64,000 nucleotides of DNA from contig CAWAWS010000035.1 in NCBI GenBank assembly GCA_963785725.1, forward strand, positions 32,001 through 96,000, given 5' to 3'. The stretch's first letter is position 1, and each line of letters begins with the position of its first letter. The notes below the pieces were generated by a model. It saw only the letters and a program-made list of their open reading frames with translations, was not told the origin of the DNA and did no database searches. Positions 1 to 64,000 of the stretch are shown here, in pieces. A program made the translations under genes and the position numbers. The DNA is from an uncultured delta proteobacterium. GTDB lineage: Bacteria > Myxococcota_A > Polyangia > Palsa-1104.

Positions 1-10780: not shown

Positions 10781-11755
10781 CCGCGCTGGAGGAGCTTGGC
10801 CGCTTCGAGGGCGTGATAGGTGAGGATCATGTCGGCGCCGGCGCGCTTGATCGACGTCAAGCGTCTCGAGGACGGCGCGATCGTGGTCGATCCAGCCGTT
10901 GGCGGCGGCCGCTTTGAGCATCGCGTACTCGCCGGAGACGTTGTAGGCGGCGACGGGCAGATCGATCTCGTCGCGCACGCGCGCGATGACGTCGAGGTAC
11001 GCGAGCGCCGGCTTGACCATGATGATGTCGGCGCCTTCGGCGACGTCCATCGTCACTTCGCGGATGGCTTCGTGGCCGTTGGCGGGATCCATCTGGTAGC
11101 TCTTGCGATCGCCGAAGTCGGCCGCGGTGCCGGCGGCCTCGCGGAACGGGCCGTAAAAACAGGACGCGTATTTGGCCGAGTAGGCCATGATCGGCAGCTG
11201 CTCGAAGCCGTCTTCGTCGAGCGACTCGCGCAGCCAGCCGACGTAGCCGTCCATCATGCCCGACGGCGCGATGATGTCGGCGCCGGCGCGGCCTTGCGAC
11301 AGCACGACGCGGCTCAAGTTCTCGAGCGTGGCGTCGTTGTCGACTTCGCCTTCGACGACGACGCCGCAGTGGCCGTGCGTCGTGTACTCGTCGAAGCAGG
11401 CGTCGAGGATGACGGTGAGCTTGGGGCACGCTTTTTTGATGGCGCGCGTCGCCTGCTGCACGAGGCCGTCGTCGTTCCAGGCCTCGGAGCCGACGGCGTC
11501 CTTCTTGTCGGGCACGCCGAACAGGATGACCGCGGGAACGCCCAGCGCGACGCACTTTTGCGCCTCGATGACCGCTTCGTCGACGGAGACTTGCGACTGG
11601 CCGGGCAACGACGCGATCGGCTTGCGCTGGCCTTTGCCGGGGATGATGAACAGCGGCAGGATGAAGTCGCCGGCGTCGAGCTGCGTCTCACGAACCAGGC
11701 GGCGCAGCGACTCCGAACGACGCATGCGGCGCGGACGATATTCGGGGAATTGCAT
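10777..11755 (-). CDS. hemB: Porphobilinogen synthase (delta-aminolevulinate dehydratase), one frameshift near 10860
   Basis: RPRRMR, HGHCG, APSGMMDG, YSAKYAS, YGPFREA, MVKP, AYNVSGEYAM; removing one base restores ...SIKRAGADMILTYHA...stop at 10777. Confidence 0.96.
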
Positions 11756-11766
11756 GACGAAAGAGG

Positions 11767-13221
11767 CTACTCCAACTTCGCTACGGCGTCGATGAGCGCC
11801 GGCAGATCGGGCGTCGCCGCGGTGACGATTGTGGGGAGGCCGAGCTCGCGCAACGCGGCGGCCGTCGTGTCGCCGATGGCGCCGAGCCGCACGTTCTCGA
11901 GCGCCGCTTTGCCCGCGAGGTCGACGAACGCGCGCGCGCCGCGCGGCGACGTGAACGCGATGGCGTCGAACGGGCGCACGCGATGCTCCTTGAGCGCGGC
12001 GGCGAGCGCGGCGTCGTCGCGCACGCTGTCATAGGCGGCGACGGCGTCGACGCGCCAGCCGGCGGCGATGAGCGCGTCGGCGAGCTCGGGACGGCCGTCG
12101 TCGGCGCCGAAGAGCAACGCCGGCCCGCCCGCGCCGCCGTCGACGAGCGCGTGCGCCAGCGCCGCGCCGCCGGCGTCACCGACGAAATCGGCGCGCAGCC
12201 CGCGTCCGGCCAAGCGTTCGGCGGTCGCGGCGCCGACGGCCGCCAGCTGCACGCCGGCAAACGCGCGCGCGTCGCGACCGAGCGCGGCCAGCGCGCCCGC
12301 GACGGAGTCGACCGCGTGGGCGCTGGCGAACGCGAGCGTGCGCACGCCGTCGAGCCGACCGAGCGCGGCCTTGACGTCGGCGAAGCGCGGCACGATCGTC
12401 AGCGGCGACACGACGCGCACGTCGAGCTCGGGACGCGTATTGGGCGCCGCTTTCGTCGTCAGCAGCAAGATGCGCCGCCGCTGCTCGAACCAGCTGATCC
12501 GCTGCCGCAAATTGACGACGGGACCGATGATCGTCAAGGCCGGCGGCTGCACGTCGGCGGCGCGCGCGATGGCCGCGATGGTGCCGATGGTGCCGGTGAT
12601 GACGCGCTGTCGCGCCGTCGTGCCGCGCTCGACGAGCGCCACCGGCTCCGACGCCGCGCGCCCGGCGGCCACGAGCCGCGCCATGACCGCATCCAACCGC
12701 GAGACGCTCATATAAAGGACGAGCGTGCCGGCGGCGTGCGCCAGCTCCGACCAGGCGATGGCGCCCGAGTCTTTGTCTTCCGTCTCCTGCCCGGTGGCGA
12801 ACGCGACGGCGCCGGCCAGGCCACGATGCGTGAGCGGAATGCCGGCATAGGCCGGCGCAGCGACGGCGGCGGTGACGCCGGGAACGACCGCGAACGGAAT
12901 GCCTGCGGCGACTAGGGCTTCCGCTTCTTCGCCGCCGCGACCGAAGACGAAGGGATCGCCGCCTTTGAGGCGCACGACGATCTGCCCGCGCAGGCCACGG
13001 TCGACCAGGAGACGATTGATCTCGTCCTGATCGAGGCCGTCGCGGCGCGCCGGGCGGACGATCAGCTCGGCCGTCGCCGGCGCGTGGCGCGCCAGGATCT
13101 CGGGCGCGACCAGGCGATCGGCGACGATGACCTCGGCGCGCGCCAGGCATTCCACGGCGCGCAACGTAATGAGACCGGGATCTCCTGGCCCGGCACCGAC
13201 GAGATAAACAAATCCTGGCAC
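11767..13221 (-). CDS. cobA-hemD: Fused uroporphyrinogen-III C-methyltransferase / uroporphyrinogen-III synthase
   Basis: VYLVGAGPGDPGLIT, RLKGGDPFVFGRGGEE, GIPLTHR; C-terminal HemD-like FASAHAV, AVGAATA, FTSPRG, AIGDTTA. Confidence 0.93.
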   Translation of the reverse strand: MPGFVYLVGAGPGDPGLITLRAVECLARAEVIVADRLVAPEILARHAPATAELIVRPARRDGLDQDEINRLLVDRGLRGQIVVRLKGGDPFVFGRGGEEAEALVAAGIPFAVVPGVTAAVAAPAYAGIPLTHRGLAGAVAFATGQETEDKDSGAIAWSELAHAAGTLVLYMSVSRLDAVMARLVAAGRAASEPVALVERGTTARQRVITGTIGTIAAIARAADVQPPALTIIGPVVNLRQRISWFEQRRRILLLTTKAAPNTRPELDVRVVSPLTIVPRFADVKAALGRLDGVRTLAFASAHAVDSVAGALAALGRDARAFAGVQLAAVGAATAERLAGRGLRADFVGDAGGAALAHALVDGGAGGPALLFGADDGRPELADALIAAGWRVDAVAAYDSVRDDAALAAALKEHRVRPFDAIAFTSPRGARAFVDLAGKAALENVRLGAIGDTTAAALRELGLPTIVTAATPDLPALIDAVAKLE

Positions 13222-13226
13222 TTTCC

Positions 13227-13236
13227 TGGTATACCA
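13227..13236. promoter_or_regulatory. Palindromic bidirectional extended -10 element
   Basis: TGGTATACCA perfect palindrome; TATACC lies 6 nt before GTG starts on both strands (13221 minus, 13242 plus). Confidence 0.6.
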
Positions 13237-13241
13237 TCGCC

Positions 13242-13688
13242 GTGAAAATGGTGTTGTTCGCGGTCATGCTCGCCGCCGCCGGCTGTCGTCAAACTCAGCC
13301 TCGGCAGCAAGGCAGCGAGCCCGAAGTCATCCTCTCGACGCGCGCCGGCGAACAGCATGTTCGCGTCGAGGTCGCGCGCACCGACGACGAGCGCCATCTC
13401 GGGCTCATGTATCGCCAGTCGCTCGAAGGCGGCCGCGGCATGATCTTTTTGTGGGATCATCCGGAGCCGATGAAGTTTTGGATGAAGAACACCTATATCC
13501 CGCTGGACATGGTGTTCATCAACGCCGATAAGCACGTCATCTTCATCGAGGAGAACGCCGAGCCGCTGACGCTGCAGACGCGTGGCCCCGACGAGGATTC
13601 GCAGTTCGTCTTGGAAGTGCCGGGAGGCTGGGCGCGTGCGCACGGCATCGAGCGCGGCACGTCCGTTCGCTTCAAGGATATCGACTAG
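13242..13688 (+). CDS. DUF192-family lipoprotein
   Basis: Lipobox AAGC; VEVART...GLMYR...GMIF...[15 protein letters not shown]...VLEVPGG. Confidence 0.9.
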
Positions 13689-13701
13689 TGACTGGAGGAG
13701 A

Positions 13702-14433
13702 ATGATGCGCACCGCAATCGTAGTTGCTCTTGCAAGCCTGAGCGCGCCCGCGTTCGCCGATACGGCGGCCGGCGGCGCCGATCCCATTGCCGGCGGTACC
13801 ATCTCGATCGAGGACGCCACCAAGGGCTTGAAGGGCACCGGCCCGCTGACGGCGAAGATCGATGTCGAGCAGTCGGGCAAGGCGCTCGGCAGCTTCAGCT
13901 GCGAATTGTTCGACAAGCAGACGCCGAAGACGGTGGCCAACTTCGTCGGCCTCGCGCGCGGCACGCGTCCGTGGAAAGATCCGAAGACGCAGGAGTGGGT
14001 CAAGAAGCCGCTCTACGACGGCCTCGTCTTCCACCGCGTCATCCCCGAGTTCATGATTCAGGGCGGCGATCCCAAGGGTGACGGCACCGGCGATCCCGGC
14101 TACTCGTTCGGCGACGAGATCGTCGACGAGCTGAAGATGGACAAGGGCGGCATCTTGGCGATGGCCAACCGCGGTCCCGGCACCAACGGCTCGCAGTTCT
14201 TCATCACCGAGAAGCCGACGCCGTGGCTGACCGGTCGCCACACGATCTTCGGGCAGTGCACGCCGCTCGATCTCGAGATGAAGATCGCGCGCGTGCCGTC
14301 GTCGCCGCGGGGCAACGTGCCGAACGAGCCGGTCAAGATCAAGAAGATCACCATCACGCGCGGCGCGGCCAAGGCGGCGACGAAGACGGCCAAGGCGCCC
14401 AAAGCGGCGAAGCCGGCGGCGGCGACGGAATAA
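13702..14433 (+). CDS. Exported cyclophilin-type peptidyl-prolyl cis-trans isomerase
   Basis: [57 protein letters not shown]. Confidence 0.96.
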
Positions 14434-14954
14434 TGCGCGTCCGGCTCTTCGTAGCGGCGGCGACTTTGGCGGCGGCGTTCGGCGCCGGCGCCGAGGAGCC
14501 GAAGCGCTACGAAGGGCCGTATTTCACCTTCGATTACCCGGCGAGCGCCAAAGCGACGCCGTCGAGCGATCCGACGGCCGAAGGCGCCGTCACCGTTAGT
14601 GATAGAAATATCACCGCGGTCGTGTTGGCCGGGCAAAAGCGCATCGCCGACAGCGAGCTCGAGGCGACGGCGTCGACGTGGCACGCGGCGCGGATGAAAA
14701 ATCGCGCCGCGTGGGGCGTCAAAGCCGGCGGCGGCCCGCCGCACGACAACGTGCGCATCGGCGACAAGAGGTGGATGCGCTGGCGCGATCGCCTCGGCAG
14801 CGTGCTCGGCGCGCAAGAGCAGTCGATGACCTGCGGCGGCATCAACGGCCATCTCGGCTGCGTCCTCGTGACGGCGCCGGAAGCCGAACGCGAGGCCGGC
14901 GATGCTTATGCCGCCGAGCTCCTCAAGTCGTTCGTCATTCATCGCCCGCGTTGA
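14433..14954 (+). CDS. Hypothetical exported protein
   Basis: TAATG coupling to the cyclophilin gene; signal peptide; GC3-rich codons. Confidence 0.65.
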   Translation: MRVRLFVAAATLAAAFGAGAEEPKRYEGPYFTFDYPASAKATPSSDPTAEGAVTVSDRNITAVVLAGQKRIADSELEATASTWHAARMKNRAAWGVKAGGGPPHDNVRIGDKRWMRWRDRLGSVLGAQEQSMTCGGINGHLGCVLVTAPEAEREAGDAYAAELLKSFVIHRPR

Positions 14955-14994
14955 CGTCGCGGACTTCACGCTGAACGCTTACGGCGACTAAGGA

Positions 14995-15540
14995 TTACGA
15001 CTCGTCTTTGTCGTGATCCTTCTCGTGCTTCTTCTTGTCGTCTTTGTCTTTATGCCGCTTGAACGACATGCGTCCGACTTTGATGTCCGACTTCACGCCG
15101 CCGATCGCCTCGTCGTTGGGGATGAAGCGAATCTCGGTCTTGATCTCGAACGACAACGACGTCAGCAGCTTCTGCATTTCGCCGGAGATGTTGACGCTCT
15201 CCAAGAAGCCGCGGATCTCTTTGCCGACGACGCGCAACAGCTCGTCCTTCGACGACGCCGCCTGCTGGATCAGATAATTCGCGACATCTTTGGGCAGCTT
15301 CAGATCGGACGCGAGCTTGCGAATGCCCTCTTCCGTCGTGAACACGGCGCCGAGCCCGGCGTAAAACGTGCGCCGCACGATGTCGGGGATGAGGTTCTCG
15401 AGCCGCCCGCGGCGCGCTTCGGAGTGCGGCAGATCTTCCGCGTGCGGCGACGCCTGGCGCGCGTCGTCGTCGAGCGGCGGAACCTCGGACTCTCGCGGCG
15501 CCTCCTCGTCGGAGCGCGGCTGATCGTCGCCGTTGGACAT
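14995..15540 (-). CDS. Conserved hypothetical protein with phasin-like N-terminal helix
   Basis: IVRRTFYAGLGAVFTTEE resembles PhaF/PhaI-type granule-associated proteins; the function is an inference. Confidence 0.6.
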   Translation of the reverse strand: MSNGDDQPRSDEEAPRESEVPPLDDDARQASPHAEDLPHSEARRGRLENLIPDIVRRTFYAGLGAVFTTEEGIRKLASDLKLPKDVANYLIQQAASSKDELLRVVGKEIRGFLESVNISGEMQKLLTSLSFEIKTEIRFIPNDEAIGGVKSDIKVGRMSFKRHKDKDDKKKHEKDHDKDES

Positions 15541-15587
15541 GTCGTCGACATTACCGCAATTCCGAGTCGATGTTAGAATTTCGCCCG

Positions 15588-17339
<1,752 letters not shown>

Positions 17340-17389
17340 CGCCGCCATAACCGATATTATAATTTACGATTGATAACGAGTTTCGCGGA

Positions 17390-18922
17390 TTAACGAAGCG
17401 AGGACGTCGGCGTCGAGCCGGCCGGCGACGCCGACAGCAGCGACTTGCGGATGCGCTCGACCGACGCGCGCGCCGCCGACAGATCGGAGTCGTCGAGCGG
17501 CACCGAGTTCCACGCGCGCAGCGCCGACGCGCTGCCGTTCGTCGCCAGCGCCGACGCCACGCCGCGATCGAAGCGCTGCGCGACCTCCTCGGCGTGACGC
17601 GAGAGCGCGCGACGATAGGCGGCCAACGCCGCGCCATATTGCCGCAGCCGCTCGGCGCTGGGCGTGGCCGCGCTCGAACGCTCGAAGGGATCGACGATGT
17701 CGTCGCCCGCGCCGGCGTGAAACGGATCCTTCAAGTCGTGCAAGTTGGTGCGCGTAAACGGATCCATCAGCCGCAGATCGTCGTCGCTCGGCGGCAGCAC
17801 CGCGTCGCGCTTGAGCTCGCGGTCGAGCTTCTCGCGCGCCGCCGCGTCGTCGCTCGTCGCCTTGTCTTCCAGCTTGCCGCTCGACGAGTGCACCGGCGCC
17901 GGCGCTTGCATCGCCTCCAGCGCCTGCAGCTCGGCGCGCGCTTTTTCGACCCACTTCTGCTCGTCCGGCCGCCGCTCCATGCCGACGTATTTCTGGAACG
18001 CGCCGATGGCGCTCGACGTATCGCCGAGCGCCTTCAACGTCTGCCCGAGCCCGTAATACGGATCGGGATCGTCGGGCTTGAGCTTGATGTACTGCCGATA
18101 TGCGTCGGCCGAGTCGCGCCAACGCTCGGCCTTGCGCAGCGCGTGCGCCTGGTTGTACCAGCCGAGCGCGTAGCTCGGGTCGCGCTGCGTCGCCGCCGCG
18201 AACGCCTGCGCCGCGTCGCTGTACTGCTTGAGCGCGAAGTAGGTGTTGCCCAAATCGTTACAGAGATCGAGGTTCCCCGGATCGGCTGCGATGGCGCGCT
18301 TGTAGGCTGGCACGGCTTCGGCCCACTTGTTCTGCGCGCGCAGCTCGTCGGCTTTGGCGCGCAAGGCCGCCGCGTCGTTGCCGCCGCCCGCCGCCGGCAC
18401 GTGATCGTTCGTCACCGTCGTCGGCGCCGCCGCCGCCGTGTCCGACGTGCCCGACAGCTTCGACAGCTCGGCCCAGGCCTCGTCCACGAAGCGCTGCTTG
18501 GCCGGCGCTTTCTCGATGGCGACGTACTTCTGATAGGCCGCGACCGCGCCTTTGCTGTCGCCGAGCCCTTGCAGCGCCGCGCCCAGCCCGAAGTAGGTGT
18601 CCGAGCGCGACGGATTGAGCGCGATGTAACGGCGATAATAGTCGGCCGCGTCCGCCCACTCCTTCTTCGCGCGATAGGCATAGGCCAGCTTGTAATAGCC
18701 CTCGGGATAATCGGGCACGCGGGCGACGGTGATCTTCAGCCGGCGAATGGCGTCGTCGTAGCGCTTCTGCTTGAGGGCGGCGGCGGCGAACGCGTCGCAA
18801 GCCTTCATGTCGTCGGGATGCGCCTCGGCGACGCGCCCGAGATCATCGAGCTCATCGGCGAGCGCGGGCGCCGCGACCGAGGTGAACAGAGCGAACGCGA
18901 GCGATGGTGCGAGAACGCGCAT
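17390..18922 (-). CDS. Exported TPR-repeat protein
   Basis: Signal peptide; two blocks of TPRs (YYKLAYAY, YFGLGAAL, YYGLGQTL). Confidence 0.88.
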   Translation of the reverse strand: MRVLAPSLAFALFTSVAAPALADELDDLGRVAEAHPDDMKACDAFAAAALKQKRYDDAIRRLKITVARVPDYPEGYYKLAYAYRAKKEWADAADYYRRYIALNPSRSDTYFGLGAALQGLGDSKGAVAAYQKYVAIEKAPAKQRFVDEAWAELSKLSGTSDTAAAAPTTVTNDHVPAAGGGNDAAALRAKADELRAQNKWAEAVPAYKRAIAADPGNLDLCNDLGNTYFALKQYSDAAQAFAAATQRDPSYALGWYNQAHALRKAERWRDSADAYRQYIKLKPDDPDPYYGLGQTLKALGDTSSAIGAFQKYVGMERRPDEQKWVEKARAELQALEAMQAPAPVHSSSGKLEDKATSDDAAAREKLDRELKRDAVLPPSDDDLRLMDPFTRTNLHDLKDPFHAGAGDDIVDPFERSSAATPSAERLRQYGAALAAYRRALSRHAEEVAQRFDRGVASALATNGSASALRAWNSVPLDDSDLSAARASVERIRKSLLSASPAGSTPTSSLR

Positions 18923-19004
18923 GAAAAGACTGTATCACCGGCCGCAAAGCCGCGACAGGGACGCCGATCACGACGTCAGACGCAAATGTAGGATTCGAGT
19001 CGGG

Positions 19005-20177
19005 TTACAGGCGTTCGAGGATGGTGCAGGTGGCCTGGCCGAAGCCGATGCACATCGTCTGCAGGCCATATTTGACGTCGCGCTTCTCCATCTCGTTGAG
19101 CAGCGTCGTCATGAGCCGCGCGCCCGACGCGCCCAGCGGATGGCCGAGCGCGATGGCGCCGCCGTTGACGTTGACGTTGTCGAGCTTCCAGCCGAGCTCC
19201 TTCGACCACGCCAGCACCACCGACGCGAACGCCTCGTTGATCTCGACGAGCCCGATGTCCGACGGCTTCAAATTGGCCTTCGCCAACGCCTTTTGCGTCG
19301 CCGGGATCACGCCGTGCAGCATCATCGTCGGGTCGACGCCGGCCACCGTCATCATCTTCACCCGCGCCCGCGGCTTCAGCCCGAGCTGCTTGGCCTTCTC
19401 GCTCGACGTCACCAAGAGCGCCGCCGCGCCGTCCGAAATCTGCGACGCCGTGCCGGCCGTCACCACGCCGTCCGGCTTGACGACGCCTTTGAGCCCCGCC
19501 AGCTTCTCCAGCGTCGTGTCGGGACGAATGCCCTCGTCCTGGTCGAACACGTGCTCCGAGCCGTCGGCCGCCTTGACCGTCAGCGGCGCGATCTCATCGC
19601 GAAAGCGGCCCTGCTCGCGCGCCTTGGCCGCTCGCGTGTGGCTCTCGAGCGCCAGCTCCTCACACTGCAGCCGCGAAATCCCCCACTTCTCCGCGATCAT
19701 CTCCGCCGATTGATGCTGCGGCACGAAGGTGAACTTGTCGTTGAACATGGGCGAAAACGGGAACGTCGGCGCCACGCCGGGCACGCCCATCGCGCCGTCC
19801 GAGCCCATCGGAATGCGCGTCATCGACTCGACGCCACAGGCGACGACCGCGTCCATCATGCCCGTCATGACCGCCTGCGCGGCGAAGTGGAACGCCTGCT
19901 GCGAGCTGCCACACTGCCGATTCACCGTCGTGCCGGTGACTTCGATCGGATAGCCGGCCATGAGCGCGGCCGTGCGCGCGACGTTGAAGCCCTGCTCGCC
20001 GATCTGCGTGACACAGCCGGCGATGACGTCGTCGATCTCTTTCGGATCGACCTTCACCCGCGCCGCCAGCGACTGCAGGATGAGCGCGAGCAGATCGTCG
20101 GCGCGCGTGTTGGCCAGCGCGCCCTTCTTCTTGCCGATGGCGGAACGTACGGCAGCGACGATGACGGCATCAGACAT
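19005..20177 (-). CDS. Thiolase (acetyl-CoA C-acyltransferase)
   Basis: NRQCGSS, EINEAFA, GGAIALGHPLGASG, MCIGFGQ. Confidence 0.97.
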   Translation of the reverse strand: MSDAVIVAAVRSAIGKKKGALANTRADDLLALILQSLAARVKVDPKEIDDVIAGCVTQIGEQGFNVARTAALMAGYPIEVTGTTVNRQCGSSQQAFHFAAQAVMTGMMDAVVACGVESMTRIPMGSDGAMGVPGVAPTFPFSPMFNDKFTFVPQHQSAEMIAEKWGISRLQCEELALESHTRAAKAREQGRFRDEIAPLTVKAADGSEHVFDQDEGIRPDTTLEKLAGLKGVVKPDGVVTAGTASQISDGAAALLVTSSEKAKQLGLKPRARVKMMTVAGVDPTMMLHGVIPATQKALAKANLKPSDIGLVEINEAFASVVLAWSKELGWKLDNVNVNGGAIALGHPLGASGARLMTTLLNEMEKRDVKYGLQTMCIGFGQATCTILERL

Positions 20178-20213
20178 GACGAGCTCCTGGGTTCGAAGGA
20201 AATGGACCCGTCG

Positions 20214-20242
20214 ACTGTACTGACTGAGCGGTCATTCGTCAA
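20214..20242 (-). promoter_or_regulatory. Thiolase promoter with an inverted-repeat operator in the spacer
   Basis: TTGACG-17 nt-TACAGT; the spacer contains TGAC-N6-GTCA (20221-20234). Confidence 0.7.
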
Positions 20243-20345
20243 CGCGACCCGCGCCAAACCCGTGTGTGACTGAGTTCTCCGACGCCAAAAACGACGCTGT
20301 GACGAAAGTTGTATCCAATGAAGGAAAATGTACTACAATGTAGGC

Positions 20346-20432
20346 ATGATCTTCGTCTTCGGTAACGTCGCCCTGCTCTTCGTCACCGTCGGTCTCTTCG
20401 TCGCCACCGTGTCGATTAAAAAGCCGCACTGA
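20346..20432 (+). CDS. Putative 28-aa single-TM small protein (MIFVFGNVALLFVTVGLFVATVSIKKPH)
   Basis: Almost all codons end in G/C; hydrophobic core with basic tail; TACAAT 6 nt upstream of the ATG; below the ORF-track cutoff. Confidence 0.55.
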   Translation: MIFVFGNVALLFVTVGLFVATVSIKKPH

Positions 20433-20486
20433 ACTAATTGCGTTGTGCGCTCCTACCGTTAGGCATAAAAAGGGGCGAGGACGACG

Positions 20487-21635
20487 GTGGCCAGCGACGA
20501 TCACGCAGTGCGGCAAGCGGCCGCGTCCAACGGGCGCGCCAACTTGTCACGCGTCGACCACGCCACGCTCGGCGACGTCGAGGCCATGCGCCTCTTGTTA
20601 CGTGGCGCGTCGGTCATCGACTGGCACACGCTGTCGTTTCATGACGGCGCCGAGGTCGATCGTTTTCTCCGGCTGAACGAGTTCGATCCCGAAAACGCCG
20701 AGGACAACGATCGGCTCGAAGAGCTGCGCGCCGACGCCGTCGAGTACCTGACGCGCAACTTCAGCTACCACATCCCCGACGACGTTGCGCATGCGATGCC
20801 GGCGCGCGAGCTATTCCTGTTGGCGTCGTCGCGCGGCAAAAAGCAGGTCTACGCCTGCATCGTCTTGAAGGTGATGCACGTCATGCATCACTTGGCCGGC
20901 CGCGAGTTGCTCTTCAAGCTGCCGGTCTCCGACGACGAAGTGTTCGGCTTCGTCGAGAGCAAGGTCGTCAAGGTGGTCGAGCAGATTCGCGCCGCCGGCT
21001 ATCCGATCGTCGAGTTCGCCTGGAGCCGCAAAGAGCGCGACTCGGTGGTGACGAAGCTGCTGGCGAAGAAGGCGACCATCGCCGCCGACGTCTTCGACAA
21101 GCTGCGCTTTCGCCTCATCACGCGCACGCTCGAGGACTTGCCGGCGGTGCTGCACGAGCTCTTGCATCGGCTGGTGCCGTTCAACTACGTCATTCCGGGC
21201 CAGACCGTGAACGGGATCCTGCCGTTTCGGAAGCTGCTCGAGGTCATGCCGCCGTACGCGCGCTACTCCGACCAGCTGCAGCTCGATCTCGACACCGAAG
21301 AGGTCGAAGCCAGCGGATCGAACGAGTTCTCGGGGCCGACGTATCGCGTGATCAACTTCGTCGCCGACTTGCCGGTGCGGATCGATCAGTTCTTGAATCG
21401 GCTGCCCGACGGCGACAACGAGCTGGGCACGACGATCTTCGTGCTCACCGAATTCCAGGTCATGGACGCGGACACGGCGCGGCAGAACGAAGCCGGCGAC
21501 AACTCGCACGCGAACTACAAGGCGCGCCAGCACGATCGCGTCCGCCTGCGCCTGCGCCAAGGCGAAAAAGGCCTGCGCGAAGCCGCGCTCTCGACGCCGC
21601 CCGCCAACGCCTCCGAAGACGACGACGAAGACTAA
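20487..21635 (+). CDS. TIGR04552-like protein with RelA/SpoT synthetase-type motifs
   Basis: RKERDSVVTK, VFDKLRFRLI, TYRVINF, TEFQVMD and NEAGDNSHANYK are colinear with RSH SYNTH motifs; family name from recall. Confidence 0.75.
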   Translation: MASDDHAVRQAAASNGRANLSRVDHATLGDVEAMRLLLRGASVIDWHTLSFHDGAEVDRFLRLNEFDPENAEDNDRLEELRADAVEYLTRNFSYHIPDDVAHAMPARELFLLASSRGKKQVYACIVLKVMHVMHHLAGRELLFKLPVSDDEVFGFVESKVVKVVEQIRAAGYPIVEFAWSRKERDSVVTKLLAKKATIAADVFDKLRFRLITRTLEDLPAVLHELLHRLVPFNYVIPGQTVNGILPFRKLLEVMPPYARYSDQLQLDLDTEEVEASGSNEFSGPTYRVINFVADLPVRIDQFLNRLPDGDNELGTTIFVLTEFQVMDADTARQNEAGDNSHANYKARQHDRVRLRLRQGEKGLREAALSTPPANASEDDDED

Positions 21636-21668
21636 CCAACCCGCCGTCAATCGCTTCAGGTGAGCCTA

Positions 21669-21697
21669 TGGGCCGCGCAGTAGGTTTCAGGCGTGAC
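21669..21697. repeat. Relic right end of the palindromic element
   Basis: tgggccgcgcagtaggtttcaggcgtgac is nearly identical to 21814-21842. Confidence 0.7.
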
Positions 21698-21702
21698 CGC
21701 CG

Positions 21703-21841
21703 GTAGTCGCGCCTAAAACCGTAGCGAGCAGGCCCAAGCGCAAGGCGGAGCGAGCACCGGAGCGCAGCAGCCTCTTGGCTGTGAGCACCGGAGCGCAGCG
21801 ACAACGCGGCGCTTGGGACGCGCAGTAGGTTTTAGGCGTGA

Positions 21842-21845
<4 letters not shown>
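21703..21845. mobile_element. MITE/REP-like palindromic element (copy A), 18-bp terminal inverted repeats
   Basis: gtagtcgcgcctaaaacc (21703-21720) vs ggttttaggcgtgactac (21828-21845), 17/18 complementary; inner cccaagcgc/gcgcttggg pairing. Confidence 0.75.
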
Positions 21846-24478
<2,633 letters not shown>

Positions 24479-24643
24479 CGGGCTGCGCGCTCCTGCTCAC
24501 GCGTGTGAGCAGCACATCGTATCGCCGCGCCGGACGTGGTCCAAGCGAAATCGTGGCTCACGAGCCCCAATTGGCCGACTGCTAAACGTCACTTCAGTGC
24601 ATGAATGAGCTAGTTGGGGGCGCTTGCCCATGGCTCGCGAGCC

Positions 24644-25414
24644 TCAGAAGTAGAGGCGCGCTTCGGCGTCCTGCTCGCGATGGCGACGCTGGCCGCCGAC
24701 GACGAACGCGTCGATGATTCCGTAAGCGGTGACGGCGAGGAGCGCGGTGAAGCAGGTGATGTTGATGCCGCGTGCGCTCGTGTACAGCGCTTCGTGGCCG
24801 GCGAAGGTGTGATCGTGGCCTTCGAAGTGCGTCAGCAAGCTGTAGGTGACGATGGTGCCGCCGAGCAGCGCGAGCTCGAGGCCGCCGAGCACGAAGCCTT
24901 TGACGCGCTGATGATTCTGGAACTGCCCCACCGTCGGCAATAGGTCGAGCCCCCAGTTGTAGCGCGGCACGGTCCGACGATAGACGGCGAGCAGCTCTTC
25001 GCGATGGCGCAGCCGCACTTCGTCGAAGAAGGCGACGGCTTCGGGGCGGACGAGGCGCGGATCGAGGCGCGTTTGCGGCTCTTCGCGCATGAGCAAGAGG
25101 AACGCGCCCTCAGCCGCCGTCTTGCGATCGGTCAGCGTGCAGGCAATGCCGTAGACGCGTAAGGCTTCGATGCGATCGACTTGCAGCGGCAGCTCGCGCG
25201 CGCCGTTCTCGACGATGGGCCGCAGCCGATTGACGACCGCTTCGTAGTCGCCGAAGTCGAAGCGCTCGAGCGCGTCGGCGATGGGCGACTCGGCGTGCGA
25301 CAGCTGCGCCGGCTCGGGCGCGATCGTCACGCCCGGCGGCGGCGCGTCGGCGTGCGCGCTGGTCGTCGCCGCCGTGAGCGCGAACACGATGATGCAGCAG
25401 CGATTAGCGGACAT
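24644..25414 (-). CDS. Hypothetical protein: signal peptide, TPR-like helices, C-terminal TM helices
   Basis: GDYEAVV...AEGAFLLLMREEPQTRLDP; GQFQN motif preceding the TM helices. Confidence 0.7.
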   Translation of the reverse strand: MSANRCCIIVFALTAATTSAHADAPPPGVTIAPEPAQLSHAESPIADALERFDFGDYEAVVNRLRPIVENGARELPLQVDRIEALRVYGIACTLTDRKTAAEGAFLLLMREEPQTRLDPRLVRPEAVAFFDEVRLRHREELLAVYRRTVPRYNWGLDLLPTVGQFQNHQRVKGFVLGGLELALLGGTIVTYSLLTHFEGHDHTFAGHEALYTSARGINITCFTALLAVTAYGIIDAFVVGGQRRHREQDAEARLYF

Positions 25415-26658
25415 CGGACAGCGCTCCCACGAGCTCGGGCACGAGCGCTTCCAGCTCCGCCGTCACCGCCGCGTAGAGCGGATCGCCAGTGCGGCGGATG
25501 GCTTGGTTCGGCTGCGCTTCGACGATGCGGCGCATGACCGGGCGACCGTCGCGAACGACGATGACCTCGAGGCGGCAGCGCACCGACGGGCCGGGCATGT
25601 AGTCGACGTTGTCGAGGCGCGCCATGACGACGGCGCGGGCGCCGGCGCGGTAGCCTTCGTCGGCGGCGACGGCGGCCGACGTGATGCCGACGCCCGTCGG
25701 CACGACCGTCAGCCGCAGGCGGCGCTGCAGGAACGCGAACAGCGCTTGCGTCGCCATCGCGCCCGAGCCGGGATAGGCCGACTGCGGATCGGCGACGGCG
25801 TGCGCGACGACGCGACCGCGCACGAAGCCGGCGAAATAGGGCGAGGGCGCGGCCGCACGCGCGGGAACGGCGGCCGCACGCGCGGGAACGGCGGCCGGCG
25901 CCGGCGTGTCGACGCGCGGCGGCGCCCAATCGGGCTCGCGAATCTCGCTGCGCGGCGCCTCGGCAGCGCGCGCCGCTTCCGGCTTGGCCGCTTCGGCGAC
26001 GGCGACCTTGGCTTCGGTCGGCGCCTCCGTCGGCGCCTTGGTCGGCGCTTTGGTCTCGAGGCGCGCGGCTTCCGGCTTGGCTTCCGCTTTCCCGTCGACC
26101 TTGGCGTCTTTGGTGTCCTTTGTGTCTTTCGCGTCTTTCGATTCTTTGGATTCGGGCGTCGCAGCGGCCACCGCCGGCGGAACGATGTGCGGCTGTGACG
26201 GCGGCGGCGCGGCGACGACGCGGCTCGCCGACGACGGCGACGACGGCGGCACCGCGGCGGCGCGACGCGCGGCATCGTGGGCGCGCTTTTCGGCCGCGCT
26301 CTGCGCCGCCGGATCGTTCTCGAGGAGGAGCGGCGCGATTCTGATTCGCCAGCTGCGTCGCCACGGCGTCCATCGCTTCCAGCGGGCCCTCGGCGGTCAG
26401 CGTTCGGCCGCGCAGGGTCGCCGCCAGTCGCACGCGGTCGCGCGCCAAAAGCTCGACGCGACCGGTGATCGTGGCCTCGGCGCCGGCACCGGTCTCGACG
26501 CCGGCGCCTTCGAGCGCGGCGGCGACGGCGCGTGCGACCTCGGGCCCGAAGTAGCCGAGCGACTCGTCATGCACGCTGAAGGGGGCGACCTGCACGCGCG
26601 GCCGCGCCCACACCGTCGCCGAGCCGGCCAAGACGAGCGTGACGACGAGCGCGCGCAC
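25404..26658 (-). CDS. Hypothetical exported protein with low-complexity linker, frameshifted near 26250-26345
   Basis: The signal-like VRALVVTLVLAGSATVWA segment in one frame joins ORF 25404-26252; start uncertain. Confidence 0.55.
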
Positions 26659-26714
26659 CAGCAGATTTGGGCGCGCAAACCGCCACGAGTCAAGGCCGAG
26701 CCCGCGTGCTCGCC

Positions 26715-26791
26715 CATCGGCGCATCGAACGGCGAGCCCGCGCGCATCGGCGCATTGAACGGGCGTCACTCGGGGCTGGCACACACATTGG
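26715..26791 (+). promoter_or_regulatory. Candidate sigma54 promoter with upstream 18-bp direct repeats
   Basis: TGGCAC-N5-TTGG at 26777-26791; catcggcgcat(c/t)gaacgg at 26715 and 26745. Confidence 0.5.
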
Positions 26792-26817
26792 AGTGTCGAA
26801 CAGCGGAGGCACAGCTC

Positions 26818-27408
26818 ATGCGCGTGACGATGGTTGCGTTGACGGCCTGCTCGCTGCTCGGCCTGTTCGCGGCGCCGGCTCATGCGGGGATTCCTCTCGG
26901 CGGTTTGGAGCGCGACGCGCCGCCGCCTCCGGTCGAGCTGGCGCAGGCTTCGGTGACGAGCCCGGGTGTCGGCGTTCCGACCAGCATCACGCCGGGAACG
27001 ACGGCGCCAAACATCGCGTCCGGCTCGACGGCGGTCGGGGTGACGACGCCGAGCACGTCGCTCGCCTCGCCCGCGCCCACCGCCGCCGGCGCGCCGCTGA
27101 CGGCGGGCGCGATCAACGAGGCGAACGCCGGACAGCAGGCGTTGCCGTCGAGCGCGCTGCCGGAGACGACCGAGCCGGTGCCGCCGACGCCGAGCAGCAT
27201 CGCGCCGCAGCCGGTGCCGGTCTCGGGCGGCATCACGCCGCAGTCGTCGGCGCCGACGGTGGGCGGGCTGTTCAATCAGTTCAACGGGCTGGCGCCGGAT
27301 CAGAACAACCCCGGCAACTTCAACCCTGCGCCGACCTATCAGCCGCCGGCGACGCCGAGCCCCCACGTCGACACCAATCCCGACGTGCCCGGCTGGGACC
27401 ATCCGTGA
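26818..27408 (+). CDS. Secreted Pro/Thr/Ser-rich low-complexity protein
   Basis: GGAGG RBS; signal peptide MRVTMVALTACSLLGLFAAPAHA. Confidence 0.7.
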   Translation: MRVTMVALTACSLLGLFAAPAHAGIPLGGLERDAPPPPVELAQASVTSPGVGVPTSITPGTTAPNIASGSTAVGVTTPSTSLASPAPTAAGAPLTAGAINEANAGQQALPSSALPETTEPVPPTPSSIAPQPVPVSGGITPQSSAPTVGGLFNQFNGLAPDQNNPGNFNPAPTYQPPATPSPHVDTNPDVPGWDHP

Positions 27409-27418
27409 GCGCGCCACG

Positions 27419-29186
27419 TCAGTTGGCTCCGCCGTCCACGATCGTCCCGCCGTCGGCGGCGACGCGCTGGCCGGGATCGGGGAGATACAGCTTGTAGTTG
27501 CCGCTCGAGTCGCTGACGGCGGTCTTGAGGATGGTCGGCGTGGCGCAATCCCAGCACATCGCCTCCACCAGCGTCGCCGGGACGGGCGCGTTGTTCGATG
27601 CATAGACGACGCCCGCGATCTGCAAGCCGGGGCCGAGCGTGATGTCGGCGTTGCTCACGCCGGCGGCGACGAACACCGTGGCGTCGCTGAGCTTGGCGGC
27701 GGCGAGCGGCTCGACGCGCACGCTCGAGGCGGTGCCGGCGCCGACGTTGATCGTGTAGACGCCTTGGCCGTCGGTGGTCGCGGCCGGCGCGGCGCCGAGG
27801 CCGGACAGCGCCGTCGCCGTGACGCGGGCACCGACCACGGGCTGGCCGGCCAGATCCGTGACTGTGCCCGACAGCGCAACGGGCGGCTTCAGCGTCAAGC
27901 TCCAGGTGCCGGGCGCGGTCGTCTGAAAGGTCGTCAGCCCGTCAGTCGAGCCGGCCGGCGGCTCGACGGTCACGACGTACGCGCCGGCGGGCAGCTGCAG
28001 CGCCGGCAAGGCCGCGAGCGCGTCGCTGATGACGACGGTGCTGACGCGACCGCTGGCGACGAGCGTGCTGCCGCCGATGGTGACGTTGGCGGCCTGCGCG
28101 ATGGCGTCGGCCGATTCGATGGTGACGCGGGCGCCGGCGACCGCGCCGCCGCTGCTGCCGACGACCGTGCCGCTGACGGCGACGCGCGGAACGCTGTAAG
28201 CGATGGCGATGCTGAGACCGGCGCTGGGAACGGTGACGTTGTCGAGGGTCAACGTGGGCCAGCCGTCGCTGGAGACGCCGAGCTGATACGGCGTCGCCAG
28301 CGCCTCGGCGCGCAAGCTGAAGCTGCCGTCGCTGGCGCTCTGGCCGAGGCCGCTCGGCAAGAGCCCGGCGCGCAAGACGACGCCGGCGCCGGCGATGGGG
28401 TTCGTGCCGTCGCTGACGCTGCCAGCTGATGGGCGCGCCGGCGGTGACGACGAAGCCCGCCATCGTCAAGTCGTAGCCGGGGCTTTCGTCGCCGAGATGC
28501 GGCGCCAGCGTCGGTGAATCGGGGATGAGCAGCGGCCGATAGAGATCGCTGGCGCTGACCGAGAGCGAGAAGATGCCGTTGCCGCCGGCGCGCGTATCGG
28601 CGTCGGGGACCTGCGTGCCGACGAAGCGGACTTCGCCCGACGTGGCGCCGAGCGGGCCGGTCAAGATGCCGCTCACCACCAGGCCGTCGACGAGGTCGAG
28701 CGAACGGTTGGCCAGCGGCGTGCCGCCGGTCAGAATCTCCATCGTGTCGGTGGGCGCGCTCTTGCCGCCCGACGGCGGCAGCGCGCGCAAGCGGTAGACC
28801 GCGGTGGCGCCCAGCGGATCGGTCACGTCGACCGACTGAAAGCTGGTGCACGCGCCGTTGGCGAACGTGAGCGTGAACGTGTACGTGCCGGGGCTGGTGG
28901 CGAGGACGGTGGCGATGCGGCCGGTCGCATCGACGGTCGCGGTCGGCGCCGCGCCGCCGGCCAGCGCCACCGTCCACTGCGGGTCGGGGAACGTCGCGAC
29001 CGTCGAGGCGGTCAGCGTCGCCGGCGGAAACGGCGACGACTGCACGAGCAACACCGGGCAGCCCGGCGGCGGGATCGAGGCCAGATCGCTGCCGCCGAAG
29101 CCGAAGTCGAACGGCGGCGCGGTATCGTCATCGCCGGCACAGCCCGCGACCGCGAGCAGGAAGATCAGCGCAGCTCGAGCGACCAT
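27419..29186 (-). CDS. Lipoprotein with repeated carboxypeptidase-regulatory-like (beta-sandwich) domains, frameshift near 28425
   Basis: Lipobox VAGC; repeated SGTV.D..G.PV.GARVT motifs across ORFs 27942-29195 and 27419-28375. Confidence 0.75.
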
Positions 29187-30364
29187 GTCATCCACCGCAA
29201 GCAGCTATTGGGTTGTTGAGGCTCTTCCACGAGACACGAGGCCTCGAGGCATTGGTCGGTGTCGATGCTGCAGTTGGCGCGCGTGCCGGTGCGATCGACG
29301 ACCTCGACGCGCACCTGCACCGTCTCGCCGACGTCGAAGCCGCTGGTGTCGAGCGTGTAGGTCGGATCGTCGAGATCGACGGCGCGCCAGGTCGGATCGC
29401 TGGTGCGCCAGACGCTCCACACGAAGGTCAGCAGCGGGCTCGGGTAGGGGTCGAGATCGTCGATGACGCCGGTGATGGTGAACGTCTGCGGCACCGTGCG
29501 ATCGACGACGCGCAGGCCGGCGCCGGGGATCGTGCCCGCGATGCACGGCGGCTGATCGCTGATGACGGCGACGCCGGTCTGCTTCCCCGACACGACCGGC
29601 GGGTTGACGCCGTCGCTGACGCTGACGTCGAGCGCGTAATAGCCCGCCGTGTCGCTGGCAACGGCTGGATCGGTGTACAGGCAGATCTGCTCGGAGTCGG
29701 GGAGCGTGAGCGTCGGACCGGCGCCGGCGGGCGCGCCGGGACAGCCGCCGGCGACGAGCGGCCCGAGCAGCGGCTGCGCGCCGACCGGCGCCGTGACGAC
29801 GGCCCAGGTGTAGGTGAGCGTCTCGTCGACGAGGTGGCAGGTGGCATTCGCGGGCGGGATCGGATCGGCGTCGGCGTCGCTGGCTTTGCCGGCGAGCTGC
29901 ACGACGATCGGCTGTCCGGCCGTGTACGCGTTGCAGGCGTTCGGCAGCGAGTCGGCCTGCGGTCGCGCGCCCAGCGTAAAGACGGGCGCCGCGTCGACCA
30001 CGTCGATCGGCGTCGTCGTCGTCGCCACGGCGCCGAGCTCGTCGCTGCTCGTCGCCTCCACGAAATAGTGGCCGGGCGTGTAGATGAACAGCTGCGCGCC
30101 GGACATCGCTTGCACGACCGTGCCGGTGCAGTCGTCCTCGACCGGCTGCTGGTTGGCGTCCAGCAGTCGAATCTTCATCAGCTGACGCACCACATCGGCG
30201 TCATCTTGGTCATCCTCGACGATCACGTTGGCGCTGATGAGCTGGCCGCGATAACCCACCGTCGGCGACAGCTCGATCGTCATGCCGGGCGGGTCGTTGC
30301 GAGTGCCCGTGTACAGGCAGCCGCAGACGACGGCGAGCGGCAGGAGCGCCAGCAGGCGGAGCAT
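29165..30364 (-). CDS. Cys-containing lipoprotein with PKD/Ig-like domains
   Basis: MLRLLALLPLAVVCGC lipobox; ASDADAD...LTYTW, DVSVSDG, LTFVWSV. Confidence 0.7.
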   Translation of the reverse strand: MLRLLALLPLAVVCGCLYTGTRNDPPGMTIELSPTVGYRGQLISANVIVEDDQDDADVVRQLMKIRLLDANQQPVEDDCTGTVVQAMSGAQLFIYTPGHYFVEATSSDELGAVATTTTPIDVVDAAPVFTLGARPQADSLPNACNAYTAGQPIVVQLAGKASDADADPIPPANATCHLVDETLTYTWAVVTAPVGAQPLLGPLVAGGCPGAPAGAGPTLTLPDSEQICLYTDPAVASDTAGYYALDVSVSDGVNPPVVSGKQTGVAVISDQPPCIAGTIPGAGLRVVDRTVPQTFTITGVIDDLDPYPSPLLTFVWSVWRTSDPTWRAVDLDDPTYTLDTSGFDVGETVQVRVEVVDRTGTRANCSIDTDQCLEASCLVEEPQQPNSCLRWMTWSLELR

Positions 30365-30446
30365 CTTCGCCCGCTCCAGCAAGACGTGCGCCACGCCCAG
30401 GCTCAGGCGGGACATGGAGCACACACGCCAAATCGCGACATCGCTG

Positions 30447-32294
30447 TCACGGTCGTTCGCAAGCGGGCTGCGGCTCATCGACCAGGCGGCAGCCTTCGGG
30501 CGGCACGTCGACGTAGCGGGTCGCCAGCGCCTGACCGGCGCGGAAGAACGTGAGGCGACGGCGGCCGGGCGCGATCTCACGCCCGCCGGTCATGGGCGGG
30601 CCCTCGTCGACGGCGACGGCGTCGGCGTGCGTCAGCGACGGCGTCAAGCGCACCGGGCGGTACAGACGCTGCTTGAGATCGCGCGTCTCGCCCGCGGCCA
30701 AGTCGACGTCGGTGACGAGGCTGTTGTGCCCGGCGGCCGGGTTGACGCATTCGACGTGATGATGGCCCGCCGGCAACGACAGCGTCTGCGGCGTGCGACC
30801 GCGGGCGCTGCCGTCGACGCGCAGGTCGCACCACGGCGCCGTCTCCACTGTCAGCTTCGCCGCCGCATCGACGACCGCCGGATGCGTCGGTTCCGGCTCG
30901 GGCGCAGCTGTGACCTCGGGAGCCGCGGGCGGCGGCGTTTGTGGACTATCCGGCAACAGCTTGCGGTGGCGCGCGTCGACGCGCGGACGCGCATTGGCCG
31001 CGGCTGGACGCGCCGGCGCCGGCAACGGCGCCGCCGATTCGCCCGTCGGCGGCGGCGCGATGGCGACGATCGGCAGCGCGCGCCCGACCGCGGTGTCGGC
31101 GAGCGGCGATGGACCGATCGCGCTCGGTTGCGCCGGCCGCAAAGCGCGCATGCGCGCTTGAAATACCGCATAACCGGCGGCGGAGCTGGCGGCGGCCACG
31201 AGCGCGGCGACCACGACGAGCCGGCGGCGCGGCCGCGGTCGCGCCGAAACCGCCAGCGCCAGCGCGCCTTCGTCGTCGGGACGCCAAGCCAAGATGCGAT
31301 TGGCCGCCGCCAGCGCGCGCGCCGTCTCGCCCGCCGCGCGCGCGCGTTCGGCCTGCGTCCGCGCCGCCGCGACGATGCGCTCCTCGGCCGCGCGGTTGTA
31401 GCTGGCCGGATCGCGTAAATACGCGGTCAGCTCGGCGTCGACGTCGCCGAATCCGTCGGCGACGAGCCCTTCGCGCAGCGCGTTGGCGCAGGCGTCGGCC
31501 GAGGCGAAGCGCTCCTCGGGCGCCGCCTTCAGACAGCGCTCGATGACGCGCTCGACATAGGGCGGCACGCGCGGATTCTTCGCCGAGGGCGGCAGGTGAT
31601 CGCCGCGGACGATGCGCGCCATCGTCGCCAGCGGCGACGTGCCGACGAACGGCAGCGCGCCCGTCGTCAGCTGATAGAGGAGCGAGCCCAGCGAAAACTG
31701 ATCGGAGCGCACGTCGATCTCCGACGACGACGCCTGCTCGGGCGACATATAAGCGGGCGAGCCGAGCACGGCGCCCGTCGCCGTCATCGAGTCGGTCTCG
31801 AGCACGCGGGCGATGCCGAAGTCGCACAAGACGACGCGCTCGCGATCGAACATGACGTTCTCGGGCTTGACGTCGCGGTGGATGATGCCGCGCGCGTGCG
31901 CCGCCGCCAGCGCTTGCGCCACGCGCAGCCCGAGCATGGCCGCGATCTCCGCCAGCGGCGCGCCGTGCTCGACCAAGAAGCGCTGCAGCGACGGGCCGGT
32001 CAAGAGCTCCATGACCAGGTAGGCCGGGCTGTCTTCCGTCGCCGGCGCGTAGTCGTGCAGCTTGAGGACGTTGGGATGGCTCAAGCCGGCGACGGCGCGC
32101 GCCTCGCGCTCGAAGCGGCCGCCCGCCTCCGACTTGGCGGCGATGAACGGGTGCATGACCTTCAGCGCGACCTGACGGCCGAGCGTCGGATCGTCGGCGC
32201 GATAGACCGTCGCCATGCCGCCCTGCCCCAGCTTCTCGACGAGCCGATAGCGCCCCAGCATGGTGCCGGCCAGGGAGACGACGCTCGCGCTCAT
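30447..32294 (-). CDS. Membrane Ser/Thr kinase with PEGA-like domain
   Basis: GQGGMATVY, HRDVKPEN, DFGIAR, GSPAYMSPEQ; APWCDLRVDG. Confidence 0.95.
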   Translation of the reverse strand: MSASVVSLAGTMLGRYRLVEKLGQGGMATVYRADDPTLGRQVALKVMHPFIAAKSEAGGRFEREARAVAGLSHPNVLKLHDYAPATEDSPAYLVMELLTGPSLQRFLVEHGAPLAEIAAMLGLRVAQALAAAHARGIIHRDVKPENVMFDRERVVLCDFGIARVLETDSMTATGAVLGSPAYMSPEQASSSEIDVRSDQFSLGSLLYQLTTGALPFVGTSPLATMARIVRGDHLPPSAKNPRVPPYVERVIERCLKAAPEERFASADACANALREGLVADGFGDVDAELTAYLRDPASYNRAAEERIVAAARTQAERARAAGETARALAAANRILAWRPDDEGALALAVSARPRPRRRLVVVAALVAAASSAAGYAVFQARMRALRPAQPSAIGPSPLADTAVGRALPIVAIAPPPTGESAAPLPAPARPAAANARPRVDARHRKLLPDSPQTPPPAAPEVTAAPEPEPTHPAVVDAAAKLTVETAPWCDLRVDGSARGRTPQTLSLPAGHHHVECVNPAAGHNSLVTDVDLAAGETRDLKQRLYRPVRLTPSLTHADAVAVDEGPPMTGGREIAPGRRRLTFFRAGQALATRYVDVPPEGCRLVDEPQPACERP

Positions 32295-32370
32295 CTCCGT
32301 GCGTTGGCTGCGTTGGGTGCGTCGGGCGCTGTTCTCAGCAACGGCACGCTGGGCATGCTACCAGATGGAC

Positions 32371-33654
32371 ATGCAGTTTGCGCGACACAAGGAGCGGCTG
32401 GAGAACGGCTTGACCGTGGTCACAGTCGAGCTGCCCCATCTACATTCGGTCTCGATCGTGATGTACGCCCGCGTCGGCTCGCGTTACGAAGCGCCCGCCG
32501 ACAACGGGCTTTCACATTTTCTCGAGCACATGCTGTTTCGCGGCACGGAGAAGCTGCCCGACGCTTACGCGCTCAACCACGCGATCGAAAACCTGGGCGG
32601 CACGCTCTACGCCGAGACCGGACGCGACTATTCGCTGTACCAAATTTCGCTGCATCCCGAGATGTTCTCGGAAGGGCTGGCGCTGTTCGCCGAGATCTTC
32701 CGCGCGCCGGCGTTCGCCGACGTCGACGTCGAGCGCCGCATCGTCCTCGAGGAGATGCTCGAGGATCACGACGACGACGGCCGCCTCGTCAACATCGACG
32801 ACCTGGCGCGGCTCGCCGTCTGGCCCGACCATCCGCTCGGCTATCGCATCACCGGGCCCTACGAAACGGTCGAGCACTTCACGCAAGCCGACGTGCGGCG
32901 TCACTTCGCGAAGTTCTACGGCGCGCGCAACATGGTGCTGGCGGTGTCGGGCGCCGTCGAGCACGCCCAGATTCGCGCCCAAGTGGCGGCGGCGATGGGC
33001 ACGCTCGTGCCGGGCGAGCCGCTCGAGTTCACGCCGCCGCCCGAGTCGCAGACGGCGCCGCGCTTTCTCTACGTGCGCCGCGAAGGCAGCCAGACCAACG
33101 TGCAGATCTTGTGGCGCGCCTTCGCCGAGACCGATCCCGACTTTCCGGCGCTCATCGCGCTCGGCCGCATCGTCGACGACGGCATGTCGACGCGGCTGCA
33201 CACGCGCATCGTCGACGAGCTGGGCCTGGCCTATTACGTCTCGGCGTCGCTCGAGCCCTTCGTCGACACCGGGCTCTACGAGATCGACGGCAACTGCGCG
33301 CACGAATCGGCGGCGGCGCTGGTGTGCGAGTCGCTCGGCGTTTTGCACCGCCTGCGCGAGGAGCCGCCGACCGCCGCCGAGCTCGACAAGGCGCAGCGTC
33401 GTTATCGTTGGGATCTGGAGTCGACGTTCGACGATCCGGACGCCATGGCCGGCTGGCAGGCGGGCACCGAGCTGTTCTTCGGCCCGATGTCCATCGAGGA
33501 CAAGGTCAAGCGTGTGCGCGCGGTCACGCCGGCCGACGTGCAGCGCGTCGCGCAGCGGCTGTGCCGGCGCGAGCGGCTCACCGTCGCCTGCGTCGGCCAG
33601 CTGACGAAGAAGCAGGAGCGCGAGATCAAGACGATCGTCGAAGAGCAGCAGTAG
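32371..33654 (+). CDS. M16 (pitrilysin-family) zinc peptidase
   Basis: GSRYE...NGLSHFLEHMLFRGT inverted HxxEH; RLHTRIVDELGLAY. Confidence 0.95.
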   Translation: MQFARHKERLENGLTVVTVELPHLHSVSIVMYARVGSRYEAPADNGLSHFLEHMLFRGTEKLPDAYALNHAIENLGGTLYAETGRDYSLYQISLHPEMFSEGLALFAEIFRAPAFADVDVERRIVLEEMLEDHDDDGRLVNIDDLARLAVWPDHPLGYRITGPYETVEHFTQADVRRHFAKFYGARNMVLAVSGAVEHAQIRAQVAAAMGTLVPGEPLEFTPPPESQTAPRFLYVRREGSQTNVQILWRAFAETDPDFPALIALGRIVDDGMSTRLHTRIVDELGLAYYVSASLEPFVDTGLYEIDGNCAHESAAALVCESLGVLHRLREEPPTAAELDKAQRRYRWDLESTFDDPDAMAGWQAGTELFFGPMSIEDKVKRVRAVTPADVQRVAQRLCRRERLTVACVGQLTKKQEREIKTIVEEQQ

Positions 33655-33711
33655 CCGGCTGACGTCGCTGCCCAGGCGCGTGACGACCGGCGGGATGCTA
33701 TGATGGCGGGG

Positions 33712-35934
33712 ATGTCCGAGCTCCGCGACGCCGCGCTCCCCTATCCGTCGACGCGCGAGCACCTGCTCGACGAGATCGCGCTCGTCCGTGCCCGCGCGCT
33801 GGCTTCGGTCGGCGGCGGCGCGCGCGAAGGCGACTTGCCGGCGCCCGAAGCGACGGTCGTCGCCGCGCGCACGGCCGTCTCCTTGGCGTCGGGCGTCGAC
33901 CTCAGGTTGCCGCGTCTCGAGGCGACCTTCGGGCTCTTGCCCGTCGAGCGGGCGGCGCTGATGGTGGCGGTCGCGGCCGAGTTCGATCCGCTGTTCCGCT
34001 CGATCTGTCGCGGCTTGCAGGGCGAGATGGCCGGGCCGTCGCTGCAAGTGGGAACGATCGTCGAGCTGGTGACGCATCAGCTGCACGAGGCGATCGACGC
34101 GGCGATGCTCTTTTTGCCCGACGGAAAGCTGCGTCAGAACGCGCTCATCTCCGTCGAAGATCCGCTCTACCCGCGCGACGTGCCGCTGCAGGCGCTGCGG
34201 GTCAAGATCGATCGCCGGCTCGGCCTCTTTCTGCTCGGCCAGCTGGCGACCTCGGCGCCGTCGTGGCTGCAGCCGCAGGTGCCGCGTCGCGTGTTGTCGT
34301 TGGCGCGCATTCCCGACGAGAGCAAGGCCGACATCCTCGCGCATTTGCGGGCCGCGCAGTCCGAAGGCGTGCGCACGATGGTCGAGCTGCAAGGCCTCGC
34401 CGGCGTCGGCCGCAAGTTCGTCGCCGAGGGGTTGTGCGCCGAGCTCGGCATTCCGCTCATCGTCGCCGATTGCGGCGCGATGCTGGGCGGCGATCGCGAG
34501 GTCTTGCCGGTGCGGCTGGCGGAAGTGCGCCGCGAAGCGCTGCTCGGCGGCGCCGCGCCCTATCTCGACCACTACGACGCGATCTTGAGCCGCGCGGATT
34601 CGCCGGCGCGCAGCGCGGGCGGCGGCGGCGGCGAGGAGTCGCGCGAGGTGCTGGCGTCGCCGACGCTGCGGCTGCCGCCGGAGCTGATCTCGTTCTTGCA
34701 GCAGTCGCCGCTGACGTTTCTCGGGATCGAAGAGCGCTACGAAAAGCTGGTCGAGGCGGGCGGCGCGATCGTGCGCATCGAGGTGCCGTTTCCGTCGCCG
34801 TCGCAGCGCGCGGCCATCTGGACGCAGACGTTCGAGCAGCTGCAGTCGGACATCGCCGACGACGTCGACTGGACCGAGATCGGCCGCAAGCTGGCGCTCG
34901 ACGCCGGACGCATTCAGACGGCGGCGCGCTCGGCCGTGGCCGCGGCGTCGTTGCGCGCGCGCGGCGAGCGGCCGCGCGTCGACCGCAGCGACCTCGTCAA
35001 CTCGGCGCGCCATCAGCTGCAGCATGATCTGAAGTCGCTGGCCGAGCGCGTCGACAAGACCTATCGCTGGGAAGATCTGGTCATCTCCGTCGACGGTTAC
35101 CACTCGCTGATCGAGATGATCAGCTACGCCAAGAACGCCGAGCGCGTCTACGACACCTGGGGCTTCGGCAACAAACACTCGGTCGCCGGCGGCATCTCCG
35201 CGCTCTTTTCCGGCCCGCCCGGCACCGGCAAGACGATGTGCGCCGGCGTCATCGCGCGCGAGCTCGACATGGAGCTCTTTCGCGTCGATCTGTCGCGCGT
35301 CGTATCGAAGTGGATCGGCGAGACCGAGAAGAACTTGGCGCGCGTGTTCGACGAGGCGCAGCGCTCCAACGCCGTCGTGCTCTTCGACGAGGCCGATTCG
35401 CTGTTCGCCAAGCGCACCGAGGTCAAGTCGTCGGTCGATCGCTATGCGAACTTGGAGGTCAACTTCCTCCTGCAGCGCATGGAGACGTTCAACGGCATCA
35501 CGGTCCTGACGACAAACTTCGAGGACACGATCGACTCCGCCTTCAAGCGCCGCTTGACGTTCCGCATTCGCTTCGAGAAGCCGGACGCCGAAGCGCGCGG
35601 CGCGCTGTGGGCCAAGATGTTCCCGCCGGCGGCGCAGCTGGCGCCCGACGTCGACTTCATGGAGCTCGGTCGCCGCTATGAGGTTTCGGGCGGAAACATT
35701 CGCAACGCGGCCATCCGCGCGGCCTTCTTGGCGGCCAACGAAGACCACCCGATCGACATGGATACGCTGACGCGGGCGACCTTGCGTGAGGCGCGCGAGA
35801 TGGGCGTGCTCATCGCCGAGCCGCAGACCGCCGACACGCCGGCCGCGAGCGACGGTCAGGAGGCCGAGCCGCAAGAGCCGCCGCAGCCGCCCGGCCCGCC
35901 GCCGCGTTTGGTCCCGATCACCCGTCGCCGCTAG
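33712..35934 (+). CDS. AAA+ ATPase with N-terminal winged-helix-like region and degenerate first AAA module (Afp15/Pvc15-like architecture)
   Basis: GPPGTGKT, VDLSRVVSKWIGETEKNL, LFDEADSLF, DRYANLEVNFLLQRME, SGGNIRN. Confidence 0.9.
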   Translation: MSELRDAALPYPSTREHLLDEIALVRARALASVGGGAREGDLPAPEATVVAARTAVSLASGVDLRLPRLEATFGLLPVERAALMVAVAAEFDPLFRSICRGLQGEMAGPSLQVGTIVELVTHQLHEAIDAAMLFLPDGKLRQNALISVEDPLYPRDVPLQALRVKIDRRLGLFLLGQLATSAPSWLQPQVPRRVLSLARIPDESKADILAHLRAAQSEGVRTMVELQGLAGVGRKFVAEGLCAELGIPLIVADCGAMLGGDREVLPVRLAEVRREALLGGAAPYLDHYDAILSRADSPARSAGGGGGEESREVLASPTLRLPPELISFLQQSPLTFLGIEERYEKLVEAGGAIVRIEVPFPSPSQRAAIWTQTFEQLQSDIADDVDWTEIGRKLALDAGRIQTAARSAVAAASLRARGERPRVDRSDLVNSARHQLQHDLKSLAERVDKTYRWEDLVISVDGYHSLIEMISYAKNAERVYDTWGFGNKHSVAGGISALFSGPPGTGKTMCAGVIARELDMELFRVDLSRVVSKWIGETEKNLARVFDEAQRSNAVVLFDEADSLFAKRTEVKSSVDRYANLEVNFLLQRMETFNGITVLTTNFEDTIDSAFKRRLTFRIRFEKPDAEARGALWAKMFPPAAQLAPDVDFMELGRRYEVSGGNIRNAAIRAAFLAANEDHPIDMDTLTRATLREAREMGVLIAEPQTADTPAASDGQEAEPQEPPQPPGPPPRLVPITRRR

Positions 35935-35988
35935 GAGTTAGGCGAGCGCGGGAACTTTGGCCGCGGTCGGGCGTGATGTAGAGCGAGA

Positions 35989-36564
35989 ATGCCGGTCGAG
36001 CTCGACAGCGCAACCATCGCTCAAAGCCGGCGCGGCGACGCGGCGGCGTTTCGGCGGCTCGTCGAGCATTACCAAGACCGCGTGTTCGCGTTGTGCACGG
36101 CGCTGGCGGGCGCCGACGCCGAAGACGTCGCGCAGGAGACGTTCGTGCGCGTGCACGCGGCGCTGCCGAGCTTCGACGTCGGGCGCGACGAGAAGCTGTC
36201 GTCGTGGCTGCTGACGATCGCGCGCCGCTTGTGTGCGGATCGCGCGCGAAACTTCAAGCGGCAGCAGGCGCTGCGGCTGCGCATCGTGCCCAACGAGCCG
36301 CGACCGGGCGCCGACGACGCGCTCGACGACGTGCGCAAAAAGGCGACGCTGCGCGCGGCCGTCGCGGCGCTGCCGGAAGAGCAGCGCGCCGTCGTGGCGT
36401 TGCGCGCCTGGGACGAGCTGGAATACGAGGCGATCGCGGCGGTCGAAGGCGTGCCCGTCGGCACCGTGCGGTCGCGATTGGCGCGGGCCAAACAGGCGCT
36501 GAGGCGCGCGCTGGGCCTCGATGACGAGGATGACGAGGAGCGACATGGATCCGTCGACGCCTGA
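35989..36564 (+). CDS. ECF RNA polymerase sigma factor
   Basis: GDAAAFRRLVEHYQ, AEDVAQETF, SSWLLTIA, YEAIA...GTVRSRLARA. Confidence 0.95.
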   Translation: MPVELDSATIAQSRRGDAAAFRRLVEHYQDRVFALCTALAGADAEDVAQETFVRVHAALPSFDVGRDEKLSSWLLTIARRLCADRARNFKRQQALRLRIVPNEPRPGADDALDDVRKKATLRAAVAALPEEQRAVVALRAWDELEYEAIAAVEGVPVGTVRSRLARAKQALRRALGLDDEDDEERHGSVDA

Positions 36565-37715
36565 CTCCGATCGCGACGACCGCGTCGATGCGCTGTTGCG
36601 CCAGGCGACACCGCGCGCGCCGCGTGGGTTTGCCGACGGCGTCATGCGCCGCATCGAGCGCGACCGCGCGCGGCGTCGTCGCGGTCGTGCCTGGTCGCTC
36701 GGCGTCGGTGCGCTCGTCGCCGTCGCCGCGGCGGTCGTCTTGTGGCTCGTGCGTCCGCCGGTCAATGCGCGCCTCGTGCCGAGCGGCTGGAGCGTCGTCG
36801 CGCAGGCGGGGTTGACGATGACCGCGCCCGACGGCCGGCCGGCGCGCGAGCCCGACGTCGGCGTGCAGCTCGCCGTCGCGCACGGCGGCTCGGCGACGCT
36901 GGAGCGCGCGCTCGCTCGCGTCACACTGACGGAAGATTCGGAGTTACGCGTCGCCGACGGTGGCGCGCTGCAGTTGTCGACCGGAGGCGCGCGGCTCGAG
37001 GGCCCCGAGACGCGCATCGACGGTGACGTGGCGACGGTGGCCGCGCTCGGAGTGAGCGCCGACATCGCCGTCAGGCTCGAACGGAGGACGAACATGAACG
37101 CGAGCACGAAGCTGACGAAGACGACGCTGGCGACGCTGGCGACGGTCATGACGGTGGCGGCCCACGGCGGCGGCGCGTTGGTGCAGGCGCGCGAGCACGC
37201 GCCGGTGCTGCTGGCCGAGAACGACCGCGTGCTGGTGATGGGCGCGCTGCCGCCGCTGGTGACGCGCGCGCCGGCGCTGCTGGCCAAGGCCGACAGCACC
37301 GCCGCGAAGCCGGCGGCGACGAAGCCCACGACGCAGCCGGCGACCAAGAATGCGGCCGACCAGGCCGACTCGCAGCCGCCGCTCACGGAGGACAATCGCG
37401 ACAAGATCCGCAAGGTCGTGCGAGTGGCGCTGCCCGACATCAAGAGCTGCTACGAGGCCGCGCTGAGCAAGAACCCGAAACTGGGCGGCAAAATCCGCGT
37501 GAAGATGACGCTGGTCAACCACGGCGACAAGTCGCTCGTCGACGAGGCCGAGGTGATGCCGATGGATGAGGGCGATCTCGGTGGCGCCGCTGGTCGAGCA
37601 GTGCGTCGTCGGCGTCGTGGCCAAGCTCGAGTTCCCGGCGCTGCCGAGCGACGACGGCAAGACGGTCGTCGAGTACCCGTTCGTCTTCGCCACCGGCGAC
37701 GACGGCAAGAAGTAG
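36545..37715 (+). CDS. Anti-sigma-like TM protein with FecR-like region and C-terminal AgmX/PglI (TonB-C-like) domain, frameshift near 37585
   Basis: Follows the ECF gene; TM segment; IKSCYEAALSKNPKLGGKIRVKMTL, then in the shifted frame VEQCVVGVVAKLEFP...VEYPFVF stop 37715. Confidence 0.7.
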
Positions 37716-37747
37716 CGCCGCCGGTCAGCGCTGCGCGCGCCGATTTC

Positions 37748-39565
37748 TCAGCGCGCGCCCGTGCCCGAGTGCTCGCCGCCGTAGCGACGGTCGAGATCCT
37801 CGAGCAGCGCCAGGTTGTGCTTGGCGTCGACGTGCTGCGGCTGCCGCTTCAGCGCCTCCTCGAACATCACCTTCGCTTCGTCGAGCCGGCCTTGGCGCAG
37901 CAAGATCACACCCGCCAGATAGCGAATCTCGGCGTCGGCCGGATCCAAATCGCCGGCGATCTTCAGCTCGTCGAGCGCCTTGTCGCGCTCCTTCCTCGCC
38001 GACAACAAGAGCGCGTAATTGTAGTGGCCCTTCGGCCGCGTCGGCGACTTGGCGACGGCGCGCGACAGATACCACGTCGCCTTCGACAGATCGCCGCGGC
38101 GATAGGCGATGGCGCCCAAGTTGGTCCACGCCTCGCCCAAGTAGCGCTTGAACTGCTGCGCGTCCTGGAAGACCTGCTCGGCCTTGGTGTCGTTGCCGGC
38201 CTCTTCGTAGACGGCGCCGAGCAAGAAATAGGGCCGCGGATCGGCCGGCGAAAGCTTCAGCACCTTTTGATAGGCCGCGATCGCCTTGTCCGGCTCTTTG
38301 GCCCGTCGATAACAGTCGCCGGCGAACTTGAGCGCGTTGACGTTGCGCGGGTCCTTCTTCAAGACCTCTTCGTAGGCGCCGATGGCCCGCGTCGTGTCGC
38401 CCATGCGCTGATAGGCCGAGCCCAGATCGAGCCGCACGTCGACGTCTTCGGGCGCCAGCTGCGTCACCAGCTCCAGCTCCGCCGCCAAGTCGTTGGTCTG
38501 CCCTTTGGCCGCATAAATCAGCGCCAGCGTGCGGCGCGCCTGCAGATTGCGCGGCGCGATGGCGACCACGCGCTCGAGCTCGGTCAACGCGCCGTCGAGA
38601 TCGGCCGACTCCCACAAGATCTCGCCCAGCATCTCGCGCATCTCGACGTCGTCGGGCCGCGCCTCGAGCGCCTTCTCGATGAGCTCCTGCGCCCGCGTGC
38701 GGTTACCTTCGACACGGTAGAGCCGCGCCAGACCGGCCATCGCCGCGTAGTAGCCGGGCTTGAGATCGAGCGCGTAGGAGTACTGACCTTGCGCCTTCTC
38801 GCGTAGACCTTGCTCCAAGTAGACGACGCCGAGCATGCGATGCGCCTCGGCCATCTTGGGATCGATGAGGTTGACCTTCTTGAGCAGCGTCGCCGCCTTC
38901 ACCAGATCGCGCGGCACGCCGAAGCCGAAATAGAGGTTCAGCGCGCGACCGTAGAGCGTGAGCGCGTAGAGATCCTTGGTCGGACGGCGCTTGAGCGCCG
39001 CCGCCGTGTCGGCGTCCGGGGTCCAATTGGCCTTGGCCAGCACCGCGAACAAGTTGTCGTCGAGCAGCTTCAAGACCTGCTCGCGCTCGCCGATCGACGA
39101 CGACTCGGCCACGACGCGCAGCGTCGCGTTGGGCACTTCGTTCGACGGCTCGACGACGGTGAACAGCTTGACCGTCACCTCCGCCTTCCAGTTCGGCCGC
39201 GAAAAGCTGCCGGCGAAGACCCATTTCGCACCCAGATCATGCGCTCGACGCGCGATCTTCTCGGGATCGAAGCCGTAATCGAGCCCATCGAGCACGGCGG
39301 CGTCGTAGGCCGGGCGCAGCGTCGCGAACGCCTCGAGCTTCTCGCCCATCGTCACCGCCAGCGCCGACGACTGCCAGTCGAGCGCCTTGACCGGCGATTT
39401 GTTCTCGAACGGGACGACCATATATCCGGCAATCGCCGTAGCTGGCGTGATAGCCGGCGCGAGCGCCGCGTCATCGGCGAAGGCGACCCGACCGCTCGCG
39501 ACGAAAACTGCGAATAGTGGCGCGCAGGCAATCATCAATTTGACAGCACGAGACAGGCGAATCAC
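37748..39565 (-). CDS. Exported TPR-repeat protein with TolB-N-like domain
   Basis: VVPFEN motif followed by about 10 TPRs; start uncertain (39565 or 39535). Confidence 0.88.
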   Translation of the reverse strand: MIRLSRAVKLMIACAPLFAVFVASGRVAFADDAALAPAITPATAIAGYMVVPFENKSPVKALDWQSSALAVTMGEKLEAFATLRPAYDAAVLDGLDYGFDPEKIARRAHDLGAKWVFAGSFSRPNWKAEVTVKLFTVVEPSNEVPNATLRVVAESSSIGEREQVLKLLDDNLFAVLAKANWTPDADTAAALKRRPTKDLYALTLYGRALNLYFGFGVPRDLVKAATLLKKVNLIDPKMAEAHRMLGVVYLEQGLREKAQGQYSYALDLKPGYYAAMAGLARLYRVEGNRTRAQELIEKALEARPDDVEMREMLGEILWESADLDGALTELERVVAIAPRNLQARRTLALIYAAKGQTNDLAAELELVTQLAPEDVDVRLDLGSAYQRMGDTTRAIGAYEEVLKKDPRNVNALKFAGDCYRRAKEPDKAIAAYQKVLKLSPADPRPYFLLGAVYEEAGNDTKAEQVFQDAQQFKRYLGEAWTNLGAIAYRRGDLSKATWYLSRAVAKSPTRPKGHYNYALLLSARKERDKALDELKIAGDLDPADAEIRYLAGVILLRQGRLDEAKVMFEEALKRQPQHVDAKHNLALLEDLDRRYGGEHSGTGAR

Positions 39566-39574
39566 CCTGTCATT

Positions 39575-41998
39575 GTGTCAAGCCCCGACGAAACCGGCAA
39601 GTCGAAGGAGGCCGATTCGACGGGAAAGCGACCGCGGCTCCGCCGTCGCAAGCGCTTCTCGTTCATCCGCTTCTTCATCCTCCTGTTTCTTGGCGTCGGC
39701 GCGTTCGGCGCCGGCCTCGGTTACTGGGGATACAAACAGTTCGAGAAAGATCTCCCCGACCGCTGGAGCGCGCTCACCGACTACAAGCCGTCGCGTGCCA
39801 GTCGCGTCTTTTCGGCCGAAGGCGAGCTGATCGGCGAGTTCTTCCTGCAAAAGCGCATCGTCCTGCCGTACGAGCAGATCCCGCGGCACGTGATGCTGTC
39901 GTTCGTCGCCGCCGAGGACAACCGCTTCTTCGAGCACCACGGCATCGATCCGCTGGGCATCATTCGCGCCGGCGCCGCCAACATGAAGGCCGGGCGCGTC
40001 GTGCAAGGCGGCTCGACCATCACGCAGCAGGTCGCCAAGCTCATGCTCGTCGGCAACGAGCGCAACGTCTTCCGCAAGATTCGCGAGGCCATCCTCGCGC
40101 ACAAGATCGAGACGCGGCTCAAGAAGGAGCAGATCCTCGCCATCTACGCCAACCACGTCTACTTGGGCCACGGCGCCTACGGCGTACAGGCGGCGGCCGA
40201 GATCTACTTCGGCAAGGACGCCAAGGATCTCACCATCGCCGAGGCGGCCATGCTCGGCGGTCTGCCGAAGGCGCCGACGGAGGACTCGCCGTTCTCGCAG
40301 TTCAAGCGCGCCCGCGATCGCCAGCGTTACGTGCTCGGCCAGATGCTCGACAACAAGTTCATCAACGATCAGCAATATCGCGAGGCGCTGCAGGAGACGA
40401 TCGCCATCATCTCGAAGGACGTGCCGCTCAACCACTTGGCGGCGCCCTACTTCGTCGAGCACATCCGCAAGATCGTGCAGGCCAAGTATGCCGGTCGCGA
40501 CCTGTACGATCGCGGCCTCAAGATCTACACGACGCTCGACATGCGCCAGCAGCGCGCCGCCGAGCTGGCCGTGCGCAACGGGCTCGACGCCATCGACCAT
40601 CGCTACAGCTTTCGCGGGCCGGTGGCGCACCTGGACGACGCGCAGCTGCAGCCGTTCCTCGACGGCATGCCGCAGCCGTTCAGCGGCGTGAAGCAGGACG
40701 TGGCGGCGGCGGCCGGCGTGCTCGTGCCCGGCAAGGCCTATCTGGCGTCGTTCGAAAAGGGCAGCAAGAAGTCGTACGCGCACATCGGCGCGCTGCGCGT
40801 GTTGATGGACGACTATGACTCGGCGCGCATCCTGCGTTGGGCCGACAAGCGCGGCAACAAGCTCTCGCCCGGCGATCTCATCCCCGTGCGCGTGGCCAAG
40901 GTCGAGACGCACAAAGGCTCCGGCAAGAAAGCGTTCACCGAGATCGTCGAGCAGGCGCAGCTGGCGCAAAAGCCGGAGATGCAGTCGGCGCTCATCGCCG
41001 TCGATCCGGCGAACGGCCACTTGACGGCGATGGTCGGCGGCTACGACTACGACACCTCGCAGTTCAACCGCGCGACGCAGGCGCGACGCCAGGCGGGCTC
41101 GTCGATCAAGCCGTACATCTACTCGGCGGCGCTCGACAACGGCTACACCGAGATGAGCATCGTGCCCGACGCGCCGGTGTCGATCAAGACGGCGGCCGGC
41201 TGGTGGTCGCCGCACAACTACAAGCCGACGTATTTGGGCCCGGTGACGCTGCGGACGGCGCTGCAGCACTCCTTGAACACGGTGTCGGTGCGCCTCGTGG
41301 CGGCGCTCGGCGTCGACAAGGTGATCGAGCAGATCCGCAAGTTCGGCATCACGGCGCAGATCGTGCGCCACCCGTCGATCGCGCTCGGCACGCCCGAGGT
41401 GACGCTGCTCGAGCACGTCTACGGCTACGCGACCTTCCCGGCCATGGGCATGGAGGTCAAGCCGGTCATGATCACGAAGATCGTCGACGCCGACGGAAAT
41501 ATCGTCGAGCAGTACGAGCCCGAGCCGCCGCGCCGGCGCATCTCGGCCGGCACCGCCTACGTCATGGTCGACATGATGAAGAACGTCGTCGAAAAGGGCA
41601 CCGGCCAGAAAGCCAAGGAGCTCGGCCGTCCCGCCGGCGGCAAGACCGGCACGTCCAACGACTTCAAAGACAACTGGTTCATGGCCTACACGCGCGACTT
41701 GGTGTGCGGCGTCTGGGTCGGCCGCGACGACTTCAAGAGCATCGGCAACGATGCGACGGGCGGCACGACGGCGGCGCCGATCTGGACCGAGTTCATGAAG
41801 GCCGGCCATCCCGACACGCCGGTGCGCGACTTCGACGCGCCCGACGGCGTCTACTTCGCGCGCGCCACACCCGAGCGCGGCGCGCCGGCCAGGCCGGGCA
41901 CGCCGGGATCGATCATGGTGCCGTTCAAGCGCGGCACGCTGCCGCCGCAATTCGCGCGCTCCGAAGGCAAAGCGCAACTAACCGATCAATTGTTCTGA
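39575..41998 (+). CDS. mrcA: Class A penicillin-binding protein 1A
   Basis: AAEDNRFFEHHGID, QGGSTITQQ, RKIREA; transpeptidase SSIK, SLN and KTG motifs. Confidence 0.95.
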   Translation: MSSPDETGKSKEADSTGKRPRLRRRKRFSFIRFFILLFLGVGAFGAGLGYWGYKQFEKDLPDRWSALTDYKPSRASRVFSAEGELIGEFFLQKRIVLPYEQIPRHVMLSFVAAEDNRFFEHHGIDPLGIIRAGAANMKAGRVVQGGSTITQQVAKLMLVGNERNVFRKIREAILAHKIETRLKKEQILAIYANHVYLGHGAYGVQAAAEIYFGKDAKDLTIAEAAMLGGLPKAPTEDSPFSQFKRARDRQRYVLGQMLDNKFINDQQYREALQETIAIISKDVPLNHLAAPYFVEHIRKIVQAKYAGRDLYDRGLKIYTTLDMRQQRAAELAVRNGLDAIDHRYSFRGPVAHLDDAQLQPFLDGMPQPFSGVKQDVAAAAGVLVPGKAYLASFEKGSKKSYAHIGALRVLMDDYDSARILRWADKRGNKLSPGDLIPVRVAKVETHKGSGKKAFTEIVEQAQLAQKPEMQSALIAVDPANGHLTAMVGGYDYDTSQFNRATQARRQAGSSIKPYIYSAALDNGYTEMSIVPDAPVSIKTAAGWWSPHNYKPTYLGPVTLRTALQHSLNTVSVRLVAALGVDKVIEQIRKFGITAQIVRHPSIALGTPEVTLLEHVYGYATFPAMGMEVKPVMITKIVDADGNIVEQYEPEPPRRRISAGTAYVMVDMMKNVVEKGTGQKAKELGRPAGGKTGTSNDFKDNWFMAYTRDLVCGVWVGRDDFKSIGNDATGGTTAAPIWTEFMKAGHPDTPVRDFDAPDGVYFARATPERGAPARPGTPGSIMVPFKRGTLPPQFARSEGKAQLTDQLF

Positions 41999-42019
41999 GT
42001 TGGCGTTAAGCTTTACGCC

Positions 42020-42985
42020 ATGGCGTGGCCTCCGTATCAGCTGATGGAGCGCGACTACCTGGCAGAAGCGCAGGAAAAGTACGCGCGTCTCGAGCGGCTC
42101 TATCACGTCGCGCAGAAGAACGCCTGGGACGGCAAGCAGCTGCTCGGCGACCTCCTGAAGAAGCACGGCGGAATCCAGCTGCCGCAGGCGAAGAGGCAGG
42201 CGCTCGGCGAGATCTTCTCGACGCTCTTGTGGGGCGAGCTGGCGGCCTGGTCGATCAGCGCCGACTTGGCGCTGCAGCTCGAGGACACCGAAGCCAAGAT
42301 GGCGGCGACGTCGCAGGTGTTCGACGAGGCGCGCCACTTCTACGTGATGCGCGACTACCTGCTGGCGCTCGATCTGCCGGGCGGGCTGCCCAAGCTCGAC
42401 GGCTACACGCACACGATCTTGACCGAGCTCTTGGCGACCACGCGGCTCGTCGACAAGCTGCTCGGCATGCAGCTCATCGTCGAGTCGATCGCGGTGACGC
42501 TGTTTCGCTCGGTGGCGCAAGCGGGCGTCGAGCCGGTGTTGTCGGAGCTGATGCCCTACTTCGAGCGCGACGAAGCGCGTCACGTCGGGCTCGGCGTGCT
42601 CTACCTGCCGAAGCTGCTCGCCGAGTTGGGACCGCTCGAAGCGGCGCGGCTCAAGCTGCAGCAGCTGAAGCTGGTAACGCTCGTAGCCTTCGGCACGCAC
42701 CTGAAGACGGCGCACTTCGCGACGCTGGGCATCGACAACAACGACGGCTTTCGCCGCGGCCTCAAGCTCAACCGCGAGGTGATGATGGGCATGCGGTCGC
42801 CCGCCGGCCAAGATCCGCCCGGCGTGTTCGTCGGCGATCCGCGCTTCGACGTCGTCAACGACTGGGCCATCGATCTCTACTTTCCGCGCCTCGGCTCCGA
42901 TCCGCCGGTCTGGCAGCGCGCGGTCATCGGCGTCATGGACGGGCTGAGCCGGATGGGCGATCGCGCGCTCAAGTGGGCGTCATGA
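42020..42985 (+). CDS. Ferritin-like di-iron protein (AurF-like fold)
   Basis: WGELAA...DEARH and VESIA...DEARH di-iron ligand pattern. Confidence 0.8.
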   Translation: MAWPPYQLMERDYLAEAQEKYARLERLYHVAQKNAWDGKQLLGDLLKKHGGIQLPQAKRQALGEIFSTLLWGELAAWSISADLALQLEDTEAKMAATSQVFDEARHFYVMRDYLLALDLPGGLPKLDGYTHTILTELLATTRLVDKLLGMQLIVESIAVTLFRSVAQAGVEPVLSELMPYFERDEARHVGLGVLYLPKLLAELGPLEAARLKLQQLKLVTLVAFGTHLKTAHFATLGIDNNDGFRRGLKLNREVMMGMRSPAGQDPPGVFVGDPRFDVVNDWAIDLYFPRLGSDPPVWQRAVIGVMDGLSRMGDRALKWAS

Positions 42986-43143
42986 CGGCACCCGCCACCT
43001 CGATGATCCGGCGCGCATACACGTCGCTCTTGACCGCGGGGCTGTTCCTGGTGCGTATGCTGCTGCTCGGCTTGATGGCGCTGTTGCAGCTGACGCTCGG
43101 CGGGGCCGAGATCCGCCCGGCCTCGCGTGAAGCCGCGAATTAG
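42982..43143 (+). CDS. Putative 53-aa membrane peptide
   Basis: ATGA overlap with the di-iron gene; long hydrophobic stretch LLTAGLFLVRMLLLGLMALLQLTL. Confidence 0.5.
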   Translation: MTAPATSMIRRAYTSLLTAGLFLVRMLLLGLMALLQLTLGGAEIRPASREAAN

Positions 43144-43377
43144 CGCCTCGCGCTTGCCTCGCTCGGTCGATTTTTTCAACGCTCCGCGCACTCGGGGCAC
43201 AAAACAGTGGCCAGCAGCGTCCATCATTGGGATGGAAGGTCAGGAGAGCACCCTGTAGCCCGCCAGCGACCATATCAATGTCCGGGTAGTTGATTGACAC
43301 AAGTACCCGATCCGCTAATATCATGCGCTAACATAAGTAGGCACAGCCAGCGACGAGCGACCCGTCGCGGAGGACAC

Positions 43378-44028
43378 ATGCAACACCTCGCAGAGTTCTT
43401 CGAGCAGGGCGGCTTTTTCATGTACGTGAATCTTGTCTGCTCCGTGATCACGATCGCCTTCATCGTCGAACGCACGATCTTCTTTCTCGGCAAAGGCTCC
43501 GTGAACGCCAAGGCGTTCCTCGAGCAGATCCGCAAGCTGGTCGCCGCCAACAACGTCGATCGCGCCATCAAGCTGTGCTCGGCCACGGAAGCGCCGGTCG
43601 CGCGCGTCGCCAAGGCCGGCTTGACGCGGCTGCCCAAAGGCGAAGCGGCGGTGACGACCGCGATCGAAGAGACGCTCGTCGACGTGACGCCGGAGCTGAA
43701 GAAGCGCATCGGCTCCTTGTGGTCGCTGGCCAACATCGCGACGCTCATCGGCCTGCTCGGCACGATCACCGGCCTCATCGGCGCCTTCGCCGCCGTCGCC
43801 AAGGCCGCCGCCGCCGACCGCTCGACGATTCTGTCGGCCAAGATCTCGGAAGCCATGAACAACACGTGGCTCGGCCTGGCCATCGCCGTCACCTGCATGA
43901 TCGGCCACGTGTTCCTCAACGCCGCGTCCAAGAAGCAGCAGCACGAGCTCGAGGCGTTCTCCATGAAGCTGGAGAACCTGCTCGCCGAGACGACGGCGGC
44001 GCACCACCAGACACAGGTCCGCGGCTAA
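43378..44028 (+). CDS. MotA/TolQ/ExbB proton-channel protein (AglR-like)
   Basis: GGFFMY...IVER, ATLIGLLGTITGLI, ISEAMNNT; GGAGG RBS; TTGACA-16-TAATAT upstream. Confidence 0.93.
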   Translation: MQHLAEFFEQGGFFMYVNLVCSVITIAFIVERTIFFLGKGSVNAKAFLEQIRKLVAANNVDRAIKLCSATEAPVARVAKAGLTRLPKGEAAVTTAIEETLVDVTPELKKRIGSLWSLANIATLIGLLGTITGLIGAFAAVAKAAAADRSTILSAKISEAMNNTWLGLAIAVTCMIGHVFLNAASKKQQHELEAFSMKLENLLAETTAAHHQTQVRG

Positions 44029-44038
44029 ACGGTCGCCT

Positions 44039-44665
44039 GTGACGCCCCAGCGCCTGCGCACGAGGCTGCGCAAGATTCGCGAGCACGGCGAGGAGATGGC
44101 CGAAGAGGGCGGCGAGCTCAACCTCGTGCCTTATCTCGACATCGTCACCAACGTCATCATGTTCATGCTGGCGACGACGACGTTCGCGGCTGCGCTCGGC
44201 GACATCAACGTCTCGTCGCCGACGACGGCGTCGGTGGCGCAGCTGCAGAATCAGCCGCCGCCCGAGCCGAAGCAGGAGCTCAACCTCGCCGTCTCCATCT
44301 CCGACAAAGGCTTCACCATCGCCTCGTCGGGCACCGTGCTCTACTCCGGCTTCAGCTTCGACGGCGCCGGCAACTTGTCGCAGCCGCCGAGCGGAACCCT
44401 GCCGACGGTGCCGAAGAAGGGCAAAGACTTCGACTACGACGCGCTCGCGCAGGCCATGGAGAAGATCAAGAAGTCGCCGGCGGCGCAGGGTGAGTCGAAG
44501 GTCATCATCAACGCCAACCCCGAGATCGTCTACGACGTCGTCGTGCAGGTGCTCGACGCCTGCCGCGGCAAGCTGACGCCGAAGCCCGATCCCGAGCATC
44601 CCGGCAAGTTCACCGAGGCGTACGAGCGCTTCGGCGACGTTCTGTTGTCGGCGGGCCTCAACTGA
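44039..44665 (+). CDS. ExbD/TolR-family protein (AglQ-like)
   Basis: ELNLVPYLDIVTNVIMFML TM motif with conserved Asp; YDVVVQVLDACR. Confidence 0.9.
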   Translation: MTPQRLRTRLRKIREHGEEMAEEGGELNLVPYLDIVTNVIMFMLATTTFAAALGDINVSSPTTASVAQLQNQPPPEPKQELNLAVSISDKGFTIASSGTVLYSGFSFDGAGNLSQPPSGTLPTVPKKGKDFDYDALAQAMEKIKKSPAAQGESKVIINANPEIVYDVVVQVLDACRGKLTPKPDPEHPGKFTEAYERFGDVLLSAGLN

Positions 44666-44756
44666 TGAGCGACCGTAAGGGAGCGAATGTGAGCGTCCGG
44701 CCCGTAGGGCCAGCGGATCGACGTTCTGGGCTATCCGCCCGCGGAGTGGGCTGATG
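44662..44756 (+). mobile_element. 89-bp insert bounded by CTGATG direct repeats, carrying a 29-codon coupled mini-ORF (44665-44754)
   Basis: CTGATG at 44662 and 44751; internal hairpin GGCCCGTAGGGCC; ORF MSDRKGANVSVRPVGPADRRSGLSARGVG*. Confidence 0.55.
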
Positions 44757-45326
44757 GCCGGGCCGGTCAAAGAGAACGACGTTCCCGATCGTGACGCCAA
44801 GCGGCAGCTCAAGCGCTTTCGCGAGCGCGTCGAGGAAGAGGCGCAGGAACATCAGCAGGCGTACCTGAACATCACGCCGATGATGGACATGATGACGATT
44901 CTGCTCGTCTTCTTGCTCAAGCAGTTCTCGGTGCAGGCGTCGGCGGCGTCGTCGACCGAAGGGCTCGTGCTGCCGTCGTCGACGATCGAGCAGCAGCGCG
45001 ACGTCGCCGTCAACATCACGGTCACGTCGAGCGCGGTGCTGGTCGAAGGCGACGCGGTGACGACCGTCCGCGCGGGCGCGGTCGACCCGTCGGCCAAGCG
45101 CGACGGCGCCAACGGCTACTACATCACGCCGCTCGTCGACGTGCTGACGAAGCACGCCAACCGCCTGAAGAAGATCGCGGCCATGGGTGGCACGGCGTTC
45201 GACGGCACGGCCATGATCCTCGTCGACAAGAACACGCCCTACCGCTTGTTGACCGAGGTCTTGTACTCGGCCGGCCAAGCCGAATTCAAGAACTACCATC
45301 TCGTCGTCATCAAGAAGGTTCAGTAG
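44754..45326 (+). CDS. ExbD/TolR-family protein (AglS-like)
   Basis: LNITPMMDMMTILLVFLLK; DKNTPYRLLTEVLYSAGQAEF. Confidence 0.9.
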   Translation: MAGPVKENDVPDRDAKRQLKRFRERVEEEAQEHQQAYLNITPMMDMMTILLVFLLKQFSVQASAASSTEGLVLPSSTIEQQRDVAVNITVTSSAVLVEGDAVTTVRAGAVDPSAKRDGANGYYITPLVDVLTKHANRLKKIAAMGGTAFDGTAMILVDKNTPYRLLTEVLYSAGQAEFKNYHLVVIKKVQ

Positions 45327-45435
45327 GGCCGAACCTACTGCGCGGCCCAATCGCCGCGTTGTCGCTTGCGCTCCTCACAGCCGCTCCGCTGCTCGCTCCG
45401 CCTTGCGCTTGGGCCGCCCGCGACGTTTTGCAGGC
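45324..45435. mobile_element. Palindromic element (copy B), inverted relative to copy A with a shortened centre
   Basis: Reverse complement contains ggcccaagcgcaaggcggagcgagca, ggctgtgag, agcgacaacgcggcg and ttgggccgcgcagtaggtt, as in 21730-21830. Confidence 0.8.
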
Positions 45436-45679
45436 ACGCCGGCTCGGCACGACAGGCTGATCACGAACGGTCGTCACACTAGGCGCGAAGGTGATCGGAT
45501 CGCGGTGCCTCTGGGTCACGCGGCTGACGCGGACGCTCGCGTTTTCCGGAAACGGCGGATTGGCGATTCTAAGGCGATTTGCCGCGCAAAACAGGCTTTC
45601 GGGCAATCGCGCCCTTGCGCGCAAGCTCGCGGTTTGTTATGACGCTGCGCACCGCGACGGGCGGAGGGAGAACTCTATC

Positions 45680-48189
<2,510 letters not shown>

Positions 48190-48291
48190 CTCGCTCGCGC
48201 ACCACCGCTCCCGCAGTTCACGAAATTCTCACACTCCAAATTCCCACAATATCGTACCCTCCGCCGGCATTGACCGACGGAGGGTCGTTTC

Positions 48292-49185
48292 ATGAACCGG
48301 ATTTGTTTGCTCGTTCTGCCTTTGACGTTCGCGCTCGCCGGCTGCCGTAGCGACAACGGCGCCACCACGCCCATCAACAGTCACGACATGTCCGCCAGCA
48401 CCGACGGCAGCGCCGGCACCGGCGACATGGCCACGCCGGTCGGCGCCGCCACGACGATCGCCGCCGCGCGCGCCGCTTCGGTGCGCACGTCGATCACCGT
48501 CACCGCCGTCGTCACCGCCGTTCATGGCACGACCGAGTGGTACGTGCAGGATCAGGCCGGCGGCATGTGGTCGGGCATCGACGTCTTCTGCAACAAGAAG
48601 GCGTCGAAGAATCCCTGTCCGGCGTCGGTCACCGTGCCGAATCCGGGCGACGTCGTGACGATCACGGGCGTCATCTCGCCGTACAAGGGCAAGGACGAGC
48701 TCGATCCGAGCGCGCAGACGACGGTGTCGACGAACGGCACGCTGCCGGCGCCGATGACCGTGGCGAGCGCGGACGCCGGCGAGCTGTCGGCCAAGCCGGA
48801 GCTGCGCGGCATGCTGGTGACGGTGACGCCGAGCGCGACGCCGTGGAGCGTCGACAACGTCATGCCGGCCGCGCTCATCAACACGACGGCCTGCCCGACC
48901 AGCACCGACGCCGACGGCGGCTGCCTCATGTGCTTCCCGCCGCAGTACGGCGGCTTCGAGGTCACCGACGGCACCACGAAGATTTACGTCTACAACTACT
49001 TCTACGGCACGTCGCACCTGACGAGCTCGCCCGAGTGCTTGACCAACGCGGCGACGAACGTGCCGGTGACGGCGTCGACGCAGTTCACGGCGCTGGGCGG
49101 CATCCTCGACGTCGATCCGTACGCGCCGACGGCCAACACCGTCGTGCTCGCGCCGGCCGTCGATTCCGAATACACGATCAAGTAG
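48292..49185 (+). CDS. Lipoprotein with OB-fold-like domains
   Basis: Lipobox LAGC; VTAVVTA...YVQD...SGI.V...GDVVTITG pattern. Confidence 0.7.
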   Translation: MNRICLLVLPLTFALAGCRSDNGATTPINSHDMSASTDGSAGTGDMATPVGAATTIAAARAASVRTSITVTAVVTAVHGTTEWYVQDQAGGMWSGIDVFCNKKASKNPCPASVTVPNPGDVVTITGVISPYKGKDELDPSAQTTVSTNGTLPAPMTVASADAGELSAKPELRGMLVTVTPSATPWSVDNVMPAALINTTACPTSTDADGGCLMCFPPQYGGFEVTDGTTKIYVYNYFYGTSHLTSSPECLTNAATNVPVTASTQFTALGGILDVDPYAPTANTVVLAPAVDSEYTIK

Positions 49186-49269
49186 GTCGCCCTCTTCGCG
49201 CGCCACAGTCGGCGCCGCCTCCCTGTCAATAGCTTGAAACTCCCCGCCGCTGGCGGACACTACGTTGGG

Positions 49270-51828
49270 ATGAGCCGACTCGCCTGCGCTGCCGTCGTGC
49301 TCGCCTGCGCGGCGACGACCGTGCACGCCCAGCCGCGCGCGGGCGGCGCGCCGAAAGACGACCGGCAGAAGCACTACTCCGCCAAGCGCACCAACCTCGC
49401 CATTCGCATCGACGGCCACCTCGACGACGCCGCCTGGTCGGCCGCCACCGTCGACGGCCGCTTCACGCAGAACTTCCCCGACGAAGGCAAGCCGGCGTCG
49501 CAGAAGACCGAAGTGCGCGTGCTCTTCGACGACGAAGCCCTCTACGTCGGCATTCGCTGTTGGGACACCGATCCCGCGGGCATCGTCGAGCGGCTGACGC
49601 GCCGCGACCGCGACACCGACGCCGACAAAGTCACCGTCGACATCAGCTCCAAGAACGACCACATCACCGCCTATCACTTCGACATCAACGTCTCGGGCGT
49701 GCTCGAAGACGGCGTGCGCTTCAACGACACCGACTACTCGGGTGATTGGGACGGCTTGTGGCTCGGCGCCACCTCGCGCGACGCCGGCGGCTGGTCGGCC
49801 GAGCTGATGATTCCGCTGAAGACGCTGCGCTACGAAGGCGGCCGCTCGGAGTTCGGCTTCCAAGTGCGCCGCCAGCTGCAGCGCCGCCAAGAGATCGACG
49901 AATGGGCCTACAAGCCGCGCGAAGCCAGCGGCGAGGTCTCGTATTACGGCACCCTCGACGGGCTCGGCGGCTTGCACGCGGCGCGGCTGTTCCAGATCGT
50001 GCCCTATCTCGCCGCCGGCATTTACCAGCGCTACAACCAGTCGCCCTTCAACGGCACGTCGCTCTACGGAAACATCGGCGGCGACCTGAAGCTCGGGATC
50101 ACCTCGGCGCTGACGCTGGACGCGACGATCAACCCCGACTTCGGCCAGGTCGAAGCCGACCAAGTGGTCCTCAATCTCACGACGTTCGAGGTGTTCTTTC
50201 CCGAGAAGCGGCCCTTCTTCTTGGAAGGTGTCGACATCTTCGCCACGCCGATTCAGCTGTTCTACTCGCGCCGGATCGGTCGTCCGCCGCCGGAGCCGAA
50301 CAACTACACGCTGGCCGCGCCGCTGCCGGAAGGGCGAATCTGGGGCGCCGTGAAGCTGACGGGCCTGTTGGCGCCGCACCTGACCATCGGCGTGCTCGAC
50401 GCGCTCACCGATTCCTCGTCGGTGTCGGCGTCGCTCAATGGCGCGCCGCCGATCAACTTGGGGCTGCAGCCGCTGTCCAACTTCTTCGTCTTGCGGATGA
50501 AGCGCGACATCGGCGAGCGCTCGTACATCGGCTTCATGGCGACGGGCGTGTCGCGCTTCGAGCAGCCTTTTGCGGCCGCGCCCGGGCCGGGCGACATCTG
50601 TCCCGACGATCCCGACGCCGAGACCGGCATCTTGCCGACGGTGCGCAAAGGGCGCTGCTATCACGACGCCTACACCGGCGGCATCGACGCGCTCGTGCTC
50701 TCTCACGACGGCGACTACGGCGCGCGCGCCCACGTCGCGGGGTCGGCGGTCGTCGGCGGCCCGACCTTGCTCATCGCCGACGGCACGACCATCGGCGCCG
50801 GCGCCGGCGGCCTCGGCATGCTCGTCAACGGCGGCAAGATCGGCGGCCGCTTGATGCTGACCGCGCGCTACGAAGGCTATTCCCCGAAGTTCGAGATCAA
50901 CGACGCCGGCTACAACCGCCAGTCGAACGTCCATCGCGTCAACGTCGAGAGCGGCTGGCGCGTCTTGAAGCCCATCTCGATCCTGCTCGAAGGCAACGTC
51001 TTCGCCGGCATCGTCACGCGCTTCTCGTGGAACGGCGACGCGGTGCTGCAAAAGACGGCCTATTTCAACACCTGGCTGCGCTTTCGGAACTTCTGGACGA
51101 GCTACTTCGAGGTCGACTACGACCTCAACCACGACGACAACCGCGAAGCCCGCGACGGCGCCATCGTCGAGCGCGCCGGCGGCTGGTCGGTCTGCTGGTT
51201 CGGCAAGAGCGACCCACGCAAACGCCTCAACATCGACGGCGGCGCCTGCATGAGCCGCGTGCGCTGGGGCCAATCGTTCGACGGCAACTACACGTTCCGC
51301 TTGCGCCCGCTGCCGGCCATCGAGCTCGACATCATCCCGCACGCGTCGTGGACGTTCGGCGATCCGCGCTGGTTCGACACGCTCGACAACGGCAACGGCA
51401 CGCGCACCTACCTCTTCGCCGACCTCGAGTCGCGCGAGTTCGACACGACGTTACGCGGCACGTACACGTTCACGCCGACGCTGACCTTGCAGGCCTACGC
51501 GCAGCTCTTCATCGATGGCGGTCATTACGGACAGACCTACAGCGCCATTGGCCACGGCAAAGGCTCGCGACTGCCGTTCTCGGCGTTCAGCCCGAGCGGC
51601 CGGCCGTCGTACGAAGCGCCCGACTTCCGCGACGGCGCCATCAACTTGAACGTCGTCTTGCGCTGGGAGTTCCAGCCCGGCTCGACGATCCTCGGCGTCT
51701 ACACGCACGCGCAGACGCAGACCGACTACGACCCGAACGAAGGCATCGGCCGGCCGTCGTTCACGCGCTTCGGCGGCGGCCCCGGCACCGACCTGTTCCT
51801 CTTGAAGCTGTCGCTGCTCTTGACGTAA
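49270..51828 (+). CDS. DUF5916-like outer-membrane protein with N-terminal CBM9-like domain
   Basis: IRIDGHLDDAAW, GWSAELMIPLKTLRY, TINPDFGQVEAD, FFPEKRPFFLEG, LFYSRRIG. Confidence 0.88.
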   Translation: MSRLACAAVVLACAATTVHAQPRAGGAPKDDRQKHYSAKRTNLAIRIDGHLDDAAWSAATVDGRFTQNFPDEGKPASQKTEVRVLFDDEALYVGIRCWDTDPAGIVERLTRRDRDTDADKVTVDISSKNDHITAYHFDINVSGVLEDGVRFNDTDYSGDWDGLWLGATSRDAGGWSAELMIPLKTLRYEGGRSEFGFQVRRQLQRRQEIDEWAYKPREASGEVSYYGTLDGLGGLHAARLFQIVPYLAAGIYQRYNQSPFNGTSLYGNIGGDLKLGITSALTLDATINPDFGQVEADQVVLNLTTFEVFFPEKRPFFLEGVDIFATPIQLFYSRRIGRPPPEPNNYTLAAPLPEGRIWGAVKLTGLLAPHLTIGVLDALTDSSSVSASLNGAPPINLGLQPLSNFFVLRMKRDIGERSYIGFMATGVSRFEQPFAAAPGPGDICPDDPDAETGILPTVRKGRCYHDAYTGGIDALVLSHDGDYGARAHVAGSAVVGGPTLLIADGTTIGAGAGGLGMLVNGGKIGGRLMLTARYEGYSPKFEINDAGYNRQSNVHRVNVESGWRVLKPISILLEGNVFAGIVTRFSWNGDAVLQKTAYFNTWLRFRNFWTSYFEVDYDLNHDDNREARDGAIVERAGGWSVCWFGKSDPRKRLNIDGGACMSRVRWGQSFDGNYTFRLRPLPAIELDIIPHASWTFGDPRWFDTLDNGNGTRTYLFADLESREFDTTLRGTYTFTPTLTLQAYAQLFIDGGHYGQTYSAIGHGKGSRLPFSAFSPSGRPSYEAPDFRDGAINLNVVLRWEFQPGSTILGVYTHAQTQTDYDPNEGIGRPSFTRFGGGPGTDLFLLKLSLLLT

Positions 51829-51831
51829 CCG

Positions 51832-53148
51832 CTAACGCGCTTTGCGAACGCCGCGCGATTCACGCATTTCCACGTTGGCCGCCGGGCGCGGCGACGACAT
51901 CGGCGGCGGCCGGCGCAGCTCGATGCCGTGATTGGCGAACACTTCGGCGAGCAGCTCGTGCGAGGCATCGATCGACGAGCGCACCGCCGCGTAACCATGA
52001 TTGGCGGCGCGATCTTTGGCCCAAAAGTTCAAGGCGCCCATCGTGAAGAAGTCGTAATCGTCCTCGGCCGGCTCGATGAACACGACGTCGGCCTGCACCG
52101 CGGGATCCAAGAACACGACCTCTTTGGCGAGATCGAGGCGGGCGCCGATGAGCGTGCGGATCGACTGCGACGCGATCGTCGGCATGCCGTGGTCGGACAA
52201 GTTGCGCCCGGCGCGGTCGTAACGAATGCGCGTGAACGGGTTGTAGCAGACGACCAGGTCGCAGCCCTTCTCGACGGCGACGCGGACGTTGGCGGTGCGC
52301 ATGAGGCCGCCGTCGACGAGATCGAGCCGCGCCGGCTCGCCCTTCTCGCCGGCGCGCGGGTTGTCGACCGACAGCGGCCGATACCACAGCGGCAGCGCAC
52401 AGGACGCGGCGATGGCGCTCGAGATCGGCACGTGGCTGTACGGCTCATCGTGCCCGAAGACGACGATCTCGCCCTTGTTGAGGTCGGTCGCCGTCAAATA
52501 CAGCTCTTTGCCGGTCTGGCGCACGGCGCCCGCGAAGTCGTCGGGAAAGCCGGCGCGCGCCATCTGCCGCTTCAAATAGACGGCCAGCGCCCGCGGATCG
52601 AAGAGGCCGGTCGGCAAGAGGCGCGCCGTCGCTTCGAACATCTTGGCCAGCGTCGTGCCCAATTCGTAGCGCTGGCCGGTGCGCGGGTTGGTCGCGCCCG
52701 AGAGCCAGTTGGTGAACAGCTCCTGCTCTTTGCCGAGCCAGCGCGGGATGCGCGCGAAGATCTCGCTCACGTCCGGCTGCATGAAGTGCCACGGCTGGAA
52801 GGCGTCGTAGACGTCGCTGCGGCCCTGCAAGATGCGGAAGATTTCGTCGGGCACGATGCCGGCGGCCAACACGGCGGCGAGCACGCTGCCGGCGGACAGA
52901 CCGACGAAGACGTCGAACTCGTTGAGCGAGAACGCGTGCGCGCTCATCCCCGGCAACTTGCGGCGCACGAGCGACTCGTCGAGCGCGCGCAGGCCGCCGG
53001 CCTTGAAGGCGCCGCCGGCGACGGCGCCGCCGGCCAAGACGAGCCCGACTTTGCCGCGCGGCACGCGGGGCAGCGCCGGATCCAGCTTCTGAATGACCGT
53101 GATGCCGCGGTGTTTGACGAAGCGCGGGCTGAACGTCGTCGCGGACAT
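51832..53148 (-). CDS. Patatin-like phospholipase
   Basis: LVLAGGAVAGG, GLSAG nucleophile motif, ASCALP, VDGG. Confidence 0.92.
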   Translation of the reverse strand: MSATTFSPRFVKHRGITVIQKLDPALPRVPRGKVGLVLAGGAVAGGAFKAGGLRALDESLVRRKLPGMSAHAFSLNEFDVFVGLSAGSVLAAVLAAGIVPDEIFRILQGRSDVYDAFQPWHFMQPDVSEIFARIPRWLGKEQELFTNWLSGATNPRTGQRYELGTTLAKMFEATARLLPTGLFDPRALAVYLKRQMARAGFPDDFAGAVRQTGKELYLTATDLNKGEIVVFGHDEPYSHVPISSAIAASCALPLWYRPLSVDNPRAGEKGEPARLDLVDGGLMRTANVRVAVEKGCDLVVCYNPFTRIRYDRAGRNLSDHGMPTIASQSIRTLIGARLDLAKEVVFLDPAVQADVVFIEPAEDDYDFFTMGALNFWAKDRAANHGYAAVRSSIDASHELLAEVFANHGIELRRPPPMSSPRPAANVEMRESRGVRKAR

Positions 53149-54774
53149 TTACCCTGACTGTCCGACGCCGACGACGACGCGCAAGTAGATGAGGCCGGCG
53201 CCTTCGACGGTGGCGCCGCACGCCAGCGGCAGGAGCGCAGCCACGAGCGCGCGGGCGCGGTCGGCGTAGCGATCGTCCCCGGTGTGCGTCGCCAGCGTCC
53301 ACAAGAGCGTGCCGGCGACGGCGTTGGCGCTCGGGCCGGGGCCGTCGTCACCGTCGCGGAACGGCCGCGCCTGACCGCCGGGCACCGACGCGAAGCCGCC
53401 GTCGGTGTGCCAAAACTTGGCGAGCATGTGATCGGCCATCGCGCGCGCGGCGTCGAGGTGATGGCGCTCGCCGGTCGCCTCGTAGGCGCGCGCCGCGGCC
53501 AGGCCGAGCTCGGCGTGATCGGCGAGCCAGCGCAGCGACTGGGAATCGCCGAGCCGATGGGGAATGCCACCGTCTTCGGCGCGCGCGGCATACAGACGAT
53601 CGAGCGCCAAAATCGCCCGCTCGCGCTCGCGCCAAACGCCTACGGCCGCTTCGGCTTCGAGGTAGGCGCGCGCCATCTTGGCCCACACGCCGGCGTAGGG
53701 CGTCGTGTCGACCGAGGGCGCCGGACGCTCGCCGCGCGCCGCCAGCAGTCGATCGCGCGCGCGAGCCGCCAGCTGCTGCACGGCCGCCGGCTCGCGGTTG
53801 AGCTCGCGCGCGACCGCCTCGACCGGCGCCGCCAAGAAGAGCACGTTGCGCGTCGGATCGGAGTGCAGCTCGCCGCGGCCGTACAGGTCGAAGTACGGCT
53901 GCGCCACCGCCAGCTCGTCGGCGTCGAGCGCGGCGCGCGCCTCTTCGACCGTCCACGTGTAGTGCGAGCCGTCGTCGAAGGCGCCGACGTCGGCATCCTC
54001 CGACGCCGCGTAGCCGCCGCCTTCGAGCGCCAGCGCGTACTCGACGTAGGCGACGGTGCGGCGCGCGACAGCGGCATAGCGCGTCTGGCCCGTCGACGCG
54101 GCGGCGCGCGCGAACGTCGTCAAGAGCGCCGCTTGATCGGCCGCGCGCTTCTCGAAGTGCGGCACGACCCAGCGCTCGTCGGTGGAATAGAGGTGAAAGC
54201 CGCCGCCCAATTGATCGTGGATACCGCCCTGCGCCAGCGCGTCGAGCGTCCGCAGCGCCAACGGCAGCCCGTCGAAGCCGAAGCGCGCCGGCGGCAGCGC
54301 CAAGAGCAGCTCGATGAGCGGCGGACGCGGCCGCTTGGGCGGGCTCTCGAAGCCGCCGTTGTGGCGATCGTAGGCGGCCGCTATCGCCTGCAGCGCCGAC
54401 TCGATCGTCCCCACCGGAGCGGGCGGCAGCGGCAACGGCGGCGCCAACAGCGGCAACGGCGCGGCCAGCAGATCGAGCAGCGATCGCCGCGACACATGCG
54501 TCGCCACCCGCCGCGGCGTGCCGTCGGGCGCCGTCAAAGCGACGAGAGGCCACGTCGGCACGGCGCGACCGGTGAACGGCTGCAGCGCCACGTCGATGTC
54601 GGGCCGCTCGTCGCAGTCGATGCGCACGCAGTGGTAGCGCGCGGTCGCCTCGATGACGTCGGGATCGTCGAGCAGCCGCTCGAGCTGATGCGCGGCGTGC
54701 GAAAAGCGATTGGTCACGACGATGAGCCGCGGCCGCTCCGATGCTTGGTCGTCAGGACGCCAGTCGATGGTCAC
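53149..54774 (-). CDS. DUF255/YyaL-like thioredoxin-domain plus alpha/alpha-barrel protein
   Basis: IDCDERPDID, GGIHDQLGGGFHLYSTDERWVVPHFEK, ASEDAD, PSANAV; the N-terminal CxxC is not evident. Confidence 0.88.
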   Translation of the reverse strand: MTIDWRPDDQASERPRLIVVTNRFSHAAHQLERLLDDPDVIEATARYHCVRIDCDERPDIDVALQPFTGRAVPTWPLVALTAPDGTPRRVATHVSRRSLLDLLAAPLPLLAPPLPLPPAPVGTIESALQAIAAAYDRHNGGFESPPKRPRPPLIELLLALPPARFGFDGLPLALRTLDALAQGGIHDQLGGGFHLYSTDERWVVPHFEKRAADQAALLTTFARAAASTGQTRYAAVARRTVAYVEYALALEGGGYAASEDADVGAFDDGSHYTWTVEEARAALDADELAVAQPYFDLYGRGELHSDPTRNVLFLAAPVEAVARELNREPAAVQQLAARARDRLLAARGERPAPSVDTTPYAGVWAKMARAYLEAEAAVGVWRERERAILALDRLYAARAEDGGIPHRLGDSQSLRWLADHAELGLAAARAYEATGERHHLDAARAMADHMLAKFWHTDGGFASVPGGQARPFRDGDDGPGPSANAVAGTLLWTLATHTGDDRYADRARALVAALLPLACGATVEGAGLIYLRVVVGVGQSG

Positions 54775-54782
54775 GCCGCTCG

Positions 54783-54792
54783 ATGCTACCAT
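54783..54792. promoter_or_regulatory. Overlapping divergent extended -10 elements
   Basis: ATGCTACCAT gives TGcTACCAT (+, 7 nt to GTG 54800) and TGgTAGCAT (-, 8 nt to GTG 54774). Confidence 0.55.
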
Positions 54793-54799
54793 TTGCCGC

Positions 54800-55495
54800 G
54801 TGTCGAAGAAGGCCAAAGGATTCAACACCCCGTTCGACGAGCTGGAGGCGTTGCGCGCCAAGCTGTTGCCCGCGCCGCCGCCGCCGAAACCCAAGGCGCC
54901 GGCCGGCAAAATAGCAACGACCGTCGCACCGGCGCCACCGCCGCCACCGCAAACCGACGCAGAGGCGCTCGCCGAGATGATGCGCGGCGTGGCGCAATTG
55001 CAGGCCGATCCGCGCGGCCGGATCATCGGCGGCGCGGCGCCCGCGGCGGCGACGGTCGTGCGCCGCCGCGTCGACGACGAGGCCGAGGTCTATGCCGAGC
55101 TGGCCGATCTCGTCGACGGCGCCGGCCCGTTCGACATCAGCGCCACCGACGAATACATCGAGGCGCTCGGCCCCGGCATCGACAAGCGCCTCTTACGCAA
55201 GCTCAAAGCCGGCGACTACGCGATGCAGGCGCACCTCGATCTGCACGGCCTCAACGCGGAAGAGGCGCGCGTCGAGGTCGAGACCTTCTTGACCAAGGCG
55301 CGCCTCGACGGGCGGCGCTGCGTGCTCATCATTCACGGCCGCGGGCACAACAGCAAAGACGGCGTCGCGGTGTTGAAAGAGCGGCTGCAGGTGTGGCTGA
55401 CGCGCGGGCGCATCGGCCGCGGCGTGCTCGCGTTCTGCACGGCGCGTCCCGTCGACGGCGGCGCCGGCGCGGTCTACGTCCTATTGCGAAAATAG
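54800..55495 (+). CDS. Smr/MutS2-domain protein
   Basis: LDLHG, VLIIHGRGHNS, DGGAGAVYVLLRK. Confidence 0.93.
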   Translation: MSKKAKGFNTPFDELEALRAKLLPAPPPPKPKAPAGKIATTVAPAPPPPPQTDAEALAEMMRGVAQLQADPRGRIIGGAAPAAATVVRRRVDDEAEVYAELADLVDGAGPFDISATDEYIEALGPGIDKRLLRKLKAGDYAMQAHLDLHGLNAEEARVEVETFLTKARLDGRRCVLIIHGRGHNSKDGVAVLKERLQVWLTRGRIGRGVLAFCTARPVDGGAGAVYVLLRK

Positions 55496-55518
55496 TTAAT
55501 AGTTAACGCTCGGATTAA

Positions 55519-57486
<1,968 letters not shown>

Positions 57487-57631
57487 GTTCGCGACTATAA
57501 GCCCAAATCATCAGGTCGACGAGGTCAGGGCACACAGTGCAGGTGCGAGACCACGCGCTCAAATTGACAGCTCGACGACGCTACGACTACAGTCGGGCAC
57601 GCTGCAAAAGTCAGTGTGAGCGACGACACTA

Positions 57632-59881
57632 ATGACGCGGATTCTGTTGCGATTGGCTCTGCCCCTCCTGATTTTGTCCGCTCCTTCCCTGGCGTTGGCG
57701 CAGCCGGCCGATGATCCTGGCTTGAGCGAATCGCCGCCGCCGCCGAAGCCGGCGACGCCAAAGCCGACCGCGACGCCGGCCGCGGTCACACCCACGCCGA
57801 CGACGAGCACGATCACGACGACGTCGCCGCCGAACGAGCAGCTGTCGGCGCCCGAGGTGCACGAGACCGTCGACGAGCAGGTCACGTGGAAGCCGGGCAC
57901 GGGCGAGCATCCGCCCGACGAAGACATGTACGAGACCGTGGCCGCGCCGTCGGTCACGGGCGGCGTCGGCCTCTTGCGCACGCTCGAAGCCGAGAGCGGC
58001 AAGACCAACACCTTCCGCGTCGGCATCAACTTGCAGGCGTTCCGCCAGTCGAACTTCCTGATCGCCGGCTCCAACGGCGTCGGCGGCGACGTCAACTCAC
58101 GCTTCCTCGGCAATTTGACGATCGGCTACACGCCGTGGAAGTACATCGAGCTCTACCTCGGCATCTTCAACTCGTCGAACCAGAACACGCGCACCGACTC
58201 GGGCCGCGAAGATCCCGAGGTCATCTTGGCGCTCGGTGACGTCGGCGCCGGCGTCAAAGGCCACGTGCCGCTCGCCAGCTGGTTCGATCTCGGCGTCAAC
58301 TTGGGCCTCAAGTTCTTCAACTCGGTCTCCAAAGTCAGCGTCGAAGGCGCCGCCACCAACTTCACCGCCGATCTCATCGGCAGCTTCGACCTGCGCCACG
58401 CCGAAGCCACGAAGAACGTGCCGTTGCGCTTCCACTTGAACGTCGGCTACCTCGTCGACGAGTCGATCAAGCTGCTCGCCGGCAACGGCTGCCCGACGTC
58501 GGACTCGAACGACGCCTGCATCCGCTCGCGCGTCGTCGAGACGTTCGGCTACGGCATCGGCGCCAGCCGCTTCCGCATCGCCGCCGCCGCCGACGTGCCG
58601 CTCGAGTTCAAGAAGGCGCACGTCGGCCTCGAGATCTTCGGCGAATATCACGCCGAGATCGCGGTCGGCGACGGCGATCAGACGATCGTGCGCGCGCTCG
58701 CCAACGACAGCTCCATCTCCAACAGCCGTTTGACCGGCACCAGCTTGCAATACTTCACGTTCGGCGTGCGCGTGCGTCCCGTCGCCGGCCTGGTGCTCGA
58801 CGCCGGCATCGACGTCGGCGTGTCGTCGCCCGGCTTCCAATACGGGCCGCCGGTGCCGGCGTGGAACGTCATCCTCGGCGCCGCCTACGTCTACGATCCG
58901 ATCGGCGCGCGCGGCCGCACCAAGGTCGTCACGCGCACCGTCACCCGCGAGAGCGCGCGCACGGCCGTCGAAGGCAAGCTGCGCGGCTTCGTCCGCGACG
59001 GCGCGACCAAGAAGCCGGTCGGCGGCGCCACCATCCGCTACACGAGCCGCCGCGCCACGCCGCAGCTCACGGCCGACGACGGCAGCTTCCTCAGCTACGG
59101 CTTCCCGCCGGGCCCGATCACCGTCGAGATCTCGCGCGACGACTACGAGGCCACGAAGATCGACACGATCATCCCGGCCAACGGCGAGACGCCGATCGAG
59201 GTCCTGCTCAAGGCCAAGCCACCGCAGAACGGCACGCTGCAGGGCAAAGTCACCGACAGCGACGGCGGTGGCCTCGTGGCCACGGTTCGGTTGACCAATC
59301 CCCAAACGGGAGCCATCGTCGACGCCGAGCCCGAAGGGGGTTCCGGCGGCTACGGCGCCAAGCTGCCGCAGGGAGATTACGCCATGGAAGTCAGCGCCGA
59401 CGGCTACTTGTCGAAGCAGCGGCAGATCACCATCGTCACGGCTCAGCCGACCAACTTCGAGGTCGTGCTGCGCAAGAAGCCGACGACGTCGCACGTCTCG
59501 CTCGGCAAGGGCGAGATCATCATCAAGGGCGTCATTCACTTCGGCACCAACAACGCCGAGATTCGTCCCGACGGCGCCGAGCTGCTCGACGAAGTGGCCG
59601 ACGTCCTCGTCAAACACGGCGAAATCCGTCGCGTTCGCGTCGAGGGGCACACCGACAACCGCGGCAACGCCGACAAGAACCTGGAGCTGTCGAAGGCGCG
59701 CGCGGCGGCGGTCGTGGCCTATCTCGTCAAGCAGGGCATCGACCCGCAGCGGCTCGAATCCGAAGGCTACGGCGCGACGCAGCCGCTCGTCCCCAACATC
59801 ACGCCGGCGCAGCGGGCCAAGAATCGCCGCGTCGCCTTCAAGATCCTCGATGGTGTCTCCGTTCCGTCGGTGACGCAGTGA
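57632..59881 (+). CDS. Outer-membrane protein: beta-barrel-like N-terminus, two carboxypeptidase-regulatory-like domains, OmpA C-terminal domain
   Basis: Signal peptide; VEGHTDNRG...NLELSKARAAAV...GYGATQP...NRRV; promoter TTGACA-18-TACAGT at 57564-57593. Confidence 0.9.
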   Translation: MTRILLRLALPLLILSAPSLALAQPADDPGLSESPPPPKPATPKPTATPAAVTPTPTTSTITTTSPPNEQLSAPEVHETVDEQVTWKPGTGEHPPDEDMYETVAAPSVTGGVGLLRTLEAESGKTNTFRVGINLQAFRQSNFLIAGSNGVGGDVNSRFLGNLTIGYTPWKYIELYLGIFNSSNQNTRTDSGREDPEVILALGDVGAGVKGHVPLASWFDLGVNLGLKFFNSVSKVSVEGAATNFTADLIGSFDLRHAEATKNVPLRFHLNVGYLVDESIKLLAGNGCPTSDSNDACIRSRVVETFGYGIGASRFRIAAAADVPLEFKKAHVGLEIFGEYHAEIAVGDGDQTIVRALANDSSISNSRLTGTSLQYFTFGVRVRPVAGLVLDAGIDVGVSSPGFQYGPPVPAWNVILGAAYVYDPIGARGRTKVVTRTVTRESARTAVEGKLRGFVRDGATKKPVGGATIRYTSRRATPQLTADDGSFLSYGFPPGPITVEISRDDYEATKIDTIIPANGETPIEVLLKAKPPQNGTLQGKVTDSDGGGLVATVRLTNPQTGAIVDAEPEGGSGGYGAKLPQGDYAMEVSADGYLSKQRQITIVTAQPTNFEVVLRKKPTTSHVSLGKGEIIIKGVIHFGTNNAEIRPDGAELLDEVADVLVKHGEIRRVRVEGHTDNRGNADKNLELSKARAAAVVAYLVKQGIDPQRLESEGYGATQPLVPNITPAQRAKNRRVAFKILDGVSVPSVTQ

Positions 59882-60354
59882 CGCGCGCGCTGTTATTGGC
59901 GGCGGCGCTGTTGGCCGTCGGCTGCCGCGAAGGCAACACGCTCGACAACTCGGGCACGTTCTCGAGCACGGCGGCGGACATGGCCAAAGGGCCGATCTCG
60001 TCGTCGCCGGATTTGGCGCCGCCTAGCGAGGACATGGTCGCGGCCGAGACCTGCGGCTCGATCTTGACCTGCGGCCTCGGCTGCTTGAGCGGCGCGGCCG
60101 GCGGCGACATGGCCGGCGGCGGCGGGCTCGGCGGCTTGGGCGGTTTGGGCGGCCTCGCCGGCTGCACGTCCTGCTTACAAGGCGCGCCGCCCGACGCCAC
60201 GATGCAAGCCGAGGCCATCATCAGCTGTGCCGTGCAGAACTGCTTGAGCGACATCACCGGCGGCGGCGGCATCACCGGCATCTTCAGCTGCCTCGCCACG
60301 AGCTGCACGACCCAGCTCGCCGCCTGCCAAGGCCTCGGCATCGGCGGCTTCTAA
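59878..60354 (+). CDS. Small Cys-rich, Gly-rich lipoprotein
   Basis: GTGA overlap with the OmpA gene; lipobox AVGC; ten further Cys in helical CxxxC-type spacing. Confidence 0.75.
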   Translation: MTRALLLAAALLAVGCREGNTLDNSGTFSSTAADMAKGPISSSPDLAPPSEDMVAAETCGSILTCGLGCLSGAAGGDMAGGGGLGGLGGLGGLAGCTSCLQGAPPDATMQAEAIISCAVQNCLSDITGGGGITGIFSCLATSCTTQLAACQGLGIGGF

Positions 60355-60366
60355 GCCCGACCTACG

Positions 60367-60395
60367 CGAGCGGCCCGATTCGCATGGGCCGCTCG
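60367..60395. terminator. GC hairpin between convergent genes
   Basis: cgagcggccc-N9-gggccgctcg perfect 10-bp stem; no U-tract. Confidence 0.5.
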
Positions 60396-60410
60396 AACCG
60401 CCACGCCCGC

Positions 60411-62196
60411 TTACGCCTCGTCATCACTGTCGTCTTTGTCGTCTTCGTCGTCTGCGCTCGGCAGCGGCGCGCCCATCCACTGTTCGTACAGCGCGCGCTG
60501 CGCCGCCGACGGCACGGCCACGGGCGCGATCTTGTAGCGCTCGGGCGGCTTGTCGCCCAACGTCACCTCGATCGTCCGCAGCTGATCGCGACGGAAAATG
60601 TCGCAGCGCAGCCGATCGCCCGGCTTCTTCGCCGCCAGCCGCTCTTTGAGCGTCGCCGAGTCGATGCGGAAGCCGTCGAGCGCCACCAGCTCGTCGCCGG
60701 CCGACAAGCCGGCCGCCTGCGCCGGGCCGTCGTCGAGCACGGCCGCCAAGATGAGCCCGCCGTCGTCGCGCGTCGTCACGCCGAGCCACGGCTCGCCGGC
60801 GTCACCGTCGGTCTCGGCCGAGATCGTCGAGGCCGGCGGTGGCCAACAGGCGCTCCAGCTCCAGCTCGTCGCGACCGCGAATGTGCCGCTCGAAGAAGGC
60901 CTCCAAGTCGAGCCCGCTCGCCTCTTCCGCCAGCGCCTGCACGGAATCATCGGGAAAGCCGACGCCGCGCTGACCGAAGCGCTGCCACAACAGGCGCATC
61001 AGATCGTCGAGCGACTTGCCGCCGCCGGTGCGCGAGCGAATCTCGAGATCGAGCAGCAGCGCCACGACGCCGCCCTTCAAATAGTAGGAGATCGTCGAGT
61101 TGACCGAGTTCTCGTCGGGGCGATAGAGCTTGATCCAGGCGTCGAAGCTCGACTCCTCCAGCGACTGCCGTTTGCGCCCGGGAATGGCCGCGATTTTGCC
61201 GACCTCTTCGGCCAGCTTGTCGAGGTACTTCTCGGGCTTTTGCAGCCCGGCGCGCACCAGGATGTGGCGATCGTAGTAGCTGGTGATGCCCTCCATCACC
61301 CACAAACAGCGCGTGTAGGCTTCGCGCTGGTAGTCGAACGGGCCCAGCACCTCGGGATGGATGCGCTTGACGTTCCACAGGTGAAAATATTCGTGCGAGA
61401 TGAGCTCGAGGAACTCCTCGTACTTCTTGCGCGGATGGAACGTGAACGGCGACGCCAAGAGCGCACACGACTTCGAGTGCTCGAGGCCGCCGTATTGGTT
61501 GGGCGCCAGCATGAGTAAAAAGGCGTACTCGTCGTAAGGCACGCCGTCGCCGAAGATGCCGGCGGCGGCGTCGATGATGAGCTGCATGTCGGCGAGCAGC
61601 TGCGGGCGCGAGAAGGTCGCGTCGCCCCAAATCGCCAGCCGGTGCCGTTTGCGTTGCGCGTCGAAGTGATGCAGCTCGTGCGTGCCGACTTCGAAGGGCG
61701 AGTCGACGATCTCGTCGTAATTGCGCGCGGCGAACACGTTCTCGGACGACTCGGGCAAGGCCACGGTCACGCGCCAATGCTCGGGCGGCGCGACGGTGAT
61801 GCGCGCCGGCGCCGACTTCAGCGGCGGGTGATAGAGGAACACGCAGGCGCCGTTGAAGAAGCCGTGCGAGTCGTCGAGGTGGGCCGAGCGCACGGTCAAG
61901 TCGTTGGCGTAGACGCGATAGCGGGCGACGACGACCTCGGCGCCGCGTGCGTCGACGCGCCAGGTCGCCTTCTCGATCTTGCGCGCCGGAAGCGGGCGAC
62001 CTTCGGGGGTCGCGAACGTCAGCTCTTGCAGGTGGCGCTCGAACTCGCGCACCAAGTACGAGCCCGGCGTCCACACCGGCAGCATGAGGTCGATGTCGGC
62101 GCCACCGACGGGAAAGCGCGCCTCGACGCCGTACAGATGCGCATTCTTGCCGACGAGATCGATTCGATATTCGACAGTTGCCGTTGCGGTCGCCAT
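60411..62196 (-). CDS. M61 glycyl aminopeptidase with C-terminal PDZ domain, frameshift near 60830
   Basis: LPVWTPGSY, GGLEH, SHEYFHLWNVKRI, LWVMEGITSYY, SYYLKG; PDZ GPAQAAGLSAGDELVALDG in the shifted frame. Confidence 0.93.
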
Positions 62197-62210
62197 TGCA
62201 CCGATCGATA

Positions 62211-63746
62211 TCACGCGCCCGGCGACGGATCGAGCCGTGTGACGCTGAAGCCTTCGAGCGGCGTCAAGGTCACCGCTTTCTTGCCTTCCGAGAGCTTGGC
62301 TTTGAGCTGCGGCTTGGACACGCCGGCGGTCGACAGCTCCCAGAAGCCACGCGGATCTTCGTCGGCGTCGTCGAACACGCGCACGACGAAGACGCGGCCG
62401 CCGCGCGCCCGCGCCGACGCCAGCTCGCGATCGAGCCGCTTCCAGCAGGCGGCGGCGCCGTCGCGCGCGGCGTAGTAGGCGACGGGGAAGGGCTCGATCT
62501 TGGCCTTGCCGTAAAAGACGACGTATTCGTCCCACGAGTGGCCGGGGAAGAGGACCAGATCGCCGTCGCGGAGCAGCGCCGCGGTCGCCTCCGCTTTTTG
62601 CCGCGGCCATTGGTCGGTGTGCGCCGGCCAAATCGCCGTCGCGAAGTTGAACAGCGCCAGCCACGCCAGCACGGCGCCGCCGGCACGACCCGGCCGCGGC
62701 AGATGCAAGAGGAGCGCGGCGGCGACGACCCAGCCCGCCGGCAAGACGAAGATCCAGCGCTCGGGATCGGCGCCGAAGAACGCCACACCCAACAGCGTGT
62801 AAGGCGCGATCCACCAGACCAGCGCCGTCGTGTCGAGCGTGGCCAGCGCGCGGCGCTGCGTCATGGTGCCGACGAAGAGCGCCACGAGCGGCACGAGGCC
62901 GAGCAGGAATTGGCCGATGAGCTTCTGCGCATCCGCTTCGTACAAATAGGGCGAGAACACCAGCGACTTGGCCAGGCCGTAGATGGCGTCGGCGAGGCGA
63001 TAGGGACCGCCGGACGAGACGAAGCCGTGCTGCGCCGAGCCGATCCAGCGGAGAGCGCCGGCGACATCGTGACGACGAACGATGAGCGCGGCCCAGGCGT
63101 AGGTGGCGATCGTGATGCTGCCGCCGGTGACGAGCGCGACGAGCGGCGGCAGCCAACGCGGCTTGGGCGCGTGCGCGAACAAGTAGTAGGCGACGAAGCC
63201 GCTCAAGAGCACGTGCGACAGATGCGAGAGCACGCACAGCGCCAGGCAAACGCCGACCAAGAAGGCGCGGGCGAGCGTCGGATGCGACGCGAACGACAGC
63301 GCCATGCGCACGGTCGCGAGCAAGGCGACCATCGCGGCGGCGTAGGCTTCGACGTCGTTGGCCTCGCTCCAGTAGCCGTAAGACAAGGCCAGGCCGCCGG
63401 CCGCGAGCGTGGCGCCGAGGCGGATCTGCGCGTCGTCGCGACCGGCGAGCAGGCGGCGCGCGATGCTGTACAAGAGGACGACGCCGGTGCCGCCGAGGAG
63501 CGCGTCGTAGAGCCGACCGGCGCGCAAGCCGTCGCCGACGAGGCCGGCGACGAGGCGCAACGCCGGCATGAAGAGGAGGTGGCCGGCCGCGAAGTTGAAC
63601 GGCAAGAGCTTGATGTAACCGAGCCCGTCCAAGTTCGGGACGGCGGGCGCGGTCAGGAGATAGACGATCGTCGCCGCCGCGCCCAAGCCGAGCGCGCGGA
63701 GCCGATGCGAACGTTCGTCAGCGACGTCTGCCGGCGGCGCTTTCAA
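62211..63746 (-). CDS. Polytopic membrane protein, GT-C/DUF2723-like
   Basis: About 10 TM helices; NLDGLGY, GHLLF, YWSEANDVEAY; TTG start overlaps the upstream stop. Confidence 0.65.
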   Translation of the reverse strand: MKAPPADVADERSHRLRALGLGAAATIVYLLTAPAVPNLDGLGYIKLLPFNFAAGHLLFMPALRLVAGLVGDGLRAGRLYDALLGGTGVVLLYSIARRLLAGRDDAQIRLGATLAAGGLALSYGYWSEANDVEAYAAAMVALLATVRMALSFASHPTLARAFLVGVCLALCVLSHLSHVLLSGFVAYYLFAHAPKPRWLPPLVALVTGGSITIATYAWAALIVRRHDVAGALRWIGSAQHGFVSSGGPYRLADAIYGLAKSLVFSPYLYEADAQKLIGQFLLGLVPLVALFVGTMTQRRALATLDTTALVWWIAPYTLLGVAFFGADPERWIFVLPAGWVVAAALLLHLPRPGRAGGAVLAWLALFNFATAIWPAHTDQWPRQKAEATAALLRDGDLVLFPGHSWDEYVVFYGKAKIEPFPVAYYAARDGAAACWKRLDRELASARARGGRVFVVRVFDDADEDPRGFWELSTAGVSKPQLKAKLSEGKKAVTLTPLEGFSVTRLDPSPGA

Positions 63747-64000
63747 CCGAAGAAGGCCTCGTTGCGGATTTGGCGTTTGCGATCGACGCCGCGCGCTTGC
63801 AGCTCCGTCTTCAGCTCTTTGATCATGGCGCCGTTGCCGATGAGATAGAACACCGGCTTCGTCAGCGCCGGCACGTCGGCGAGCAGCTCGTTGTTGATGC
63901 GCCCGCGGCGACCGCTCCAACTCGCGCCCGCTTCGCCCGAGAGGAACAGCCGCAGCTCGATGCGCGCGCTTTGCGCGGCGATGGCGTGCAGCTCGTCGAG
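63743..64000 (-). CDS. C-terminus of an FNR-type FAD/NAD(P)-binding oxidoreductase (partial)
   Basis: ...LRLFLSGEAGASWSGRRGRIN...FYLIGNGAMIKELK...RKRQIRNEAFFG* read manually. Confidence 0.8.
   Translation of the reverse strand, partial: LDELHAIAAQSARIELRLFLSGEAGASWSGRRGRINNELLADVPALTKPVFYLIGNGAMIKELKTELQARGVDRKRQIRNEAFFG

Follow-up and report, generated by a model that had tools for sequence, protein, structure and literature searches.

In bacteria, stringent-response signalling centres on the RelA/SpoT-type (RSH) enzymes. The synthetase (SYNTH) domain of these enzymes is found in long proteins, i.e., Rel, RelA and SpoT, as well as in small ones such as RelP and RelQ (SAS2 and SAS1), with the latter being tetramers according to PMC5794853. 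That same source supplies, for RelP, the residue roles against which the protein described below is compared, that is, roles in the binding of ATP, in the binding of Mg2+, in acceptor stacking by a Tyr of the G-loop, and in adenine stacking by Arg78 of the RxK motif. A study of FaRel2 (bioRxiv 10.1101/2021.04.30.441581), describing mutants D90G and Y128A, is a further source for residue roles. FaRel2 is a toxSAS enzyme, and toxSAS enzymes differ in their acceptors: these are tRNA 3'-CCA for FaRel2, CapRel and PhRel2, with (pp)pApp given instead for FaRel and Tas1. Donor-side residues along with the stacking Tyr are kept in these enzymes while the acceptor changes, which is a precedent relevant to what follows. 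New fields of biology have opened with each of the recent acceptor changes found in the RSH fold, whether to (pp)pApp or to the CCA end of tRNA.

The protein considered here is encoded within a window, meaning the whole 64,000-nucleotide stretch of DNA that was analysed, from an uncultured member of the Myxococcota, versus the Firmicutes as hosts of RelP and RelQ. Its open reading frame spans 20487..21635 of the + strand, exactly where the sequence-only reading had placed it, and specifies 382 residues from a GTG start. A Shine-Dalgarno-like GAGGA (20477..20481, + strand) lies 5 nt upstream of that start, and the alignments with relatives of 77-82% identity (loci L003-L005) begin at residue 1. 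The gene is monocistronic, with a thiolase gene (19005-20177, - strand, by Pfam) divergent from it on one side and a Ser/Thr kinase gene (21842-24478, - strand, by Pfam) convergent with it on the other. Protein kinase genes adjoin the family gene repeatedly, i.e., at 5 of 20 diverse loci and also in the window and in six close relatives. Housekeeping genes too are found adjoining, and local synteny is conserved. No operon partner was universal across the 20 diverse loci, and the search for a recurring small-partner family among 120 neighbour proteins from 20 loci gave no match. The unidentified downstream ORFs of the window match no NCBIfam model, and PADLOC defence-system models give 0 matches at E<=1. 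An upstream TPR protein was considered as GltE, which would have provided a gliding-motility link within the window, and was rejected at 21.7 bits versus a cut-off of 225.

The protein belongs to family TIGR04552 (NCBIfam), and hence is no orphan: it scores 356.3 bits against a curated cut-off of 125 (2e-106), with residues 30-357 covering model positions 4-351/352, and the genome-level search of its own genome returned 356.5 bits. It exceeds the cut-off of TIGR04562 as well (335 bits versus 356 for TIGR04552). By type, however, it is TIGR04552, which displays DxxRxR and Y-R-x-x-N, and not TIGR04562, which displays DxxGxR and YxSIQ. Relatives number in the thousands, are annotated merely as 'uncharacterized protein (TIGR04552 family)', and form 778 clusters at 50% identity. 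Within the phylum, 132 of 201 genomes carry the gene, nearly always as a single copy, versus 0 of 14 control genomes. The window's own genome carries one copy along with a separate, canonical long RSH, and canonical Rel was present in all 61 of the 61 genomes checked. Far from a rare oddity, the TIGR04552 gene thus is conserved widely across its phylum, mostly in one copy, and it behaves as chromosomal, vertically inherited and usually single-copy. Among proteins of 670-2000 residues no fused or longer forms of the family were found, which is weak evidence as to their absence. Literature searched on TIGR04552, on the Myxococcus xanthus family member MXAN_4858, and on Myxococcus small alarmone synthetases yielded no link between this family and RSH enzymes, nor an enzyme assay of any TIGR04552 member.

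Seeing the relationship to RSH synthetases requires a family profile. A single-sequence phmmer search of the PDB returned only four flavoprotein rows at E 0.86, i.e., chance. The family profile, as compared with the PDB, instead returned four rows at E<=10, every one of them a GTP pyrophosphokinase with motifs aligning one to one (RelP 6fgk, E 0.004; Rel 7oiw, 0.011; and RelA twice). Aligned using hhalign with 26 long-RSH SYNTH segments from the same phylum, that profile matches with 90.9% probability (E 1.1e-6) over 123 columns, spanning residues 165-347. On the window protein itself, Pfam at E<=10 provides RelA_SpoT (PF04607) plus one chance row only, with PF04607 matching residues 182-225 at 14.5 bits (E 0.043), which is below its gathering cut-off of 27. 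Across the family, PF04607 matches 31 of 80 members at E<=0.01, the best at 4.2e-6, and it is the sole Pfam family to recur. For four genomes (G002, G010, G047 and G140) the match to their TIGR04552 genes covers PF04607 model positions 4-112/113 and reaches or exceeds the cut-off, G002 being over it at 29.2 bits. The TIGR04552 family is homologous to RSH synthetases; their resemblance in motifs is not chance.

The sequence-only reading had pointed to structure as a check on its RSH assignment, and structure bears that assignment out. In the high-confidence AlphaFold model of the full protein (pLDDT 90.5, pTM 0.88), residues 148-369 (20928..21593, + strand) take the RSH SYNTH nucleotidyltransferase fold, with strands at 174-181, 206-212, 289-298 and 316-327 and helices at 149-169, 184-193, 215-228, 328-335 and 341-369. 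The top 23 VIA-align rows all are RSH SYNTH domains (Z 12.8-9.3, rmsd 2.6-4.7 Å, 122-150 residues), which are matched by model residues 144/148 to 339/351. The highest score, Z 12.8, is that of RelSeq, RelA and Mtb Rel, as compared with 12.4 for RelP and 11.6 for RelQ, with DNA polymerases lambda, beta and mu ranking after the RSH rows at Z<=9.1. Foldseek gave 30 matches at E<=1e-3, the best being RelP (E 4.2e-6), and of the 23 of these 30 that were listed, 22 are named RelP, RelQ, Rel, RelA, CapRel or GTP pyrophosphokinase.

Long RSH SYNTH domains (1vj7, 24io, 5iqr, 5xnx) are structurally the closest, at Z 12.7-12.8 and rmsd 2.8-3.2 Å over 124-130 residues. Unlike those enzymes, the window protein has neither a detected HD domain nor a TGS/ACT region. 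That is, it ends at residue 382, following the SYNTH-like domain, with a disordered tail and without a C-terminal Pfam match. This acidic tail (residues 370-382; 21594..21632, + strand) is of low model confidence (pLDDT <50 at 374-382) and is not conserved, with the family HMM match stopping before it, at residue 357. RelP and RelQ (6fgk, 6ex0, 6ewz, 5dec, 5ded) have the SYNTH fold in common with the window protein at Z 10-12.4 over 126-150 residues and at approximately 14-19% identity, but have no counterpart to its N-terminal domain of some 145 residues.

This N-terminal domain (residues ~20-147; 20544..20927, + strand) is all-helical, modelled with pLDDT >90, and conserved in a family-specific manner, i.e., at G40, S42, D45, W46, D73, A113, C124, L127, K128 (80/80), H131 and H135. 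As compared with the PDB, it matches no known fold: Foldseek returned 0 matches at E<=1e-3, RbcX-like helices reached a best VIA Z of just 5.8, below the noise level for helical models, and a Pup-ligase cluster from the ESM-Atlas scored 0.81 at best, below the 0.9 lead level. The N-terminal region had been read from sequence as displaying no evident HD hydrolase motif, and none is found by Pfam (E<=10), with hhalign versus 24 RSH HD regions giving 0.3%, although a very remote relic could escape such detection. An HD phosphohydrolase does occur among the VIA structure matches, though at Z 4.1 only. The domain likely is a family-specific module which packs on the catalytic domain, there serving in regulation or substrate selection.

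To describe the active site, use is made of conservation counts from an alignment of 80 family sequences, the most distant at 29% identity, plus 52 genomic loci, the most distant at 22%. Residue correspondences are via HMM alignment to RelP 6fgk, and the spatial clustering of active-site residues is as read off alignment to solved RSH structures, not from distances in the model. All five of the RSH motifs originally noticed (K-S-K, D..R, Y-R, E-Q and H..YK) are present in that order, and their conservation, which had been suggested for checking, holds across both samples.

On the donor side, i.e., as concerns ATP and Mg2+, the ATP-phosphate motif is R181-K182-x3-S186-x3-K190 (21027..21056, + strand), which in the window protein is found as S180-R181-K182-E-R-D-S186-V-V-T-K190. 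K182 (78/80), S186 (74/80) and K190 (76/80) correspond to Lys80, Ser84 and Lys88 of SaRelP. The RKxxxSxxxK that had been reported at about 21027 is there, 21027 being where the R181 codon falls, but its Arg is one residue out of the canonical RxK register. Arg78 of RelP aligns instead with S180 (S in 43/80, G in 29/80), and the neighbouring R181 is seen in only 45/80. The first Arg of RxK, in register, thus is not conserved in the family, being S or G in 72/80, and divergent loci have a Lys at position -3. Following this is D204-K-L-R207-F-R209 (21096..21113, + strand), with D204 (78/80, plus two E) predicted, as counterpart of RelP Asp107, to be a Mg2+ ligand, and R209 (74/80), as counterpart of Arg112, predicted to be an adenine-stacking Arg. 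E322-F-Q324-V-M-D327 (21450..21467, + strand) is the counterpart of RSH ExQxRT, with Q324 found in 76/80 and with E322 (79/80) the predicted second Mg2+ ligand by analogy to RelP Glu174. Lastly, N334-E-x-G337-x-x-x-H341-x-x-Y344-K345 (21486..21521, + strand; N334-E-A-G-D-N-S-H341-A-N-Y344-K345 in the window protein) is the counterpart of RSH AExGxAAHWxYK, with H341 (75/80) corresponding to the ribose-contacting His190 of RelP and with Y344 in 77/80 and K345 in 74/80. Across the genomic loci, K182, S186, K190, D204, R209, N242, E322, Q324 and D327 are found in 52 of 52. As aligned, the residues with which RelP binds ATP and Mg2+ are shown to be conserved in this family almost without exception.

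The acceptor side is the remodelled part. The insertion that had been noted ahead of the YxSxH-like motif is real: residues 243-285 (21213..21341, + strand), located at the RSH G-loop region, are a gap relative to RSH in hhalign. It is specific to the family, versus RelP and RelQ for instance, and its length ranges over 25-51 residues in the 80 sequences. It terminates with a conserved N279-E-F-S282-G (N279 in 70/80, S282 in 66/80), of which N279 is aligned by hhalign to the PKxNG Asn of RSH enzymes, and model confidence is lower at approximately residues 271-280 (a pLDDT block of 68). The Lys of PKxNG, an acceptor motif, has no conserved counterpart in the family. Then comes Y286-R-V-I-N290 (21342..21356, + strand), counterpart of RSH (G)YxSxH, whose Y286 (Y in 60/80, F in 18/80) is predicted, by analogy to RelP Tyr151 and FaRel2 Y128, to stack on the acceptor base. 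Replacement of the His of YxSxH with Asn, as the sequence-only reading had it, is true of the window protein, but in the family this position is variable (N in 50, S in 10, K in 9 and H in 4 of 80). The RT of ExQxRT is replaced by x-D, with D327 found in 79/80, and R207 stands where canonical DxxGxR has Gly, this position being R in 45 of 52 loci and G in seven. N242, D327, N334, R347 and R355 are family-invariant. The canonical (p)ppGpp acceptor motifs, PKxNG-YxSxH and ExQxRT, thus are not retained.

Seven divergent loci do keep a canonical-looking DxxGxR along with YxSIQ, and the five of these that were scanned score best with TIGR04562. These seven bridge the TIGR04552 family to classical RSH. 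As the Lys of PKxNG is without counterpart and both the His and the Arg-Thr are replaced, how the window protein binds its acceptor therefore is not inferable by analogy, and, because it is the acceptor side which has been remodelled, an acceptor other than the canonical one is plausible.

The best explanation, to which we assign a probability of roughly 45%, is that the window protein is a divergent RelA/SpoT-type ATP pyrophosphotransferase whose acceptor probably is non-canonical. K182, S186 and K190 would bind the phosphates of ATP, R209 would stack its adenine and H341 would contact its ribose, with D204 and E322 as ligands of Mg2+. ATP would then give up its beta,gamma-pyrophosphate to a hydroxyl group on an acceptor, and Y286 would stack the base of that acceptor. 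Because the acceptor side has been rebuilt, i.e., by the insertion, by the His-to-Asn and RT-to-xD changes, by the extra R207, and by the invariant N242, D327, N334, R347 and R355, that acceptor probably is bound unlike GDP or GTP in Rel, RelP and RelQ, and may indeed be another molecule. The N-terminal helical domain, packing on the catalytic domain, would regulate the enzyme or select its substrate.

From a different perspective, the protein might be viewed instead as a very divergent small alarmone synthetase, one which uses GDP or GTP as acceptor, generates (p)ppGpp, and supplements the long Rel. Consistent with this are its fold and all of its donor-side catalytic residues, which match those of (p)ppGpp synthetases, the alignment of N279 with the Asn of PKxNG, and the keeping of the guanine-stacking aromatic residue (Y or F in 78/80; for its role, PMC5794853). 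The acceptor motifs are nevertheless changed, that is, by way of the insertion, the missing PKxNG Lys, the replacement of His with N, S or K, and RT becoming xD. Furthermore, canonical Rel already is present in every genome checked for it and two genomes, G152 and G182, carry as well a classical SYNTH-only gene (112-119 bits), so a third, phylum-wide (p)ppGpp synthetase would be redundant. On balance we consider this alternative to be unlikely. It is less likely still that the protein is an inactive, RSH-fold pseudoenzyme, i.e., one which binds ATP or an alarmone and serves as a sensor or regulator, such as of the adjoining Ser/Thr kinase or of motility or development. The displaced adenine-stacking Arg of RxK, the replacement of several canonical motif residues, the large extra N-terminal domain without known fold, and the repeated adjacency of protein kinase genes all would fit with that. 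Keeping both metal ligands and the K-S-K triad in 52 of 52 loci is, however, what would be expected of a functional active site, and inactive SYNTH domains, as exemplified by Moraxellaceae SpoT in PMC3153485, lose important SYNTH sites. An enzyme dead for transfer and yet nucleotide binding would, even so, be expected to display much of the same conservation.

Use of the nucleotidyltransferase fold for some other chemistry, e.g., AMP transfer to a protein, an RNA or a small molecule, we view as improbable. Polymerase beta/lambda/mu-type nucleotidyltransferases do come next in structure after RSH (Z 8-9), and the acceptor site is not RSH-like. The signature of polymerase-beta-type nucleotidyltransferases is GS...DxD, though, and K-S-K, ExQ and HxxYK align specifically with RSH rather than with that signature; sequence profiles, too, match RSH only. 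Hardly to be credited is a toxSAS-type toxin, that is, one belonging to a toxin-antitoxin or anti-phage system in the manner of FaRel2 or CapRel, notwithstanding that the fold search also picked up CapRel (7ztb_B, E 2.4e-3) and that an RSH acceptor switch to tRNA or ATP has precedent among toxSAS enzymes. ToxSAS enzymes are toxins that are patchily distributed and are accompanied by antitoxins or secretion systems. The TIGR04552 gene, by contrast, is conserved, mostly single-copy and PADLOC-negative, lies beside housekeeping genes in conserved local synteny, and is without an antitoxin-sized partner, being monocistronic between divergent and convergent neighbours. A toxin-antitoxin or defence role for this gene thus is disfavoured.

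A divergent ATP pyrophosphotransferase with a probably non-canonical acceptor, the preferred reading, bears also on how RSH complements have been tabulated. In the RSH census of Jimmy et al. (2020), the M. xanthus row gives Rel[HS], PbcSpo[H] and Rel[S] only, and 'Rel[S]' is given for Sorangium too. The classical small SYNTH-only gene of G152 and G182, which are genomes from a different family of the phylum, would fit with 'Rel[S]', and PF04607 misses the TIGR04552 genes of these same two genomes even at E<=1. The link between TIGR04552 and RSH suggests gaps in the RSH complements as tabulated for Myxococcota, and the census Rel[S] may or may not be TIGR04552. A broader version of the preferred reading, which as a whole is doubtful, is that TIGR04552 represents a phylum-wide, housekeeping RelA/SpoT branch, uncounted in RSH censuses, that uses ATP to pyrophosphorylate an acceptor which is neither GDP nor GTP. 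Its product would be a new alarmone-like nucleotide or instead a pyrophosphorylated RNA end, with synthesis gated by the N-terminal domain, and it would feed into myxobacterial gliding motility and development.

What is new here is that a large, curated and function-less family is tied to the RSH fold, with its donor and metal site intact and its acceptor site rebuilt. Based on sequence and model, this link yields a concrete hypothesis, namely of ATP-dependent pyrophosphate transfer for which D204, E322 and Y286 would be key. That hypothesis bears on a gene with a family member in M. xanthus, MXAN_4858, for which a 2026 preprint shows a motility-like as well as development-like fitness pattern.

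The open reading frame at 20487..21635 (+) encodes 382 aa from a GTG start that is preceded, by 5 nt, by a GAGGA site, a start which is supported in that close relatives align from residue 1 onward. The adjacent thiolase gene (19005-20177, -) is divergent and the adjacent gene for a PEGA-domain Ser/Thr kinase (21842-24478, -) convergent, and thus in the window this is a single-gene unit. The product clearly belongs to NCBIfam TIGR04552 (356.3 bits; cut-off 125) and scores 334.7 bits with the sister model TIGR04562, 'TIGR04552 family protein' being the only name on both.

By four independent routes this protein is RelA/SpoT-homologue (RSH)-like. The profile of an 80-sequence family alignment, i.e., as drawn from two protein searches and ranging from 83% down to 29% identity to the query, returned four rows at E<=10 from all PDB sequences, every one a GTP pyrophosphokinase: RelP (6fgk, E 0.004), Rel (7oiw, 0.011), and RelA (5iqr and 5kps, 0.8). 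Each family motif falls on its RSH counterpart in those alignments; the single sequence found no RSH match in the PDB, that is, it was the profile which found them. Against 26 synthetase-domain (SYNTH) segments from long RSH genes of the same phylum, hhalign gave a probability of 90.9% (E 1.1e-6) over residues 165-347. Pfam RelA_SpoT (PF04607) is sub-threshold on this protein, at 14.5 bits vs a cut-off of 27, and matches 31/80 relatives at E<=0.01, with no other Pfam family recurring among the 80. In whole-genome scans its match to the TIGR04552 genes of sampled genomes G002 (29.2 bits), G010, G047 and G140 runs over positions 4-112 of the 113-position model. As 11% of members of an ESM-Atlas cluster of the family carry PF04607, the RSH link is latent in automatic annotation.

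The RSH nucleotidyltransferase fold, on which the sequence-only reading had staked its case, is indeed what is predicted. An AlphaFold2 model from the 80-sequence alignment (mean pLDDT 90.5, pTM 0.88) places a SYNTH-like domain at residues 148-369, with strands 174-181, 206-212, 289-298 and 316-327, intervening helices, and, at the C-terminal end, a long helix, 341-369. Foldseek with the full model found 30 PDB chains at E<=1e-3, RelP first (4.2e-6), RelQ, then Rel, CapRel and RelA. With VIA-align the best 23 rows are RSH SYNTH domains (Z 12.8-9.3); among them RelSeq, RelA and Mtb Rel score about 12.8, RelP 12.4 with 150 residues aligned, and RelQ 11.6. More distant kin, the polymerase lambda/beta/mu nucleotidyltransferases, come next, none above Z 9.1.

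The helical N-terminal domain (residues ~20-147) shows good conservation (G40, S42, D45, W46, C124, K128, H131, H135). The earlier failure to see an HD hydrolase motif there stands, with hhalign against 24 RSH HD regions giving 0.3% probability; at most, the domain may be a very remote HD relic. Modelled alone from 28 sequences (pLDDT 78.1), this domain had no Foldseek match in the PDB at E<=1e-3 and no fold match by VIA among 48,161 chains (best Z 5.8). As residues 20-50 have pLDDT >90 in the full model but about 50 when the domain is modelled by itself, the models suggest that these residues pack on the catalytic domain.

All five RSH motifs previously described are present and in the same order, with the R181 codon of RKxxxSxxxK at 21027. 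Their residues rank among the best-conserved columns of the 80: K182 (78), S186 (74), K190 (76), D204 (78), R207 (78), R209 (74), Y286 (60, plus F in 18), E322 (79), Q324 (76), N334 (79), G337 (77), H341 (75), Y344 (77) and K345 (74). K182, S186, K190, D204, R209, N242, E322, Q324 and D327 moreover occur in 52/52 genomic loci of the phylum, a set taking in divergent copies of 22-29% identity. Conservation across the family, whose absence had been set beforehand as refuting, is what was found. Two motif assignments require adjustment. The Arg lies one position away from that of canonical RxK: S180 is the counterpart of RelP Arg78, and R181 is kept in just 45/80. The His-to-Asn change in YxSxH holds for this protein, but other members differ at the position (N50, S10, K9, H4 of 80).

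Residue roles were transferred, via HMM alignment to RelP, from those parts of the SaRelP structure paper (PMC5794853) drawn upon here. Lys80, Ser84 and Lys88, which bind ATP phosphates, correspond to K182, S186 and K190; the Mg2+ ligands Asp107 and Glu174 to D204 and E322; the adenine-stacking Arg112 to R209; the ribose-contacting His190 to H341; and the G-loop Tyr151, which stacks the acceptor base, to Y286. According to the part of the FaRel2 study consulted (bioRxiv 10.1101/2021.04.30.441581), mutants D90G and Y128A show that an RSH enzyme cannot do without the Asp and the Tyr even when its acceptor is a different one. Given these retained counterparts and mutants, the beta,gamma-pyrophosphate of ATP would be passed, Mg2+-dependently, to an acceptor stacked on Y286.

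It is on the predicted acceptor side that the family departs from RSH. The insertion previously noticed before the Tyr motif is present, 25-51 residues long across the family and ending in a conserved N-E-F-S-G motif. The PKxNG Lys of RSH is without counterpart, the YxSxH His is Asn here, the RT of ExQxRT is x-D327, R207 is extra, and N242, N334, R347, R355 and K128 are family-invariant departures. Given this remodelling, a non-canonical acceptor would be likelier than GDP or GTP, and an active pyrophosphokinase with such an acceptor is the reading we put foremost, at a probability of roughly 0.45. That the protein is instead a plain (p)ppGpp synthetase, as its RSH fold might suggest, is rather unlikely given those same acceptor-side changes. 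A nucleotide-binding pseudoenzyme, in which nucleotide binding but not catalysis would persist, is a more doubtful proposal, to be set beside the near-complete retention of motif residues. Other nucleotidyltransferase chemistry, for which the polymerase-like kin at lower Z may be considered, is improbable. A toxin of a toxin-antitoxin system is very improbable: the loci examined held no antitoxin- or defence-island-like genes, and PADLOC gave no match. The pyrophosphokinase interpretation of the sequence-only reading is supported, that is, as a hypothesis.

The family comprises 2280 matches at 90% clustering, among candidates scored, and 778 representatives at 50%, with named relatives from Myxococcales, Polyangia and Myxococcota MAGs. 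It occurs in 132/201 sampled genomes of the phylum (124/191 high-quality), almost always single-copy, and is absent from 14/14 control genomes. Canonical long RSH is found in 61/61 sampled genomes, and the window's genome has one elsewhere along with its one TIGR04552 copy. Two sub-types exist: the TIGR04552-type, this protein included, with DxxRxR and Y-R-x-x-N, and seven divergent loci with Gly (DxxGxR) and YxSIQ, closer in look to classical RSH, TIGR04562 being the best-scoring model for the five scanned. Genome G182 holds both, a divergent DxxGxR copy and a TIGR04552-type DxxRxR copy (L073 and L074, at G182:C2:680174-681163 and G182:C7:86907-87887), which implies that the gene was duplicated long ago and that the copies diverged at the Gly/Arg position of the motif. 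In G001, G018, G024, G030, G036, G042, G048, G054 and G060 another frame (about 720-840 aa) matches PF04607 weakly and only in part (27-44 bits, roughly positions 20-110 of the model) and may be a divergent long-RSH paralogue.

Of 32 close Polyangia loci, many truncated by the end of a contig, 21 have a divergent TPR gene upstream and 13 an ABC1/UbiB-like kinase gene beyond it; the PEGA kinase follows downstream in 6, and thiolase occurs in only 1. The locally conserved arrangement (window 15570-24478) is ABC1/UbiB-like atypical kinase (+), 510-aa TPR protein (-), TIGR04552 gene (+), PEGA kinase (-), with the thiolase interposed in the window between the TPR and TIGR04552 genes. A second Ser/Thr kinase with a C-terminal PEGA domain, at 30447-32294, lies <10 kb from the first; frames between them (24644-25414, 25404-26252, 27942-29195, 29165-30580) have no Pfam or NCBIfam match. 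Farther upstream are tetrapyrrole biosynthesis genes (10592-13221: ALAD (HemB) and a fused uroporphyrinogen-III methyltransferase/HemD). Positions 1-4000, of G+C 0.54-0.59 vs 0.63-0.77 elsewhere in the window, may be non-coding or of foreign origin.

Across 20 more distant loci (three genes each side, crude own gene calls) there is no universal neighbour; a protein kinase gene adjoins in 5/20, and Lon, RsgA, DnaJ...RpoN-HPF-RapZ and RecD2-RNase II/R recur. Translation- or stress-related genes stand beside the TIGR04552/TIGR04562 gene in other families of the phylum (L079 and L080 in G084, G169; L077 and L078 in G009, G144; L072 and L074 in G152, G182), as in DnaJ-kinase-(gene)-RpoN-HPF-RapZ, RecD2-RNase II/R-(gene)-lipoate ligase, and GreA-like...RsgA-(gene), a neighbourhood which is suggestive.

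Our literature search found no work tying the family to RSH. An earlier insertion in the M. xanthus gene gave, in the portion of that report drawn upon, no overt motility defect, and a table row of a Bdellovibrio evolution paper lists an indel in a 'TIGR04552 family protein' in one evolved population. Myxococcus and Bdellovibrio go unmentioned in the main texts, as far as consulted, of two RSH censuses (PMC3153485, PMC7229694); the rows concerned in Dataset S1 of PMC7229694 give M. xanthus DK1622 Rel[HS], PbcSpo[H] and Rel[S], and one B. bacteriovorus strain Rel[HS] alone. G152 and G182 have a classical small SYNTH-only gene (112-119 bits), compatible with the 'Rel[S]' label, and PF04607 did not match their TIGR04552 genes. 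As a gene family, then, TIGR04552 is already catalogued. RSH-like in fold, it is both divergent and widely conserved, with donor and metal site intact and acceptor site rebuilt, and what is new and testable is the functional link to RSH along with that altered acceptor site.
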